Part shown: positions 1 through 64,000 of the stretch, in pieces
How the letters are laid out: the number at the start of each line of letters is the position of its first letter
Numbering within the stretch: the first letter of the stretch is position 1
Origin: a virus
Length of the DNA stretch: 64,000 nt
Virus record (IMG/VR): IMGVR_UViG_3300046534_001250
Location: 1-64,000 of that record
Reading direction: 5' to 3' (one strand)
Translations under genes and position numbers: made by a program
The notes under the pieces: generated by a model
What the model was told of the DNA's origin: nothing
The model's input: only the letters and a program-made list of their open reading frames with translations
The model's database searches: none

Positions 1-62
1 CCGGTCACGACGCTGGGTTCATACCCCGGAGATCGCTGGTTCAAATCCAGCCACTGCTACCA
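1..62 (+). tRNA. tRNA-Met(CAT), initiator-like, 5' truncated by window edge
   Basis: Anticodon arm CTGGG-TTCATAC-CCCGG (three G-C pairs), T arm GCTGG-TTCAAAT-CCAGC, 3' ACCA at 59-62. Confidence 0.85.
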
Positions 63-137
63 CGCAAGTTCGTCTAACTTCTCGGACCTCGGGATCATTA
101 CCCTTGATATAGGTATAGAATCCTATGCTTGCAACCA
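63..137 (+). tRNA. Degenerate initiator-like tRNA (CAT)
   Basis: Acceptor CGCAAGT/GCTTGCA with C1xA72 mismatch, GGG-ATCATTA-CCC anticodon arm, noncanonical T loop, encoded CCA. Confidence 0.6.
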
Positions 138-231
138 CGTAAGATAGTCTAAATACCAGTAGCGATCCTGCAAAAACGACGTCGGCAGCATGCGCCGAAA
201 TTATAGGCTTGGTAACCTGTTCTTACAACCA
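138..231 (+). tRNA. Degenerate tRNA-like RNA (CAT) with expanded D loop
   Basis: Acceptor CGTAAGA/TCTTACA+ACCA, arm TCGGC-AGCATGC-GCCGA, T-like arm ATAGG/CCTGT. Confidence 0.5.
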
Positions 232-396
232 CGTGCTAGATGGTAGTCTAGCTAGTAAGGTTAGTGACCTTATGATTAAGTAGGTTTACAACTACAAAAC
301 TAAACTCCTAGTCTCGGAGAGGCCGTCTGGTACGGACGTCAATTTGGTAAAGCAGTAGTTGCTAGCTAGCTTCAGCCTGTAATCTTTTAGTACAAC
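232..396 (+). ncRNA. Putative ~165-nt structured RNA between tRNAs
   Basis: Terminal stem GTGCTAGA/TTTAGTAC, inner stem CTAGCTAGTAA/TTGCTAGCTAG, several internal hairpins, no ORF. Confidence 0.4.
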
Positions 397-397
397 G

Positions 398-473
398 GGG
401 GGTATAGCTCAGTTGGTAGAGCGCTTGACTGTTAATCAAGATGTCGTAGGTTCAAGTCCTTCTACCCCCGCCA
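398..473 (+). tRNA. tRNA-Asn(GTT)
   Basis: Canonical cloverleaf; CTTGA-CTGTTAA-TCAAG; GGTTCAAGTCC; CCA. Confidence 0.95.
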
Positions 474-528
474 TGTCCAGTCATGTTAAGGCCAACTTCA
501 TCGGCCACTCCCCATGATTTGGACTTTT

Positions 529-590
529 GTGAACGTAACTCAGTGGTAGAGTACCGGTAGTCGCGGGTTCGAGTCCCGTCGTTTACACCA
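529..590 (+). ncRNA. Anticodon-arm-less tRNA-like RNA with G3.U70
   Basis: Acceptor GTGAACG/CGTTTAC-A-CCA, canonical D arm (ACTC-AGTGGTA-GAGT) and T arm (GCGGG-TTCGAGT-CCCGT); only ~10 nt between D and T arms. Confidence 0.75.
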
Positions 591-592
591 AT

Positions 593-663
593 TCGGTTGT
601 AGGTTTAAGTTAAAACCGTGGGATTGCCCAAAATGTCGGTATCGAATCCGACTGCCCGAACCC
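593..663 (+). pseudogene. Degenerate tRNA-like element with 4-nt anticodon loop
   Basis: D-like GGTT/AACC, TGGG-ATTG-CCCA, T arm GTCGG-TATCGAAT-CCGAC, imperfect acceptor stem, ends ACCC. Confidence 0.45.
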
Positions 664-664
664 T

Positions 665-741
665 GGTTCCTTAGCTCAGTTGATTAGAGCGCCGCCTTTA
701 CACGGCGGAGGTCACTGGTTTGAATCCAGTAGGAGCTACCA
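665..741 (+). tRNA. tRNA-Val(TAC)
   Basis: Cloverleaf; CCGCC-TTTACAC-GGCGG; CCA. Confidence 0.92.
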
Positions 742-744
742 ACT

Positions 745-918
745 ATGACAAACAAACGCAAAGCAGAGATAGCCACATTCCTTAGTGGGATCAGTCTCGT
801 CCTAAAATTACCAGGAAATACAGCTAAAACTAACGCAGATATTGCCGAACAATTATCCGCCATCTCTCAGGAGTTAACGGCAGATATTAACAACCAGCCA
901 AATAAGCCTCCAGGATAA
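745..918 (+). CDS. Small hypothetical protein (57 aa, not in ORF track)
   Basis: ATG745-TAA918 open frame filling the gap to the next gene. Confidence 0.45.
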   Translation: MTNKRKAEIATFLSGISLVLKLPGNTAKTNADIAEQLSAISQELTADINNQPNKPPG

Positions 919-920
919 CT

Positions 921-1190
921 ATGGAAATAGACTTACTAACTGAAGACACGATGGAAATCTTCGATGACATCCTGAGTCTCAAGTTTGAAGAACAGTTTGG
1001 ACTGTTCATTAACCTGGCAGAAGCATTGTCAGAAAGAGATCTAACTGACTTTACTACCAATCTCGCTAAGTGGAGTCATGCTGCGCTTGAAGACAAGGAA
1101 CGTTGGGACAACCTACGTAAAGCAGTTGTAGTGGCGTTGAAGACTTCGCCGAACGAAATACAATCTTTGTTCATGGCTATCGAAGACTGA
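921..1190 (+). CDS. Hypothetical protein
   Basis: ORF with AGGA RBS, co-oriented. Confidence 0.65.
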   Translation: MEIDLLTEDTMEIFDDILSLKFEEQFGLFINLAEALSERDLTDFTTNLAKWSHAALEDKERWDNLRKAVVVALKTSPNEIQSLFMAIED

Positions 1191-1257
1191 ACCCAAACCC
1201 TATGTGATACAATCGGAAGAAGCAACTACTCGTTGCAAAATCCACATAGGAGATAAC

Positions 1258-1482
1258 ATGGGTGCACCCAATTCAGATCTGTTTAAAGCCAAGAAGGCAA
1301 ACAGTCAACAAAAGATTGAGATCGAAATGCTTCGTAAGCACATCGCAAAGCTCAACTTAGATCTACAGCTTATAAAGCTTGCTCTAGAAGCTGTAAAGCA
1401 AGAACTGCGCGTAGCAAAAACCATTAAGCGTAAGCCAGTAAAAGAATCAAGGCCCAAGGTGACTACCAATGATGATTCCTAA
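1258..1482 (+). CDS. Hypothetical coiled-coil protein
   Basis: AGGAGA RBS before ATG1258; heptad pattern. Confidence 0.6.
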   Translation: MGAPNSDLFKAKKANSQQKIEIEMLRKHIAKLNLDLQLIKLALEAVKQELRVAKTIKRKPVKESRPKVTTNDDS

Positions 1483-1783
1483 CACGCTACTGCTTATGTT
1501 AGCCATCTATAGTATCTGCTCAAGCGTACTTGCCAGTGTCGGAACGTTGTTCCTAGGTTACCTATCAGTAGAGACACTACTTGCTATTAAGTATTACATT
1601 ACATATAAGTCATGGCCGAAGAGCGGACTAGCGTTAGAGAACGCCGTCCTAAGACATCAAGCCCAAACTGCACATAGTAGATTGGCAGAACAGCAGGGTG
1701 AAAACACTCTGCTTCAAGATAAAATCACTGAACTAGACAAAGAACAAGCCTCTATTTTAAAGAGGCTCATAGAGGGAAAATAA
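1469..1783 (+). CDS. Membrane-anchored coiled-coil protein
   Basis: Hydrophobic N-terminus then heptads. Confidence 0.6.
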   Translation: MMIPNTLLLMLAIYSICSSVLASVGTLFLGYLSVETLLAIKYYITYKSWPKSGLALENAVLRHQAQTAHSRLAEQQGENTLLQDKITELDKEQASILKRLIEGK

Positions 1784-2094
1784 TGAGAACTTTTGAAGTC
1801 GCATGTGCTGTCCTACGAACTGTCCGTCGCACTGCCACCGTTACCGTCGAGGCTAATAACTTTGCAGCAGCTGAAGCAGCCGCTGCAGCCGTCCTAGCCG
1901 TAGACCTGAGTGCCGATACCGTGACAAGCCGTGACCTTGTAGACACTACTAGCGTGAGTGCGCAGAGCATTACGGTTGTGGCTGCTGCTCCTGAGACTCC
2001 TGGGTTTGACAGCCACGGATTTCCCCAGGCAGTAGTGCAGGAACGACCAAATGGTTACCGTCAGGTAGGCCATACGTTCGATCCAGAAGCGTAA
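1783..2094 (+). CDS. Hypothetical Ala/Val-rich phage protein
   Basis: TAATG overlap, RBS, followed by terminator. Confidence 0.7.
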   Translation: MRTFEVACAVLRTVRRTATVTVEANNFAAAEAAAAAVLAVDLSADTVTSRDLVDTTSVSAQSITVVAAAPETPGFDSHGFPQAVVQERPNGYRQVGHTFDPEA

Positions 2095-2100
2095 TAATAC

Positions 2101-2128
2101 GAGGCGAGCCCACAAGGCTCGCCTCTTT
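2101..2128 (+). terminator. Intrinsic terminator
   Basis: GAGGCGAGCC-CACAA-GGCTCGCCTC-TTT. Confidence 0.7.
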
Positions 2129-2142
2129 CATTTGGGGGTCCT

Positions 2143-3864
2143 ATGGATCTACCCGTTTTTGTATTCAGCGAAGACGACTGTGTACCGTTTCCAGGCACAC
2201 AGATGCTACTCGATTTACCATTAGAACGAGCCAAGCTACTCAAGTCAGCAAGCTTAAGAGAAGCAGCAACTGGCAAATACTCTGATCAAATCGCAATAGG
2301 CTTCTCTGTAAGAGACCCTCGGGTTGTAATGAGTTCTATTGATGAATACTCAACTAGTGTCCATGAAATTGGAATACTATGCAGAGTAGATGAACGAGAG
2401 GAATGTGACGACTTTGAACTCATTCACCTTACTGGTATAGAGCGCATCTACTTACACGATTTCAGAATAATGGAATCACCTAGTACAGACCAGTCTATCA
2501 TCTTAACAACACATCAGCCTGTAAGCGAAGACTTCCTAGAAGCAGAAGAAGCTTTGATTCACGACATGGAAAATCTCTTCAATCTCATTACTGAGAATCC
2601 AAAGATTTATCCTGCGCTATTAATCGCAGACATTCAAGCAACTCAAAGTTTAATCTCAAAGATGAATAAGCTAGCAGACTATCTGCTAGGAAGTCCGCAA
2701 GAAAGAATTAAGTATCTATTAGAAGATGATAACTATGTTCGATGGGATAGTATAGTTACGCTAACCGTAGCTATGGCTGCTAAGCGACCTAAGATGTCTG
2801 GAAAAAAGAAGAAACCAGTTATAAAGAAGCAGCCAGCAAAAGAAATAACTGTCCCAGAGCAAGCTCTGCAGCTTCCATTAGACGAAGACTCTATGCGCAA
2901 CATTAAGCGCGAAGTAAATAAGTTAGAGAACTTGGCCAAAAGCAGTACAGAGTACGCTATGGTTATGGACTACTTAGATTGGGTTGTATCTGTTCCCTGG
3001 AAAAACACATCCTATAAAGACTTTGATCTGTCTAAGCTAAGAGAAACTTTGGATGAGACTCATTATGGTCTTGACGAAGTCAAAGCCCATATTCTAGAGC
3101 ATCTAGTTGTTGAACGACTACGCGGTGGTAACACCGGTACAGTATTATGCTTTGTCGGTTCGCCCGGTACAGGAAAAACTAGTATTGCTCAGCAGATTGC
3201 AAAAGCAACTCATAGACCCTTGCAACGAATTGCATTGGGCGGGCTAAGCGACGAAGCGGAAATTCGAGGTCACCGCAGAACTTACGTAGCTAGTAAGCCA
3301 GGTAGATTTATCACCGGGCTAAAGACCGCCAAAGCTATGGACCCGCTCTTTCTTCTAGATGAGGTCGATAAGATAGCTAAGTTCAAAGGCGATCCCATGA
3401 CAGCGCTTCTAGAGGTCTTAGACCCAGAGCAAAATCATTCCTTCGTTGACAGATACCTAGAGGTACCAGTGAACTTAAGCCAAGCTATGTTCATTTGTAC
3501 CGCAAACAATAAAGCAGACATTGACCCAGCCTTATTAGATAGAATGGAACTGATTGAGTTCCGAGATTACACTCTCGAAGAAAGAACACACATTACAACC
3601 AACTATCTAATGCCCAAGGTATTAAGCTTCTACAAGCTAGAAAGCTTTAATATTGTTTTCGATCCTACGCTGATTGATGTACTGTGTAAAAACAGTATAC
3701 AGATTAGACAGATTGAAAAAGACATAGCAAAGCTGCTTAGGATGGCTGCAGTCAAAATTCATGTACATGGAAGTGAGAGAGTTATCATTGATAGCGATTT
3801 CTCCGACCAAGTACTCAACAAATATAAAAGTAAAAACAAGCCCATTGGGTTTGGAGGACGATAA
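2143..3864 (+). CDS. Lon-family AAA+ ATPase (Lon N domain + AAA+), no protease domain, C-terminal IGF tail
   Basis: LPVF..VPFPG N-terminus; LDETHYGLDEVKAHILE; Walker A GSPGTGKTS; DEAEIRGHRRTY; Walker B LLDEVDK; LLDRMELI; ends KPIGFGGR with no PKDGPSAG. Confidence 0.92.
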   Translation: MDLPVFVFSEDDCVPFPGTQMLLDLPLERAKLLKSASLREAATGKYSDQIAIGFSVRDPRVVMSSIDEYSTSVHEIGILCRVDEREECDDFELIHLTGIERIYLHDFRIMESPSTDQSIILTTHQPVSEDFLEAEEALIHDMENLFNLITENPKIYPALLIADIQATQSLISKMNKLADYLLGSPQERIKYLLEDDNYVRWDSIVTLTVAMAAKRPKMSGKKKKPVIKKQPAKEITVPEQALQLPLDEDSMRNIKREVNKLENLAKSSTEYAMVMDYLDWVVSVPWKNTSYKDFDLSKLRETLDETHYGLDEVKAHILEHLVVERLRGGNTGTVLCFVGSPGTGKTSIAQQIAKATHRPLQRIALGGLSDEAEIRGHRRTYVASKPGRFITGLKTAKAMDPLFLLDEVDKIAKFKGDPMTALLEVLDPEQNHSFVDRYLEVPVNLSQAMFICTANNKADIDPALLDRMELIEFRDYTLEERTHITTNYLMPKVLSFYKLESFNIVFDPTLIDVLCKNSIQIRQIEKDIAKLLRMAAVKIHVHGSERVIIDSDFSDQVLNKYKSKNKPIGFGGR

Positions 3865-4049
3865 TGATTCAAATCACACTAGACAAGCTACCACAGCGTA
3901 TTTGGTTCGCAAAGAATACTAAGACCGGCAAAGCCCAGATTAGATTCAGTCGAGGCGAAGTACGTGATATTCGAGATGACGCTAAAGCCAAAGGAGAAGC
4001 TATGACCATCGGGTCATATGCTACACCAACGGTTGCGACCCACGGATAG
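3864..4049 (+). CDS. Small hypothetical protein
   Basis: TAATG coupling to the Lon-like gene. Confidence 0.6.
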   Translation: MIQITLDKLPQRIWFAKNTKTGKAQIRFSRGEVRDIRDDAKAKGEAMTIGSYATPTVATHG

Positions 4050-4088
4050 GTCTTGGCCCCTTACAGGGCCTTTGTTTCAAAGGCAGTC

Positions 4089-4313
4089 ATGAATTTATAT
4101 TGTATCAATTTAGACATCTGTGGCTGGTTTGGAGAGTTCGCTGATGACAGTGAATTCTCCTGCCCTGTTTGCCACGCTTTAGCTATTCCGCTAGAGAAAT
4201 TAAGAACGGAAAAAGATGAACTTATTAACCAGTTCGTCTTCGCAGAAGCTGACCTCCCTGGTGAATCTTCACAAAGAGAACCAGAAGATCCAATGGAAGA
4301 TTCTGACTCCTAA
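4089..4313 (+). CDS. Small Zn-ribbon protein with acidic tail
   Basis: C-x5-C...CPVC. Confidence 0.55.
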   Translation: MNLYCINLDICGWFGEFADDSEFSCPVCHALAIPLEKLRTEKDELINQFVFAEADLPGESSQREPEDPMEDSDS

Positions 4314-4773
4314 TACTGAAGTCACACGTTTGCGAGCCTTGTTAGGCGTTTCACAAACTTACTATTCCAAAACAAAATCAGGGTTGTTGACCTCCGCAAA
4401 GATGAGGCAATTGCAAACAGTGGGTATTCACCCCACTAAGACCCACTATCATAAAGGACTGGTGAGTACAGTACTCTATACCAAGGGATTAAACCTTGAT
4501 CTGTCGGCTATTGACGCACACATAAGGACCACTGATAGCGCTGAGATTAACAACCTTCATATTGAAGCTAGCATACTTCAATACTTAGCTTTTAATAAAC
4601 AAGGCGTCTCTACGAAAGAAGCATTAAAAGAAAGAAACAAACGACTATGTGTAATCGCTAAAGTAGCTTTACCTTCCTATGTTTGGGAAGAGCTTAGATC
4701 CACAAAAACGTTTATGAAAAACACAGCCCCTTATGTTGGGCTGTACAAGGCATCACTCAATGAATCTAAATGA
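4216..4773 (+). CDS. Hypothetical protein
   Basis: 185-aa ORF overlapping neighbours in operon fashion. Confidence 0.6.
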   Translation: MNLLTSSSSQKLTSLVNLHKENQKIQWKILTPNTEVTRLRALLGVSQTYYSKTKSGLLTSAKMRQLQTVGIHPTKTHYHKGLVSTVLYTKGLNLDLSAIDAHIRTTDSAEINNLHIEASILQYLAFNKQGVSTKEALKERNKRLCVIAKVALPSYVWEELRSTKTFMKNTAPYVGLYKASLNESK

Positions 4774-7066
4774 CAATTTCAACTTCATCTTGCCATACTC
4801 TATTGGCGGCAATGCTTCAAATCTATCTCTGGAGGCATCTAGAAACTTTGCTACGTATTACTCTGGATATAGAGGATGGTGTGCAGAGAATATATCCATT
4901 GACGAAGGCCCTGACAGATACTCTTACACGTCGCGGTCAAGCCTTACACTAACAAGAAATTGGTTAGTTCCAAGATTTGAAATTGATACTCCAACATGGT
5001 TTGTCAGATGCTCAAGTATTGAAACTTGGTCTAGAAGAGAAAGCGTAATTTCCAACGCTAGTTTGCCTGCAAAACACAATAGAGATTTACCATTCTTGTG
5101 GGTAATTCCAAAGCCTGCTGTAGTTGAAAACGGATATTCATATGCTGACTCAGAAACAATTGCGTACTTAGAAAGCCCACTGTTTTCTATAGCAGTCGCA
5201 GGGGATCCACTAGAAGGATCGCAGGGGCTTAACGGTACTAATAACATTAGGCATCAGCGCCACCAGCATGGCGTCTTGCGCATCTTTTCCAAAGAACAAG
5301 CAAGCGAATTGATTCCAGAGTTAGAGAACAAAGTCCCTACGATTAAAATCACAGGGCTGACCAGAGCTACTCCAGCTAACCCAAAGCCTAGTTATTCACT
5401 CAAGAAGCAAACCAAAGCACAAATCTTATCTGGCCAACGGCTATTCAGTTATATCCAGATAGTTACTGTCGTCGCAAACGACGGAACAGAAACTACAGAA
5501 AACTTGATTTCAGTAGGAATAGTTGGAGATGAAATACTCTTGAACTCCAGATACTCCGCTATATGTCTTCTAGCATTGATTGAATTTATTACATCAACAG
5601 AGTGGATAAATGATATCAAGTACCCGAACCAGGCTATTGTTCGAAACTTTTCTAGCGATCCAGAGTTCTGTCTATATTCTCAACCAACTGTGCCGTTTAA
5701 TATCAGCAATATCCCTGACACCAGCCACACGTCATTAAAAAACAGAGAGGCTAGCGATCTTACAGTCTTGAACTCTAGCGAAAGTGTTACTCGTGCACCG
5801 TTTGCCAGAACTTATTTGGCGGCAGTAAACAAAGTGGAATCTTACAGAGATCAAATTAAATCAATAGAGCAGGAAAGGAAGAGACACGAACAATTGATCC
5901 TTGAACACACCAGTTATATTGCAGAACGTACGCGTAAGATTGATCGGCTACAGAAAGATATCCTGACCGATAAAATACTTGTCAGAGAGGAACGACAAAA
6001 GGCTTTAATTGCTTCAGAAGCAATTCTCAAGCAAACTGATATCGTTGAAGTACTGACTCCGCAACTAGATGGACTTAAGGAGCTATTTAATAGCAAGTTA
6101 GAAAAATATACAGCTGAAGGAAGTTCTGTTCCTGCACTGGATAAGTATTTGTCCAACATGGGAATCAAGATTACTAAGTTGACATTCTTTGATGCTGAAG
6201 GCGAAACCATCAAATCACAAGACGTAGATGTAACCGGCATCCTTATGAATAGGTATGCAATCAAGAGTATGTCTTTTGAAACAACCCGACCTATGAACAT
6301 CAACGTACTGGATACTAACAAGCAAGTAGTTGATACTAGAGTCGGTGGACCATACCGTGTACGTCTCAAGCGATGTGCTGTACAGGAACGCTTTCAAGTA
6401 CGGATTAATGCATTAAGTCATGACAGTATTATAGGCATCGAACCTGTAACAAACACCGGCATCTTTTACGCAAAAGCCCATCCTCATACTGGCTGTTCTG
6501 CCTTGAAAAGAGATGATTATGTATCAGGGCTTGAAAGTCTTGTAAGCCAAGATATTGAACCATGTCTAGGCGAAGCCGAAGCAGCACTAGCTACTGCTAG
6601 CAAAACAAATAACATCAAAATGATTTTATTTGCAATGCTATCTTGGCTCAAGAATGCATACAAAGACGATCAATGGGGCAGGACCGCAGCCTGGTTTCCT
6701 AAGCCACGTTACATCGCTAATATGCTATTAGGAGAGGAGCTTGCTGCAGCAAAAATAGCTGTTTCTAACAATGGAATAAGCCTAATAGCTTATGCCAAAA
6801 TTGCATATTCAACAGACTACAGTATAACTTGGAGTCATGATGGAGCAATTGTGTGCGAAGAAGGCATAAGCTACGGTAAAGACCAATACAAGACTCTCTT
6901 ATTTTTCAAGAATAAAGAAGAGGCAAATTACTACATGCGTACACGATCTCAAGATTGGTTATCGTATTATCATAAGTACCATACTACAGATTGGTGCTTA
7001 GAAATTCTTAATGATTTTCCAGCCGAAACAGAAACACAAGAACAAATAGAAGAAATAAATGCATAA
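4760..7066 (+). CDS. Large multidomain protein with coiled coil and prokaryotic E2 (UBC-like) domain; possible C-terminal WGR-like domain
   Basis: AHPH (6479) ... PCLG (6563) ... WLKNAYKDDQWG; upstream of JAB, E1 and Ubl genes. Confidence 0.65.
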   Translation: MNLNDNFNFILPYSIGGNASNLSLEASRNFATYYSGYRGWCAENISIDEGPDRYSYTSRSSLTLTRNWLVPRFEIDTPTWFVRCSSIETWSRRESVISNASLPAKHNRDLPFLWVIPKPAVVENGYSYADSETIAYLESPLFSIAVAGDPLEGSQGLNGTNNIRHQRHQHGVLRIFSKEQASELIPELENKVPTIKITGLTRATPANPKPSYSLKKQTKAQILSGQRLFSYIQIVTVVANDGTETTENLISVGIVGDEILLNSRYSAICLLALIEFITSTEWINDIKYPNQAIVRNFSSDPEFCLYSQPTVPFNISNIPDTSHTSLKNREASDLTVLNSSESVTRAPFARTYLAAVNKVESYRDQIKSIEQERKRHEQLILEHTSYIAERTRKIDRLQKDILTDKILVREERQKALIASEAILKQTDIVEVLTPQLDGLKELFNSKLEKYTAEGSSVPALDKYLSNMGIKITKLTFFDAEGETIKSQDVDVTGILMNRYAIKSMSFETTRPMNINVLDTNKQVVDTRVGGPYRVRLKRCAVQERFQVRINALSHDSIIGIEPVTNTGIFYAKAHPHTGCSALKRDDYVSGLESLVSQDIEPCLGEAEAALATASKTNNIKMILFAMLSWLKNAYKDDQWGRTAAWFPKPRYIANMLLGEELAAAKIAVSNNGISLIAYAKIAYSTDYSITWSHDGAIVCEEGISYGKDQYKTLLFFKNKEEANYYMRTRSQDWLSYYHKYHTTDWCLEILNDFPAETETQEQIEEINA

Positions 7067-8225
7067 AGTAATTGGAACACAAACGATCGTACCTGTTGTA
7101 GGATCTAAAGCTGCTTTAATGATGGACGATACATTGTATCGTCAAACAAAGTATCTAGTTGATTCTCTCAAGACTGACGAAGTCCAGTGGTGGCACCGCG
7201 TCGAGAAAGTAACAGTTGAAGGAGCCACGTATTACATGCTGAAGGATTTGATTATCCCTCATCAAGAGGTACATGCTGCCACTACAGAAGTCGATGGGCA
7301 AAACCAGTACAAGGCTTACCAAGAAATCAAATCTCGCTTTACCCAAGAAGGCACAACAGACACAGAGTCAATGAACAAGTTCATTGGTGGCCTTACTTGC
7401 TGGAGCCACAGTCATGGAAACATGACCGTGGGGCCTTCGCCGCAAGACGAAGCACAGTTTAAGCTGTTCATTGAACAGCAGAGCAAAGATGACTTTGATC
7501 AGATCTTCCTTATGATGATCTGGAACAAGAAAGACGAAATCTATGCTCTCATTTATGATCCTGAAACATGCTTTATGATTGAGAATATTCCTCTGATTGT
7601 ATACTATCCAAATATCGAAACCGACTATATTGACGACGCTGTCGCCAATAAGGTCACAAAAAAAAAGCAAACGTATACACCAGTCAGTCAAACAACCTAC
7701 AGTGGGAAGAATGCCAAGGCTGGGAAGAGTACTACGAACAGCAAAGTCAACAATATGGCTCGGCGTATTCCTAGTGTGGGCGGACTTACGGGCAAGATTC
7801 GGACTCGCGCCTTTCAGCTGGGACAAATTGTCACTCAGTTCAGCAACCGACCTTCCGAACTGACAGAGTTAATGGAGATCTTCACGACTCATCTTGGCCA
7901 TAATGCCAATGCAATTCGTGCTCTCCGAATGCTTATCCACGGTGACTACAAGAACAAGGACCAGTTGAAAGCTTTTGAAAACTGGGACGAATCAGATTAC
8001 GAATTTGAAGTGATGGCGCTAGACAACCTTCTTAACACCGAATGGATTCCTAGCAATGGAATTATTGTACGCTCTCTAGATGTTGTGTCGTTTCTAACGA
8101 AACGACCTTCTCCCATGATTGGTTATGTTATTGACAACTTTTATGAATACTACGATGCTGTATACGAAGAAGCAGCAAAAGCAGTTCCTCAGCTAGAGGA
8201 TGGCGATCATGTCCGCAGTCTATAG
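7059..8225 (+). CDS. JAB/MPN+ (JAMM) metallopeptidase, deubiquitinase-like
   Basis: E(VQW)...HSH-GNMTVGP-S-PQ-D matches E..HxHx7SxxD. Confidence 0.88.
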   Translation: MHKVIGTQTIVPVVGSKAALMMDDTLYRQTKYLVDSLKTDEVQWWHRVEKVTVEGATYYMLKDLIIPHQEVHAATTEVDGQNQYKAYQEIKSRFTQEGTTDTESMNKFIGGLTCWSHSHGNMTVGPSPQDEAQFKLFIEQQSKDDFDQIFLMMIWNKKDEIYALIYDPETCFMIENIPLIVYYPNIETDYIDDAVANKVTKKKQTYTPVSQTTYSGKNAKAGKSTTNSKVNNMARRIPSVGGLTGKIRTRAFQLGQIVTQFSNRPSELTELMEIFTTHLGHNANAIRALRMLIHGDYKNKDQLKAFENWDESDYEFEVMALDNLLNTEWIPSNGIIVRSLDVVSFLTKRPSPMIGYVIDNFYEYYDAVYEEAAKAVPQLEDGDHVRSL

Positions 8226-8904
8226 ACCTACCTTCCTCAGGGCTGCCGCATGGGTAGGCCCGGCTATGTTGACCGACGTTGTTACTATCGTTGGTTGCGG
8301 AGCGACAGGATCATACATCGCAGTTGCTTTAGCCAAGATGGGATTCACCCAGTTCTGTATCTACGATTCAGATTTAGTAGAGCCACACAACTTGCCAAAC
8401 CAAGAGTATGACTCTCGGCATGTTGGAATGCTCAAGGTTGACGCTCTTGAGCTTAAATTGATGGAGTTTAATCCAGATATTACAGTCACAAAAAACAACG
8501 AGTTCTTCACCTCAGATACAGTCATTTCAGATTTCGGCCCAGTCATTTTGACTACAGATACCAATAGTAGTCGTGTCGAAATCATGAATGTATGTAAAGG
8601 AAATTTGATGGTTGACCACGTATTTGAAACCAGACTTGGGTTTCATCACGGCGAAGTTGCCATCGTTGATAATCATGATTCAGAATCCGTTGAAAAATGG
8701 CTGAATACAGTAAAGCCAGATGATGAAATACCAGATGGGCCTTGCAATGAGCGTACATGTACTACTCTAGTAATGATGATTGCCGCGTTTACCGTGCATC
8801 AAATCTGTGAGAAATACAGTGCAGCTACCAAAGATGAAAGATGGATATATAACAAACGAACTCTGATTCAAATGAATCCGAGTCTTACCGTACTCAGTAT
8901 GTAA
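8200..8904 (+). CDS. ThiF/E1-like ubiquitin-like activating enzyme
   Basis: IVGCGATGS; YDSDLVEPHNLPNQ; KV..L; TTD; TRLG; C-terminal Cys residues. Confidence 0.92.
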   Translation: MAIMSAVYRPTFLRAAAWVGPAMLTDVVTIVGCGATGSYIAVALAKMGFTQFCIYDSDLVEPHNLPNQEYDSRHVGMLKVDALELKLMEFNPDITVTKNNEFFTSDTVISDFGPVILTTDTNSSRVEIMNVCKGNLMVDHVFETRLGFHHGEVAIVDNHDSESVEKWLNTVKPDDEIPDGPCNERTCTTLVMMIAAFTVHQICEKYSAATKDERWIYNKRTLIQMNPSLTVLSM

Positions 8905-8913
8905 GGAGAAACA

Positions 8914-9129
8914 ATGGTTGTTTCACTAGTAATTTTCCCAGGCCGTGGCCTTGATGGACACGTCGTTCTTGAAGCAGGCGCAAGTTTGCAAGACCTCGTA
9001 AACAAGCGTGACCTTTCCGGTCGTAGCCTCTGCGTCAATGGCGAAGAAATTCCAAGCTCTGCTTGGGAATCTACCATTCTTGAAAGCGGCTGGGAAGTCG
9101 CTGCTCTGAGCCCTTCTAAGGGCAACTAA
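8914..9129 (+). CDS. Ubiquitin-like beta-grasp protein (ThiS/MoaD-like) ending KGN
   Basis: VNGEEIP..W.ST.LESG.EV pattern, penultimate Gly, strong AAGGAG RBS. Confidence 0.82.
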   Translation: MVVSLVIFPGRGLDGHVVLEAGASLQDLVNKRDLSGRSLCVNGEEIPSSAWESTILESGWEVAALSPSKGN

Positions 9130-9131
9130 TA

Positions 9132-9162
9132 GTACGAGCCCCTTCGGGGGCTCTACTTTTTT
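9132..9162 (+). terminator. Intrinsic terminator closing the Ubl operon
   Basis: GAGCCCC-TTCG-GGGGCTC then T tract. Confidence 0.85.
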
Positions 9163-9341
9163 ATAAAACTAAGACGTATAATTACGAGTTGCTATGTAGA
9201 AATCTCTACTTGCAACTATCTTTTTAAGAAGAATATACCGCGAACGCATTAAGCTAAGCAGTTGGCCCCTACCAATTACTATACGTCTCCGCATACAATA
9301 GGGAGCCTTTAAGGCAAACCAATACAAGGGGATCTTACTCA

Positions 9342-10271
9342 ATGTTACAAATCACAGACCTAACAGTTTCGCCACAGTTTGTTGATCAGATGTATTCAGA
9401 GGGAACTGTTAAGAAAAACGCTCCATCTAATATTCCAGTCAACAGCTATGTCTTGTTTAGGGATGAAACCAATCCAAAGCATACTGCTTTAGCTAGATAC
9501 TTAGGCGATAACACTTGGCAACGTATTGCATCTAATTCCAGTTTGCAAACACAAGGAATTTCTCCAAAAGATGCTTACCAATGCGCATTTGTTGATGCGC
9601 TAAAAGCTCCAGGAACACTACTCAACGTAGCAACTGGTGCGGCTGGAACAGGTAAGACTCTGCTTGCGATGGCACACGCTATTGACCAATGGATGACGAC
9701 TCGTAAAAAGATTATCTTGTCTAAGCCTACCTCTATGGTTGGTAGCGGATCCGCTTTTGGGCCTGTGCCTGGTGACATTGAACAAAAGTATGCACCTTAT
9801 CTGGCTTCTTACGATATCGTATTGAAGAAAGTGTTAGGAGACTCTTACACAGGTTTTGTCAATTCAGCTATGAAGAATGGAGACATCGAGTTTGTGCCAA
9901 TTGAATTGTCTCGCGGTTGCACTTATGAAAATGCAACCTTTATTCTCGATGAAGCACAGAACCTTTCATGGCATGAGTTAAACACCATCGTCTCTCGTAT
10001 GGGTCAAGGCACAAACCTTATTATCCTAGGGGATCTAAATCAAATCGATACAGATTCTTACAAAACAGATACAGGACTATGGAAGTTTCTACGAAGCACT
10101 CCGTTTAATAAGAGCAATATCACCAGTTCAATTCAGCTAAAGACTCAATACCGTAGTCCGATTACACAATTGGTCTCAGATGTAAACGATTGGATTATTG
10201 AAGATGCAAAGCAAGCAAGAAACAGTAGACGCGATCTTCCAGCAACTAACAGCACATCCGACGAAGGATAG
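9342..10271 (+). CDS. phoH: PhoH-like ATPase
   Basis: GAAGTGKT; PGDIEQK; RGCTY..FILDEAQN; GDLNQID; RS. Confidence 0.92.
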   Translation: MLQITDLTVSPQFVDQMYSEGTVKKNAPSNIPVNSYVLFRDETNPKHTALARYLGDNTWQRIASNSSLQTQGISPKDAYQCAFVDALKAPGTLLNVATGAAGTGKTLLAMAHAIDQWMTTRKKIILSKPTSMVGSGSAFGPVPGDIEQKYAPYLASYDIVLKKVLGDSYTGFVNSAMKNGDIEFVPIELSRGCTYENATFILDEAQNLSWHELNTIVSRMGQGTNLIILGDLNQIDTDSYKTDTGLWKFLRSTPFNKSNITSSIQLKTQYRSPITQLVSDVNDWIIEDAKQARNSRRDLPATNSTSDEG

Positions 10272-10464
10272 GCTTGAAGTTCTGGGGAATGTGTTTATAT
10301 TATTAGGAGCCGAGGGCCTTGAAGTCCCCGGCAACTTAGAAATTAATCAAGACAATATAACTGGACTAGCCTTAGCTCATCAGAAGAAACATGGAGAGAA
10401 TATCTCTACTACACTGGTGATGCAGGGGCTTACTATGCTTATATGGTTAGAAAACATAAAGTAA
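10198..10464 (+). CDS. Hypothetical protein
   Basis: Co-oriented ORF. Confidence 0.55.
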   Translation: MKMQSKQETVDAIFQQLTAHPTKDRLEVLGNVFILLGAEGLEVPGNLEINQDNITGLALAHQKKHGENISTTLVMQGLTMLIWLENIK

Positions 10465-10474
10465 GGAAAAGCAC

Positions 10475-10921
10475 ATGCCCAGACACGGCGTAATGAAATT
10501 TTATAAGTCTTTAGGCGCAGCACAATTTACGCTGCTGCCAGTAAAGCGAAACGATAAAGAATTTGTGGAAAGAGAAGGAGGTATTTTAGTTGAGGTCGCC
10601 CCAGGCGATGGCAAACGAGATAATCCAAACTGGGATTGGGACAGGAAGATCTCATTTGCAATTAGTTTTAACGACATTTGCAATCTCCTAGACCAAGACC
10701 CAGCTAAGCACCGCATCTTCCATAAACATAAGGACTCCCCCAAGACATTGCATTTTCAACCAGCTACCGATGAAAGGTATGCAGGTACGTTTATGCTACA
10801 GTTAGCAATGGGGTCCGGATCAAATAGACAAGCAGTATCAGTTCCCATTACAAATGGTGAACATGGCGCAATTATGCGTATGCTAGTAGCAGCACTACCT
10901 AAGTTAGTAGCATGGGAATAA
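10475..10921 (+). CDS. Whirly-like ssDNA-binding protein
   Basis: FYKSLGAA / REGGILVEVAP / WDWDRKISFAISFNDI / IFH..KTLHFQP / VPITNGE parallel the plant Whirly motifs in order. Confidence 0.75.
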   Translation: MPRHGVMKFYKSLGAAQFTLLPVKRNDKEFVEREGGILVEVAPGDGKRDNPNWDWDRKISFAISFNDICNLLDQDPAKHRIFHKHKDSPKTLHFQPATDERYAGTFMLQLAMGSGSNRQAVSVPITNGEHGAIMRMLVAALPKLVAWE

Positions 10922-11262
10922 AGAATCTCACCTGGAACATTGAAGTTCCAGATGGGAAGAGAGTAAAAATGACTTCGGAGCAGGTGATAAAGCTGCTATC
11001 CGATAAAGTCATGGAAGTCGAAAAAGAAGATATAGACCAACTAGTAGTGACGCTTGCAGATTACCTGGAAGCAAACTCTATGTTACGCAATTTGCGTGCT
11101 GTTGATACTATCCATCTAGGATTCGCAATAGGATATTACTATCGCGTATTTCTGGAGAAAAATGATGTTCAATTGGAGAACAAGGATGGGAATACAACCA
11201 GCAATAGCGGTGACATTGAAGCACCCGGCAGTTCACTCAGCAGCAATTCGGCTACTGACTGA
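10912..11262 (+). CDS. Hypothetical protein
   Basis: Co-oriented overlapping ORF. Confidence 0.6.
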   Translation: MGIKNLTWNIEVPDGKRVKMTSEQVIKLLSDKVMEVEKEDIDQLVVTLADYLEANSMLRNLRAVDTIHLGFAIGYYYRVFLEKNDVQLENKDGNTTSNSGDIEAPGSSLSSNSATD

Positions 11263-11407
11263 CTTCGCTACGATAGGGATCGTAGGAGCAGTCTCCTACA
11301 TACAAGATGCTCTCGCAAATAAAATCGCTGACAAGATCATCGAGAAAGAGAGACAAGAGGAAAAACAAAATGAGTGTACAGTACAACGCAACAGTGAACC
11401 TAGTTAA
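11186..11407 (+). CDS. Hypothetical protein
   Basis: AAGG before ATG; fills gap. Confidence 0.5.
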   Translation: MGIQPAIAVTLKHPAVHSAAIRLLTDFATIGIVGAVSYIQDALANKIADKIIEKERQEEKQNECTVQRNSEPS

Positions 11408-11777
11408 TACCCAAGGCAGCAGCTTACGAGCTTTTGCTACAGTCTTCGTCAAAATTGATGATGAATTCACTGTCGCCCTCAATGGCTTTCGTGTCATTGA
11501 AGGAAGCAAAGGTATTTTCGTGACCCCTCCCCAGACTAAGGCTAATAAGCCGGATGAAAATGGTAAGTTTAAATACTACAATGACATTCGATTCCTAGAA
11601 GAAGATCTGCCAGAAGGAACTTACGATGGCCCTCAAGAGAAGGCTGCGAAGGACGCTGTTCTAGAAGCCTATGGTGCCGCAATCGGAACCGCAACACGCG
11701 GAGGAGCCGCCTCCGCACAGGCAAATCAGCCTCAACGTACTGAGTCGCGTCCGACTCACACCCCCTCAAACTGGTAA
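11370..11777 (+). CDS. SpoVG-family nucleic-acid-binding protein
   Basis: LRAFATV..DDEF.V.LNGFRVIEGSKGIFV.PP..K...G..Y.DI; GAGG RBS. Confidence 0.85.
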   Translation: MSVQYNATVNLVNTQGSSLRAFATVFVKIDDEFTVALNGFRVIEGSKGIFVTPPQTKANKPDENGKFKYYNDIRFLEEDLPEGTYDGPQEKAAKDAVLEAYGAAIGTATRGGAASAQANQPQRTESRPTHTPSNW

Positions 11778-11780
11778 TAT

Positions 11781-11808
11781 AAAAGAGCGGCTGAAAGGCC
11801 GCTTTTTT
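11781..11808 (+). terminator. Intrinsic terminator
   Basis: AGCGGCT-GAA-AGGCCGCT-TTTTT. Confidence 0.8.
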
Positions 11809-11818
11809 ATTATCAATT

Positions 11819-12352
11819 ATGTCAATAACATTTGAGCAAGTAGATACTCAAGACATTGTTGACGAAGTAATAGCAACTGCGCAGAAGCACGGTGACATCA
11901 ATCAGGCGTTGATGGACCAATTTGAATTCTCAGGCAAGTCACTGACAGAGTGGATGGACGACGTAGCAGTCCCTATTCCAACTGAAGTGACCCCTGAGAA
12001 TTTTCGTAATGCCTTTACCCTCTGGGCTCGCAAGTTTCAGAAGGTTAACTACTATTACTCCATGGCTAATACCATGTTCTCAGCAATGAGTTCCGGTGGC
12101 GAGATTAAAAAGTCCGACTTGATATCCGCGCTAATGGAACACTACGCAAAAACGAAAGCAAAAAGACCTGCAGCTGCTACGCTTGAACGCATGGCAGACT
12201 CTTACATGGTCGATACAGTCAACACCCGTATCGCTGCTAAGATTGTACGTGACTTCTGGAAAGATCGTAAAGATACTTTGATTGAAGTTCGTAAAGCCTT
12301 AGAGTCGATCGGCATTTCCATGAACATGGAAATGAAATACCACGAGACCTAA
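11819..12352 (+). CDS. Hypothetical helical protein
   Basis: 177-aa ORF. Confidence 0.7.
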   Translation: MSITFEQVDTQDIVDEVIATAQKHGDINQALMDQFEFSGKSLTEWMDDVAVPIPTEVTPENFRNAFTLWARKFQKVNYYYSMANTMFSAMSSGGEIKKSDLISALMEHYAKTKAKRPAAATLERMADSYMVDTVNTRIAAKIVRDFWKDRKDTLIEVRKALESIGISMNMEMKYHET

Positions 12353-12353
12353 T

Positions 12354-12623
12354 ATGTTTGAAGGCCTACTCTTAGGAGCGCTAACTTACGCGTCAATGCT
12401 AATTACATTTTTCAAGGCACCCAAATGGATACAGCACCTACTTACAAAGTGGAAGCTGCTAACCGATGTGAGTGCCATGGTAATTGTCTATCTCATACTA
12501 GGAGGTATCAGTAAAAGTATTGTCGCTATCGTCGGTGCTATTTTTACTGGGTTGCTTGTCGGGGTGACACTTGAGTTGGCCGCAAACAAAATTACGAAAA
12601 AGGAAAGCACATGGATGACTTAA
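12354..12623 (+). CDS. Small multi-pass membrane protein
   Basis: Three hydrophobic segments, basic C-terminus. Confidence 0.7.
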   Translation: MFEGLLLGALTYASMLITFFKAPKWIQHLLTKWKLLTDVSAMVIVYLILGGISKSIVAIVGAIFTGLLVGVTLELAANKITKKESTWMT

Positions 12624-12874
12624 AACTAATGCTGAGCTCTGTATCCTTCCAGGAGACTCTTGCAAGTGATGTAGCTACTCGTATCCAGATGAACTCTGAG
12701 TTCCTCACAGACGACTTTGAGCGTCTTGTAGAGCTATTCACAAGTGTGTCTGCTACAGAAAACGGAGCAGACTTCTTAGCCTTGCTCCTTGGAGTAAGTT
12801 CACTAGAGGATTACTACACTGAGATAGTGGAACAGATTCTTGAAGATGAAGCTGCTGGTAACGAGATAGACTGA
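12611..12874 (+). CDS. Acidic hypothetical protein
   Basis: RBS AAGGAAAG. Confidence 0.6.
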   Translation: MDDLKLMLSSVSFQETLASDVATRIQMNSEFLTDDFERLVELFTSVSATENGADFLALLLGVSSLEDYYTEIVEQILEDEAAGNEID

Positions 12875-13455
12875 TGGAAGGCAGGAAAGATTTTGAAAAG
12901 ATTGCTCAGCAGATATTGCGTCAGGCAATGGATGATTACATTAAGTTGCAACATCCCAAGCAACGACGCAAGAAGTATCTGAAGGAGGCATGGTGGAGCG
13001 CTAACGATCTCTTTTTTGATCCATCCTTCAGGCTCGACAACCTAGAAGACGACAACAATCAAAGTATGTCGCTAACTGACTTCGTACAGGTAGCTGCAGA
13101 CAGAGAGAACGTCGACCTACAAAGACTGCGAGACTACTTAACCTCCACTTCTAAAGCCTACTGGGCAGAGCGCAATATGAGAACAGTAGAAATACCAAGC
13201 GACGTAGTTGTTGAAGGACATGCTTACGCTGTGTCTTACAACAAGGAAGATGCCTACGCCATAGACTATGACGAGAAAACCATCTGGCTGCCAGCATCGG
13301 CGCATAAGACGACGCAAGAAGAACAATTTTGTATTGCCGTCATGGAGGCAGTAGCTTTTCATACGGAAGCTAAGATGTCTCAGAAGGCTAGAAAGCAATT
13401 AGCTCAAGGCTGGTTCCGAGCACTCAAGGTAAACAACTGTTTTGTCGGAGACTAA
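12874..13455 (+). CDS. Hypothetical phage protein
   Basis: ILRQAMDDY N-terminal motif; TGATG overlap. Confidence 0.65.
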   Translation: MEGRKDFEKIAQQILRQAMDDYIKLQHPKQRRKKYLKEAWWSANDLFFDPSFRLDNLEDDNNQSMSLTDFVQVAADRENVDLQRLRDYLTSTSKAYWAERNMRTVEIPSDVVVEGHAYAVSYNKEDAYAIDYDEKTIWLPASAHKTTQEEQFCIAVMEAVAFHTEAKMSQKARKQLAQGWFRALKVNNCFVGD

Positions 13456-13880
13456 TAGCTCCACAACTCAAAGCCGTCATCAGAGTCTTTCCAGGCTTGG
13501 GTGACGGCTCTTCCACTGTATAGTTTATCTGCGTGGTGGATTATAAGCTGGGCACCAACGTCATCGAGAGCTTGTTGTTCTGGCAAGTCTTTACCAAGAT
13601 AGTCAGGACCTCTGATAAAGAACTTAGGCTGTAGCCTATGGATGAGTCTCGAAGGATCTTCTTCGTCAAAATGGACTACGTTACAAACGTATCTACAACT
13701 CTCCATCACTACGATTCTACTGCTTAGTCGAATCGCACAGTCACCATACTTTGCTTGTTGGTGCCTGTCACCATTTAAACCAACAGTCACGTCACCAAAT
13801 TTACTAGCGAACTTCAATAGCTCGACGTGTCCCTCATGAAGGACGTTGAACGTTCCTGAAACTAATACTTCAGCGCGCAT
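13452..13880 (-). CDS. Cytidylyltransferase-like nucleotidyltransferase (HldE/RfaE domain II-like, ADP-heptose synthase)
   Basis: GTFNVLHEGH (HxGH), VGLNGD, FDEEDP, RGPDY. Confidence 0.85.
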   Translation of the reverse strand: MRAEVLVSGTFNVLHEGHVELLKFASKFGDVTVGLNGDRHQQAKYGDCAIRLSSRIVVMESCRYVCNVVHFDEEDPSRLIHRLQPKFFIRGPDYLGKDLPEQQALDDVGAQLIIHHADKLYSGRAVTQAWKDSDDGFELWSY

Positions 13881-13891
13881 AGGAGCCTCCA
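13881..13891. promoter_or_regulatory. 11-nt spacer carrying RBSs for both divergent genes
   Basis: AGGAG on + and GGAGG on - between the two ATGs. Confidence 0.55.
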
Positions 13892-14641
13892 ATGGCAACA
13901 ACCATACTTAGTATAGCACTATTTGCTATAACTATTATTGCTATAGTAGTAGTCTACAGCAAGGCAGTCTCTGCTAACACGTCACGGCTTGAGATTGAAC
14001 GCCTGACCAACAGCATTGCTATACACGAAAGCAATCAAACTTATAAAGATGGCCGCATCACCCAACTAGCGACGGTCGTCGAAATGAAAGAGGCTCAGCT
14101 CGCAAAGGAGATACTCGCCACCGACAGGATTCGCTTCTTAACCACCAAGGTTATAAGAGACTTGGAGTCGGAACATCAAAAGCTTTTAGCCAACATGCGA
14201 GTTGAAGCAATCAAGGCCGAGAAGGCAATACGAGCTGATGCTATTGCTCGCTCTAAGACTGTCAATCACGGCTTCACGAGCGAGAACTTTGCACCGTTGC
14301 TAATGGACTTCAGTCATAAGGACTTTAGACACATGGGTGATCCGATTGATTACCTTGTCCCTGTAGGAGCTAGTGAGGTACGCGCGGGAACTAAAGATAA
14401 GATCGACAAGGTCATCCTCTTAGATATTAAGACCGGCAAAGCTCAACTAAATAAAGTACAACGGCGTATTAGAGACGCCATTGTTGAAGGTCGAATCTAT
14501 TTCGCCACATACAACACAGATACAAGTAACCTAAGGCTATGGCCAGAGGAAAAAACAGATGGAACTAAATCAGTCTTGGAACTTGAACCCAAGAGCACTC
14601 CCTCCGAAGAAGAATCAATTGCACCTAGTGATGATGCCTGA
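13892..14641 (+). CDS. Membrane-anchored PD-(D/E)XK nuclease (Endonuc_Holl-like)
   Basis: N-terminal TM, coiled coil, DAI.RS...G..SENFAP, GDPIDY, LDIKTGKAQL..VQRRIRDAI.EGRI. Confidence 0.8.
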   Translation: MATTILSIALFAITIIAIVVVYSKAVSANTSRLEIERLTNSIAIHESNQTYKDGRITQLATVVEMKEAQLAKEILATDRIRFLTTKVIRDLESEHQKLLANMRVEAIKAEKAIRADAIARSKTVNHGFTSENFAPLLMDFSHKDFRHMGDPIDYLVPVGASEVRAGTKDKIDKVILLDIKTGKAQLNKVQRRIRDAIVEGRIYFATYNTDTSNLRLWPEEKTDGTKSVLELEPKSTPSEEESIAPSDDA

Positions 14642-14777
14642 GGGGTTTGAACCAGAATATATGGTTCTTACATACTTAGGAAACAACATGTGGGGCGCAG
14701 ATGGAATCACGTCTATAAAGCTTGGCTTAAATCACATCCGAGCAGTCATGCCGATTATTCGCCCAATGGTGAAATAA
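14559..14777 (+). CDS. Small hypothetical protein
   Basis: TAATG-coupled to next gene. Confidence 0.45.
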   Translation: MELNQSWNLNPRALPPKKNQLHLVMMPEGFEPEYMVLTYLGNNMWGADGITSIKLGLNHIRAVMPIIRPMVK

Positions 14778-15823
14778 TGTCACGCATGCCAGTACCCGAT
14801 AGAATCCAATGCCCTCCCGTAGAGCAGCAAGAACTCTTCCCAGAGCAGGAGACCACACAGTGGGGAGATACCGTAGTTCCCGATCCTGTATCAGGCGCTA
14901 AGAAAGCGGATGCTTTAACAAATTGTGCTATTAAAAACGATGCTGGGAAACCTCGAATCGACCTTTTGCCAGTGCAACCACTATTAGACACAGCTAAAAT
15001 CTTTGCTTTTGGCGCTGCAAAGTATACAAAAACAGTTGACCTAGATAACAATTCTGCGCTTCAGTACCTGAAAGGAGAATTGTTAAAATGCGAAACTGTG
15101 ATGACTGTGCTAGCAAACACTATGCAAAAGGAAGATGTAGAAGGTGTTATGAAAAAAACCTTCGAGAATCTAATCCAGAATACGCTGAGCGCCAAAGGGA
15201 GAACTCTCGTCGATGGAGAGCAGATAATCCCGAACGTGTTGAGAAGGCGCGGCAAAAGCGTATGGCCTGCCCAAAACTCAGAAAGCGAGACGCTAACACT
15301 AAAGAGCGAATCAAACTGCGCCATCAAGGACTTACAAAAGAGTCAGCTAATTTGCTATTACAATTCCAATCAAATTGCTGCTCAATCTGCGAAAGAAATT
15401 TTGATGTCTGCACCAAGCACCTTGATCATTCACACGAGACAAAACTTGCAAGAGGCTATCTTTGTAGTCGGTGCAACAACGGATTGGGAATGTTTGGCGA
15501 CACTATTACTGGCCTTGAAAAAGCACTTCAATACCTCCTTGACCCACCAGCTAAGAACTTTATCAATAGGCAAAGGCGACCCAATTAGCTTGACAATTTC
15601 TGGAGAGCGTAATTGGGAGCAAGGTTTTCAATGGAGCAGAACGTACGCTGCGCTCCAACGCCACTTAATGGCGTGGTGGGCAGGAGAAAACACTGACGAC
15701 GAAAGCGGACAGAGTCACCTAGCACATGCTATGTGCAACTTAATGTTTTTGATGGAATTTGAAAACACACACGGAGAAAGAGATGATAGGCCAATTAGGA
15801 AGCCCGACACAACACGTAGATAG
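14777..15823 (+). CDS. dATP/dGTP diphosphohydrolase-like protein (DUF5664) with a 192-codon in-frame insertion
   Basis: KNDAGKPRIDLLP..FGAAKY|insert|GERNWEQG...AALQRHL.AW..GE..D.ESG..HLAHA.CNL. Confidence 0.85.
   Translation: MSRMPVPDRIQCPPVEQQELFPEQETTQWGDTVVPDPVSGAKKADALTNCAIKNDAGKPRIDLLPVQPLLDTAKIFAFGAAKYTKTVDLDNNSALQYLKGELLKCETVMTVLANTMQKEDVEGVMKKTFENLIQNTLSAKGRTLVDGEQIIPNVLRRRGKSVWPAQNSESETLTLKSESNCAIKDLQKSQLICYYNSNQIAAQSAKEILMSAPSTLIIHTRQNLQEAIFVVGATTDWECLATLLLALKKHFNTSLTHQLRTLSIGKGDPISLTISGERNWEQGFQWSRTYAALQRHLMAWWAGENTDDESGQSHLAHAMCNLMFLMEFENTHGERDDRPIRKPDTTRR
15026..15601 (+). mobile_element. 576-nt insertion carrying an EndoVII-type endonuclease, stop-free in host frame
   Basis: Removing it restores GAAKY-GERNW. 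Confidence 0.75.
15088..15588 (+). CDS. Endonuclease VII-family (putative homing) endonuclease, nested in alternate frame
   Basis: CDDC..HYAKGRCRRCY; CSIC...LDHSHET..ARGYLCSRCNNGLGMFGD; own AAGGAG RBS. Confidence 0.88.
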   Translation: MRNCDDCASKHYAKGRCRRCYEKNLRESNPEYAERQRENSRRWRADNPERVEKARQKRMACPKLRKRDANTKERIKLRHQGLTKESANLLLQFQSNCCSICERNFDVCTKHLDHSHETKLARGYLCSRCNNGLGMFGDTITGLEKALQYLLDPPAKNFINRQRRPN

Positions 15824-16067
15824 ATTTGGTAACCGAATCTACCTTGGTGACCTAGTGTTACAAACAGGTAAGTATAGTACTGGACTAGTACTTGTAATCG
15901 TGGGGGAAACCAAATGCAATGTCAGGGGAAAACAAACGCGTCGTCTTACAGATGCATTTTCAAGTGAAGGCGAAATCTTTCGTCCCAATAATCTAGTCAC
16001 ACTAGCGTCTATGAAGCAACTAGAAGCCAATAACTCTCAAGCTATTGCGGACTTTTTCACATGCTAG
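15783..16067 (+). CDS. Small paralog 1 (D-x2-G-x2-I-x2-GD family)
   Basis: GSPTQHVDRFGNRIYLGDLV. Confidence 0.7.
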   Translation: MIGQLGSPTQHVDRFGNRIYLGDLVLQTGKYSTGLVLVIVGETKCNVRGKQTRRLTDAFSSEGEIFRPNNLVTLASMKQLEANNSQAIADFFTC

Positions 16068-16324
16068 GTAGCCCGACTAACCACGTAGATACAAACGGAA
16101 GACCAATTAATATTGGAGACGTTGTTGTATCTACTGCCAATAACACGCCAGAGATATGGATGGAGGTAGTGATAGGCGCAACCGCTAAGCAACTGAAGGT
16201 TACAAGCCTGAAGCACGTAGGCGACAACTACTCCTTCACTAGGCCTTCGTCATGTGTATCTCTTGAATCCCTAATCAAATACTCACATGATAATTTACAA
16301 GGAGTTTTGGACCATGGTAGGTAG
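16061..16324 (+). CDS. Small paralog 2
   Basis: GSPTNHVDTNGRPINIGDVV. Confidence 0.7.
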   Translation: MLGSPTNHVDTNGRPINIGDVVVSTANNTPEIWMEVVIGATAKQLKVTSLKHVGDNYSFTRPSSCVSLESLIKYSHDNLQGVLDHGR

Positions 16325-16574
16325 CCCGACCAATCAATTAGATTCTCGCGGCAATACAATCTGTATAGGAGATGTACTAGTTTATGGGTACAACTACGGA
16401 TTGATTCTGTACGTAGCGATTGGAGAGACACCAAAAATGATACGGGTAACCCGTCTAGTGAACACTCAACATTGGCCTAATGAAATAATCTCAGGCCACA
16501 AGACCCTTACCGTAGGTAGCATCCTAGATGCTCAAGCCACACTCTTGTCCGCAGCGCTAAAGGCTATTCAATGA
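16314..16574 (+). CDS. Small paralog 3
   Basis: GSPTNQLDSRGNTICIGDVL. Confidence 0.7.
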   Translation: MVGSPTNQLDSRGNTICIGDVLVYGYNYGLILYVAIGETPKMIRVTRLVNTQHWPNEIISGHKTLTVGSILDAQATLLSAALKAIQ

Positions 16575-16837
16575 TTGGTGACATCATTTGCTTTAAAGAC
16601 AAAATGGGCAACGACGTACGGATAGGAGACTTAGCTTTCGGATCCTATGGTGGACTCTACGTTTTCGTAGTTATTGGCGCGAGCAAAAAGCGAATTCGCG
16701 GAAGAATCTTAAACCACCCCGCAGGTACAATAAGCCGCTACACTCAAACGTTTCCCCCAGAAGATGTGGTAGTTTCTAACACCCTTATTGATTTATCAAT
16801 CAAATTACAACAAGACATTTTAGACATGGAATTTTAA
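16571..16837 (+). CDS. Small paralog 4
   Basis: FKDKMGNDVRIGDLA. Confidence 0.7.
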   Translation: MIGDIICFKDKMGNDVRIGDLAFGSYGGLYVFVVIGASKKRIRGRILNHPAGTISRYTQTFPPEDVVVSNTLIDLSIKLQQDILDMEF

Positions 16838-16838
16838 T

Positions 16839-17129
16839 ATGAAATGGAACAGTACACAAGAAGCACTAAACTTTCTCCTCACTAGCGCTCCGCTAGACAG
16901 AAAGAATTATGCGACTGCAGCATATAATACAATTGTTACAGCACTTAACAAGGCTGGAGAAGTAGATACCGAAGAAGTAGACCGTCTTAAGACCCTTGTA
17001 GACAATCGCAATACTGAGATTGCAAATTTAACCCTGCAAGTTTCCGATCTAGAAGGTCAACTGGCTACTGCTAGCAAGCCCAAGACCAGAACAAAGCGTT
17101 CAAAGAAGACTGATGAACCAGCCAGTTGA
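16839..17129 (+). CDS. Coiled-coil protein with basic tail
   Basis: Heptads, KPKTRTKRSKK. Confidence 0.65.
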   Translation: MKWNSTQEALNFLLTSAPLDRKNYATAAYNTIVTALNKAGEVDTEEVDRLKTLVDNRNTEIANLTLQVSDLEGQLATASKPKTRTKRSKKTDEPAS

Positions 17130-17742
17130 TATGGTGACGGGCCAAGGTCATGCGATTTACTTCTCTAATCCAGAGAGGACTACAATCGACCTACTTGATC
17201 TTCGCCGAAGCACCATGAATATCTGCAGATACAATGGGCACCTGAACTGGAAGCTCGTACAGCACTTGTGGTTATGTGTACAGTTGGCTAAGGCTAATTA
17301 TACACTCAACCCCTTAGCTTCACTATATGCTGGTGCTCACGACCTGCATGAAGTGTATGTTGCAGATATTGTTTCAGGAATGAAACCACACCTGACAAAC
17401 TACAGACGTATTGAATATAGCTGGGAAGTTTATGTTCATGAGTCACTAGGCTTGCCCTGGAGCCTACGCCCGCATGAAGAAGTCAAGTACGTTGACATGC
17501 GCGCCCTAGTATTAGAAATGAATGTACTCAGACATCCATCTGCTAAAGAAGTAGCCTCTCAACTAGGAGGGGAACCTTCTGGCGAAGAGCTACAAATCAT
17601 GATGGACGTACGTGCATTAAGCGTTTCAGACTGTTGGGATTTGCTTTGGGCGGAAATTTGCCAGGGAATCCAATATATTAAAGAGGTACGAAATGGCAAA
17701 GGCAAAAGCAACAGTCAAGAAAGAGAAAGTCGAAGTAGCTAA
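17113..17742 (+). CDS. HD-domain 5'-deoxynucleotidase-like phosphohydrolase (YfbR/YfdR-like)
   Basis: CRYNGH..VQH..HDLHEVYVADI...K; VKYVD. Confidence 0.82.
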   Translation: MNQPVDMVTGQGHAIYFSNPERTTIDLLDLRRSTMNICRYNGHLNWKLVQHLWLCVQLAKANYTLNPLASLYAGAHDLHEVYVADIVSGMKPHLTNYRRIEYSWEVYVHESLGLPWSLRPHEEVKYVDMRALVLEMNVLRHPSAKEVASQLGGEPSGEELQIMMDVRALSVSDCWDLLWAEICQGIQYIKEVRNGKGKSNSQERESRSS

Positions 17743-18892
17743 CAAAACGGGAATCCGTGAGTTAGACGCAATGCTTGCAGCAGTTTCTAAGAAGTTCGGA
17801 AAAGACCTAGGTGGAGAAAACTACGGAGACGTAGAAATCTTTACTACCGGCTCATTGAACTTTGACATTGCGTTAAAGCGTGGTGGTATTCCCACCAATA
17901 CAGTTATTGAAATCTATGGCCCCAACAGTAGTTTTAAAACTACGTTTGCTGTCATAGCCTTAGCGGCACGACAGAAGTGGCGCAAGGAACAAGGTATCAC
18001 TGATCAGCGAGACCTGATCATTGACCTTGAATACAGTATGGAAGAGAGCTATCTAGTCAGTTATGGCGTAGATATGGACATGGTTATTTGGGTTCGCCCA
18101 GATACTATTGAAGAAGCTCTTCAGATGTGTATCGATATTCCAAAGAGCGGCAAGATTGATTACGTAATCTTTGATAGTGTTGATGCTGGTCAGAATGAAC
18201 GTCAGCAGCGTCGCCAAGTTGGAGAAGCAGATGTGGGAGGTTCGTCGAAAGACATGAACTTCGCTCTCCGTACGCTATCTAAGCTGTGTCATGAATATAA
18301 AACTACATATTGGTTCATTAATCAAATCAAGATGAACCCAGGTGTAATGTTCGGAAGCCCAGAGACAACTCCTGGCGGACTAGCTCTTGGATTCTATGCT
18401 TCGTTGCGTTTAAAGATGTTAACTCGGGCAAAGGTCCCAGACCTTCCAGGTGCATCTATGATTAGGTGCAAGGTTGGTAAGACAAAACTCAGTGGCGATG
18501 TAGAAGACTTAGTCACTGCCGCAATCATCTGGGGGCAGGGCTACGATGAGACTTACGAGCTAAACGCGCTAGCAACAAAGTATGGTATACTACGTCATAG
18601 TGCAGGGCAAACCAAAGTAGCATGGACTAAAGAACATGAACTTGAACCTATCGATTCGGAAGTTGAACCAGGCAAACAAGCAGGTATCGATTACATTCGG
18701 ACTAATGATGGTCCGCGTTTTAGATTGCGACATGCTGTATTGCGGGCCACCGAAACTGGTGGAGCAATGTCTGATGAAGCTGCCCTAGCATTTATCAAGG
18801 AGAAATATGGAGATGGAAGAGAAGACTCACCGACTGATGGAGTCAGTGAGGAAGATACAGAATCAACAGATGACGCAGAAGATTCTGAATGA
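17693..18892 (+). CDS. recA: RecA/UvsX recombinase
   Basis: TTGSLNFDIAL..GGIP; EIYGPNSSFKTT; VIFDSV; FINQIK..PGVMFGSPETTPGG.AL.FYASLRL. Confidence 0.95.
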   Translation: MAKAKATVKKEKVEVANKTGIRELDAMLAAVSKKFGKDLGGENYGDVEIFTTGSLNFDIALKRGGIPTNTVIEIYGPNSSFKTTFAVIALAARQKWRKEQGITDQRDLIIDLEYSMEESYLVSYGVDMDMVIWVRPDTIEEALQMCIDIPKSGKIDYVIFDSVDAGQNERQQRRQVGEADVGGSSKDMNFALRTLSKLCHEYKTTYWFINQIKMNPGVMFGSPETTPGGLALGFYASLRLKMLTRAKVPDLPGASMIRCKVGKTKLSGDVEDLVTAAIIWGQGYDETYELNALATKYGILRHSAGQTKVAWTKEHELEPIDSEVEPGKQAGIDYIRTNDGPRFRLRHAVLRATETGGAMSDEAALAFIKEKYGDGREDSPTDGVSEEDTESTDDAEDSE

Positions 18893-18979
18893 GATTAGAA
18901 CCCGTACTACGGTATCGGTATTACAGTTAGAAAACCTAACTAAAACTATTTACGACATAATAGAAGAAGGAACATCATA

Positions 18980-21196
18980 ATGAAATTGCAAGGATCAGAA
19001 ATCAAAGTAGAACGACAAGGAGACATGAAGGAAACTTCATTTGGCATTAGCCAGGGAGATGAATCCCACATCCTAGTCATCCTTAGAGATAAGCTCTACT
19101 CAGACAAAGCACGAGCAGTATTACGAGAGTACGGAACCAATGCTCTCGATGCACATATGGAGTCAGGCAAAGGCAAGACTCCGATCAATGTGCGGTTACC
19201 TACTAGGTTTAATCCGTTTCTAACTATCCGGGATTTTGGTCCCGGACTAAGTTCGGAAGATGCAAACACAATCTATACTCAGTATGGCCGAAGCACAAAG
19301 CGTTCAAGCAACAGTGCTATTGGTCAGCTGGGACTTGGATGCAAAAGTGCTTTCGCGTATACTCAGCAGTTTACTATCACTAGTTGGCATGACAGCAAGA
19401 AGACAATCTACAATGCCTACATCGATGAGACCAATAAGGGCAAGCTCGCTAACATGGGTAGCCTAGATTGTAATGCAGGCGAGACTGGTGTTGAAATCAA
19501 AATTCCAGTCAAAAGCCAAGACATTGAAGAGTTCACTACCAAGGCTAAGTCTGTCTATTACTATTTCGAACCTAGGCCTGACATTAATACCACTATCACA
19601 GCCCCTGCCTACGCAATCTCTGGCGGATGGTGGCGGCTACGGAACGAATATAGCGTAGGACCCATGGCTGTTATGGGATCAATCGGATACCCCCTCAAAG
19701 TAGAAAGTATGGGGAACGTTCCTCAAGAACTTAAGGATTTTCTTCAGACAGGTATTGAAATTAGATTTAAGATCGGCGAGTTGGCAATTAGTGCCAACCG
19801 TGAAGACCTGGAGTACACGGATCATACGCGAACCAATATACTTAAACGTCTTCATCAAGCTTTTAGCGAACTGAAGACAGAGATCACAACTAAGTTTAAA
19901 GACTGTACTACACCTTGGGAAGCCCGCAAACTTTACGCACAGCTGACCGCTAGAAAGCATAGGTCACATATCTATGGTACGACTCGTAGTCGAGATATCC
20001 TTGGCGAGTTAACCAGCAAGTTCGCAACCTGGACTGATGGAACTCGTGTCGTAGACTTAAAGCCAATTACAATTTCAACTAAAAGAACTACATGGTCTAG
20101 CAAAAACGCAATTGTACCTCCAGCAAACTTCACTGCTAACTATTTACCAGCTGGATCTGACAGAGTCCACACAAGTTCATATGGTTCATCTATTAAAGTT
20201 GGCAATCAATTTACCCTACTAGTTAATGATGTAACTACTTTTAACGTAAAGCGCCGTAAAGTCTTGATTGATACGCTACAGAATGACGCTGAACTGTTAA
20301 TTCTAAAGTACGATGGTTCCGGAGATTTAAACACAGAGCTAAAGGCTTGGACTGAAAAGCTTGGAATTGATGGCGTCACGATCTATAAGTTAAGTGATTA
20401 CGATTACAATATGGTTAAGGGTGGAACAAACACTTCTAATATTAAAGAGAAGCACTTTGAATTAGTTACTGGTTGGCACCCAACAAGAAGCCCAAAGAGT
20501 AAAAACTGGAAGACTGCTTCACTGGATATCCAAGCTGGAGAAGGGGTATACATGCCACTCTATAGATACCAACCTGATGTACTCGACTGGACTATGGAAA
20601 CATTCCAAAAGCAGTTGACTCAGCTGAAAACGCTGGACAGTACAATTGTTCTTCCAACATTCTATGGAGTCAAACGAGACTCTGTAGCAAAGCTAGGAGC
20701 TAAGTGGATTTGTATTGATGCCTGGCTTACAAAAGAGATTTTAAAAGCCGCTAAGGCATCTCCACTGCTCAAGCAAGTGCCATCTTGGCAGTCCTGGTCG
20801 CAACATACAAGCGCTGGCTGGTTCTATCGAAGCTGGAATAAACAGGCAATAGAAAGATCTACAGAGACTTTTAAGTTACTAATAGGATTGCTTGGTGAAA
20901 AGCACGAAATCTGTCAGTTCTATACCGCCTTACAGTCTGAGACACTTAAATTCTCAGCATTGAATAACAAAATGACAAATGCTTATTCCTTGTTTACAAA
21001 CACTATTAGCAACATGCCTGCAGTCCAGGCAGCTATGAAACCTCGACATGATTTCAAAGTCATGGTAGGGGACATCCATATTAAGTATCCACTATTACGT
21101 TCGTTGCCTATGGTGACAACATCAGAAGATCAAATCAAAGAATTAGTACGCTATGTTAAACTAATTGACCAAGAGAGTAAAAATAATGACAACTAA
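18980..21196 (+). CDS. rIIA: rIIA-like protein (GHKL ATPase N-terminus)
   Basis: LYSDKARAVLREYGTNALDAH; IRDFGPGL; YGRSTK..SN..IGQLGLGCKSAFAYT. Confidence 0.9.
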   Translation: MKLQGSEIKVERQGDMKETSFGISQGDESHILVILRDKLYSDKARAVLREYGTNALDAHMESGKGKTPINVRLPTRFNPFLTIRDFGPGLSSEDANTIYTQYGRSTKRSSNSAIGQLGLGCKSAFAYTQQFTITSWHDSKKTIYNAYIDETNKGKLANMGSLDCNAGETGVEIKIPVKSQDIEEFTTKAKSVYYYFEPRPDINTTITAPAYAISGGWWRLRNEYSVGPMAVMGSIGYPLKVESMGNVPQELKDFLQTGIEIRFKIGELAISANREDLEYTDHTRTNILKRLHQAFSELKTEITTKFKDCTTPWEARKLYAQLTARKHRSHIYGTTRSRDILGELTSKFATWTDGTRVVDLKPITISTKRTTWSSKNAIVPPANFTANYLPAGSDRVHTSSYGSSIKVGNQFTLLVNDVTTFNVKRRKVLIDTLQNDAELLILKYDGSGDLNTELKAWTEKLGIDGVTIYKLSDYDYNMVKGGTNTSNIKEKHFELVTGWHPTRSPKSKNWKTASLDIQAGEGVYMPLYRYQPDVLDWTMETFQKQLTQLKTLDSTIVLPTFYGVKRDSVAKLGAKWICIDAWLTKEILKAAKASPLLKQVPSWQSWSQHTSAGWFYRSWNKQAIERSTETFKLLIGLLGEKHEICQFYTALQSETLKFSALNNKMTNAYSLFTNTISNMPAVQAAMKPRHDFKVMVGDIHIKYPLLRSLPMVTTSEDQIKELVRYVKLIDQESKNNDN

Positions 21197-22076
21197 ACCA
21201 CCAGTAATTCGCACTGAAGATCAAATCACTATCATCCTTAGTGGTCGCCCACGCATTGCAGATAGATCACATGGTAACTTTGAGCTTATTGTCGCCGCCC
21301 TAAATGAGGGGCGGTACAACGACCTTGAAAACCTATTTGACATCAAGTCTGCTATTGAGGCATGGTCTGAGGGTAAGTACACTGTCACTGAAGACAGTGT
21401 TACGTACGACGACGAACGCCTACCTAACTCGTTGGAACGTCGGATTCTCGCCTTCTTCGCAGCAGGTGAAGACTTTGCCCCGCTATTGGCTTTCCATAAG
21501 CGACTACAGGCTAATCCAAGTCGTAGTTCAGTACAGGAACTGTATACTTTCCTTGAGCACAAGAGTATCCCTATCGATGAGAACGGATACTTTTATGCAT
21601 ACAAGGCTATCACTCAGGAGTGGACAGACATCTATACCGGTAAGGTAGACAATAGCATTGGAGCCACTCCAAGTATGACTCGTAACCACGTAGACGATAA
21701 CCGAAACAACCATTGTTCACACGGTTACCATGTAGGAAGCCTGCACTATGTAAAGTGGTATGGCAACTCCGATAGTCGCTATGTAATCTGTCGTGTTGAT
21801 CCGGCCGAAGTCGTAAGCGTACCGCTAGATCATGACTGCCAGAAGGTTCGTGTCACAGGATACGAAGTTGTAAGTGAATTCACTGGCGCGCTGCCAGAGA
21901 CTCGCTGGTCTCCTGAAGATGAAAGTAAAGCTGACGACGAAACTGAAATCACTTTCGATGACGTCGACGACGACTACGATGAATGGCGCGAAGACTTAGA
22001 AGCTGAGAAAGAAGAACTTGAATGTGAAATGGCATCGCTGCAGGATCGCCTTCAGGACATCGACGACCAGCTCTAA
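21186..22076 (+). CDS. rIIB: rIIB-like protein
   Basis: LQANPS..VQELYTFL..PI..G.F.AYK; CSHGYHVGS; VDPAEVVSVP.D; follows rIIA. Confidence 0.9.
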   Translation: MTTKPPVIRTEDQITIILSGRPRIADRSHGNFELIVAALNEGRYNDLENLFDIKSAIEAWSEGKYTVTEDSVTYDDERLPNSLERRILAFFAAGEDFAPLLAFHKRLQANPSRSSVQELYTFLEHKSIPIDENGYFYAYKAITQEWTDIYTGKVDNSIGATPSMTRNHVDDNRNNHCSHGYHVGSLHYVKWYGNSDSRYVICRVDPAEVVSVPLDHDCQKVRVTGYEVVSEFTGALPETRWSPEDESKADDETEITFDDVDDDYDEWREDLEAEKEELECEMASLQDRLQDIDDQL

Positions 22077-22096
22077 TCTTAGATTAGACTTAATTT

Positions 22097-22127
22097 AGAG
22101 GCACCTCATGGGGTGCCTCTTACTTTT
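22097..22127 (+). terminator. Intrinsic terminator
   Basis: AGAGGCACC..GGTGCCTCT-TACTTTT. Confidence 0.75.
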
Positions 22128-22136
22128 GGAGAATGA

Positions 22137-22364
22137 ATGTTAGTAGAAGCTAAGCTGCCCAGGAGCGTGCAACAAGATATCTTAGATGCCTTCCAGCGCT
22201 TTTTTGGAGGGCCAACAGATTACATGGCTTTGATAGAAATCAAACTGGTAATCATAGAAGTACTTGTAGATGCTGCTATTGAAGCAGAAATAGACTTCAT
22301 ACCCGTAGTTGAGGTCACGGCTGAAGGCGACCGTGTAACAGTTAAGATACTAAAAGAAGAGTAG
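22137..22364 (+). CDS. Small hypothetical protein
   Basis: GGAGA RBS. Confidence 0.6.
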   Translation: MLVEAKLPRSVQQDILDAFQRFFGGPTDYMALIEIKLVIIEVLVDAAIEAEIDFIPVVEVTAEGDRVTVKILKEE

Positions 22365-22645
22365 ATTTTTAACTAAAAGATATGATGTGATACTCCTAAG
22401 TATAAAGAGGAGCTACCATGCAGACAGAACGTATACGAACCACCTTTACAAAGGCAGGACTTCTTGGGCAGAGCAAGAAATCCTAGGCGTTCCTCATGGC
22501 TTCCATATCGTACGGGCCCGCGCTCTAATAACTAGTGGCACGGGAACTACGTTAGCCCTGTCAGTAAGGGAATCAAGTGTCCCTACTGAGGATACAGATA
22601 TAGTTCTGCAATATGGACTGACTTAAACACGACAAATAACCGCAC

Positions 22646-22678
22646 AAAAAAGCCACCCTTTGAGGTGGCTTTACTTTT
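22646..22678. terminator. Intrinsic, possibly bidirectional terminator
   Basis: AAAAAAGCCACC-CTTTGA-GGTGGCTTTACTTTT. Confidence 0.8.
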
Positions 22679-22704
22679 GAACACAGATAAACATAAGAGG
22701 AAAC

Positions 22705-24036
22705 ATGGAACCAGAACAGAATCAATTTGTACATCTTCACGTGCACACCGAGTACTCAACTTTGGATGGCATCAATCGAGTTGATCAAACACCAGATCAT
22801 ATCAAAAGCATGGGGCAAGAAGCTGTAGCTATTACAGACCATGGTAACGTCGCTGGCACTTACGACTTCTTCAAAGAATGTAGAAAGTCAGACATCAAAC
22901 CAATCCTTGGCATGGAAGCTTATTACACAGTAAATGATAAATCAGCGCGTGAAAAAGACGAAGATGGAAAGAACTACTACCATTTAATCCTTCTTGCTAA
23001 GAACAACATAGGGTTAAAGAACCTCTATGCTATATCTACTAAAGCTTTTACTGAAGGTATGTATTATAAGCCTAGGGCAGATGATGCTTTGCTGGCCGAA
23101 CATTCCGAAGGAATTATAGCCACAAGTGCCTGCCTTGGGAGCAGGGCTTCCCAGCTTATCTTAGCTGGTAGGAACGATGAAGCTGAACGACTTATCCTGC
23201 ATCACGCCGCTATCTTTAAAGGCAACTTCTTGATCGAGATCCAACTACACGACGATGATCAACAGCTAGTTAATGCAGTACTAATCCTTATAGCCAATAA
23301 GCACGGCCTGCCAATCATACTAAGTAATGACTGCCACTACCAACATGAAGTCGACAAAGAACTACACGAGCAGGCTCTCTGTATGTCAACGAATATGATT
23401 ATGTCAGATCCTCCCTGGAATCCAGAGTCTAAAGGAACTGCGACAGGCAAGACTCGATTCTCTTTCGGAGACATTGACGTCCACGTAGCCTCGACTGAAT
23501 GGATGTGGAAGAAGGCAAAAGCTCTAGGCATCCCATTAGAAGCTATTACAAACACTAGGTACGTAGCCGACATGATTGACGACTCGTCTTACTTCATGGA
23601 CAAGAAAAACCGCTACCCGTCATTCCCTGGACTCAGTGGGCTCCCACCATGGGAGGCTCTTGAGAACTTATCAAAGCAAAAGCTTATGGAAAAAATGGGA
23701 GGTATGCCGCCGGAAGAATACCGGGATAGAATGAATAGCGAACTAGCAGTTATTAAGAAGATGGGCTTCTACGACTATCTTCTTATCGTTGAAGACTTCT
23801 GTACTGGTGCTCGCTCTGAGGATGTATGGATTGGCCCAGGACGAGGAAGCGCAGCAGGATCATTAGTAGCTTATGCGCTAGGGATCACGCAAGTAGATCC
23901 TATCAAGTACGGCTTAATCTTTGAAAGATGGCTTAATTACGGGCGTGCCGCAACCCCGCTTATCTTTGATAGGCAAATGATTAAACAAATAAAGGAAACA
24001 CATGTACCAAAAACAACCTGTGGCCACAGTCACTGA
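22705..24036 (+). CDS. dnaE: DNA polymerase III alpha (DnaE), N-terminal piece: PHP domain through GRGS/FER motifs
   Basis: FVHLHVHTEYSTLDG; AITDHG; HLILLAKN..GLKNL; GPGRGSAAGSLVAYALGITQVDPIKYGLIFERWLN. Confidence 0.93.
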   Translation: MEPEQNQFVHLHVHTEYSTLDGINRVDQTPDHIKSMGQEAVAITDHGNVAGTYDFFKECRKSDIKPILGMEAYYTVNDKSAREKDEDGKNYYHLILLAKNNIGLKNLYAISTKAFTEGMYYKPRADDALLAEHSEGIIATSACLGSRASQLILAGRNDEAERLILHHAAIFKGNFLIEIQLHDDDQQLVNAVLILIANKHGLPIILSNDCHYQHEVDKELHEQALCMSTNMIMSDPPWNPESKGTATGKTRFSFGDIDVHVASTEWMWKKAKALGIPLEAITNTRYVADMIDDSSYFMDKKNRYPSFPGLSGLPPWEALENLSKQKLMEKMGGMPPEEYRDRMNSELAVIKKMGFYDYLLIVEDFCTGARSEDVWIGPGRGSAAGSLVAYALGITQVDPIKYGLIFERWLNYGRAATPLIFDRQMIKQIKETHVPKTTCGHSH

Positions 24037-24232
24037 ACCACAAATAGATATGATGTATCGTCATTTTAGAAATGCGATGCGTAAAAACTCTTGGCCAATT
24101 CCAAACCGCACAGAGTTCAGACAAATCTGTGTCATCTCGTTAGATCCAGAGGTTGAAGTCAAAGACGGCAAAACCGCTGTTGATAGCATCATCGCCGACT
24201 ACGAACTTATATTAGGCGGCTACGATGGATGA
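24002..24232 (+). CDS. Hypothetical protein
   Basis: AAGGAA RBS. Confidence 0.55.
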   Translation: MYQKQPVATVTEPQIDMMYRHFRNAMRKNSWPIPNRTEFRQICVISLDPEVEVKDGKTAVDSIIADYELILGGYDG

Positions 24233-24503
24233 CATGCTAGGCAAGCCTGTTAAAGTAGGCGACTACTTTTTACTGGCAGTAGGTAATCCTCGATATGGAG
24301 GTATCGTTGCCTCTGTAGGCAAAGTAGTAGGCAGCACGGAAAAGATGTGGACGTGTGCTCGTATTATAGATATGCGCAAAGACACATTGAAGCTTAAGGT
24401 CTCTAACTGTAAGGCTAAGAAGTTCTTAGTTGTCCCAAGTACCGTCATCGATCAGTGGCCAGAAGCAAAAAAGCTTCTGGATTCAAAAGATTTAAAAGTT
24501 TAA
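24225..24503 (+). CDS. Small protein related to the 15.8-16.8 kb paralog family
   Basis: DMLGKPVKVGDY...VVGSTEKM. Confidence 0.6.
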   Translation: MDDMLGKPVKVGDYFLLAVGNPRYGGIVASVGKVVGSTEKMWTCARIIDMRKDTLKLKVSNCKAKKFLVVPSTVIDQWPEAKKLLDSKDLKV

Positions 24504-24530
24504 AAACCAGGGCTGTGAAAGCAGCCCTGT
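24502..24530. terminator. Terminator at convergent junction
   Basis: CAGGGCTG-TGAAAG-CAGCCCTG; T tract on - strand. Confidence 0.75.
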
Positions 24531-25393
24531 TATCCTAACTTACGCCTGTTGATCCAAGCTCGCTTACCGGCTTCGACACGCCGCTTATCAATTTCTGGGC
24601 CGAATTCGAAACTGCCCCCAACATCTTCTATATTATCTGGAGCCGATAGAAATACTTCCATGTCTAAGGCATACTTGTTTAGCCTGGCAATATCATTGTT
24701 TAATACATTTCCGACATGTATCTCAGAAAGCTGCTCGATTACTCCAAGAGCACCTTTCTTCCACTTGCCATAAGTACGATCCTCTACGCGGTAAGGACTG
24801 GCCCCGATCGCATATAGCCTCGTGCATGTTTGGCGAGCTCTTTCAGGCAACGGTGGGTAAACAGCAACGCCACCGCCATCCATGTATCTCCAACCTTCTA
24901 CAGGCTCATGATAAGGCAGGATGGCACTACTGCGCCCAATCCACATCAGTTGATCATCGATACTAAGCTCATCAATTCGAATTAACTTGGCCCCAGGAAG
25001 ATATTCAGGATCGATCCCACTAGGCGCCCAACTACTCCTGTCTGTAACCAATACCCAGCATTCTACCACGCAGGGATTTTCTTCTAAGTAGGGACGTAGT
25101 CGCCGCATAAAGACATTAAGACTCTTCCACCCATTTAAGGGGTTGATGTCGTTAACTCTCTGGACATCTCGCTCCTTAACGATATTGTTACTAAATTCTT
25201 CCAGCGCACTCATGGCATTTGCAGCAGCAAAACGAGCAGCAGTAGCTCCAATACTATTGCCAACAAATCCGTCAGGATGCTTTCCAGTGATAGCCAAGGC
25301 TTCATCAATAGCGCCCTGAATCTGCGGAAGCTCACTTCTTCCTCTGGCTCCACCACCACTAATTATAAACCATACGTTAGGGCGCTTCATCAT
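24530..25393 (-). CDS. Patatin-like phospholipase
   Basis: SGGGARG glycine loop, GNSIG nucleophile elbow, DGG. Confidence 0.88.
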   Translation of the reverse strand: MMKRPNVWFIISGGGARGRSELPQIQGAIDEALAITGKHPDGFVGNSIGATAARFAAANAMSALEEFSNNIVKERDVQRVNDINPLNGWKSLNVFMRRLRPYLEENPCVVECWVLVTDRSSWAPSGIDPEYLPGAKLIRIDELSIDDQLMWIGRSSAILPYHEPVEGWRYMDGGGVAVYPPLPERARQTCTRLYAIGASPYRVEDRTYGKWKKGALGVIEQLSEIHVGNVLNNDIARLNKYALDMEVFLSAPDNIEDVGGSFEFGPEIDKRRVEAGKRAWINRRKLG

Positions 25394-26265
25394 TATGGAG
25401 CCCAGGGAGCAAGTTTCGATAACAAATACATTTGAATCGTTACGCCTTCGGCAACCGGCACATCTAACCAGGCAAAATCAACTGAAGAGCTATCTGCTAC
25501 AGCTTCGTGCAGAGTTCTTGAACCACTTGTCAAGAAAGCAGAATCAGCACCTTTTAACGAAACTAAATAAGCTGTGCCACCAGTTGAGGGGTCTGCAGAG
25601 TTGTTGAGTGCCAAGATTGCACTGCCAATAACAGCTGAAAGCTCATCAATGACATTTTGTCTACGCCGACGACCAGCAGCAATACTAGGACCTGCTGCTG
25701 AAAGAGAACCAGGAGTCGCAGCAGCAGTGTTGAAGCGTTCAGCATATTCAAGCCAAGACTCACTACTAGTCTTAAGCAAAGGAGAAGCAAGAGTAACGTA
25801 GGGTTTAAATCTATACTTAGTTGCACAAACATTACCAGCAGTATCTAGCCACTGAATGGTCATAAGTCTACAGTAGGGGCCGACACTATTAGTCTGAGCA
25901 CTCGGAGCTGGCCAGTAAGTCGATAGCTCTTTTATCACCGTATCTGCAGAGCTATTAATGAGTTCAGTTCTAACCTGGTGACCGTACTCAAAAACTTCAG
26001 TTCGATCAAGCCTGGTCATTAAGCCAGACTTGTAATTAAAAGCAGTAAGCGGTCCCCAAAGACTATCAGCAGGAAGAAGAGCCAACAACCTAGCAGGTGC
26101 ATCTTCAACGTACCATCCATTCTTGACAATAAGCTCTTCTAAGTCAGTATCCGTACTGAAAACCTCTAATGTTTGATTGTCACTTTGAGACATAGTTGCG
26201 CCTGTAGCAGCAACCCAGTTAAAGAGTTCAGCGGACTTGTATCCATAATGATGTATTAAGCTCAT
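25393..26265 (-). CDS. Hypothetical protein, possibly virion-associated
   Basis: Coupled within the - strand cassette. Confidence 0.65.
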   Translation of the reverse strand: MSLIHHYGYKSAELFNWVAATGATMSQSDNQTLEVFSTDTDLEELIVKNGWYVEDAPARLLALLPADSLWGPLTAFNYKSGLMTRLDRTEVFEYGHQVRTELINSSADTVIKELSTYWPAPSAQTNSVGPYCRLMTIQWLDTAGNVCATKYRFKPYVTLASPLLKTSSESWLEYAERFNTAAATPGSLSAAGPSIAAGRRRRQNVIDELSAVIGSAILALNNSADPSTGGTAYLVSLKGADSAFLTSGSRTLHEAVADSSSVDFAWLDVPVAEGVTIQMYLLSKLAPWAP

Positions 26266-27221
26266 AGCGTTGCTCCCCAAGGACTAGACTTTGTAGCAAG
26301 TTTCTTTAAGCCAAGTAAGACTTTTCTGCCAGACACACCGGTAGTATGAGCGCATAAGCCAGCATAAGTGTGTTGCCCACGACTACTAGCTGGAGGGATA
26401 TTTGTAGTCAAAAGACCAGAAGTGATAGTTGCATCTTCTACACCAGCTTCTCTAATCGCCCAGTGAATCCTTACGCCACCATCAACAAGAAATCCAAGTT
26501 CATAATTTTTGCCCTTTACAAACGCAACACCTGTATCAACAACAGTTGAGGTAGCGCTTCCATCATTATGAATTACCTCCCAGGTTGTGCCCTGGCTTCC
26601 ATCAGAAGACAATCTAATAGAAACATGAGGCTCGCTTGTACTTGACTTTGGATCAGCAAGCTGAAGACCTTCAAAGCCACTGCTCGTTAAGGCGTTGACT
26701 TTCCATCTCAAAACCAAACCAAGCCTGCACCAGGTCAAGACTGCATCTGACTCTGTACCTACTATCCAAGAGACCCCATGCGCTCCGTCAGCAGCAAAGC
26801 CGTTGTAGGTCTCTCTAGTAGTAGCAATCCCATCAACAGCCGCGCTACATGCAAGGTCTAACATTGTGCCAACACCGACTACTTGAAGATAGTCTGTTGA
26901 GCTAGAAACGTTGCTATGATTAGGGTTTGAAGTGTTTGAGAAAGCAGTACTTCTGTTTAAGACAAATGCTGCTCCGTACGAGTACTGGTTTATTATGCTG
27001 AAGACATCATTGCTTACGCCGCCGCCACCACCGCCAACAGGTTCATAAAGAGCATCAGCTTCAGCTTCAGTTAGTAGATTGGCAGCAGTAATCTGAGTAT
27101 CTGCAATACCAGGAGCCAAGGCATTAACTCGTGCATCAACTTCTGTTTCATCTGCACTGATAGCTTGGACCCCGGCTTCAGTCATGCCGCTAGTTGCTAC
27201 AGTTTTAGATAAACCAGCCAT
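26262..27221 (-). CDS. Putative virion protein with C-terminal beta-sandwich resembling the tail-fibre tip at 51052
   Basis: Poly-Gly linker; IR....W.V....G..TV.DTGV motif. Confidence 0.6.
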   Translation of the reverse strand: MAGLSKTVATSGMTEAGVQAISADETEVDARVNALAPGIADTQITAANLLTEAEADALYEPVGGGGGGVSNDVFSIINQYSYGAAFVLNRSTAFSNTSNPNHSNVSSSTDYLQVVGVGTMLDLACSAAVDGIATTRETYNGFAADGAHGVSWIVGTESDAVLTWCRLGLVLRWKVNALTSSGFEGLQLADPKSSTSEPHVSIRLSSDGSQGTTWEVIHNDGSATSTVVDTGVAFVKGKNYELGFLVDGGVRIHWAIREAGVEDATITSGLLTTNIPPASSRGQHTYAGLCAHTTGVSGRKVLLGLKKLATKSSPWGATL

Positions 27222-27604
27222 TACCACACCACCAGCTGAATAACAGCTGGAGTAGCCAGCGTCATAGCAGTAATCTCAATAGAAGAAACACTGACTCCAT
27301 CTACAAGTTCGATTAGAGCGCCTATGTCAGTGAACGTAGCGAACGCAGGGTCTCCGCTCCAGATGTCAGTACTATCAACATGGTTTGTAGACCGACCGAA
27401 ATCAGTTTGGATGTGCCTGGAAATAAGGTTATTAACCTTGTAACTAACACTATCAGTAGCAGATGTAGTTATCATTTTTAGCCCACGAGCAGGCCTGCCT
27501 AACACATCATCGATATTAATACGATCGCCGACAGCAACGTCAGTGATCACAACCGTACGTTGTGCACTAGGTACAGAACGCGGGACTTTGTTTACAGTAG
27601 CCAT
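27221..27604 (-). CDS. Hypothetical beta-rich protein, possibly structural
   Basis: GGAG RBS before MATVNK; TAATG coupling. Confidence 0.65.
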   Translation of the reverse strand: MATVNKVPRSVPSAQRTVVITDVAVGDRINIDDVLGRPARGLKMITTSATDSVSYKVNNLISRHIQTDFGRSTNHVDSTDIWSGDPAFATFTDIGALIELVDGVSVSSIEITAMTLATPAVIQLVVW

Positions 27605-27653
27605 TGTTATCTCCAGGTAGATGATGCCGGAGAGCACCATTCAATTACTTAAG

Positions 27654-27662
27654 AGTATAGCA
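27654..27662 (-). promoter_or_regulatory. Possible extended -10 promoter (TGCTATACT) for the - strand cassette
   Basis: TGn+TATACT 50 nt upstream of ATG27604. Confidence 0.35.
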
Positions 27663-27705
27663 TTTTCTTGATTCAAAATCAGTTCCATTTACTAAAAGGA
27701 TAAAA

Positions 27706-28881
27706 ATGACAAACTTAACTAGCTGGTACATACCAGAAAGATTAAAAACTGTGGACCCAGACTTTCTTTCATTTGAAGAGGACCTATCCACTCAAGAAGA
27801 TAGACTAACAATATGGAACCTAGCAGAATCTAGAGCACTAGGAACTCTGCCTAATCCGCACAATAGTATCCTGCTCTACGTTACTGGCCTGACAGACGAC
27901 TTTGATCCCATCAAAGCACGAGTAGATACCACTGGGGGAAGTCCGCCAGATATTGATATTGACTTTGAATCACTCAATCGAGACAAAGCAATTGCATGGG
28001 TAATTAACAAGTGGGGGCAAGATAACGTCGCCAACATCATAACCCATGGTACATTCAAGCCAAAGAGTTTAACGCGGAGATACTTCAAAATAACTGAAGA
28101 AGAACCTCGATTAATGCAAGACATTTTGGAAGCTGTACCTAAACCTCTCTTCGGAAAAGAGGCTACTTTAGCTGAAATCATTCAGGGCAACGAGGACAAA
28201 AACTATGAACCTCACCCTCGACTAGCAACAGACGGAAAGTATAAAGGCTGGTACAAGTTCGCTAGCCAGTTAGAAGGAATGATTACTAACTTTGGAATCC
28301 ATGCAGGCGGAGTAGTCATTAGTGACTTCCCTATCTACGAACAGGTTCCAATGTGGAAGAACTCTAAGAGTGAGCGCATTACCCAGTTCGATATGCACGA
28401 GGTAGAAGACCTCGGGCTAATTAAGTTTGACTTCTTAGGTGTTAATAATATTGACATCATCAAGGAAGCTTGTAGGCTTGTAGGCGAAAACCACGGAATA
28501 ACGTTAGATCCGTACCAGATACCAGACCATGACAAGCGAGCATACGCGCTCCTTAACAGTGGGTTGCTTTGCGGAATCTTTCAGATGGAAACTAGTGGCT
28601 CGGCCAGAGATCTCATCATGCAAATCCTCCCAACAAGTATCGAAGACCTTAGTGACATCAGCGCGTTAAACAGACCTGGTCCACTTGAGAATCATTTCCA
28701 TACGCTCTACATGGAAAACAAAGCCAATGGGTACGCGCCAGAAGGCATCAACGAAATCGTTGCAGACATTACCAAGAGTACCCACTATACGATCATCTAC
28801 CAAGAACAGGTGATGGCAATCGTATCGCGACTCGCAGGCTTTACCTTGAGGGAGGCAGATGATGTCCGCAGAGCAATGGGT
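27706..28881 (+). CDS. dnaE: DnaE catalytic piece, exon 1 (palm/thumb)
   Basis: PPDIDIDF; GIHAGGVVIS; TQFDM.EVE.LGLIKFDFLG; GIFQME; ALNRPGP; IIYQEQVM; ADDVRRAMG. Confidence 0.93.
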
Positions 28882-29265
28882 TAACAACAAAATTCTTTAT
28901 ACGCTATACTCCAACCGAGAGGCAAGTATGCACGCTAAAAGAAAAGCCCGGTATCTGGGTGACCAGATGCAAAAACCACCCCGTGAATTGCTGGGAAGTC
29001 CTGAAGAGGATGATCAGCAGCCAAGCCCTGAGAGCAATCTCTCGGAAGGTTCAACGACTAGTTCAAACGTTCTCACCGAGAATATGAAGGACCACGAGCG
29101 CGGGGCATCAATACCATTCAAAGAAATTATCTCTGCACATCTAATGACAGCAGAGACCAAACTTAAATTTGAATACATATTTGATGATGATATAGTCTGA
29201 GCTACGTATATAACAAAGCAAAACGTAGAAGCGCAGGATAAAGAGCCTGCGCGATAACATAACTG
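28882..29265 (+). mobile_element. Group I intron (IA-like), no recognisable homing endonuclease
   Basis: 5' exon ends U (GGT), intron ends G; splicing gives RRAMG-KKKM; P3 CCCCGT/GCGGGG, P4 TTGCTG/CAGCAG, P7 GACTA/TAGTC, P9 hairpins. Confidence 0.92.
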
Positions 29266-30612
29266 AAAAAAAAGATGTCCGTACTTGAGGCAGTTAAGCC
29301 CAAGTTCATTACAGGATGCCTAGCAAGCGGTACGACCTCAGGAGCCGCTGAAGCTCTTTGGAAGCAGTTGATTCTATTCAGTCACTACGGCTTCAACAAG
29401 TCACACAGCGTCGCTTACAGTGTCATTACGTACGTGTGTGCATACCTAAAAGCCAACTATCCAGCAGAATTCTTCTGTGCCCTCATGACTATCCGTAGTC
29501 AGACGATGGCTACTAAGGATTGGTGCCTTAAGGCGCCAGAGTATGTGCAAGAGGCAGAGAACATGGGGATCCGTATCCACGGACCCAACGTTCAGCAAAG
29601 TAACATCGGCTTCAGTATCGTAGAGAAGGAGATTTACTTTGGACTTAATGCCATCAGAAATGTAGGTATTACAGGTGCCAGAAGTGTAATGCAGGCACGA
29701 GGAAACCGTCGATTTAAAGACGTCAATGACTTCGTCTTCAGGATTGACCGCCAGAAAGCAAACACGAAAGTGTTCGCAGCCCTAATATACGCTGGAGCCT
29801 TTGACAGAATGGGGTACGACAGAAATGAATTGCTAACCAGCGCAAGAGCCCTCTATGATTATCCAAAAGATTATCAAGACTCTGTAACTAGAGACGCAGA
29901 CATTGTTGTCAGAGACAGGCAAAACATAGTGGTTGAAACGCGAAGAGAAGAGATAAGACTTCTTGTTAAGGAAGCTAAGGCTCTCAACCGAAAAGCCTTA
30001 AAGGCTAATCTGCCTGTGTCAGAAGAGACTGAATACTGGGTGGAATACACTCAGTATATTAAGGACTTGAAGGCAAAAGCGGCAGACATTAAACAGGCAG
30101 AGGAGGAGTTGGAAAATCATTTTGACCAAAGAGAATTAAAAGACTACCTAGAAGCAGCATCGCTAAGAAAGCTGCCAGCACTTAAACCTAAGCCTAAGCC
30201 AGAAGTAGTTATTGTTTCTAGGAGCACTACGATTAGTTTGTCAGTAGACCAGCTAATTATGCAAGCCGATTACATTGGTTGCTACTTGGGTGACAATCCA
30301 GCGGCAATCATTTTCCCAGAAGCTGAGGCAATCGCCGCAGTAGAAGACTGCGACTACACTATTATTTGTGGAGTCGTAACCAAAGTGAAAGAAATCATGA
30401 CAAAAGCAGGAGACCCAATGGCCTTCTTGCAGATTGGAGACGGAACTGCCATGGCAGAGATCGTCGTATTCCCTAAGCAATTTAAACGCTTTCACGAGAA
30501 CAAAACGTTCCCTGCCGAAAAAGATCTAGCTCAGTTTGCTGGACGTATAAAAGGCATGGAACCGATCACGATGCTAGCGGATCAAGTCGAAATTTACAGG
30601 AGACCTGAATGA
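29266..30612 (+). CDS. dnaE: DnaE catalytic piece, exon 2 (fingers, HhH, OB fold)
   Basis: FSHYGFNKSHSVAY..AYLKANYPAEFFCAL; IYFGLNAIRNVG; AGAFD; MAFLQIGDGT. Confidence 0.93.
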   Translation, partial: KKKMSVLEAVKPKFITGCLASGTTSGAAEALWKQLILFSHYGFNKSHSVAYSVITYVCAYLKANYPAEFFCALMTIRSQTMATKDWCLKAPEYVQEAENMGIRIHGPNVQQSNIGFSIVEKEIYFGLNAIRNVGITGARSVMQARGNRRFKDVNDFVFRIDRQKANTKVFAALIYAGAFDRMGYDRNELLTSARALYDYPKDYQDSVTRDADIVVRDRQNIVVETRREEIRLLVKEAKALNRKALKANLPVSEETEYWVEYTQYIKDLKAKAADIKQAEEELENHFDQRELKDYLEAASLRKLPALKPKPKPEVVIVSRSTTISLSVDQLIMQADYIGCYLGDNPAAIIFPEAEAIAAVEDCDYTIICGVVTKVKEIMTKAGDPMAFLQIGDGTAMAEIVVFPKQFKRFHENKTFPAEKDLAQFAGRIKGMEPITMLADQVEIYRRPE

Positions 30613-31718
30613 GTACAAACAAATGGCGCGCCGAAGAAGAGCGCCTTCTAAAGATGCTTCTACCTACTAATACCCACCGAGAAATCTCTGAACAAATCAA
30701 TCGAAGATTTGCTCAGAAGCTAACAGGGTTCCCTGGTGAACGTAGCGAAGAATCAATTCGAAAAAAGATCGCACGAGAAGGGTGGAAGAAAGAAGACTTT
30801 AAAAACTATCAGGAAGAAAACGAGGTAGCTACTACCTTTAGGAAAATCGCTGCTATCCAAGAAGAATACAAGGATCGTTCTATCAAGCTTACCCGAGGCG
30901 TTATGCCAGCGGACCAAGCTACGACTAAGATCTTGTCCCTAAGTGATATTCACTTTCCGTTTGCGCGAGAAGACTTACTAGAACGAGCAATCAATGACAA
31001 TTCAGATGCTGATATCGTTGTAATTAACGGAGATATGCTGGAGGGTTATATCTTTAGCTCTTTTAAGAAGTCGAAGAACATTGCAGCAATTCACGAATAC
31101 ATTACAGCGTTTGAATTCGTTGAAGTGTTATCCAAGCGCTTCAAGGACGTAGTAATTGTAGACGGCAATCATGACATACGGTCTGGCCGACTGATTGGAG
31201 AAGGCATCCCTAAGGGAGCCGAACAAGTTCTTCGTACCAATCTGGTACAGCGAATTGCCAATGGTGAACGGCTTGATGAAACTGGAGCTGTTGTCGAACT
31301 AGTGGACTTTAAGAATGTTCATTACGAGGCTCGTGAGAGCTGGTATGTTCGTATTGGTAAGACCTTGTTTATCCACCCTCATACACGAGGCAGTGGTAAG
31401 CCTGGCTTTACAGTCAACGCAGTTGGAGAAAAGCTACTCAAGCGCTATCCAGATGGCGACGTTGACAGTGTGGTTTGCGGCCACACCCATCAGGTCTACA
31501 AGGGCATCGTTAATGGTGTCCTTATGATGGAACAGGGTTGCCTGGCAGACTTACTTGCTTATGTATGGAAGCCCAACAGCCTAACCCGCAAAAACTATCA
31601 AAACGGCTATGCCGTTATATATCAAGACAAAGACGGTAACACAGACTTTAATCGAAGTGGAGTAATTTACTTTGGTGAAGTTATTCCCGCCAAGAAAGAA
31701 ATTTTCAGTAAGGACTAA
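30609..31718 (+). CDS. Calcineurin-like metallophosphoesterase with N-terminal helical domain
   Basis: SDIH, NGD, GNHD, GHTH motifs. Confidence 0.85.
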   Translation: MSTNKWRAEEERLLKMLLPTNTHREISEQINRRFAQKLTGFPGERSEESIRKKIAREGWKKEDFKNYQEENEVATTFRKIAAIQEEYKDRSIKLTRGVMPADQATTKILSLSDIHFPFAREDLLERAINDNSDADIVVINGDMLEGYIFSSFKKSKNIAAIHEYITAFEFVEVLSKRFKDVVIVDGNHDIRSGRLIGEGIPKGAEQVLRTNLVQRIANGERLDETGAVVELVDFKNVHYEARESWYVRIGKTLFIHPHTRGSGKPGFTVNAVGEKLLKRYPDGDVDSVVCGHTHQVYKGIVNGVLMMEQGCLADLLAYVWKPNSLTRKNYQNGYAVIYQDKDGNTDFNRSGVIYFGEVIPAKKEIFSKD

Positions 31719-31720
31719 AC

Positions 31721-32053
31721 ATGAGTAAACTAATTGACCCCAAGACAGGCCGGCCTATGGGCGGCAACACGGTACCCTTAGCAGCAATCGTAAAGCAGCT
31801 CTCCGTTCAGGACGACAAAATCGATGCGATGACTCAGCAAACTATCCACCTGGGTATTTTCATGCAGTTTATCGTGGAACAGCTAGCAGATATCAATATC
31901 GTTGTTGATACCTCAAATTTTGCAGCTTACGCTCAAGAAAAGTGGCAAGAGCTTCGAGAGGCCAATACAGCCCGAGTAGACGATGCTGTTACAGAAATGC
32001 AGGAAAACACACCAGATGCGGCGACCACGCTTGGAGTAGATCTCGATGGATAA
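31721..32053 (+). CDS. Hypothetical protein
   Basis: AAGGA RBS. Confidence 0.65.
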   Translation: MSKLIDPKTGRPMGGNTVPLAAIVKQLSVQDDKIDAMTQQTIHLGIFMQFIVEQLADINIVVDTSNFAAYAQEKWQELREANTARVDDAVTEMQENTPDAATTLGVDLDG

Positions 32054-33110
32054 CAACTGGTCATTCATTGATCACGTTACCGATTCTCTACTAATACCTC
32101 GCCCAGGCGATTCAAAGCACCCGACGCTGTGGCCTTCGGAAGCCACAGCGACTGTAACCGAAAACGGAAGAACTAAGGTGCTAGGCAAATGCCGACGCCA
32201 ACGTTTCTTTCGCTTCATGCTTAACTGCTACAAGTTCTATCCCAGGTACGCTCATTGGAAGCCACTTGCAGACGAACTAGTTCGTGAACGAATTCCGCCA
32301 GATCGCTACATGCTGTGGATTTGGAGACAAGGAGAGCTCTATGAGGACTTCCTCGTAGAGCAATCTAAAATCTCTGGAGTCTTTGCCTGCGGTCAAGTAC
32401 CACTCTACATCAAAGATCATAACATCTCTGGCAAAGAGGATATCGAAACTATCAATCCAGTCACTCATAAGTTTTCCATCGTAGAAGCTAAGAGTGTTTA
32501 TGGATTTGGTGGCAACGTAGTACTTGGTACACCTGCAGCTAGACGCAAAGGATTCATGGGGGTTCCCCGAGAAGGGAACCTTATGCAAATTGGTATCTAT
32601 CACTGGTGGAAGGCTTCGGCAGATTCGTCTTACGAGGAAAGCAGACTAGTATACGGAAGTAGAGATACTGGCCGTTACGCTGAATACCTTGTTAAAACTG
32701 AACCAGAAGTAACTGAAGATGGTGAAACTCGTACTTACATCTGGCACAAGGGCAATGCTCCTGTTCAGACTCCATGGGTTAAGAGCGCAATCTATATCGA
32801 AAATATCTTCGAGCAGTATGCTGGTACACAACTAGCAGTCGACGGAGGGTTTATTCCTCCCCGAGACTTCAAGTTGTTATTCGATGAAAAGGACCTGGCT
32901 CACCTATCAGATGAAGGAGGTCTTAGTAAGACTGACCAGATTCAGTATGACAAGGTCATTGCTCGTCGAGAAGAGAACGTCGAGCTAGTAGCAGCCGGTA
33001 AGAAAGAGAAGAAAGAACTTAAGCAGGTTGAGAAAGGTGATTGGCAGTGTAGATTCTGCAATTACAAGACCGTCTGCTTTGATAAGGACTCGGTACCACG
33101 AGAGGTATAA
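32046..33110 (+). CDS. Cas4-like PD-(D/E)XK exonuclease
   Basis: CRRQ; ISGKEDI..IVEAKS; Q...Y; C-terminal CRFCNYKTVC. Confidence 0.82.
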   Translation: MDNNWSFIDHVTDSLLIPRPGDSKHPTLWPSEATATVTENGRTKVLGKCRRQRFFRFMLNCYKFYPRYAHWKPLADELVRERIPPDRYMLWIWRQGELYEDFLVEQSKISGVFACGQVPLYIKDHNISGKEDIETINPVTHKFSIVEAKSVYGFGGNVVLGTPAARRKGFMGVPREGNLMQIGIYHWWKASADSSYEESRLVYGSRDTGRYAEYLVKTEPEVTEDGETRTYIWHKGNAPVQTPWVKSAIYIENIFEQYAGTQLAVDGGFIPPRDFKLLFDEKDLAHLSDEGGLSKTDQIQYDKVIARREENVELVAAGKKEKKELKQVEKGDWQCRFCNYKTVCFDKDSVPREV

Positions 33111-33325
33111 TGGAAACCTATTTCTGGGTTAAAGTATTTGATGGGGCTCGGGGCTATAGCTTCGGGCCCTATCCCGTTTTTAGTGTAGCTGCGGAAATTC
33201 TCGTAGAAGCGCCAATGATTATTGCACAACTAGGAGGTGGCGACAGCACTGTTTGCTCACTGACAGAAGAAGTTATTATTAACGGCTCCTGGACGGTAAT
33301 AAACGTAAAAGTAGAGACACGATGA
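33110..33325 (+). CDS. Small hypothetical protein
   Basis: GAGG RBS, TAATG. Confidence 0.55.
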   Translation: METYFWVKVFDGARGYSFGPYPVFSVAAEILVEAPMIIAQLGGGDSTVCSLTEEVIINGSWTVINVKVETR

Positions 33326-34245
33326 GTATCTATGTAGACGTTGCTGTAGAAGCAGTAACCGTAAGCGAAGTAGTTATTGAGCCCAGAAAGGGCTCTGTGC
33401 CCGCAGAAGAAGTGCTTACGGGCTTCCCTATCCACTCTACGCCTGATGGCCTAGTCACGGGTTACGACGTGTGTGAAGCCTTACTAAAGGTAGGCGGAAG
33501 TCCAATACTTTCCCCAGATATTCCAAAGGATGAGTGGGAGGCCGCAATAGCAGAGTTCGCTGGCAATCCAAAATTCTGGATTGCAGCACGTAATGATAGA
33601 GATCTAATCGAAGAGATTAAAAACATTACTGGTGATAGCAGTCTGAATATCGCAACAGATGCAACCAATGGGTGGAGTAACGATTCTATCTTGATGACTC
33701 ATTTCTTAGCCAAGCAGCCAACAGTCATAGGTATCATGAGTGGACCAGTCGCTACTATCTTGGCCGCACTGGATATGCAGACGTCTGGCTGTACACATAT
33801 CAGAGTAGGCATTAACAGCAATGGAGTAGGTTTTCCGCACCTCACGGCGGTAGCACAGATAGCCCAAAGGCTCACAACCTCAAAAGTAGTTGCTGATTGT
33901 CAGATCCAAACGCCTGCAGAAGCAGTCAAATACCTGGCAGCTGGCGCTAACTCTATTATGCTAGACATACCGTTTGCATACGTTAGAGAGAGCAGGGGCT
34001 GGGTACAGGATGGATGGATAGAAACTATCCCGCAGGCAAGCGTCGTACGCTTCCCACTTCCAGACCCTACTCCCAAGCTAGTTAGAGACGGTATCCAATG
34101 GGATGGAGCCACTACCGCAAGCGTGGTAGCTAGCTATCGAACCGGCGCCTGTAAAGCCCTGGCTTTGCTAGGCTGTAGAACTGATGAGTTTATAACTAAC
34201 CAATCAAAATTTATAAGAACAAAACAAGGAGAAACATATGGCTAA
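33322..34245 (+). CDS. IMPDH/GMPR-like TIM barrel lacking the catalytic Cys loop
   Basis: IATDATNGWS; GPVAT; IRVGI-NSN-GVGFPHLTAV; VVADCQI..PAEAVKYLAAGANSIML. Confidence 0.72.
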   Translation: MSIYVDVAVEAVTVSEVVIEPRKGSVPAEEVLTGFPIHSTPDGLVTGYDVCEALLKVGGSPILSPDIPKDEWEAAIAEFAGNPKFWIAARNDRDLIEEIKNITGDSSLNIATDATNGWSNDSILMTHFLAKQPTVIGIMSGPVATILAALDMQTSGCTHIRVGINSNGVGFPHLTAVAQIAQRLTTSKVVADCQIQTPAEAVKYLAAGANSIMLDIPFAYVRESRGWVQDGWIETIPQASVVRFPLPDPTPKLVRDGIQWDGATTASVVASYRTGACKALALLGCRTDEFITNQSKFIRTKQGETYG

Positions 34246-34633
34246 GAAATATCAAATGGCTATCGTATCATACCCCAAAGAAACCGTAGTTAATTACTAC
34301 GATTCAAATCTAGCAACGAGTGCTATTGACCAGCTGACTATTAAACACAGGTGGTCCAACAAAATATCGGTTCCAACAGTAGTAGTAGATATACCAGATA
34401 CTTTTACTGCCTTCTTGGAGTACAAGAGCTTTAGGTACTACCGAGATAGTACTTCTGTAAATTGGATCATTCGAGGGTGTAGCGTAATTGCCTTAGAAGG
34501 GGTTGAAGTTAAGAGCAAACTCGATATCATTGGCGACGCCCTACGAGATGGAAAAGTTGATAAGAACACAGTACTAAAGCAAGACTACAACTTCTCTCGT
34601 AACGGAGGAAGAGTTAATGTCCGAACAGCCTAG
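34238..34633 (+). CDS. Hypothetical protein
   Basis: AAGGAG RBS. Confidence 0.65.
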   Translation: MAKKYQMAIVSYPKETVVNYYDSNLATSAIDQLTIKHRWSNKISVPTVVVDIPDTFTAFLEYKSFRYYRDSTSVNWIIRGCSVIALEGVEVKSKLDIIGDALRDGKVDKNTVLKQDYNFSRNGGRVNVRTA

Positions 34634-35381
34634 CATCGTAGTCTTTGGAGATCCAATCCTAGACGTCTTTTATCTAGGTACTATGGACGGCTTGCGATTC
34701 ACTCCAAAGAAGACAACCAACAGGAATGGAGGTGCTGTGAACACTCTGCTCAATGTTGTTGCAGTCTTACCAGAAGGATACCCGGTGATAGACAAGGTAG
34801 AGGGACTTGGTTCCGCCCGCCTGATTCGTCACTGTGACCTTAACGGGGTGGTGCTACATGAATTCTGGGCAGACAAGCCTTCTTCCCAGTTTGCGTGGGC
34901 CCTCAACAACACTGATGTTGCTATCTTTAGTGACTATGGACACGGAAGCTTAACTGCTCGCCCAGGTAGTATGGTCGCTAAGCACAAGCTGGCAGTGGTT
35001 GATAGCAAGCGCAGGACCTTCGACACGTCTTATCTAGAAAAGACCGAGACTAAAATCTGGAGATGCACTGGTGACGAGTACGATGAAACGTGGGCTAAAA
35101 ACTTTGATTGGATAGTCATTACCGATGGTGCATCAAATATCTATATTCGGCAAGGAATTCGGCCAGGAGTTGGTGGATGCTTGATCGTACCTACGATTGA
35201 CGTAGTGGATGCATGTGGTGCTGGCGATACATTCACTGCCGCTCTAGGATCTTACTTGCTCATGCACTCACTCAGCCCAAACTTAGATGAACTAATGCTA
35301 GCTTGTGAGTTTGCTCGTAAGGCTTCGCAAGATGTCTGTATGCAGAAGTTCACAGCAGTAACAAATATAACCTTGAGGTAG
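34617..35381 (+). CDS. PfkB-family sugar kinase (HldE/RfaE domain I-like)
   Basis: VFGDPILD; GGAVN; FSDYGHG; VVDSK; VVDACGAGDTF. Confidence 0.85.
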   Translation: MSEQPSIVVFGDPILDVFYLGTMDGLRFTPKKTTNRNGGAVNTLLNVVAVLPEGYPVIDKVEGLGSARLIRHCDLNGVVLHEFWADKPSSQFAWALNNTDVAIFSDYGHGSLTARPGSMVAKHKLAVVDSKRRTFDTSYLEKTETKIWRCTGDEYDETWAKNFDWIVITDGASNIYIRQGIRPGVGGCLIVPTIDVVDACGAGDTFTAALGSYLLMHSLSPNLDELMLACEFARKASQDVCMQKFTAVTNITLR

Positions 35382-37795
35382 TGATGTATATCACAAACGC
35401 AGAGGACCTAGCAGCGGAATTAAAACCACGACTACGAGATTACCTCACTAAGACACTGGGTCCAGAGTATGGGCATAACACATTTAAGTGTTATGTCCAT
35501 GACGACAATAGCCCGTCAATGAAGTACAACCCCAAGGTCAATGACGAGGCGGTTCATTGCTTTGGCTGTGGAGTTACTCACGATATCTTTGCAGCAGCAG
35601 CTTACATTGAAAGCTTACCAGATAGCGGTAGCGACTGGATAAAGGTAACACTTCCTGCCCTGGCAGAGAAGCTAGGCGTAGAGGTAGTCTACGGGGACCC
35701 AACTGTAGAAGAACAGCAGAAACTTAAACTCTTTAAGATGGCTAGTGATATCGCTACTATCTTAGAAGACCATGGTGGAGCTGAAGAATACTGTAAAGTT
35801 CGTGGATGGTCTAACGATCATCTAACAATTGCTTCTATTGCTCCTGAAACCATTAAGAGCAAGCTGCTTGAACAAGGGTGGAGTTTCGAAGACATACTGG
35901 AAAGTAATCTGGTAGAGCACAACAACCTTCAGTTCTTTGGTTCTGAAAAAGTTACGTTTGTTGTCAAAGATTTCCGTGGTAGACCCGTTGGATTTGTTAG
36001 CAGGAATCCTACTGGTGATAGACGGTATATCAATAGCTACGATAGCACTATCTACAAGAAGGGCTCTACTCTACTTGGTATCCGTGTTGCTCTTAAAACA
36101 GCTAAGACTAATGGTCTCTATATTGTTGAGGGTCCTGGTGACCTTGCCGCTCTTCACAAGATTGGCGTCTTGAACGCTGTTGCCATTTGTGGCACAGCTT
36201 TTACTGCTGACCATTTGGCTCTCATTCGTTTGCTTGGTATCAAGGAACTTCACTTCTGTCTCGATTGGGATGAAGCTGGAGAGAAGGGTACTCAACAACT
36301 ACTACAGAAAGAAATTAAATTCGCTAAGGATATTCGGTGTTTTGTTGTGCCAGCTCCTGGAGAAGTTACAGATGTAAGTGACTTGCTAGCTACTGGTGCT
36401 ACTGCCCTTCCAGATAGCATTCCGGCTTTCGAATGGATGATTGGCCGACTACAAGACCAACTAGAACCTGCTGAACTATGTGAACAGATGGTAGCTGTTA
36501 TCTCAGCTGAGCCTACTGCTGTGCGACGAGAAATCTTCGCAGGTAAGCTCTCTAAGATGGTTGGCATATCCATTGTGAGCATCAACCACGATATCGAATT
36601 CATTAGGGACAACAAGCAACAGGATCGTAAGAACCAATTGCTTGGAGCGGCTGAACGATTCAACCTAGCAGTTGATGATGATCCTACCAGTATCATGAGC
36701 TGTATGGCTTCGTTGGAAAACGACATTGATACAATTGAAAAAAAGTTCTCTAAGGGATCTATTGGCGCCAGCTATCAGATCAACAAGTACAATGCCCTGC
36801 AAGAAGCTAAGAAAGAAGAAAGTAAACGAGATGAAGCCAGTGGCTTTCAGATGAATTACTTTACTAACATTCATAGAGCGTTTTCTGGCGGTGTACGTTG
36901 GAACTACGGTGTTCTAATATATGTTGGTGGCCGGCAAAATAGTGGGAAAACCGCTACCGTCATTGGTATCGGTCTCGATGTTGCACTAAGTGACCCAGAT
37001 ACTATTGTGCTTATGCACTTTACTGATGATAACTTTGCACAGGTAGAGCCACGGATTAAAACCAATATTGCGTTAATGCAGTTCGGAAAAGAACTACATA
37101 TCGCTGAGGCTGATAACCCGTACGTCAACATCAAGACGCCAGAACAAGCTGCGATACATGCTGATGCTGATACAAGCTTTAGAAACCTCATTGAAAACGA
37201 AAAGTTAGTAATCATCGATAGTGAAGACGGCAACACTCTTGGTATTCTTGAGAAGAACCTGCGGTATCTGCGAGGCAGGCATCCAGACAAAAAGATTCTT
37301 GTAATTGCTGACAACACTCACAACTACATGGACTTTCTGACTCTCGACCAGAACACACGTATGCGACGCATCAGTATGATGCAAAAAGCTTTTACCAATA
37401 AGTACCGTTGTACTATGTTCGCTACAGCTGAGTACAGAAAGAATGCTTCTCCCAATAAAGAAGAGATGCGTTTACCTGTAGATGATGACCTAGCTGATGC
37501 TCGGTCGTTAATGTATCTGCCCAATGGAATCATTCATGTTTACAATGACTTGAATGACCGGGGTGTAGAGCATGCTGAGATTATGTGGCACCGCCGTATG
37601 GGCGGAGAGCCACAAGCACGACTTATGCTGTGTGTTACTAAGAACAAGATTAATGGCTGGAAAAATAAGCTTATCTTGGACTTGGATAACAAGGTGGTTG
37701 GTGTCCGACCATTCGATGCTGATGAAGCTCGTAGGCAAAGCCAAAACCTAGGACAGGGTAAAGGCACAACCATAGACATAGGAAAGATTCAATGA
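35381..37795 (+). CDS. DNA primase-helicase (CHC2 Zn finger, TOPRIM, DnaB-like)
   Basis: CYVHDDNSPS..HCFGCG; YINS; IVEGPGD; LDWDEAG; GGRQNSGKT. Confidence 0.92.
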   Translation: MMYITNAEDLAAELKPRLRDYLTKTLGPEYGHNTFKCYVHDDNSPSMKYNPKVNDEAVHCFGCGVTHDIFAAAAYIESLPDSGSDWIKVTLPALAEKLGVEVVYGDPTVEEQQKLKLFKMASDIATILEDHGGAEEYCKVRGWSNDHLTIASIAPETIKSKLLEQGWSFEDILESNLVEHNNLQFFGSEKVTFVVKDFRGRPVGFVSRNPTGDRRYINSYDSTIYKKGSTLLGIRVALKTAKTNGLYIVEGPGDLAALHKIGVLNAVAICGTAFTADHLALIRLLGIKELHFCLDWDEAGEKGTQQLLQKEIKFAKDIRCFVVPAPGEVTDVSDLLATGATALPDSIPAFEWMIGRLQDQLEPAELCEQMVAVISAEPTAVRREIFAGKLSKMVGISIVSINHDIEFIRDNKQQDRKNQLLGAAERFNLAVDDDPTSIMSCMASLENDIDTIEKKFSKGSIGASYQINKYNALQEAKKEESKRDEASGFQMNYFTNIHRAFSGGVRWNYGVLIYVGGRQNSGKTATVIGIGLDVALSDPDTIVLMHFTDDNFAQVEPRIKTNIALMQFGKELHIAEADNPYVNIKTPEQAAIHADADTSFRNLIENEKLVIIDSEDGNTLGILEKNLRYLRGRHPDKKILVIADNTHNYMDFLTLDQNTRMRRISMMQKAFTNKYRCTMFATAEYRKNASPNKEEMRLPVDDDLADARSLMYLPNGIIHVYNDLNDRGVEHAEIMWHRRMGGEPQARLMLCVTKNKINGWKNKLILDLDNKVVGVRPFDADEARRQSQNLGQGKGTTIDIGKIQ

Positions 37796-37891
37796 CAATT
37801 AAAGATTCCGTACTAGGCATTCTGCCTGAGATTCAACGACGGCAAGAAGTAATGCAAAAGCGCAATGAAACAAAAGCAAAGGAGAAGCGAA

Positions 37892-38083
37892 ATGAGAAGT
37901 CTAAAGCTGGGTGAAGAAGTAGAGAGCGATGGGCGTAAAGCGTACGTAGCTCGATGCGACCAAGTGCTATTCGTAGGTGAAACAATCGTTCACGAAGGCA
38001 CTAATAAAATCGTCACAGAGGTTCGTCGCCTTTCAGACGGACCTCCCGCTCTTCAACAATGGGCCTTGGTATTCCTGGAGTAG
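37892..38083 (+). CDS. Small hypothetical protein
   Basis: AAGGAG RBS. Confidence 0.55.
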   Translation: MRSLKLGEEVESDGRKAYVARCDQVLFVGETIVHEGTNKIVTEVRRLSDGPPALQQWALVFLE

Positions 38084-38085
38084 AC

Positions 38086-38355
38086 ATGGACTTTGAAGAA
38101 GTGGTGGATTGGATATCGACTCTAGCGCCAATGTTTAAATACGAAGTTAAAGCAACTTGGCTATCTAGAAGTGAAGTAATCAGGTTAGACATGTATCATC
38201 GTAATGTAGCTGAGGATACGCTAATCCATCTACACAGTAGTTACACGCTGGAGTTTTTACGCTACGGCAAGCCAAAAGAAACATTGATTGAAAGGCTCTT
38301 GGAGCTAACCCGAGAAATGAATAGAGAAATTAGAGGTTCATATGGAATCGGTTAA
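38086..38355 (+). CDS. Small paralog A
   Basis: FEEVVDWI...Y.V motif, GGAG RBS. Confidence 0.6.
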   Translation: MDFEEVVDWISTLAPMFKYEVKATWLSRSEVIRLDMYHRNVAEDTLIHLHSSYTLEFLRYGKPKETLIERLLELTREMNREIRGSYGIG

Positions 38356-38806
38356 CTTCCCAAGCTGGCCACATGACAGCTCCTGCCAATGCCCTGGAGG
38401 ATATCCTCCCTGCTCGTATTGTGTAGAGGAACCACTCTGTAGTCGCTGTGACAATAGAGGTAGAGACGTTGGTGAAAAAGGCTGGACAGAGATCAATGGC
38501 GATCTATTTTGCCAGGCGTGTTCTAAAGAAAATAGATTGCTATTTAACGAAGTAAAATGGATCAACAGCTTATGTCTGCCGCTTAAGTACAATACCTCAG
38601 CCGAAATGACTGGCGGATTCTTACGGATTGCAGTCAAACGTTACGACACACTAAGCAACAGAAGGTATAGCCGCTCTATGCTGCTCGAACCCAATAAGCT
38701 TTCGATGAACATTCGTAAAGATCTGCTTTTGGATACAATCAACAACCTGCATAAAAACATAGATGCCTACTTAAGAGACAAACTTTATGAACCTAACAGA
38801 AGCTAG
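38342..38806 (+). CDS. Cys-rich Zn-finger protein fused to paralog domain B
   Basis: CQC..PPCSYC, CSRC, CQAC; then FNEVKWI..L.Y. Confidence 0.65.
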   Translation: MESVNFPSWPHDSSCQCPGGYPPCSYCVEEPLCSRCDNRGRDVGEKGWTEINGDLFCQACSKENRLLFNEVKWINSLCLPLKYNTSAEMTGGFLRIAVKRYDTLSNRRYSRSMLLEPNKLSMNIRKDLLLDTINNLHKNIDAYLRDKLYEPNRS

Positions 38807-39062
38807 AGATTGGGTTGCTGATTGGGATATGGCTTGTGAATACACGGTTAATCCGACGATCAACCCAGCAGGTACCAGACTAGCCTTAAGGGTTCATCAC
38901 GTCATGCCTAATGGCAAACGTTTTGGTCTATGCTGTTGGTTTTGCGAAAATGATTTTGCACGGCAACCAGCTAAGCCATTAATGATTAAGTGGCTGGCAG
39001 ATATGATTTCCAGAATCGACTCTATGGTTATGACTACTGAGCAAAATACAAAAGAAGGATAA
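38787..39062 (+). CDS. Small paralog C
   Basis: LTEARDWV...Y.V. Confidence 0.6.
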   Translation: MNLTEARDWVADWDMACEYTVNPTINPAGTRLALRVHHVMPNGKRFGLCCWFCENDFARQPAKPLMIKWLADMISRIDSMVMTTEQNTKEG

Positions 39063-39063
39063 T

Positions 39064-40182
39064 ATGAAAATACATGCCCTACCGATACTCTATGCTAAGA
39101 GTTCTACTGGTAAGATTAAGCAGTGGGCGGTGTGCGCAAGCCACAACCCAGAACTAGAATACGGAACTGTGAGTACGGCTTATGGGTACGTAGATAGCAA
39201 GACACAGGCCACTGAGAAGCGCGCCTATCCTAAAAACGTAGGCAAGTCCAACGAGACTACTCCGTTTGATCAGGCGCTGTCACAGGCTCAAAGCTCATGG
39301 AATAGCAAGGTAGATAAGGGATACGTTACCCACGTAGATCTTATCCTTGATCCCAGGGACGTTAAAAACTTCCTGTGTATGCTAGCCGAGAAGCACATTG
39401 AAAGGTTTCAAGATCTAGTGTTCCCAGCGCTCTTGCAGCCAAAGCTTAATGGCTGTCGAGCTATCGCTAAAAAGCGAAATGGCGTTGTAACTATGTGGAG
39501 TAGAACAGGTAAACCCTGGGTTCACTGCCACGAAATTATAGCCGAGCTAACTGACTTACTGGAAGAAGGGCGATCTACAGACGGAGAACTTTACGTTCAC
39601 GGCTGGACACTACAAGCTATCAACCGTGCTATCAAGACCCGTAATGACAACACTCTGCTTCTCGAATATCATGTATATGATTTTCCAAACAACGAAACAT
39701 TCGAAGTACGAGAACAAAGAATCCCTGCATCAACTGGCAGGATTCATCACGTAGAACTTCAAACCATTAAAAGCGCAGAAGCGGTACAAGAAGCCCTACA
39801 AGCTTTCTTAGATCGTGGCTACGAAGGAATGATGATTCGCAACAAGCTTGGGTTATACAAGTATGGTGGGTATCGTTCAGTTGATCTACAGAAGTGTAAA
39901 TTGTTTCATGATGCTGAGTTCAAAGTCATTGGCGTCAAAAGCGCCACTGGTAAAGACCGAGGAACTGCTGTCTTTAAGTGCATAACCAAAGAAGGCAAAG
40001 AGTTTGATGTGCGCCCAATGGGTACACGCCCAGAACGTAAAGAGTACTTCGATAACTTCGAAGACAAATATAATGGAGAGTACCTTACAGTAAGGTACCA
40101 AGAACTTTCTGAAGCAAACATCCCTACTATTGTTACGGGCTTATGTTTTCGACTAGCAGAAGATTTACCGGAGCAGCAGTAA
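39064..40182 (+). CDS. ATP-dependent DNA ligase
   Basis: QPKLNGCR (motif I), DGELY, VYD, EGMMIR, RS.DLQK, LTVRYQEL. Confidence 0.92.
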   Translation: MKIHALPILYAKSSTGKIKQWAVCASHNPELEYGTVSTAYGYVDSKTQATEKRAYPKNVGKSNETTPFDQALSQAQSSWNSKVDKGYVTHVDLILDPRDVKNFLCMLAEKHIERFQDLVFPALLQPKLNGCRAIAKKRNGVVTMWSRTGKPWVHCHEIIAELTDLLEEGRSTDGELYVHGWTLQAINRAIKTRNDNTLLLEYHVYDFPNNETFEVREQRIPASTGRIHHVELQTIKSAEAVQEALQAFLDRGYEGMMIRNKLGLYKYGGYRSVDLQKCKLFHDAEFKVIGVKSATGKDRGTAVFKCITKEGKEFDVRPMGTRPERKEYFDNFEDKYNGEYLTVRYQELSEANIPTIVTGLCFRLAEDLPEQQ

Positions 40183-40469
40183 TGAATGAAAGATCACAGT
40201 ACGAAGAGCTAGGCAGAGCATTGGCTAATGGGCCGCTAACAGCAGACCTAGGCGATATTAAACTCCGGGCAACTGATGAGCCTTCAGTCGAGGTACAAGA
40301 TGGATCCCATGTGGTGGGGCAAAGGGTTATTGCTGGCGGCAAGACTTACGAAGTTACTGATATTGAAAACATTTACTATCAGTACTACAACGAAATAACA
40401 GATGAAACAGATGGGCTATCTGGCATAACCAGATACTATAGCCAAGTACTAACGATGAGAGAAGTATAA
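40182..40469 (+). CDS. Hypothetical protein
   Basis: TAATG coupling both ends. Confidence 0.6.
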   Translation: MNERSQYEELGRALANGPLTADLGDIKLRATDEPSVEVQDGSHVVGQRVIAGGKTYEVTDIENIYYQYYNEITDETDGLSGITRYYSQVLTMREV

Positions 40470-41059
40470 TGACGAGAGTACACTTGTGTGTAGACCTAGA
40501 GACCCTAGCGATCTCAACCGATGCAGTAATCCTTGCTATCGGTATCACAGCTTGGAACGAAGGTGAGCAGGAGCCATTTGATGGCATCCACTTACGTATC
40601 GACCCTGAGCAACCGGGTAGACGTATCGACCCACAGACTTTAATTTGGTGGCTCAAGCAAGACCAGGCAGCTGTTGACGCAGCCTTTATTGATGGCAAAC
40701 AAGGTAACGCCGAACAAGCTTACAAGTATATCCAGGACTGGATTAAAGACATGAATGTTGTGGGAGTTTGGGCAAACGATCCAAGCTTTGACATTGCTAA
40801 ACTAAATGACTTCTTCGGCAAGCAAGCGTTTTACTTCCGAGCTACTCGATGCTGTCGTACAGCGCTATCTGCGTTAAAGACCATGGGCTTCAATAAAGAG
40901 CTTGATGCGCTCCCCCAGGGGCAGAAGCATCATGCCCTAGCAGATGCTGAATACAGCGCCTCGATCGTTAGACTATACATGGAAAAGGTATTGCGAATCC
41001 CAAACATTCCCCAGCCAGAACCAGCTCACCACAAAGCGTGGAGGGACTATGAAGTCTGA
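40469..41059 (+). CDS. DEDDh 3'-5' exonuclease
   Basis: VDLETL; WAN..SFD; HHALADA. Confidence 0.88.
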   Translation: MTRVHLCVDLETLAISTDAVILAIGITAWNEGEQEPFDGIHLRIDPEQPGRRIDPQTLIWWLKQDQAAVDAAFIDGKQGNAEQAYKYIQDWIKDMNVVGVWANDPSFDIAKLNDFFGKQAFYFRATRCCRTALSALKTMGFNKELDALPQGQKHHALADAEYSASIVRLYMEKVLRIPNIPQPEPAHHKAWRDYEV

Positions 41060-41219
41060 TAACTCTGACCCAGAAATCTACGTCGAACTAGACGAACACG
41101 AGAGCAAGCACTCATACTTTCAATTGACAGTGGGACCATGTCGATGGTCCGAGCTAGATGAAGTAACAATCGCGGTACTTAAAGCCTTGGGGTATTCGCT
41201 TGAAGGATCAAGAGACTAA
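41049..41219 (+). CDS. Small hypothetical protein
   Basis: GGAGGG RBS before MKSDN. Confidence 0.5.
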   Translation: MKSDNSDPEIYVELDEHESKHSYFQLTVGPCRWSELDEVTIAVLKALGYSLEGSRD

Positions 41220-41221
41220 CA

Positions 41222-41512
41222 ATGAGCGAAAAGGATATCTCGTCCAAAGTAATGCAGCTGCCTTGCGGGCCCAGCTCTTTCAGGGGATACAATTCCGATA
41301 TAACACACAGTTGCGAAGTGTTTGAAGAAGATTGGAAGGAAATGTTCATCGGAATGCTCTGCTCTTTTGACTGTCAAAAATACACTGTTATATCGCTAAC
41401 AGCCATTAGCGAAAGATACCCTCTCTATTTAATAGGGACAGCTAAGTCTCTCGATCTTGTCCAAGGGCGAACCTCATATATTATAATGCTAAGAGAAAAC
41501 AATGAATACTAA
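41222..41512 (+). CDS. Hypothetical protein
   Basis: Co-oriented ORF. Confidence 0.5.
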   Translation: MSEKDISSKVMQLPCGPSSFRGYNSDITHSCEVFEEDWKEMFIGMLCSFDCQKYTVISLTAISERYPLYLIGTAKSLDLVQGRTSYIIMLRENNEY

Positions 41513-41693
41513 AGAATTAATCGCATACCTGCAGGGTATGGTTACAGACCTTCGTACGGAGCGTGTGACAGAGTCAAGCGAAATGTACGAAGCAGGCGTG
41601 GCTTCAGGTAGAAACTTCGAAGCCAGAGAAATTGCAAACGACATCGAGCATATGCTCAGTTTACACCACGATGTAAAACGAGAGGAATGGTAA
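41502..41693 (+). CDS. Small hypothetical protein
   Basis: Co-oriented ORF. Confidence 0.55.
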   Translation: MNTKELIAYLQGMVTDLRTERVTESSEMYEAGVASGRNFEAREIANDIEHMLSLHHDVKREEW

Positions 41694-42070
41694 TGGAAAC
41701 CGTACAAGAAGTAGAAACAATCACAACCGAAAAGCTTCAAGCATGTATTGATTCGATGCAGCGACGAAATGGTATTGAGCAGTACGTCCAGGTGACGATC
41801 GAACCGACACCAGATAGCCACCCAATCCACAAGATTAAGGTCGCTATCACTATCCCTGCTTTTGAACAGGGTGCTGAACCCATTAAGGTCAGCAACTCAA
41901 CGTTTGTTCTGTACAAGACACGGATGCAAACTGTGAGGAACACAATCGAGCACGCTTACAAGAGCGCAGTTCATCAGCTCACAAGCAATCTGGACTTTCC
42001 AATCGAATCTAATACCAGCATTAAATACCACATCGGTTACACAACAAACCCAGTGCATAATGGACAATAG
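41687..42070 (+). CDS. Hypothetical protein
   Basis: GAGGA RBS. Confidence 0.6.
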   Translation: MVMETVQEVETITTEKLQACIDSMQRRNGIEQYVQVTIEPTPDSHPIHKIKVAITIPAFEQGAEPIKVSNSTFVLYKTRMQTVRNTIEHAYKSAVHQLTSNLDFPIESNTSIKYHIGYTTNPVHNGQ

Positions 42071-42302
42071 ATATTACATCACTATTGTCAAAACTAGGGG
42101 TGGAGATACCTACACCATCCTGTGGAGAGGCTACCCCGATGACAAACTGCTTCATCATTGGCTGTGGAATAATATTCCAGGTGCGTTCTACAACGACACC
42201 TTTTATGGCACTTGGGAAACCGCAAAAGCAGAGGCTGTGTGGGAAGACACAATTTACCCAGCCGGCACATACCCACCACCCGGCATCAACTGGGATATAT
42301 AA
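42060..42302 (+). CDS. Small aromatic-rich hypothetical protein
   Basis: Co-oriented ORF. Confidence 0.55.
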   Translation: MDNRYYITIVKTRGGDTYTILWRGYPDDKLLHHWLWNNIPGAFYNDTFYGTWETAKAEAVWEDTIYPAGTYPPPGINWDI

Positions 42303-42316
42303 CCCCCGAGAGAATA

Positions 42317-42538
42317 ATGAATAAAGAAGCAGACGTTATTTACGTTGAAGACCTTCTTGAATCAGACGACCCTGTCGACCAAATAGAAGGTAAGATTATG
42401 CTTGCGCTCATGGAACGCTTAGGCCTTGATGAGATTGATCCAAGTCGGCTGGACGTAAAGCATACTGAGACATCATACCCAGAAGGTAATCTTCTAGTAG
42501 AAACCAAAATCGAATATAAAGAGAGAAAAAATGAATAG
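42317..42538 (+). CDS. Small acidic hypothetical protein
   Basis: MNKEADV start; overlaps thyX start. Confidence 0.55.
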   Translation: MNKEADVIYVEDLLESDDPVDQIEGKIMLALMERLGLDEIDPSRLDVKHTETSYPEGNLLVETKIEYKERKNE

Positions 42539-43607
42539 AGAGGAACTACTCGCCAAACATGGTGAGCTTAGAAAGATTGGAACTGATGGTCATGTGCGAC
42601 TAGTAGATGTGATGGGCGATGATGCAGCAATTGTCCAGGCAGCACGAGTCAGTTACGGCAAAGGAACGAAGACAATCAATGAAGACCGGGGACTCATCCG
42701 GTACTTGATGCGTCATCGACACACCACGCCTATGGAAATGTGTGAGATTAAACTCCACATTAAGATGCCTATGGACAGTCATCGACAGCAAATTCGTCAC
42801 CGAACTTTCAGCGTAAATGAATATAGTACGCGTTACAGCGAAGCTATGGACTGCAGAGAGGTTACACCAGTAGAAGGGTGGAGGCTCCAGAGCCGAAACA
42901 ACAAGCAGGGATCCGCAGGGTTCATGATTGATGCTGACGAAGCGCACCTTGAGGGCAACATGCTCTCTGGTGTAGAGGTCGCAGATAGGCTATCAGCCCG
43001 AGAGCTAGAACTACATGAGCTATCTAATGCCGTGTACCAAGAGCGTCTAGCTGCTGGTGTTGCTCGTGAACAAGCTCGTAAGGATTTGCCGCTTAGTACT
43101 TATACAGAGTACTACTGGAAGGGCAACCTCCATAACTTGTTCCATTACCTAAGTCTACGTATGCACTCTCACGCTCAAAAAGAGATTAGAGAATTTGCGG
43201 AAGCTATCTATGATATAGTACAAGACTGGGTACCTATTGCAGTCGAAGCGTTTAAGGACTATCGTCTTGAAGCCAGTGGTTTCAGTGGTCCTGAATTGCG
43301 GATCCTAAAGACTCTGTTATCAACCAACCATGGCGAACTTATCCAACACGTTGACTACGACTACCCAGAGGGCGATGACGAGTTTGAACAGTTTTATGCC
43401 GAAGTGGCTTTTACAACTGGGCTCAAGACTGGACTAGCAAAAGAAGGCTGGTATCTTTTTTCTGCTAAAGACGGGAAGGCAGAGCTTCGCAGGCCCAGAA
43501 CCGTACACGACTTAACACAAGATGAACGTATTGGGTTCATGGAAGATGAAGGAGTAAGTAATGCAAGAGAACGAAGAGAATTCTGGGTTAAGCTCGGAGT
43601 TGTGTAA
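42531..43607 (+). CDS. thyX: FAD-dependent thymidylate synthase
   Basis: AARVSY; H.TP.E; RHRTFSVNEYSTRY; AREQAR..LP; HAQKEIR. Confidence 0.96.
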   Translation: MNREELLAKHGELRKIGTDGHVRLVDVMGDDAAIVQAARVSYGKGTKTINEDRGLIRYLMRHRHTTPMEMCEIKLHIKMPMDSHRQQIRHRTFSVNEYSTRYSEAMDCREVTPVEGWRLQSRNNKQGSAGFMIDADEAHLEGNMLSGVEVADRLSARELELHELSNAVYQERLAAGVAREQARKDLPLSTYTEYYWKGNLHNLFHYLSLRMHSHAQKEIREFAEAIYDIVQDWVPIAVEAFKDYRLEASGFSGPELRILKTLLSTNHGELIQHVDYDYPEGDDEFEQFYAEVAFTTGLKTGLAKEGWYLFSAKDGKAELRRPRTVHDLTQDERIGFMEDEGVSNARERREFWVKLGVV

Positions 43608-43776
43608 GTGTTGTAGCTTAGGCTTCATCGACGCATTCGAAGATAAGGACTTTCGATATTACAACTGTGCTCGTGGCTACATAACCAAGATGCCATTGCG
43701 GCAAAAGTGTGAAGGCTGTACCTGCGAAGGAGTTGTTAAACCATTCTGCGATAAGCCAGTTCCGACGGTAGAATAG
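43561..43776 (+). CDS. Small Cys-rich protein
   Basis: Multiple Cys; followed by terminator. Confidence 0.45.
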   Translation: MQENEENSGLSSELCKCCSLGFIDAFEDKDFRYYNCARGYITKMPLRQKCEGCTCEGVVKPFCDKPVPTVE

Positions 43777-43793
43777 CATGCTAGACAAAGCCT

Positions 43794-43827
43794 TAGCCCT
43801 CCCACTTACGGAGGGCTATTCTTTTTT
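43794..43827 (+). terminator. Intrinsic terminator
   Basis: TAGCCCTCC-CACTTAC-GGAGGGCTA-TTCTTTTTT. Confidence 0.75.
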
Positions 43828-44099
43828 AAAGACAGCCAGTTGCAAGATAACTAAATTCGCTTTCAGAGAAGACCTATCCAATAGCGATATCGCCTTTGGG
43901 TCTTTCAAAGCAAGAAGCTCGCCAGGTCACCACCCGACAAAGCTGGTGCTAACTTTTGAGAACAGGCTTGATAGGTACACTGTTACGTTCTCAAAGATAT
44001 CGATATATTCAGTATTCAGAAAAAGCCACTTACAACCTGCAGAATTTAGTTTTAAAAGCCCACCCCCAACGATAGAACACCACAGCTACAGGAAGAAAG

Positions 44100-44456
44100 A
44101 TGACTAACACACAAGGCGGTAGAGCCTACCCAAAATATGTAAAAAAGACCTGGGGTAGTGAACGACATTACAAAAACGACGAGCAGTACTGCATGAAGCT
44201 TTTACACATTGAAGATAGAGGAAGCACTTCAATGCACTTCCATCGAGATAAGCATGAGACACTTCTGGTTGTTAGCGGGTTACTTACTTTGACTATCACT
44301 CATGACAATTGCAAGTACGTGCATATCTTAAAGCCAGGAGATGCCTGGGATATGGTTCCAGGCATGATACACACACTCGAAGCTAAGGCTGGTCCCGTCA
44401 ATATTGTCGAGGCTAGCACCTTCGATCATCCATCAGATACAGTGAGAACCAAATGA
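44100..44456 (+). CDS. Cupin (sugar isomerase-like)
   Basis: VKKTWGSE; SMHFH..KHET; PG.IH.L. Confidence 0.82.
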   Translation: MTNTQGGRAYPKYVKKTWGSERHYKNDEQYCMKLLHIEDRGSTSMHFHRDKHETLLVVSGLLTLTITHDNCKYVHILKPGDAWDMVPGMIHTLEAKAGPVNIVEASTFDHPSDTVRTK

Positions 44457-44752
44457 AAGATAAGAACTATATTTGGGGCGTTTGGGCCCGGTCTAACAAG
44501 ACTTTTTACTACATGAACACAGGCGTACACTCTGTTAATAACCCAGTAGAAAGAGTATTGAATACTCTTATTGCAAGGGAAGTTATAGAGATGAAGCCTG
44601 GGCGGCAAGCCTTACATTCAGAACCATACAAGCTCTATACGCTTGCGCAGGCTGAGGAAAAGAAGTTCGAAATCGAAGTAATCCATCACAATAAGCTAGC
44701 CCAAGACTATGCCTCTACAAAAGAGAAGGCTAAATTGAGCGGATGGTCCTAA
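44453..44752 (+). CDS. Hypothetical protein
   Basis: ATGA overlap. Confidence 0.6.
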   Translation: MKDKNYIWGVWARSNKTFYYMNTGVHSVNNPVERVLNTLIAREVIEMKPGRQALHSEPYKLYTLAQAEEKKFEIEVIHHNKLAQDYASTKEKAKLSGWS

Positions 44753-45615
44753 TGCAACTAAACCGAGAGTTGATAGCAGGGGCAGTCGTTGCCGTACTGG
44801 CATTTACTCTCAGTTGGGGTATCCAAAGCCAGCTTGCGCAGGCTAGAGAGTCTGCTATTAGGGCTAGTTACTTAGCTCAAATTGGGGACGTGCAGGCGGA
44901 CATGGAAGTGGTACGTATTGACGAAGTCTCTTCAATAGAAGAGATCTTGGCAGAATCATTTTCCGAACGGCAGGACCTGCTAGACAGGATCGTCACCCTG
45001 AATGAAGATATTGAAGGCTTGAGGTTTGTAGCATCAACAAGAGGCTCACTTTTAGGAAGTGAGCCAGAACCTATAATCATCAGACGCAATGAATTGCCAC
45101 CAGAACACGTTTACGAGACTGGCGGGCTAACGATTGCAGAGTTCAAGGTAGAAGACCTTGGAGACACAGTTAGTTATTCGTTTCCAACCTACGACTTAGA
45201 AGTAGAGGCTTCCTTTGTGATAGGGGAGTCGAAAGCTTCCGTAGATGTTGTGGCTTGGACTAGCTTTGATCCAGAAACAAGAGTAAGGATTGCTCAAGAC
45301 AGCCAGGTCTTTGACTTGACTAAAGAGCATAAGGTGTTAACTCCTCAAATTGGTCTAGGTATTACAACGGGGTATCCCAGCGTGGCACCAAGCGGCAGTC
45401 TATGGTTTTCAACTATCCATCCGAACCCAAGTTTAGACTTAGCAGTGCTTAGATTCAGTGGCAATGCTGAAGCCTTAGCAATAGGTATCGACCCAATATC
45501 CTACAATGTAGGAAAGCCATTGCCTGTATTGACCAACTTGTGGATAGCTCCAGGGGTATCACTGGATACATTAGGCCGTATAAACGGCAACATAACAATA
45601 GGAGCTAAGCTATGA
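44743..45615 (+). CDS. Membrane-anchored protein: TM, coiled coil, beta-rich C-terminus
   Basis: LIAGAVVAVLAFTLSWG; alternating strands ending ITIGAKL. Confidence 0.65.
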   Translation: MVLMQLNRELIAGAVVAVLAFTLSWGIQSQLAQARESAIRASYLAQIGDVQADMEVVRIDEVSSIEEILAESFSERQDLLDRIVTLNEDIEGLRFVASTRGSLLGSEPEPIIIRRNELPPEHVYETGGLTIAEFKVEDLGDTVSYSFPTYDLEVEASFVIGESKASVDVVAWTSFDPETRVRIAQDSQVFDLTKEHKVLTPQIGLGITTGYPSVAPSGSLWFSTIHPNPSLDLAVLRFSGNAEALAIGIDPISYNVGKPLPVLTNLWIAPGVSLDTLGRINGNITIGAKL

Positions 45616-45800
45616 GCTACAGAACATACGACTATGTATGCAAAAACTTTGAATGCGAAAACCTTGATAAAGTTGACGAGCGTATGATTGAGTACGAAGA
45701 ACGAGACAGTGCAGAGTGTGAAAACTGTGGAGACACGATGAAGCGATTGCCTGCTGGTATACGTACTACTCATCATTCCTGGAGTACCTGGAGAATATAA
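45612..45800 (+). CDS. FmdB-like Zn-ribbon protein
   Basis: TYDYVC...C...CENCG..MKRL. Confidence 0.75.
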   Translation: MSYRTYDYVCKNFECENLDKVDERMIEYEERDSAECENCGDTMKRLPAGIRTTHHSWSTWRI

Positions 45801-46540
45801 TGAGTACAGCTGGAAAGCTGATCACAGGCCAAGACTTACGAGCTTTCGCACATTGCTCTAGATTCTATGATTTCGGAGGTTCGCTCACAGAGTACGAGCC
45901 TCCGCAACTTATTAACAAGACCGCTTTTGAATTAATGACGTCTGCTGCCATACGACATCCGATAAGCAATTACTTGGGAGCGGTAGTCAAAGCCATCCCG
46001 AGAGCAGTAAAGACTCTAGGGTTAAGAAAGAATCACCTAGGAGGCCAGGTGGATGCGTGGGAGAATGAAGCCCTAAGGTTCGTCCCTGCGATTTTTGAAA
46101 CCCTATCTCCGCTGAGATACTTCCCAATCTCTGGGCCAATGCCTTGGCGTGTGCAAATATCTAGAACACCAGTTGAGGTGACTGCAAATGCCATCTATAG
46201 AACCAGGGCCAACCAGACTTTACACGTAATACATTTCAGTCCCTACAAGACAACACAAGATCAGCTAAACGATCCTGTTGCGAACATCTTGCTTCATTCG
46301 ACAAAAGAGTTGGTCAAAGAAGACTACCAAAGGCCTCGCGTAATGGTCCACGTTTTTGGGAGATCGGGTCTGGGACAGATGACATACAACTCTATCGAAT
46401 CAAAAACTGCTGACGAAGGGTATACAAACCGACTGACATCTATGGTTAGGGCGATGGAAGTTGGGTATTCATATCCAGCAACTCCGTGCCCCAATTCTTT
46501 ATGTCCATTTCGCAAGCAGTGTTTACCGAGGATATACTAA
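45800..46540 (+). CDS. Degenerate PD-(D/E)XK/Cas4-like protein
   Basis: F.HC.R N-terminus; C-terminal PCPNSLCPFRKQC; acidic core not evident. Confidence 0.55.
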   Translation: MSTAGKLITGQDLRAFAHCSRFYDFGGSLTEYEPPQLINKTAFELMTSAAIRHPISNYLGAVVKAIPRAVKTLGLRKNHLGGQVDAWENEALRFVPAIFETLSPLRYFPISGPMPWRVQISRTPVEVTANAIYRTRANQTLHVIHFSPYKTTQDQLNDPVANILLHSTKELVKEDYQRPRVMVHVFGRSGLGQMTYNSIESKTADEGYTNRLTSMVRAMEVGYSYPATPCPNSLCPFRKQCLPRIY

Positions 46541-46851
46541 TGCACGATATAAAAATCATTAATGACGTCCAGCAGCCTATGCCAGAAATACTGGAGAACG
46601 GCCCATGGATTCATCATGCGACTTTAAAAGGCAGTCGAGGTCAAGAATACATTGTGTTCAGACAGGCTGCTACCAACAAGCTATACATTGAACGCGTAGA
46701 CAATAGCGTGACATGGACTCTAGTCAAGATTAAGGACGAATCAGAATGGGCAGAAGTTGCTCAATTTTGCGCAGACGCAGGCTTATTACAGATTGATAGC
46801 GATGTCAAGGCCTCTAAATCACTAGTGGAGCTAATGGATAATGGCAGTTAA
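46540..46851 (+). CDS. Hypothetical protein
   Basis: GAGGA RBS, TAATG. Confidence 0.6.
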   Translation: MHDIKIINDVQQPMPEILENGPWIHHATLKGSRGQEYIVFRQAATNKLYIERVDNSVTWTLVKIKDESEWAEVAQFCADAGLLQIDSDVKASKSLVELMDNGS

Positions 46852-47254
46852 AAGTAGATGGACGAATCAGTTCAAAACGTTAGATCACAATTCAAAGTTC
46901 CACAATGAAGCAAAACACGTTTTTGCAACAGACTCTTTTTTCAAAGGGCTCTCTTGTTATCAAGAAGTACCAGTCGTAGACTTGTGTCCAGGATACCACT
47001 CAAATGCACATCGTTTTGATTGGTATATAGAAGAGCTAAATGCCATTATCGAAATGCATGGGAGGCAGCATTACGTAGCAGTAAACTACGGTAACGCCTC
47101 TTACGAAGAGGCGCAAAAGGCTTTTAAAGAAATGCAAAACCGAGACAGCGCAAAGAAGCAAGCCGCTCTTGAAGCGGGCTTCACATATACAGAAATCCCA
47201 TACACATACTACAATAAGCTTGATGCTGAAACGCTCAAGAATCTTATTCTATAG
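46841..47254 (+). CDS. Vsr/DUF559-like endonuclease
   Basis: QEVPV; RFDWY...AIIEMHGRQHY; RDSAKK.A...G..YTEIPY. Confidence 0.8.
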   Translation: MAVKSRWTNQFKTLDHNSKFHNEAKHVFATDSFFKGLSCYQEVPVVDLCPGYHSNAHRFDWYIEELNAIIEMHGRQHYVAVNYGNASYEEAQKAFKEMQNRDSAKKQAALEAGFTYTEIPYTYYNKLDAETLKNLIL

Positions 47255-47263
47255 GAGTACAAC

Positions 47264-47929
47264 ATGACAGAAGATGAAACCGTAGTCGAAGAGCCAGTTG
47301 AAGAGGAAGGCGTTGAAGGCTTTGATCTCGCAACCTTAATAGGCGGAAGCTCACAAGAAGTATGGAGACCAGACACGGTTGCTTTCTTTGGCTCAGCCAA
47401 TAGGAGTATCTTGATGTCAGGAGAGGTAGACCAGTCAATGGCAGACGCCATGATCGGGCAACTCCTTCAGCTAGACGAAGAATCTAACGACCCAATCGTA
47501 GTCTATATCAATACTCCAGGTGGAGAATTAGATAACGCACTTGCTATCTACGATACGATGCAGACTGTCGCTAGTCCAATCTTTACGATTGCAGTCGGAT
47601 CATGCATGAGCGCAGGGCTATTGCTCCTTCAAGGTGGAGACGTAAGATCGTCTATGCCGAGAACAAGGCTCATGTATCATGAGCCAATGGCTGGTGCCAA
47701 CGCCTTCAATAGCGAAGGTGCTGATGCTTTCGCAGCAAACTACGCTTGGGCCAAGCAGCAAATGAAAGAGATCCTGACAGAAGGAACGAACATCACCGAG
47801 AAAGTGTGGAAAGACACTTTCGCAGGGAAGACTGCAATGTTCCTTTCGGCTCAAGAAGCTCTTGAGCTAGATCTATTAGATGTCATTATGACGTACGCCG
47901 ATAAGGCAGTATTGCCAGATGGCAAGTAG
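47264..47929 (+). CDS. clpP: ClpP-family (S14) peptidase
   Basis: QLLQLD..S.DPI.VYINTPGG; AIYDTMQ; GSCMSAG (Ser); MYHEP (His); FLSAQEA. Confidence 0.9.
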   Translation: MTEDETVVEEPVEEEGVEGFDLATLIGGSSQEVWRPDTVAFFGSANRSILMSGEVDQSMADAMIGQLLQLDEESNDPIVVYINTPGGELDNALAIYDTMQTVASPIFTIAVGSCMSAGLLLLQGGDVRSSMPRTRLMYHEPMAGANAFNSEGADAFAANYAWAKQQMKEILTEGTNITEKVWKDTFAGKTAMFLSAQEALELDLLDVIMTYADKAVLPDGK

Positions 47930-48269
47930 AGGCCGAGGCGCCCGACAAAAAGGATTCAACTTTGAGCGTGCTGTAGCCAAGCTTCTAACAGGCTTAACAG
48001 GTTTTGAATGGAAGCGTGGGCTAGGGCAAACTCGTGGCGGTGGAGCAGAGCACGCAGACGTTATTTCAGAACACATGGAAGATATTCATGTAGAATGTAA
48101 GCGTCACAAATCAGTATCAATTAAAAAAGCTATGGAACAAGCAGTCGGAGACCGTGATCCAGGAGATTTAGCAGTTGTAATCACTAAGGATGATCGTAAA
48201 GACATCTTAGTGACTATGCTCTGGGACGACTGGGCACTAATGTTCGACGTTTACACGGCCAACAGGTAG
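47919..48269 (+). CDS. Hjc-like Holliday junction resolvase
   Basis: RQKG..FER.VA; ADV; HVECK. Confidence 0.82.
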   Translation: MASRGRGARQKGFNFERAVAKLLTGLTGFEWKRGLGQTRGGGAEHADVISEHMEDIHVECKRHKSVSIKKAMEQAVGDRDPGDLAVVITKDDRKDILVTMLWDDWALMFDVYTANR

Positions 48270-48273
48270 TACA

Positions 48274-48954
48274 ATGTACAGGTTTTTAAACGTCGATACA
48301 CGACCAATGCCACTAAGTATTTCTTCTAGAAGTTTTGCGGCCAGATGGCGTAAAGACTGGCAAAATAAAGCCTGTACAGAAGGACTACTATCTATTATGG
48401 AACCGTTCTTTAAGCAGTGGGAACACATGCTTACTGATCCAGGCTCCGAAAAAGACATCAATTTTATATCTCTATGCCACTTGCTTGAATCACAAGGAGT
48501 GAATCCAACTGCCGCTATGGAAGAGTGGATTCACTACGCAGATAATACGACCTCTATCCGAGAGGAGCTGGTCATGTTGTTTCTTACTCAAATGAGCAAG
48601 ATGCGATATTATCCTACCAAAGCGTCTTCTCGCATGGTAGAATATGTGCTAGCTCGTGATTTCAAGCAAAGACTTTGTAAGGAAATCCTAAAAGCAAGCA
48701 GGCACCCTATTGACATGCCGGTCAAGGAAGTTATATTCACAAGTATTCCTACTCCTTCGTTGGAAAAGGATATTCTGCTTATCAAACATTTAGGTTTGAC
48801 AGACTGGCAATGGTATTTATTAGAGCTACTCCGCCAAGGCAAAAGCAGTTTAGAGATAGCTAAAATTACACACATCCCTAGAGAAACATTCTACTACGAG
48901 GAACGCGAAATATGGCAGAGACTAAGGCAGATTTGGCTGATAGCAGAACATTAA
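48274..48954 (+). CDS. Protein with C-terminal sigma-70 region 4/LuxR-like HTH
   Basis: LTDWQWYLLELLRQGKSSLEIAKITHIPRETF. Confidence 0.6.
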   Translation: MYRFLNVDTRPMPLSISSRSFAARWRKDWQNKACTEGLLSIMEPFFKQWEHMLTDPGSEKDINFISLCHLLESQGVNPTAAMEEWIHYADNTTSIREELVMLFLTQMSKMRYYPTKASSRMVEYVLARDFKQRLCKEILKASRHPIDMPVKEVIFTSIPTPSLEKDILLIKHLGLTDWQWYLLELLRQGKSSLEIAKITHIPRETFYYEEREIWQRLRQIWLIAEH

Positions 48955-49409
48955 GCAATCAGCAGGCCATTGTAAAGCAACTCATTCGAAAACGTAATGA
49001 GCCGGTTCGACATGTAATCCCAGGTGGCGCAAACCTACTTGAAAACATTGATGAACGCACACTTAAGCGGGCAGTCAAGACATGGCTAAACCGTGTACGA
49101 TGGTTTGACCACGTGACTATTAATCTAGTTACAGATCCAGATACGCGTACTTATTCAGAAAAGAAAGTGGAAGACTTTCCAGAGGATATTATCCTTGCTT
49201 GGGATCGAGCAGACCAGGGCAAAGACTGGCTAGCTGGAATCATGTCTAAACACTTGGCAGAAACCAAAGTGCTCTCAGTAATTGCACGCAAAGACGGACT
49301 ATACCTACGAGTACCAACAGGTGATAGCACTATCGACCCGAAGGATGAAGATTGGGAACCACATCTACTCTTCGGACGTCGGGGTAAGGACGAGTATGCA
49401 GTCTTCTAG
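48912..49409 (+). CDS. Hypothetical protein
   Basis: GAGGA RBS. Confidence 0.65.
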   Translation: MAETKADLADSRTLSNQQAIVKQLIRKRNEPVRHVIPGGANLLENIDERTLKRAVKTWLNRVRWFDHVTINLVTDPDTRTYSEKKVEDFPEDIILAWDRADQGKDWLAGIMSKHLAETKVLSVIARKDGLYLRVPTGDSTIDPKDEDWEPHLLFGRRGKDEYAVF

Positions 49410-49584
49410 AACACTGGCTGATGCTGAAGCTGAGCTTGAGACCCTTAAGGCTAAATACGCCTGGTTGGAACTCGTAGCCAAGGCGCTCAGAGTGGAGATG
49501 GGCCGTTTAAGGTCTGACTCAACTATGAGTATCAAAGCTGGAACTGTACTGATTACAGACTCTGTTGATACTATCAATATGTAG
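49396..49584 (+). CDS. Small hypothetical protein
   Basis: AAGGA RBS before MQSSR. Confidence 0.5.
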   Translation: MQSSRTLADAEAELETLKAKYAWLELVAKALRVEMGRLRSDSTMSIKAGTVLITDSVDTINM

Positions 49585-49599
49585 TCGCCCCAGATAATG

Positions 49600-49629
49600 A
49601 AAGCCGGTCCTTAGTGGCCGGCTTTTTTT
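49600..49629. terminator. Terminator at the +/- strand convergence point
   Basis: AAAGCCGGTC-CTTAGT-GGCCGGCTTTTTTT. Confidence 0.85.
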
Positions 49630-49631
49630 AT

Positions 49632-49850
49632 TTATCCAGTGGGATCTTCTTCGATAGTTTGTACGCGACGCTGGATAGCATCCACTTCAACATGCAGTGC
49701 CTGTACATCTGTTTGGGTTATGACGCTCAACTGCGTAAGTTGGTTAACCGTAACAAAACTATTGATAGCAACTAAGACGTCATTGAGAACGTTCTCAGTC
49801 TTACGTAAGCGAACTAAGATTGCTTGATATTGGTCATCAGATACTGCCAT
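49632..49850 (-). CDS. Small coiled-coil protein
   Basis: GGAG RBS before MAVSDD. Confidence 0.6.
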   Translation of the reverse strand: MAVSDDQYQAILVRLRKTENVLNDVLVAINSFVTVNQLTQLSVITQTDVQALHVEVDAIQRRVQTIEEDPTG

Positions 49851-50190
49851 TTTGTTCTCCAAGTAACACATTGATAGTGCTCTTCATAGACTCTACATTA
49901 ACTGCCTTGTCATCGAAATACAAGTCAGCTCCAGGCTTGCCGAAATAAATCTCATCATAAGGCACACCCCATGTATCGAGCTGTAAGCACGTCAGGAAGC
50001 CCCAGGCGGCAGTAGCCTGTCCAGGGTTACCCTTCGAGCTCCCCATCCCTCTAGCGGTATAGACGATGATTGTATGGCCATCCTCGCTCAACTTACGGAG
50101 TAGTTGAATCGCTTCTACGTCAGGCTTTGAATCTATGTAGTCGCCCTCCCCATGACAGAGCGTCTCATCTAAATCAAAACATAATCTCAT
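49837..50190 (-). CDS. HAD-superfamily phosphatase
   Basis: FDLDETL; YTARG; YDEIYFGKP.ADLYFDDKA. Confidence 0.88.
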   Translation of the reverse strand: MRLCFDLDETLCHGEGDYIDSKPDVEAIQLLRKLSEDGHTIIVYTARGMGSSKGNPGQATAAWGFLTCLQLDTWGVPYDEIYFGKPGADLYFDDKAVNVESMKSTINVLLGEQNGSI

Positions 50191-51044
50191 GCGTTCTCCC
50201 TTAAGGTCCTAATCATTTGCCCACAAACTTCTGTGGCTTGAATATCCTGCATACACTTGAAGACATACTCGCATTTAGTATACCAGCAACCCAGGCAAGA
50301 CACCGTACTGGCTACAATCCCCGTATGCGATGGGTAGTAATTGATGCGTGAATCCGGGGGAGTGCTTCCAAAAAGCACTACAGAAGGAGTCGCTAACGCT
50401 CCTGCCATATGCATTGGGCCACTATCTGGTCCGATGAAACAATCCGCTTCACCTATTAGCGCACCCATTTCCCGAATGTCAGTACCACTTACATCGATAC
50501 AGTTACTATAGGAACTCCAATCACGACCACCCTCCCAATCTAGTATGAGGTAAGTGATTGATAGTTTCTCTGTTCCTGTTATTAGTTCTACGTACCTTTC
50601 TATTGGCCAGCTTCTTTTTATGTCATCGCTGGCCACATGCAGTACGACCATTTTATTGCTTGTTCTTAACGACCTAGCTTGCTCTGCTTCCTTGGCGGTC
50701 ACTACGTAGAACGGTACCTTGTTCTTCGCTTCTACCCCAAGGGCTTTGGCAAACAAGTCTATTCGATTCACTAATGGTAATCCCTTGTGCTCTTGTCTTA
50801 TACATACTGATGATACATCTATTACTTTGTCATAAGAACTATGGTTGATGCGCCGAGAATCAATAAGTTCATCTACAAACGGACACCCAGCAAGCAGCTG
50901 GGAGTACGTGCTAGTACTCAGGTCGATAGCGAACGTAACATGTACACCAGTTTCCTTAAGTGCTCGAAGCCCCGGAGTAAGCATAAGCACATCGCCTACG
51001 CCTCCAGTCCTACGAAGTATACAAACTCTTTCTACAATAGACAT
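50187..51044 (-). CDS. GT9 (heptosyltransferase-like) glycosyltransferase
   Basis: GGVGDVLMLTP.LRALK; RSWP.E.Y; FIGPDSGPMHMAGAL.TPSVVLFG.T; CLGCW...C...CM.DI. Confidence 0.9.
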   Translation of the reverse strand: MSIVERVCILRRTGGVGDVLMLTPGLRALKETGVHVTFAIDLSTSTYSQLLAGCPFVDELIDSRRINHSSYDKVIDVSSVCIRQEHKGLPLVNRIDLFAKALGVEAKNKVPFYVVTAKEAEQARSLRTSNKMVVLHVASDDIKRSWPIERYVELITGTEKLSITYLILDWEGGRDWSSYSNCIDVSGTDIREMGALIGEADCFIGPDSGPMHMAGALATPSVVLFGSTPPDSRINYYPSHTGIVASTVSCLGCWYTKCEYVFKCMQDIQATEVCGQMIRTLRENA

Positions 51045-51051
51045 TCAAAGA

Positions 51052-53463
51052 CTAGAGTAAGTCCCAGGCAACAGAGACATGAGAGATCCGAGCAATAACC
51101 GGAGCTGCGGCTGCAGTCTTGATCCCATAGTAAACCTGGCCTAAATATTCACTAGCAGGATTAAGGACATTGGTAGCTCCGGTTACAACAATTACGTCAT
51201 TCATTGAAAGTGTTACTTGGCCACCGGCATTAACAGAGAACTTAACTGCAAGTGGAGTATCAGCAGCCGCAGGGACTCCGGTATCTGTAACAGTATCAAC
51301 ACCGACAGCAGAAGTAACTAGGTACCAATTCGCAGAAGTACTATCATAACGAATAATCATTTTTTCATCGTCTGATGTATCGTCGAAAATATCAATATCT
51401 TCACGAATGCCAAACTCTACACGCTGACTAGTCAAGGTATCAAGGCTTATGACAGTAGCCAATACAACCTTAGACGTTGTGCTGTACTTGGCTATAGAAG
51501 TAACCTTTCCGCCCTGCCAGCGATTTGTATGATCGCTGTATTCAGGAGAGATAACAGTACAATCATTAGCTGCGGTATTAGTTACCAATGCAATGTAGCT
51601 TTCTGAAAAACCACTGACAGTTGGGTTGTTGACTCCGCCTAAACCAAAGATGTGATTGGAGCTAAAAGTAGATACTGCTTCAGGGCGTAACTCAAACCCC
51701 TCACGAAACACAGCCCGGCTTCTAGTATTGGCAATATCGTAACGTAAGTCGCCAGCAATTGTATCTACAATCTCAGCATCAAGGGTAATAGCACCACGAG
51801 TACCGGTTGGGGAAGCACCCGTTGTGATAGTGATATCTCCCGAGTCATCATCTGTACTGTCTCCAGTCAGGATGTTGATCGCTCCCGAAGGAGGAGTAGA
51901 GCCATCAGAACCAACATCACCTGTGCGGATTGTAATGGGGGAAGTATAGTAGTTGCTGTCTGCTGTTTCGATTAAGATCTTCGACTCAGTAGTAGCCCCC
52001 GCCAACATGTGAATAATACCACCACCACCAGCTCCACCACTGGTACTGCTACCAGTGTGAAGATCCAGGTTTCCAGTATCGCCACTGACCGTGTCCGCAG
52101 TATGGATAAAGATCCCGCCACTATTCTGATCACTTGTACCGGTATACATATAAATAGCACCAGTAGTAGCTTCTGAGGTACCAGTTCTCAATGACAGGTC
52201 ACCAGACTGTGAAGTATCGGTACCGTTGCCAGTCAATATTGAAACAGTACCAGTAAAATCTCCAACAGCACTATCGCGAGCCTCGCTAGTAATAGTTACG
52301 CCTTCTGGATAAGTGTTGCCATCTTTACCATTAGAAGATTTAATCAACACCCCGCCGTCACTAAAGCCACTAGAAGGCTCTTGTGCTCCGGGTGTGATCG
52401 TAATGCGCCCAAAGCGATTTGTCGCAGAGGCTCCAGTAAAGAGACTCAAGTCACCACTCTTCTCATCAGAGTCACCAGAGTAAATGAAAACTTGCCCACT
52501 ATCACCGCTAGTTCCAGAGCCAGCATCAGCCAAGCCAGAATAGATCTTGACTTCACCTGTATCGCCAGCGGTACCACCGGCATCAGTCGTAGTGGTATTT
52601 CCGGAGCGTACTGTAACTGCTCCTGAGCCAGTGCCAATTTTGTTGTTGGTTACGGTTCTAATACCTGTTTCAATTACAATGGGAACCGTAGCAGCTGTTT
52701 CAGCTACATCAGTTACTGCAACAGTGGCAAAATCAACTGTTGATCCTGAGTATCTTGCATAGCCATTAAGAGCTGTACCAAAAGACAGCAAATCCCCATC
52801 AGAAACAACAGGGTTTGTGCCGTTGGATGTCTCCCCGATTAAGAGGCTTGCTCCCCAGCCAGCTAAACCAGCAAGGCTAAGAGTAGGGTAAGAGTCAGTG
52901 TAGCTCAAGCCAGTAGGCGAGTAGCCATTAAACAGATTGCCAACAGCATCAATAATTTGAGCTAAAGGATGCGACAAATCTGATAAGCCATCACCATCAA
53001 GGGTGTAGTTGTCGCCAAAAGCATCTACAACGACCTGATCCAAATCAAGATCGTTGGCTGTGATAAGACCACGAACAGCAGTGTCGTCATAAGCACTGGC
53101 TTCTGCCGCAGTAATAGCGTTTTCAATTCGCGCAATCTCTGCCAAAAGTACATCAACCGTTTCTTTGATTGTAAGTTTCCGACCAAGACCACTATCGTAA
53201 TAAACTTCGGCACCAGAGCTATTAGCTTCTACGTGCGTGTAGATTGCATTGCCAGACAAGCCAAGGGTCTGAGGATCAACCCCAGTTACTTCAGCTAGCT
53301 TAACCATTAATGGATAGTAGACAGTGTTCAACTGATTAATTAAGTTAGCAATGTCTGCCTTAGTGTTGGCAACATGTGCTGTACGTTGCGCAACAGTTTG
53401 AAGAGTGCCGCTACTCGCACCAGTTCTCTGTGTGAGGATTTCGAGGTCGGTAGACAATGGCAT
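51052..53463 (-). CDS. Putative tail fibre/spike with G-x-[IVL]-x-[IL]-x-[ST]-G repeats and C-terminal beta-sandwich
   Basis: About 18 Ser/Thr/Gly-rich repeats; N-terminal coiled coil. Confidence 0.7.
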   Translation of the reverse strand: MPLSTDLEILTQRTGASSGTLQTVAQRTAHVANTKADIANLINQLNTVYYPLMVKLAEVTGVDPQTLGLSGNAIYTHVEANSSGAEVYYDSGLGRKLTIKETVDVLLAEIARIENAITAAEASAYDDTAVRGLITANDLDLDQVVVDAFGDNYTLDGDGLSDLSHPLAQIIDAVGNLFNGYSPTGLSYTDSYPTLSLAGLAGWGASLLIGETSNGTNPVVSDGDLLSFGTALNGYARYSGSTVDFATVAVTDVAETAATVPIVIETGIRTVTNNKIGTGSGAVTVRSGNTTTTDAGGTAGDTGEVKIYSGLADAGSGTSGDSGQVFIYSGDSDEKSGDLSLFTGASATNRFGRITITPGAQEPSSGFSDGGVLIKSSNGKDGNTYPEGVTITSEARDSAVGDFTGTVSILTGNGTDTSQSGDLSLRTGTSEATTGAIYMYTGTSDQNSGGIFIHTADTVSGDTGNLDLHTGSSTSGGAGGGGIIHMLAGATTESKILIETADSNYYTSPITIRTGDVGSDGSTPPSGAINILTGDSTDDDSGDITITTGASPTGTRGAITLDAEIVDTIAGDLRYDIANTRSRAVFREGFELRPEAVSTFSSNHIFGLGGVNNPTVSGFSESYIALVTNTAANDCTVISPEYSDHTNRWQGGKVTSIAKYSTTSKVVLATVISLDTLTSQRVEFGIREDIDIFDDTSDDEKMIIRYDSTSANWYLVTSAVGVDTVTDTGVPAAADTPLAVKFSVNAGGQVTLSMNDVIVVTGATNVLNPASEYLGQVYYGIKTAAAAPVIARISHVSVAWDLL

Positions 53464-55463
53464 TAAATCACCCGTGCTTTGAAGGAGTTGATTACCGGAG
53501 TGACATTTGGATCACTGGTATTAAGTACTGCTCTAACGTAAAAGCTTGTTGCTGGTCCGTCTTGCAGGATCCATGTGGTATCGAATAATTCGTTTACCCA
53601 CGATGAATCAGTTTTGTTGACCTTCACTTTGAAGTGGAGATTCCCATCGGCGTTTTCTACCGTGAAACTATTATAGTACCTTTCGTCACTAAATTCTAGA
53701 TTGCTGAAGTCTTCAGGAGCTAGGTAATAAAGACGTTGGCCGTAGTACTTGTCTGTACCAAAGTAAGGCTTAAGCCCAGTATGATCTCCCCGATACTGAT
53801 ACCCTTCGATAATGTACCTGTGGTTGTAAGGATACAGCGGATCATTCTGTAAGAAATCTTCAGGACTACTCAACCCAGAAGGCAAAGCTAGCCAATTAGC
53901 CTTCGAAGTAGTGAACTGAAAAACACCCTTAGGCACGTGAACACTTCCACTAACGGGAGTACCTGACAAGAAAGCATTGGAGGAGCCAAGGTCTAATGTA
54001 ATGCCTTCTTCAGACTCTACCTCAAACGTAGTTCCCATTAAGCCAGACGCAGTTTCGTACCAGCCAGGAGGAAGACCAAGTACTGTCGCTTGAGAGGAAG
54101 GCATGTTGCGGTTGATAACAACTTCCGATAGCGGAGTCTTGGTTACGAAGTTTTCAGCAACGTAAACATTCAATACGCCCTCAGTGGCGTATTGTAAATT
54201 CTCTAGCCCGGTGACAGATTCAAGTACACTGCCAGCAGAAAGAGTTGAATCTATGTATTGAGCAGAGTCACCTGGAGCATTAGATGCAAAAGAAACAATA
54301 GGAGCATGTCCTGTTCTCTCTTCAACTGCTAACCAGGGCCCATCAACATTGACAGAAGCAAACCAGTTGACGTAAGTGCCAGGAGGTTTCACACAGCAAC
54401 TCCTCAGTGTTAACTTCGTGAAGGCAATATCTCCACCCTCTGCATTTGTAACGGAGTAAGGACCAGAGTAAAGCTCGGCGTCCTGGGCTAAACGATAGCT
54501 GTTATTAAACACTTGAATACTATCTAGAGAGAATACGTAAACATTCTGTCTCCCACTAGTAGTCTTTTGATCGGAAGCTGTTTTTGACAATCGGATCTGC
54601 AGTTTCTTAACACCGCTTACACCAATAGGAAAAGTATTTTGCCCCTTGATTAAGACTTGCTCGACAGGTTCTACCGGAGTAACAACAGAGCCACCAGTAC
54701 TGTAAAATACTGTGGCTGTTAGATCGCTATCCACAGCAATTGGTAAACCATTAAGGCGTAGCTCTGACACATCAGTATCTTCGGTAAACACTATGTCTAT
54801 CAGTAAACTAACCCTACCACGCTCTCTGTCCGTATAAACCAGATACTCCCAGGTACTACCATCAGTCTCTACTAGCGCATGAACAGGGGAAGTAGCACTC
54901 TGACCTAAAAGCGTACTGGCACTAAAAGCAGCAGCTCTTATAGTGGCATCTTCAAGATTTACTTCTGCCCAGTTCTGCTTAGGCAACGTAACAGCACCAG
55001 CCTCAACAGAAGCAGTACTCTTAACAAGATCAACACGGTTCTGAGCTCCGAACTCTTCTTCTATACCATGCAAGAAAACGTCAGCAGTAGAAGTGAGCAG
55101 CAAGAGGTTGTCTGCTCTGCTTCCTTGGATATCTAATAGGCGATTGAGTCGATAGGCATTCGTCATGAACCCACGAAAGCTATCGTCAAGAGAACCGAAC
55201 AAAGAGTCAAGCTCTCCATTAATAGCTCTCAGGTCGTCTACGAATGCCCTGCGATTAGCAGTCTCTTGAGATGCGCTAGCATGCTGTCCAAAGCCAGGCC
55301 TCTCTACGTCATAGCCACTAAAGCCAATCTTATCAAGGTTCGGTTTAGCGACACCAGCTTTAGTCAGCAGGATTCGAAGCTCCTGAGATGTCGGAGAACG
55401 ACTATTAGACTTTACAAAGTCTTCAATAACCCTTCTCTTAAGTGCTTTTTCAAAATGCTTCAT
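53463..55463 (-). CDS. Large virion structural protein (paralog family)
   Basis: Helical N-terminus, beta-rich body, C-terminal TPVINSFKARV. Confidence 0.65.
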   Translation of the reverse strand: MKHFEKALKRRVIEDFVKSNSRSPTSQELRILLTKAGVAKPNLDKIGFSGYDVERPGFGQHASASQETANRRAFVDDLRAINGELDSLFGSLDDSFRGFMTNAYRLNRLLDIQGSRADNLLLLTSTADVFLHGIEEEFGAQNRVDLVKSTASVEAGAVTLPKQNWAEVNLEDATIRAAAFSASTLLGQSATSPVHALVETDGSTWEYLVYTDRERGRVSLLIDIVFTEDTDVSELRLNGLPIAVDSDLTATVFYSTGGSVVTPVEPVEQVLIKGQNTFPIGVSGVKKLQIRLSKTASDQKTTSGRQNVYVFSLDSIQVFNNSYRLAQDAELYSGPYSVTNAEGGDIAFTKLTLRSCCVKPPGTYVNWFASVNVDGPWLAVEERTGHAPIVSFASNAPGDSAQYIDSTLSAGSVLESVTGLENLQYATEGVLNVYVAENFVTKTPLSEVVINRNMPSSQATVLGLPPGWYETASGLMGTTFEVESEEGITLDLGSSNAFLSGTPVSGSVHVPKGVFQFTTSKANWLALPSGLSSPEDFLQNDPLYPYNHRYIIEGYQYRGDHTGLKPYFGTDKYYGQRLYYLAPEDFSNLEFSDERYYNSFTVENADGNLHFKVKVNKTDSSWVNELFDTTWILQDGPATSFYVRAVLNTSDPNVTPVINSFKARVI

Positions 55464-58375
55464 TATCTAAACCTAAATCCAAGTAGTGAAACCAATGGGC
55501 TGAAATACGTTTCCAATCCACGAAGAGTCTTTTGGTTAGCAGCTGTAGCCCATACACATTTAATGTATCCCACATCTCCCCACAGATTCTTACCACTAGT
55601 ATGAACCTGGTTTGCCCTTTTATCAAAAGTGCTCTCTATCGGTAGTGCAATATCATAACACGCTTCGTACACAGCAACCTTGTACGTAAGGGTGGACCCA
55701 CTCCGGAAAGCAGCGTAAGAGAAAACCATACCTCGACTATAGTTTACAGAGTACTTGTTACGAGGGTTGAAGTCTGGGTCCCGATACAGGTAAGTGATTG
55801 AGATCCCAGCAGGAAGGCTGACTCCAACGCCAGTGTAAATAGAGACAGTGCCATCGTTTGCTACATACCAATCGCCATCAGCAACTACGTTAACTAGCGC
55901 AGTCTTTTGACTAACAAATGTAGCCACATCTCCGAACACAACTCCGCCATCGTTGTACCAGAGCACACCAGCAGAAAGGTTGAATGAAACTATACCAGCT
56001 GTATCCGGTAGCGCAATAGTTTCTTCAGCGTGCATAGGAACCAGTCCTAAGAATTCACTCTTCCCATTAAGGTAAGGAACTTCTACCGGTGTTGCACCAT
56101 TGTCAAACAGATTGACAGGAACCTTCAACGTACCAGGTATTAAGCTATCGTAGCTTAACCTGTATGCATCAATGACACTCGTTACCTGGTCTCTGGTTAT
56201 CTCAATAGCTGCAACGCCAACCATGGGTGAAAGCTGCTCACCAACCGTGTCTGCAGCATCCCTGGCAACAAAACTACTGTCGGGTATTGTAACTCCGACA
56301 GGAACGCCATCCTCGAACACGATGTCGTAAGACTCGCTAGGTAAAGGGGCAGCGGTCAAGTGCGTGTAAGTAAGCCTCGCCAACTTACTTCCCAGCTCAG
56401 AATCAAGCTCAAGGATACCATTCTGAAAGTCTACGAAGTATTTACTAGGGCCCAATAGGCTCCTGTTCGTCACCAGTGTGTAGGTGCTCATGTCTGAAAA
56501 AACCAAAGAGGTAGTATCAGCAAGCAAGTGACTATGAGGAAGGTTGATTGTCTTTTGGTCCTTCGGCATAACCACGGTATTAACAACGCCAGCAGCAGGC
56601 AGGTACTTGATACTGATCGTTTCTTTATCTGGGTCCGGGATAGTCTCAAACTTATGATGGAATCCGCCAGCCACTGGAGTGAACTTCATCTTCTCAGGAG
56701 AAACAACCATTGAAACCCGACTACCAGTACGTAATTGAGAAGGCATAACCAGTTCTCGATAGTCGTCAGCGAAGGACCATTGGCCAGAACTTACAGCAGT
56801 GTTGTCGACGACGTACTCTTGCTTTATGCGGTTTACATAAATGCTTATATCGTCAGCATCTAAACCATGATCTAGAATGTAGATCGGAAGCCCGAATGCA
56901 ACCTCCGCATCAACGCCCTTCCCGAGGGGGCGTTGACCAAAACGATCGCCCCTTCTGACAGTCCCCGACTGGAAGGTCCATGGCTTCTGTACCGACGGGC
57001 TATCTAAGGAGAATATAATGTTCGATTGAGAACGAGATGCTCCCTTGGTCTGCATAGGGTAATCAAACTTCATGCCGTCGGACCAAGAAGCAATACCACT
57101 CAACGCCCCATCTGGTCGCTCCAAGTCTAGGCGCCAAACGAAAGAACCACCTTGCCCATCGAGTAAGATTGTCTCCCCTCCTGGGTCTAGTTCTGTATGC
57201 TTCCAACTACCACCACCATCACTCGTAACACTAAGCGATGCATCGTAAGTACTAGTGTCCGCAGGAGCAATCTCTACGACCGGAAGTGCAGCATAGAGTC
57301 CTTTGGGTAGCTCAGATTCTAAGCTGTTTACTTGGCCACTGCTTTTGAAAGCATGTCTGCCAGCCCGTAATGACTTCACGCCTATGGCAAAACGCTTTCG
57401 TAACTGCTCGCCAACTACGATCTGGGTACTATGGTTCTGAATTAAACTGATTACCACGACTTGCGTTTCGACCGGAAGGAATATCATATTCCATTCAGAG
57501 TCAGTTCCTGCAGACTTAACATCATATGCATCGGGACTGCTACCAGGAGCTAAGTCTCTAATTGATGTCCCATCCGTTCCGAAGCGGATGTCTTCGATCT
57601 TGAAGGCAATACCGTCCCCGAACGAGATAGGCTCCATCGCAAGATAATTGATAACCTCTGGCTTGGAGAACTCAACAACAAGCTTGAGCTTTACAGGCCC
57701 AACGTCAAGCTTCTCAAACTCAAACCAACGACTAGAGTCTCCGGAGATTACATTCAAGGGGCTGACATTATTTACAGTGACTGCACGATTGCTATTGCCA
57801 GGTCTACCTACACTATCTCGCCCTACTGAAACCTTCTTGGGGCTAAGCGTAATGGTGTCCTCAATGGGAAGAGTGGCAATGCCTTGCTGCGTTTGTATAT
57901 TCAGAACAGGCTTCTCAACGAATGAGTCTCCGAGTCCACGCCAGGTAAGGAAGTTCTCAGCCAGTACGAAGCTACTACGCTCGTCGCTCCAAAGCTTAGC
58001 AGCCGCTCGCTTCTGCTGGATGGTCTTCTTCTTACCAACCAGCTGCATGAGAGTTATCTCTTGAGTATTTAACCTAGATAGAAACAACGTTATGAGCCGA
58101 CGCATCTTCGTTAGCGACGCCTTCACAAACCAACGTTGTTCCGTATAGGCGCTGTTCAGTTCGCTAAGCTCTTGGTACTGACCACTGGAAACCTCTTGCA
58201 ACTGAATGTCAAAAGTATTCAAGCGTTCAAACAAAGCCATGGCGTCAGACTCTACGCCAAGTCGACCCTCAAGCGTAGAAGCATACTGCCAGCGAGACAC
58301 AAAGTCTTTCAAGGCATCCGTTAGCGCATCAACCTCAGCTAAATACTTCTGATCTAAAACAATATTAAGACTCAT
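55463..58375 (-). CDS. Large virion structural protein (paralog family)
   Basis: Same layout; C-terminal SPLVSLLGFRF. Confidence 0.65.
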   Translation of the reverse strand: MSLNIVLDQKYLAEVDALTDALKDFVSRWQYASTLEGRLGVESDAMALFERLNTFDIQLQEVSSGQYQELSELNSAYTEQRWFVKASLTKMRRLITLFLSRLNTQEITLMQLVGKKKTIQQKRAAAKLWSDERSSFVLAENFLTWRGLGDSFVEKPVLNIQTQQGIATLPIEDTITLSPKKVSVGRDSVGRPGNSNRAVTVNNVSPLNVISGDSSRWFEFEKLDVGPVKLKLVVEFSKPEVINYLAMEPISFGDGIAFKIEDIRFGTDGTSIRDLAPGSSPDAYDVKSAGTDSEWNMIFLPVETQVVVISLIQNHSTQIVVGEQLRKRFAIGVKSLRAGRHAFKSSGQVNSLESELPKGLYAALPVVEIAPADTSTYDASLSVTSDGGGSWKHTELDPGGETILLDGQGGSFVWRLDLERPDGALSGIASWSDGMKFDYPMQTKGASRSQSNIIFSLDSPSVQKPWTFQSGTVRRGDRFGQRPLGKGVDAEVAFGLPIYILDHGLDADDISIYVNRIKQEYVVDNTAVSSGQWSFADDYRELVMPSQLRTGSRVSMVVSPEKMKFTPVAGGFHHKFETIPDPDKETISIKYLPAAGVVNTVVMPKDQKTINLPHSHLLADTTSLVFSDMSTYTLVTNRSLLGPSKYFVDFQNGILELDSELGSKLARLTYTHLTAAPLPSESYDIVFEDGVPVGVTIPDSSFVARDAADTVGEQLSPMVGVAAIEITRDQVTSVIDAYRLSYDSLIPGTLKVPVNLFDNGATPVEVPYLNGKSEFLGLVPMHAEETIALPDTAGIVSFNLSAGVLWYNDGGVVFGDVATFVSQKTALVNVVADGDWYVANDGTVSIYTGVGVSLPAGISITYLYRDPDFNPRNKYSVNYSRGMVFSYAAFRSGSTLTYKVAVYEACYDIALPIESTFDKRANQVHTSGKNLWGDVGYIKCVWATAANQKTLRGLETYFSPLVSLLGFRFR

Positions 58376-60434
58376 CGCGCTTGACCTTCAATAGGTAAGA
58401 GGTGATAACGGGAGAGACATATCCGTTTGAAGTCTCTGCTCTCATCATCATAACAGTTTTAAGTCTTGCTTTCATACCCTGCAGGGAAGGATCAAAAACA
58501 ATACGTCCATTACGCAATGTCACAAGGCCTTTAGGCTCAAGGTCTTGAACGCTCTTAGGCAGATACTGTATGCGATACAAGCTATCGTATTGAGGACTAG
58601 CCACCTTGATTCGGAACGTACCAGCGAGGGTCTTACGGAAGTTTCTCCGCAAAGTCATAGTGGCAGGCACTTCGGTAAGCCAGGTACTACCGTCATCTAG
58701 TGAGAAGGAGTAGTCTTGCCCAAGGACTAAAAGAGTGTCGCCCAAGTAGACGCTGAACGGATCGTTAGCCAGCTCTTTGATATACCCAAAAGGCGTTGGG
58801 GCAAACTCAACCAGCTCTCCAGAGCCAACATAATCCAAGGCTTTAACCGTGAAAGCATCAACAATAACCCAGTTAGAAGACTTGATATTAAAACTATCAT
58901 CATCACCTGGCGCACTTATAACCAAGGTGTTAGACACATCAGTAAAGCCATGCTCGGTAACAAATACAATCTGCAGTCCACCAGCAATGTATTCAGCAGT
59001 AGCTATTTTGACTTTCTCTGCCATGTATAGCACGTCAGGGAAGAGCTTACATCTTCCGACTTGACCCACTAAGGGAAGGTGTTCTATCTGTACTGGCAAC
59101 GAGTCTGGAATCGGAATCAAAGCCTTCAGCGCCAAGTCCGTACCATCGTAGATTTCAACTCCATAGTAGGTCTCGTTAGAAGCCTGACTATCGGGAAGAT
59201 TAATGTGCGTACCATCTTTATCTACAGTGATAGAGATAGACTCTACAGCAGTAGTGTGGGCAAGAGCCTGTAGCTTGTCGATATTGATTGCTGGGCTTTC
59301 AAAAAGCCCCAGCCCCCTATAAAGACGCAGACCTAATTCGATCGTTTCGATCGAGAAGTCATATATTTTCGCAGGAATAGATACTGTGTTTTCAGGTACA
59401 AGTTGAGACCAACCCAATCCGGATACGACGTCATTGAGCTTACGAGCATTAAGATCATCAAAGCGTACAACTTCGCTAGAGACGGGAGCAAACTGTACAA
59501 GCTTAACCTTGAGCTGCCGAGTCCTTACCGGTTCAAACAATAACGTCAAGTACAGGTCTGCGTCAATTTCAGTAGTAGTCAGTAATACTTCTTCTCCAGC
59601 GTTGTTGATGTACGACACGCTTTCCACACACACGGGAGAAGCGCCAATAGGTTTAATCTTTAAACTATTAAGCTCTTGCGGAACCGTCATCTCAAACAGC
59701 AACGTACAGTAAACCGGCTTGTGCAAGTACCTTTTGCTAGTATTGTCTGAGTGTCGCTTGGCTATAACATATCTAAAAGACTCGCCTTCGCGCAACACGC
59801 TATTGGGATCTCCATTCACCAGTGGTAAATGAGTGCTTCCAACATTAGTTTCTTCAGCTACAAGTACTACCTTTGAGACCAGTAGCGGTTCGGTGCGCAA
59901 CACAGGCAACGTGATCCCTGCAGCAGGGATAAGAGAAGCAATGTCTTCGGGCAATAACGTTCGTCCGGTTTTGAAATCTACACGCCATTCGCAATCAGCC
60001 CACTCGGTAGGAAGATCTTGAGGCCTACTCCAGCGATTAAGCTGTGCATAATTAAAGCCAGACTGATATGATACTTCATCTTCTGTCAGCATACTGCCTA
60101 GAGAGTGCACATCGGTTTGCAACTCAGATAGTAACGCAGAGTTTCTATCACGGAAGTTAGAGATATCGTGATTAAGTACACGAATTGTTTCAGCCAAGCG
60201 GCCTATCGAGAACTTAGAGTCCTTTAAATACACAGACTGTATGCCACTGCTGCTAATAGAACCAGGAAGCAACTGCGGGTAATCTACAACCCTATTCTCT
60301 TTGAGGTATTTACGAGCAAGAGAATCTATAGCAGACTCGCTAAGCTCAAGATGATCAACATCCGACACACGACGTCGAGCCGCTCTTCTAAGCGGCTCGT
60401 CCTGGTCGAACTTTTTTATTAGATTCAAAGGCAT
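58365..60434 (-). CDS. Large virion structural protein (paralog family)
   Basis: Same layout; C-terminal SPVITSYLLKV. Confidence 0.65.
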   Translation of the reverse strand: MPLNLIKKFDQDEPLRRAARRRVSDVDHLELSESAIDSLARKYLKENRVVDYPQLLPGSISSSGIQSVYLKDSKFSIGRLAETIRVLNHDISNFRDRNSALLSELQTDVHSLGSMLTEDEVSYQSGFNYAQLNRWSRPQDLPTEWADCEWRVDFKTGRTLLPEDIASLIPAAGITLPVLRTEPLLVSKVVLVAEETNVGSTHLPLVNGDPNSVLREGESFRYVIAKRHSDNTSKRYLHKPVYCTLLFEMTVPQELNSLKIKPIGASPVCVESVSYINNAGEEVLLTTTEIDADLYLTLLFEPVRTRQLKVKLVQFAPVSSEVVRFDDLNARKLNDVVSGLGWSQLVPENTVSIPAKIYDFSIETIELGLRLYRGLGLFESPAINIDKLQALAHTTAVESISITVDKDGTHINLPDSQASNETYYGVEIYDGTDLALKALIPIPDSLPVQIEHLPLVGQVGRCKLFPDVLYMAEKVKIATAEYIAGGLQIVFVTEHGFTDVSNTLVISAPGDDDSFNIKSSNWVIVDAFTVKALDYVGSGELVEFAPTPFGYIKELANDPFSVYLGDTLLVLGQDYSFSLDDGSTWLTEVPATMTLRRNFRKTLAGTFRIKVASPQYDSLYRIQYLPKSVQDLEPKGLVTLRNGRIVFDPSLQGMKARLKTVMMMRAETSNGYVSPVITSYLLKVKRDES

Positions 60435-60904
60435 TATTCAACTCTCAGGTTCACAAAGAAGCGCCGAGCACTAACAACTGGCGGTGTTTCAAACCTGACT
60501 GTAACATTTGTACTGGCACCAGCAGCCAGATCAATCAAAGGAATCTTAGTCCGGAGAATAGCGCCTTGAGCCCTAGTGACATAACCAGTCCAGGCACCAC
60601 TGTTGTTAGTGAGGGTCAAATACACACCTCCGCTAGCTTCAGCACCGTCTGCAACGCGTTGGCCCCACTCAAGCAAGTCATTGTAGTCAGTTGCTGGAGG
60701 AAAGGCAGCAGGGTTATCTACGTCGCCTACATTGGAGGCAGGAGCCAGATAGATACCAAGACCTGTTAAGGCGTCTTCGCCGTTATTCTTTATAGTGATT
60801 TCGATGTCACCACTAGGAGCAGGCGCATCAGACTTAACAACCAATGGGTCATAGATGATATCGCCCGAGAGAACACCGGTAAATTGCAAATCATTAATTG
60901 ACAT
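60434..60904 (-). CDS. Small beta-sandwich virion protein
   Basis: ITIKNNG..LTGLGIY; TAATG coupling. Confidence 0.6.
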   Translation of the reverse strand: MSINDLQFTGVLSGDIIYDPLVVKSDAPAPSGDIEITIKNNGEDALTGLGIYLAPASNVGDVDNPAAFPPATDYNDLLEWGQRVADGAEASGGVYLTLTNNSGAWTGYVTRAQGAILRTKIPLIDLAAGASTNVTVRFETPPVVSARRFFVNLRVE

Positions 60905-62994
60905 TAAAGCACCTTGATAGAAACAGAATTAGGGATGGGAAACTCTTGCCCATCTTCCACTAAGGCGATACCGTAATGATAAACCTGAGTAGTAACAGCA
61001 GTAGCATCAGTATAACTTATATCGCCATCAGTTGGGGATGCGACAACATGCAGCGACACCCAAGTTCCTTGCAGACTATCCTTCCTGTAGATGATAAGGC
61101 TGTCAACTGGACCTTCATAAGTCCATGACAAATCAACTTCGCCAGTAAGAACTGAAGTAGCAGACAGCTGAGTGGCAGGATAAACCCAACGAATAACAGG
61201 ATACACACTTGCATCTAAGTGTCTAAGCAAACGCTCTTCGGCCTGAACCTTGGTGAGTACTCCACCGTAATCTTCAAGCAGAGATAGCTGCGCCTCAATA
61301 ATGAACGCCTTGTTTCTAGGTGCAATCATTCCGTCTTCATGGCCAGCCAGATAGCTTTGCTGAATACGAGGGTTGCGAAGCAAAACAGCATCATTGACAG
61401 GTCGGGCACCTTGTTTGCGAACACCAACTACAAAGTAATCATCGCCAACTGGCTGTTCTGTTACTACTACTTCTGACAGGATAAGATAAGCATTTAAGTT
61501 ATCGTACCCAGCAGCATAAAGCCCAAGGAAAGTATTAGTATTATCCACAGCAGAGTAAAGAGTACCAATCGCGGTACCGTAGTTATAAGCTCCAAGTCCA
61601 TCAGTCATCTGAAGGTTTGGATGTGTGGCCCCAACGCCTTGTGAGCACTCTAGAATTTCGCCGTTGCTTCCTACAATAAGATAATGCAACGCATCATCAC
61701 CGGCAGATACGTCAGGAACCACGTAGAATACTACAAGCTTGTCAGCTACCCGAGGGTTCAAGCCGGGGTTGAGGTCAAGCTTAGTGACTTCGAAGTCTAC
61801 AGTGTTATAATAGGCCTGGACATCGACTGTCCAACTAGGATCAAGGTCGAACGCAAGATGAATAAAGCCACCTGGATTATCCCAAGAAGCGATTGCATCC
61901 GAGTTCCACTTCACATCTGTGTCCGAGAACCTAAGTCCGCTTAGCGCGCCATTAGTAGTAAAGGCAAACAGCAGGTTGCCATTATGATCCTTTACAAAAA
62001 CAGAGGCATGTAGTCCGTCGTCTGGGTGTACTCCAAGATGAGGACGTATGGTCTTGAGCACATTGCGGGTTACAAACCACGTTTCACTATTGTTCGAATA
62101 GATGTAGGGCTTATAGGGGGCAAATGGCTGGGTATCATATTCGGGTAGCGAGTACGACCTCTGGGAACCGTTTACCAACCCATTCACGATAGCAACATTG
62201 GTACGGAGGTACCAAGGATTATCAGCTTCTCGCACAGCAGGAATAACTGGGCGTAGCTGACTACGATCCATAGGCTTCCTCCACCAACGCGAACCGTAGC
62301 TCATGTAGAAGGTAAACCCGCTAGAATTCCGAGACTTACTATAAGTCGGAGAGCTATCGTAAAGGCGACCAGTGTCAGGGTCAATATCACGCCAGCCAGC
62401 TTCTGGAGCTGCTGGCTCTGCATTTAATAGCGTGTTTGTGGATACACCAGCTGAATCTTCTGACTGAATAAAGTAAAGCGCGTAAGCACCAGTCTTGGAA
62501 TTGAAGTAATTCCGGTAGTTGGTAAAGACCCTGCCGGCTTCGTAGTCAAACGAAATACCTTCCTGATGTTGATCATAACCATCAGAGCGCTGAATACTTA
62601 ACGAAGCCCGAACAGTATTCTCAGGCAAACGATGCATGTAGTAAAGCGGAACCTCAGACCCGTCAGAACCAAGAACAGTACGATCAGTAATCAAGACTTT
62701 GTCATACTGGCTGCTAAAGCTTCGAGTAACGCTAACGCTTTCCTGCGAACCGCTATCCGTCATACGAGGAGCATTAGCTGCGACACCGTAGCTCTTGTCA
62801 ACAATCTGCAGATTACGTTCTGGGCTAAGAGGCAGGAATTCTATATAGTCCAGGGCAATAGCATTAGCCTTCACATCACGCTTGTACCTAAAGTGTTCTA
62901 CTCTGTTCTGAACATAGTCTTCCATTGAGACAAGGAGTGTCTTCGGCGTAGCACTAGCGCCACCATCAGCAATAAGTTCAAGAGTAATAGACAT
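60904..62994 (-). CDS. Virion protein with C-terminal FN3-like domain
   Basis: VDLSWT...IIYRK...W...YTD...YHYGI. Confidence 0.65.
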   Translation of the reverse strand: MSITLELIADGGASATPKTLLVSMEDYVQNRVEHFRYKRDVKANAIALDYIEFLPLSPERNLQIVDKSYGVAANAPRMTDSGSQESVSVTRSFSSQYDKVLITDRTVLGSDGSEVPLYYMHRLPENTVRASLSIQRSDGYDQHQEGISFDYEAGRVFTNYRNYFNSKTGAYALYFIQSEDSAGVSTNTLLNAEPAAPEAGWRDIDPDTGRLYDSSPTYSKSRNSSGFTFYMSYGSRWWRKPMDRSQLRPVIPAVREADNPWYLRTNVAIVNGLVNGSQRSYSLPEYDTQPFAPYKPYIYSNNSETWFVTRNVLKTIRPHLGVHPDDGLHASVFVKDHNGNLLFAFTTNGALSGLRFSDTDVKWNSDAIASWDNPGGFIHLAFDLDPSWTVDVQAYYNTVDFEVTKLDLNPGLNPRVADKLVVFYVVPDVSAGDDALHYLIVGSNGEILECSQGVGATHPNLQMTDGLGAYNYGTAIGTLYSAVDNTNTFLGLYAAGYDNLNAYLILSEVVVTEQPVGDDYFVVGVRKQGARPVNDAVLLRNPRIQQSYLAGHEDGMIAPRNKAFIIEAQLSLLEDYGGVLTKVQAEERLLRHLDASVYPVIRWVYPATQLSATSVLTGEVDLSWTYEGPVDSLIIYRKDSLQGTWVSLHVVASPTDGDISYTDATAVTTQVYHYGIALVEDGQEFPIPNSVSIKVL

Positions 62995-64000
62995 TATTGG
63001 TACTGTACCGTAAGGCGGTAGCCGACATTGGCCACATGCCAGCCGGTGGTTGCTTCGGCGAAAACATCAATCGTATCTGTCAATGTATTAAGATACGCAC
63101 GCAACTCACCTACGTTAAGTCCGGCGCTATTAGAGGTGACAATCGGAACCCATATATCCCCACCTTGATTTAACATCAGGTTAAAGCCAAGAATAGTGTG
63201 TCCGCTATATCTTGAAACATCAATCCCGTCAGTTCCTCCAGATAAATCTAGACCACTAGCCACCGCACCTTTGATTATAACTCCAAACTTTACACCACCT
63301 TGAGTGGCTACAGCCTCAGCGCCTTTTACACCATCCTCAGGATAGATTGCTCCATGGAACTGATGGCCTGTACCACTGGTAGGAGCCGTATATATCAACC
63401 GGTTATTAACATCTTTGACAATCCTGCCGCTAGCAGCGGTATTATCAGGATCTCCAAAGACCACCTCTACGGTAGCAGTAGTCAATGGAGCCGCAGGAGA
63501 TAAGACACTGCCTGCAGCTTGTCCAGCATAGCCGAGTACAAGGTCACCGCGCATTACATTGCTGTCATTAACACTCTCATCAACTCCAGTTAGCCAGCCA
63601 TCTCGATGCAGGTACTGAGGTGCAAAGTTGCTAGGATTACTTGACGGTCCAAACGCTCCAGAAGCTCCTGGATATGAAAGCATACCTACAAGGTTTGCTA
63701 CGTCATAGAAAGGCCCACCCCAACTGCGAGGACTAGGCTCCAACAGCTTACGACGAAGGTCATCGATGCTGCTGGTAATATCAGTGCCTACAGTAGCAAT
63801 ATAAAACACATCACCACGAAGTATCTCGGCAGACAGATCAAGGTTGCCTACCTCTACGATAGTAGGAGTATTGTAATAATACTGACCCAAGTCATAGGTC
63901 TCGCCAGTGGTGTAATTCTTAAGATATAAGAAGCCATCAGGCAACCGATCTCCAGAGATAAAATTATCTATAAGTACACTAGGCAACTGAAGCTGAATGT
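62994..64000 (-). CDS. Virion/tail protein, 5' end outside window
   Basis: Frame open to window edge. Confidence 0.6.
   Translation of the reverse strand, partial: IQLQLPSVLIDNFISGDRLPDGFLYLKNYTTGETYDLGQYYYNTPTIVEVGNLDLSAEILRGDVFYIATVGTDITSSIDDLRRKLLEPSPRSWGGPFYDVANLVGMLSYPGASGAFGPSSNPSNFAPQYLHRDGWLTGVDESVNDSNVMRGDLVLGYAGQAAGSVLSPAAPLTTATVEVVFGDPDNTAASGRIVKDVNNRLIYTAPTSGTGHQFHGAIYPEDGVKGAEAVATQGGVKFGVIIKGAVASGLDLSGGTDGIDVSRYSGHTILGFNLMLNQGGDIWVPIVTSNSAGLNVGELRAYLNTLTDTIDVFAEATTGWHVANVGYRLTVQYQ

What the first reader, a model, noticed from the sequence alone, without database searches (positions are those of the whole stretch)
15026..15601. Endonuclease dual-coded in a stop-free insertion that is neither an evident intron nor an intein
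Seen: 576 nt inserted exactly between GAAKY and GERNW of a DUF5664 gene. It encodes an EndoVII nuclease with its own RBS in another frame, while the host frame stays open for all 192 codons (rough chance (61/64)^192, about 1e-4). Only 62 nt and 13 nt flank the nuclease ORF, I see no group I/II core motifs, and there is no intein His-Asn/Cys-Ser-Thr junction. The insert begins TKTVDL and ends ISLTIS, which could pair as a beta stalk. Inference: a selfish element that spares its host gene by keeping an overlapping frame translatable as a looped-out passenger, or by unrecognised splicing or ribosome bypass.
Basis: partly seen in the sequence, partly recalled or inferred. Interest (0 to 1): 0.82.

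Follow-up and report, generated by a model that had tools for sequence, protein, structure and literature searches.

The report
Unspliced homing endonuclease inside phage gene
A selfish DNA-cutting gene sits in a shifted reading frame inside a phage nucleotide-hydrolase gene, and selection keeps the host frame free of stops, so the enzyme is apparently translated straight through it; this rare layout was first published in 2025 for other phage genes.

Summary
A 576-nt insert (15026-15601) splits a PF18909 (DUF5664) dNTP pyrophosphohydrolase gene exactly at KY|G. It carries an intact Endonuclease VII ORF (15088-15588) with its own Shine-Dalgarno sequence. The host frame is the nuclease +1 frame and has no stop.

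On this one sequence the open frame is only weakly significant (P 0.003-0.08 given the nuclease coding). The family settles it. A nuclease-centred search found 27 distinct cassettes at the same site, 477-663 nt. All are multiples of three with no host-frame stop: 0 observed against 58 expected. Non-embedded relatives carry stops at the expected rate (244 against 257).

Substitution patterns show purifying selection on the nuclease frame and on the host exons. The host-frame reading of the insert evolves almost neutrally.

No intron model, conserved RNA structure or intein feature was found. The predicted insert is largely disordered between two short terminal strands.

Best reading: a homing-endonuclease cassette translated through as a passenger loop. 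This is the kind published as the ShiLan domain (2025), here with another nuclease family and host gene. This scan had already noted the same DUF5664/Endo VII arrangement on another genome. I class it as a new member of a known kind.

The parts
14777..15025 (+). Host gene part 1: start codon to the Tyr of GAAKY of a PF18909 (dGTP_diPhyd_N / DUF5664) dNTP pyrophosphohydrolase.
   Evidence: Pfam, two stretches; profile 6-38 at 14933-15031. The ATG overlaps the stop of the upstream ORF (TAATG).
15026..15601 (+). The mobile cassette: a 576-nt in-frame insert of 192 host-frame codons with no stop.
   Evidence: Homologous cassettes lie at the same KY|G site in 27 distinct loci.
15026..15087 (+). 5' leader of the cassette. 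It is translated in the host frame (TKTVDL...) and carries the nuclease ribosome-binding site, AGGAG at 15073-15077.
   Evidence: GGAG-type sites followed by ATG recur in most family members. AlphaFold2 predicts a strand at residues 85-89 and a helix at 91-104, with block-mean pLDDT 66-81.
15088..15588 (+). Endonuclease VII-family (HNH/beta-beta-alpha-metal) homing endonuclease ORF of 166 aa, one frame behind the host frame (host = nuclease +1). DH.H motif at 15424-15435; C..CN motif at 15463-15477.
   Evidence: PF02945 E 2.7e-15. The profile matches T4 endonuclease VII 1e7d and Hpy99I. The Zn-binding Cys residues and the D/H/N catalytic residues are invariant in A4. pN/pS is 0.33-0.6.
15589..15601 (+). 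3' tail of the cassette. It completes the host-frame codons (...SLTIS) up to the junction.
   Evidence: AlphaFold2 predicts a strand at residues 270-274.
15602..15823 (+). Host gene part 2: GERNW... to the stop, in frame with part 1 through the insert.
   Evidence: PF18909 profile positions 37-99, 77 bits. pLDDT is above 90.

Best explanation
This is a free-standing-type homing endonuclease gene of the Endonuclease VII family. It has inserted into the most conserved motif (GAxKY|GxRNW) of a phage dNTP pyrophosphohydrolase gene, as a cassette that is neither spliced from the RNA nor from the protein.

The cassette length is a multiple of three, and its +1 frame is kept free of stop codons. Ribosomes translating the host mRNA therefore read straight through and make the enzyme with a 192-residue insertion. 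That insertion is mostly disordered, and its two ends are short strands that probably pair to bring the two enzyme halves together. The nuclease is made separately, by internal initiation at its own Shine-Dalgarno sequence and ATG.

The nuclease presumably cuts insert-free alleles at the KY|G coding sequence. Repair from the insert-bearing allele during co-infection would then copy the cassette in (homing).

Shown: the anatomy, selection for an open host frame, selection on the nuclease and on the exons, sporadic distribution, and the absence of intron and intein features. Inferred: read-through translation, tolerance of the loop, internal initiation, cleavage specificity and homing.
For: (1) A nuclease-centred search, unbiased with respect to the host frame, found 27 distinct complete cassettes at KY|G, of 477-663 nt. 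All are multiples of three, all have 0 host-frame stops, and in all of them the host frame is the nuclease +1 frame.

(2) Over the nuclease core, the +1 frame has 0 stops in 3377 codons. Synonymous permutation of each ORF's own codons expects 58, and the +2 frame has 314. Of the 50 rows outside the complete-cassette set, the non-embedded relatives carry 244 stops against 257 expected; the 8 other stop-free rows are 6 cassette copies or contig-cut cassettes and the 2 TerL-embedded loci. The non-embedded group includes L146, L147 and L158-160, which nest within the embedded clade and carry 9-11 stops each.

(3) pN/pS is 0.33-0.6 in the nuclease frame and about 0.9-1.2 in the host frame within the insert. 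It is 0.06 for the exons of L128/L136 (pS 0.84, pN 0.05) and 0.22-0.60 for the other listed pairs.

(4) There is no Rfam intron in the window or in 20 related loci. Twelve aligned inserts give no conserved RNA structure: -3 kcal/mol, covariation -0.12. The insert's last base varies and is not a conserved G.

(5) None of 36 members has a Hint or intein Pfam hit at E<=1. The host-frame profile finds nothing in the PDB. The residue after the insert is an invariant Gly, and the last insert residue varies.

(6) AlphaFold2 gives pLDDT above 90 for the exons and below 50 for residues 112-234, with strands at 85-89 and 270-274.

(7) An exon-only tree of 148 proteins needs at least 19 changes of insert state.

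(8) Free-standing relatives lie directly upstream of uninterrupted PF18909 genes in Gordonia phage OneUp and Mycobacterium phage Bongo.

(9) The same layout is published for phage methylases (PMC11855218).
Against: There is no RNA or protein data. No RNA run is listed for this virus, so neither read-through translation nor the absence of splicing is directly shown.

An open frame is equally required by any protein-level excision, and that is excluded only by the absence of known motifs.

The insertion sits in an invariant motif (K, Y, G, N, W), where a 190-residue loop might be expected to harm the enzyme.

The strand pairing of the insert ends rests on medium-confidence predictions, and I could not inspect the coordinates.

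No insert-free allele of this particular phage was seen in four other samples, so current mobility here is not shown.

The sequences are related, so the combined P values overstate independence, although the closest pair already has pS 0.49.
Confidence: 0.8

Rival explanations
1. The insert is translated in the host frame and then removed or cut at the protein level. The mechanism would be non-canonical: an unrecognised self-splicing or self-cleaving element, or a host or phage protease acting on the disordered loop.
For: Protein-level removal also needs an open, in-frame insert, so the main statistical result fits it equally well. The first insert residue is Thr or Ser in 23 of 27 elements. 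Endonuclease VII-like nucleases encoded out of frame inside true inteins are described in actinophages (bioRxiv 10.1101/2025.01.02.630785).
Against: None of 36 members has a Hint or intein domain, and the profile finds no PDB relative. The residue after the insert is an invariant Gly, not Cys/Ser/Thr. The last insert residue is T/S/P/Y/E/D/A/N/L, not a conserved Asn. The host-frame amino-acid sequence evolves at pN/pS about 1, which a catalytic fold would not tolerate. The nuclease ORF covers about 90% of the insert, leaving no room for a splicing domain. The middle of the insert is predicted disordered.
Confidence: 0.08
2. The insert is removed or skipped at the RNA or translation level. It would be a degenerate or novel self-splicing intron whose core overlaps the ORF, or a case of ribosome bypassing like T4 gene 60.
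For: Phage homing endonucleases of this kind often live in group I introns. The 5' exon ends in U, as group I introns require. The RNA folds slightly better than shuffles, z -2.25.
Against: There is no Rfam hit at E<=10 in the window, nor at E<=1 in 20 related loci. Twelve inserts share no structure or covariation. There is no conserved terminal G and no GUGYG start. Splicing or bypass would leave no reason for 27 lineages to stay stop-free and in frame; known phage group I introns carry early in-frame stops (PMC11855218, section 3.5). The 576-nt gap is more than ten times the 50-nt gene 60 gap, and the take-off and landing codons do not match.
Confidence: 0.04
3. The host gene is simply inactivated by the insertion. 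The open frame would then reflect selection against premature termination (polarity on downstream genes, toxic fragments) or chance, not a working enzyme.
For: PF18909 genes are accessory and absent from many phages. Disrupted arrangements exist: L147 is split with 62 stops, and L146 has an orphan C-terminal piece. For this single sequence the P value is only 0.003-0.08.
Against: Exons of insert-bearing alleles are under strong purifying selection. For L128/L136, pN is 0.05 against pS 0.84, and all invariant motif residues are kept. The 3' junction restores the C-terminal frame in every one of the 27 elements, which polarity alone does not require.
Confidence: 0.05

Closest known systems
ShiLan domain and Pacc40 gp60 'hidden HNH' insertion elements in mycobacteriophage DNA methylase genes (Arsenault, Gosselin and Gogarten, Genes 2025, PMC11855218)
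   Same: An in-frame, stop-free insertion in a phage gene. It encodes a homing-type nuclease in another frame and has no intron or intein features. The host-frame part is predicted as a poorly ordered loop or hairpin. Its distribution is sporadic. A related free-standing nuclease lies next to the uninterrupted target gene in other phages.
   Different: The nuclease family differs: Endonuclease VII PF02945, with no detectable relation claimed to the ShiLan HNH. The host gene differs: a PF18909 dNTP pyrophosphohydrolase. The setting is environmental phages (ice, marine, sludge), not actinophages. Most members here have a clear Shine-Dalgarno sequence plus ATG, whereas the paper invokes leaderless GTG initiation. 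The family is large and divergent enough to demonstrate selection on the open frame, which the paper did not test (the word 'selection' does not occur in it).
[quoted passage not shown]
   Same: An Endonuclease VII-like nuclease is overprinted in a second frame of an in-frame insertion in a phage gene.
   Different: In those cases a genuine intein splicing domain flanks the overprinted region and removes the insert from the protein. Here no Hint domain, nucleophile or terminal Asn exists, and there is no room for them.
Free-standing and intron-encoded phage homing endonucleases (T4 Seg/Mob proteins, I-TevIII, I-HmuI) and genes split by them (Aeromonas phage Aeh1 nrdA/mobE); recalled from general knowledge
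   Same: A selfish nuclease targets a conserved coding motif of a phage nucleotide-metabolism gene and spreads by double-strand-break repair.
   Different: Those elements lie between genes, inside a self-splicing intron, or split the gene into two polypeptides. Here the gene remains one continuous reading frame.
Rickettsia palindromic elements inserted in frame in protein-coding genes (Ogata et al. 2000); recalled from general knowledge
   Same: Selfish DNA survives inside genes by being translated as a tolerated surface insertion.
   Different: Those elements are short (about 100-150 bp), non-coding and non-autonomous. This cassette is autonomous and dual-coding.

Membership tests
Hidden out-of-frame homing-endonuclease insertion element (ShiLan-domain type) | Insertion inside a host ORF relative to insert-free homologues, at one precise site | tested here: met
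   The Pfam domain is split at profile position 36/37. All 80 viral loci fetched with the host-protein alignment have no insert at KY|G. In the top-150 list, 73 proteins are insert-bearing and 74 insert-free.
Hidden out-of-frame homing-endonuclease insertion element (ShiLan-domain type) | Insert length a multiple of three and no stop in the host frame | tested here: met
   The insert is 576 nt with 0 stops. The same holds in all 27 distinct family members. Stops: 0 observed against 58 expected.
Hidden out-of-frame homing-endonuclease insertion element (ShiLan-domain type) | Complete nuclease ORF in another frame of the insert | tested here: met
   PF02945 E 2.7e-15. The profile matches T4 endonuclease VII. 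The catalytic and Zn-binding residues are invariant.
Hidden out-of-frame homing-endonuclease insertion element (ShiLan-domain type) | No intron and no intein signature | tested here: met
   RNA; protein.
Hidden out-of-frame homing-endonuclease insertion element (ShiLan-domain type) | Insert retained in the mature protein; nuclease active in homing | not testable with these tools
   This needs RT-PCR, protein mass and cleavage assays. It has not been shown experimentally for the published examples either (PMC11855218, section 4.4).
Group I intron | Conserved catalytic core (P3-P9) detectable by covariance model, and conserved structure among homologues | tested here: not met
   No Rfam hit at E<=10 in the window or at E<=1 in 20 loci. 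RNAalifold on 12 inserts gives -3 kcal/mol with no covariation.
Group I intron | Terminal G at the 3' end of the intron | tested here: not met
   The insert ends in T, or in C if the boundary is slid by one base. The last base varies across the family.
Intein | Hint splicing domain (blocks A, B, F, G) | tested here: not met
   No Pfam Hint or intein family in 36 members at E<=1. No PDB match to the profile at E<=10. The middle of the insert is predicted disordered.
Intein | Cys/Ser/Thr as the first C-extein residue, and Asn (or Gln/Asp) as the last intein residue | tested here: not met
   The residue after the insert is Gly in all 36 aligned proteins. The last insert residue is T/S/P/Y/E/D/A/N/L.
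Endonuclease VII family (PF02945; HNH/beta-beta-alpha-metal nucleases) | Profile match above the curated cut-off, with the Zn-binding Cys pairs and the D-H...N catalytic residues | tested here: met
   56.4 bits against a cut-off of 23.6. C98, C101, D113, H114, C126, C129 and N130 are invariant. 1e7d matches at E 1e-9.
dGTP_diPhyd_N (PF18909, DUF5664) dNTP pyrophosphohydrolase | Profile match above the cut-off, with the conserved motifs intact | tested here: met
   98.5 bits against a cut-off of 27, in two stretches. K82, Y83, G276, N279, W280 and H296 are invariant. Enzyme activity of family members comes from PMC12884076 and was not tested for this protein.
Programmed translational bypass (T4 gene 60 type) | Short (about 50 nt) gap with matched take-off and landing codons and a stop after take-off | tested here: not met
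   The gap would be 576 nt. The codons flanking it are TAT and GGA on the exon side, and ACA and TCT inside. No stop follows the junction.

The most novel reading that the evidence does not exclude
Stop-free dual coding may be a general third way for homing endonucleases to live inside phage genes, besides introns and inteins. It would be maintained by selection and used by one Endonuclease VII lineage in several host genes, including the essential large terminase. The translated passenger might also be more than inert filler: it could be removed by an unknown post-translational mechanism, or it could modulate the host enzyme.
Probability: 0.1. Interest if true: 0.8.

Novelty: new member of a known kind. 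Interest (0 to 1): 0.5.

Why it matters
Homing endonucleases are thought to survive inside genes only with the help of a self-splicing intron or intein. This family gives unusually strong comparative evidence for a splicing-free alternative: 27 divergent lineages, with free-standing relatives as a natural control. The cost to the host is removed by keeping a second reading frame translatable.

It also shows three things. An enzyme can tolerate a roughly 190-residue unstructured insertion in its most conserved motif. Gene callers hide such nucleases by reporting one long 'hypothetical' protein. And overlapping-frame constraints can be detected by depletion of stop codons.

The family offers a tractable test case: a small enzyme with a published assay and a clear ribosome-binding site. 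The published examples lack these.

Tried and rejected
- blastn of the region against phage records found nothing.
- tblastn of the host protein found no phage record covering 80% or more of it. The apparent partial hit in Pseudoalteromonas phage HP1 is an insert-free gene.
- A single-protein scan of viral contigs found nothing.
- Alignment A1 was too diverse for the search for related loci.
- Alignment A2 returned only insert-free alleles.
- A hand-made DNA pattern gave 1 true locus in 22.
- Foldseek on the whole model found nothing, probably because of the disordered insert.
- Sequence search of an insert-free homologue against the PDB found no relative.
- No RNA holder is listed for this stretch. 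Contigs of four DNA runs showed no joint skipping the insert.
- The 2026 dnaX preprint could not be opened.
- A -1 frameshift route to the nuclease was considered and dropped. There is no slippery heptamer between the last upstream stop in the nuclease frame and the ATG, and the family keeps its own ribosome-binding site.
- The multiple-of-three length was dropped as independent evidence, because indels inside the nuclease ORF must be in frame anyway.
- L128/L136 (exons 96% identical in protein, nucleases 63%) at first looked like cassette replacement. Saturated synonymous divergence in the exons (pS 0.84) shows that it need not be.

Full report
**What is there.** The window is part of an 82-kb IMG/VR virus record. 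Its sequence recurs in several ice-metagenome runs. An ORF at 14777-15823 matches Pfam PF18909 (dGTP_diPhyd_N, formerly DUF5664) in two stretches that break at profile position 36/37. Between the Tyr of GAAKY and the Gly of GERNW lie 576 nt (15026-15601). In the host frame this stretch has no stop; the other two forward frames have 23 and 3. One frame behind the host frame, ORF 15088-15588 encodes a 166-aa protein that matches PF02945 Endonuclease_7 at E 2.7e-15. AGGAG lies 10 nt upstream of its ATG. Contigs from four other samples bridge both junctions with identical letters, so the arrangement is not an assembly artefact. The record holds only this one PF18909 gene and this one Endonuclease VII gene, but it is estimated to be only 62% complete.

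**Is the open frame more than chance?** For this sequence alone, base composition gives 7e-6. The overlapping nuclease ORF constrains the sequence, though. Redrawing synonymous codons by the window's codon usage leaves the host frame open in 0.33% of trials. Permuting the ORF's own codons leaves it open in 7.9%. The single sequence is therefore only suggestive.

**The family.** A search of 1.84 billion representative proteins with the 348-aa product returned many proteins of 290-390 aa that align across the insert in one stretch. About 73 of the best 150 carry an insert of 160-265 residues at exactly KY|G. Called proteins are biased towards open frames, so I searched from the nuclease side instead. 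Alignments of the nuclease protein were used to scan viral and metagenome contigs. Every locus was then examined in six frames with profiles of the two host exons and of the nuclease. This gave 27 distinct complete cassettes at KY|G, plus four cut by contig ends. Lengths range from 477 to 663 nt. Every one is a multiple of three, every one has no host-frame stop, and in every one the host frame is the nuclease +1 frame.

Over the nuclease core, the +1 frame has 0 stops in 3377 codons. Permuting each ORF's own synonymous codons expects 58, and the +2 frame has 314. Non-embedded relatives found by the same scans have 244 stops in the +1 frame against 257 expected. Some of these nest inside the embedded clade on the nuclease tree (L146, L147, L158-160) and carry 9-11 stops each. 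The closest pair of embedded cassettes already differs at half of its synonymous sites (pS 0.49), so the lineages are close to independent at the sites that matter. The host frame is therefore kept open by selection.

**Which frame carries amino-acid selection?** Within the insert, pN/pS is 0.33-0.6 in the nuclease frame and about 0.9-1.2 in the host frame. In the exons of insert-bearing alleles it is 0.22-0.60. For L128/L136 the exons have pN 0.05 against pS 0.84, a ratio of 0.06, while the host-frame reading of the insert gives 0.94. The apparent conservation of the host-frame insert in alignment A1 is a shadow of the nuclease. For example, the invariant Gly comes from the invariant Trp codon of the nuclease, and the motif VVGATTD overlies the nuclease motif C..CNNG. 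So the nuclease is functional and the host enzyme is functional. The passenger peptide only has to be translatable.

**Not an intron.** Rfam finds no intron family at E<=10 in the window or at E<=1 in 20 related loci. Twelve aligned inserts give a consensus structure of -3 kcal/mol with no covariation. The insert ends in T, not G, and the last base varies in the family. No insert begins with GUGYG. No terminator-like site lies in the insert on the coding strand. Splicing or bypass would also leave no reason for the frame to stay open.

**Not an intein.** None of 36 insert-bearing proteins has a Hint or intein Pfam match at E<=1. A profile of them matches nothing in the PDB at E<=10. The residue after the insert is always Gly, and the last insert residue varies. 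The nuclease ORF covers about 90% of the insert. AlphaFold2 run on alignment A1 gives pLDDT above 90 for both exons and below 50 for residues 112-234. The insert ends reach intermediate confidence, with strands at 85-89 and 270-274.

**The nuclease.** Its profile matches T4 endonuclease VII (1e7d, E 1e-9) and Hpy99I. The two Cys pairs, the D-H pair and the Asn are invariant. Most family members have a GGAG-type site 7-12 nt before an ATG inside the host-frame leader. This points to independent internal initiation. In four members the nuclease's TGA stop is formed by the host's own Gly-Asp or Gly-Glu codons just after the junction.

**Mobility.** On a tree built from the exons alone (148 proteins), the presence of the insert needs at least 19 changes, against about 48 for shuffled labels. 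Exon and nuclease distances correlate only partly, with Mantel r 0.49. Related free-standing Endonuclease VII genes lie directly upstream of uninterrupted PF18909 genes in Gordonia phage OneUp (gp128/gp129) and Mycobacterium phage Bongo (gp77/gp78), and in three metagenome loci. Two other outcomes of invasion occur. L146 has a complete gene, then a free nuclease, then an orphan C-terminal piece. L147 has the gene split, with stops, by an Endonuclease VII-dNMP kinase fusion. Homing itself is inferred, not shown. No insert-free allele of this phage was seen in four other samples.

**Comparison with what is known.** The same layout was published in 2025 for mycobacteriophage DNA methylases: the ShiLan domain and Pacc40 gp60 (PMC11855218). 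That work includes the absence of intron and intein signals, a predicted loop, and a free-standing nuclease next to the target in relatives. The paper does not mention Endonuclease VII or pyrophosphohydrolases, the word 'selection' does not occur in it, and it proposes leaderless initiation. A 2025 preprint describes Endonuclease VII-like nucleases out of frame inside genuine inteins. Earlier reports of this scan noted the same DUF5664/Endo VII arrangement on another genome, and analogous cases in helicases and methylases. I treated these as leads only and tested the claims here independently. PF18909 proteins are dATP/dGTP(/dUTP) pyrophosphohydrolases by experiment (PMC12884076).

**Verdict.** The element is a new, large and well-supported member of a kind first described in 2025. 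The mechanism, read-through as a passenger loop with separate internal initiation of the nuclease, is inferred from evolutionary and structural predictions. It has not been shown at the RNA or protein level.

Noticed in passing
L110:383-2836 and L111:359-2758 (viral contigs): A related Endonuclease VII ORF (36-37% identity) is nested in the same relative frame inside large terminase genes of 818 and 800 aa, between the ATPase and nuclease domains. The host frame has no stop across it. There is no intein Pfam hit at E<=0.01 and no HN/Cys-Ser-Thr junction visible. I did not define the insert boundaries against an insert-free TerL, so a non-canonical intein is not excluded.
   Followed up: partly
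L146:287-1293 (metagenome contig): A complete insert-free PF18909 gene (287-598) is followed by a free-standing nuclease of the embedded clade (644-1132, 9 stops in its +1 frame). An orphan second copy of the gene's C-terminal part (1126-1293, profile 45-94) comes after that. This looks like an invasion that brought or left a duplicate gene end.
   Followed up: partly
L147:1477-2863 (metagenome contig): An Endonuclease VII fused to a dNMP kinase domain (PF21448), 386 aa in all, splits a PF18909 gene. The host frame carries 62 stops and the length is not in frame. The C-terminal piece has its own ATG (2660-2863).
   Followed up: partly
L197 (Gordonia phage OneUp 76398-77817) and L198 (Mycobacterium phage Bongo 49178-50193): In these isolated actinophages, an annotated endonuclease VII gene overlaps by a few bases the start of an uninterrupted PF18909 gene that is annotated 'hypothetical protein'. 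This is a free-standing nuclease next to its probable target.
   Followed up: partly
L139, L143, L144, L109 (3' junctions): In four cassettes the nuclease's TGA stop is not in the insert. It is formed by the host's Gly-Asp or Gly-Glu codons (GGTGA) just after the junction.
   Followed up: yes
L126:281-344: Type II hammerhead ribozyme match (RF02276, 47.3 bits against a gathering score of 37), about 1 kb upstream of the cassette-bearing gene.
   Followed up: no
window 398-473 and 665-741: tRNA-Asn (GTT) and tRNA-Val (TAC) genes lie at the start of the window.
   Followed up: no
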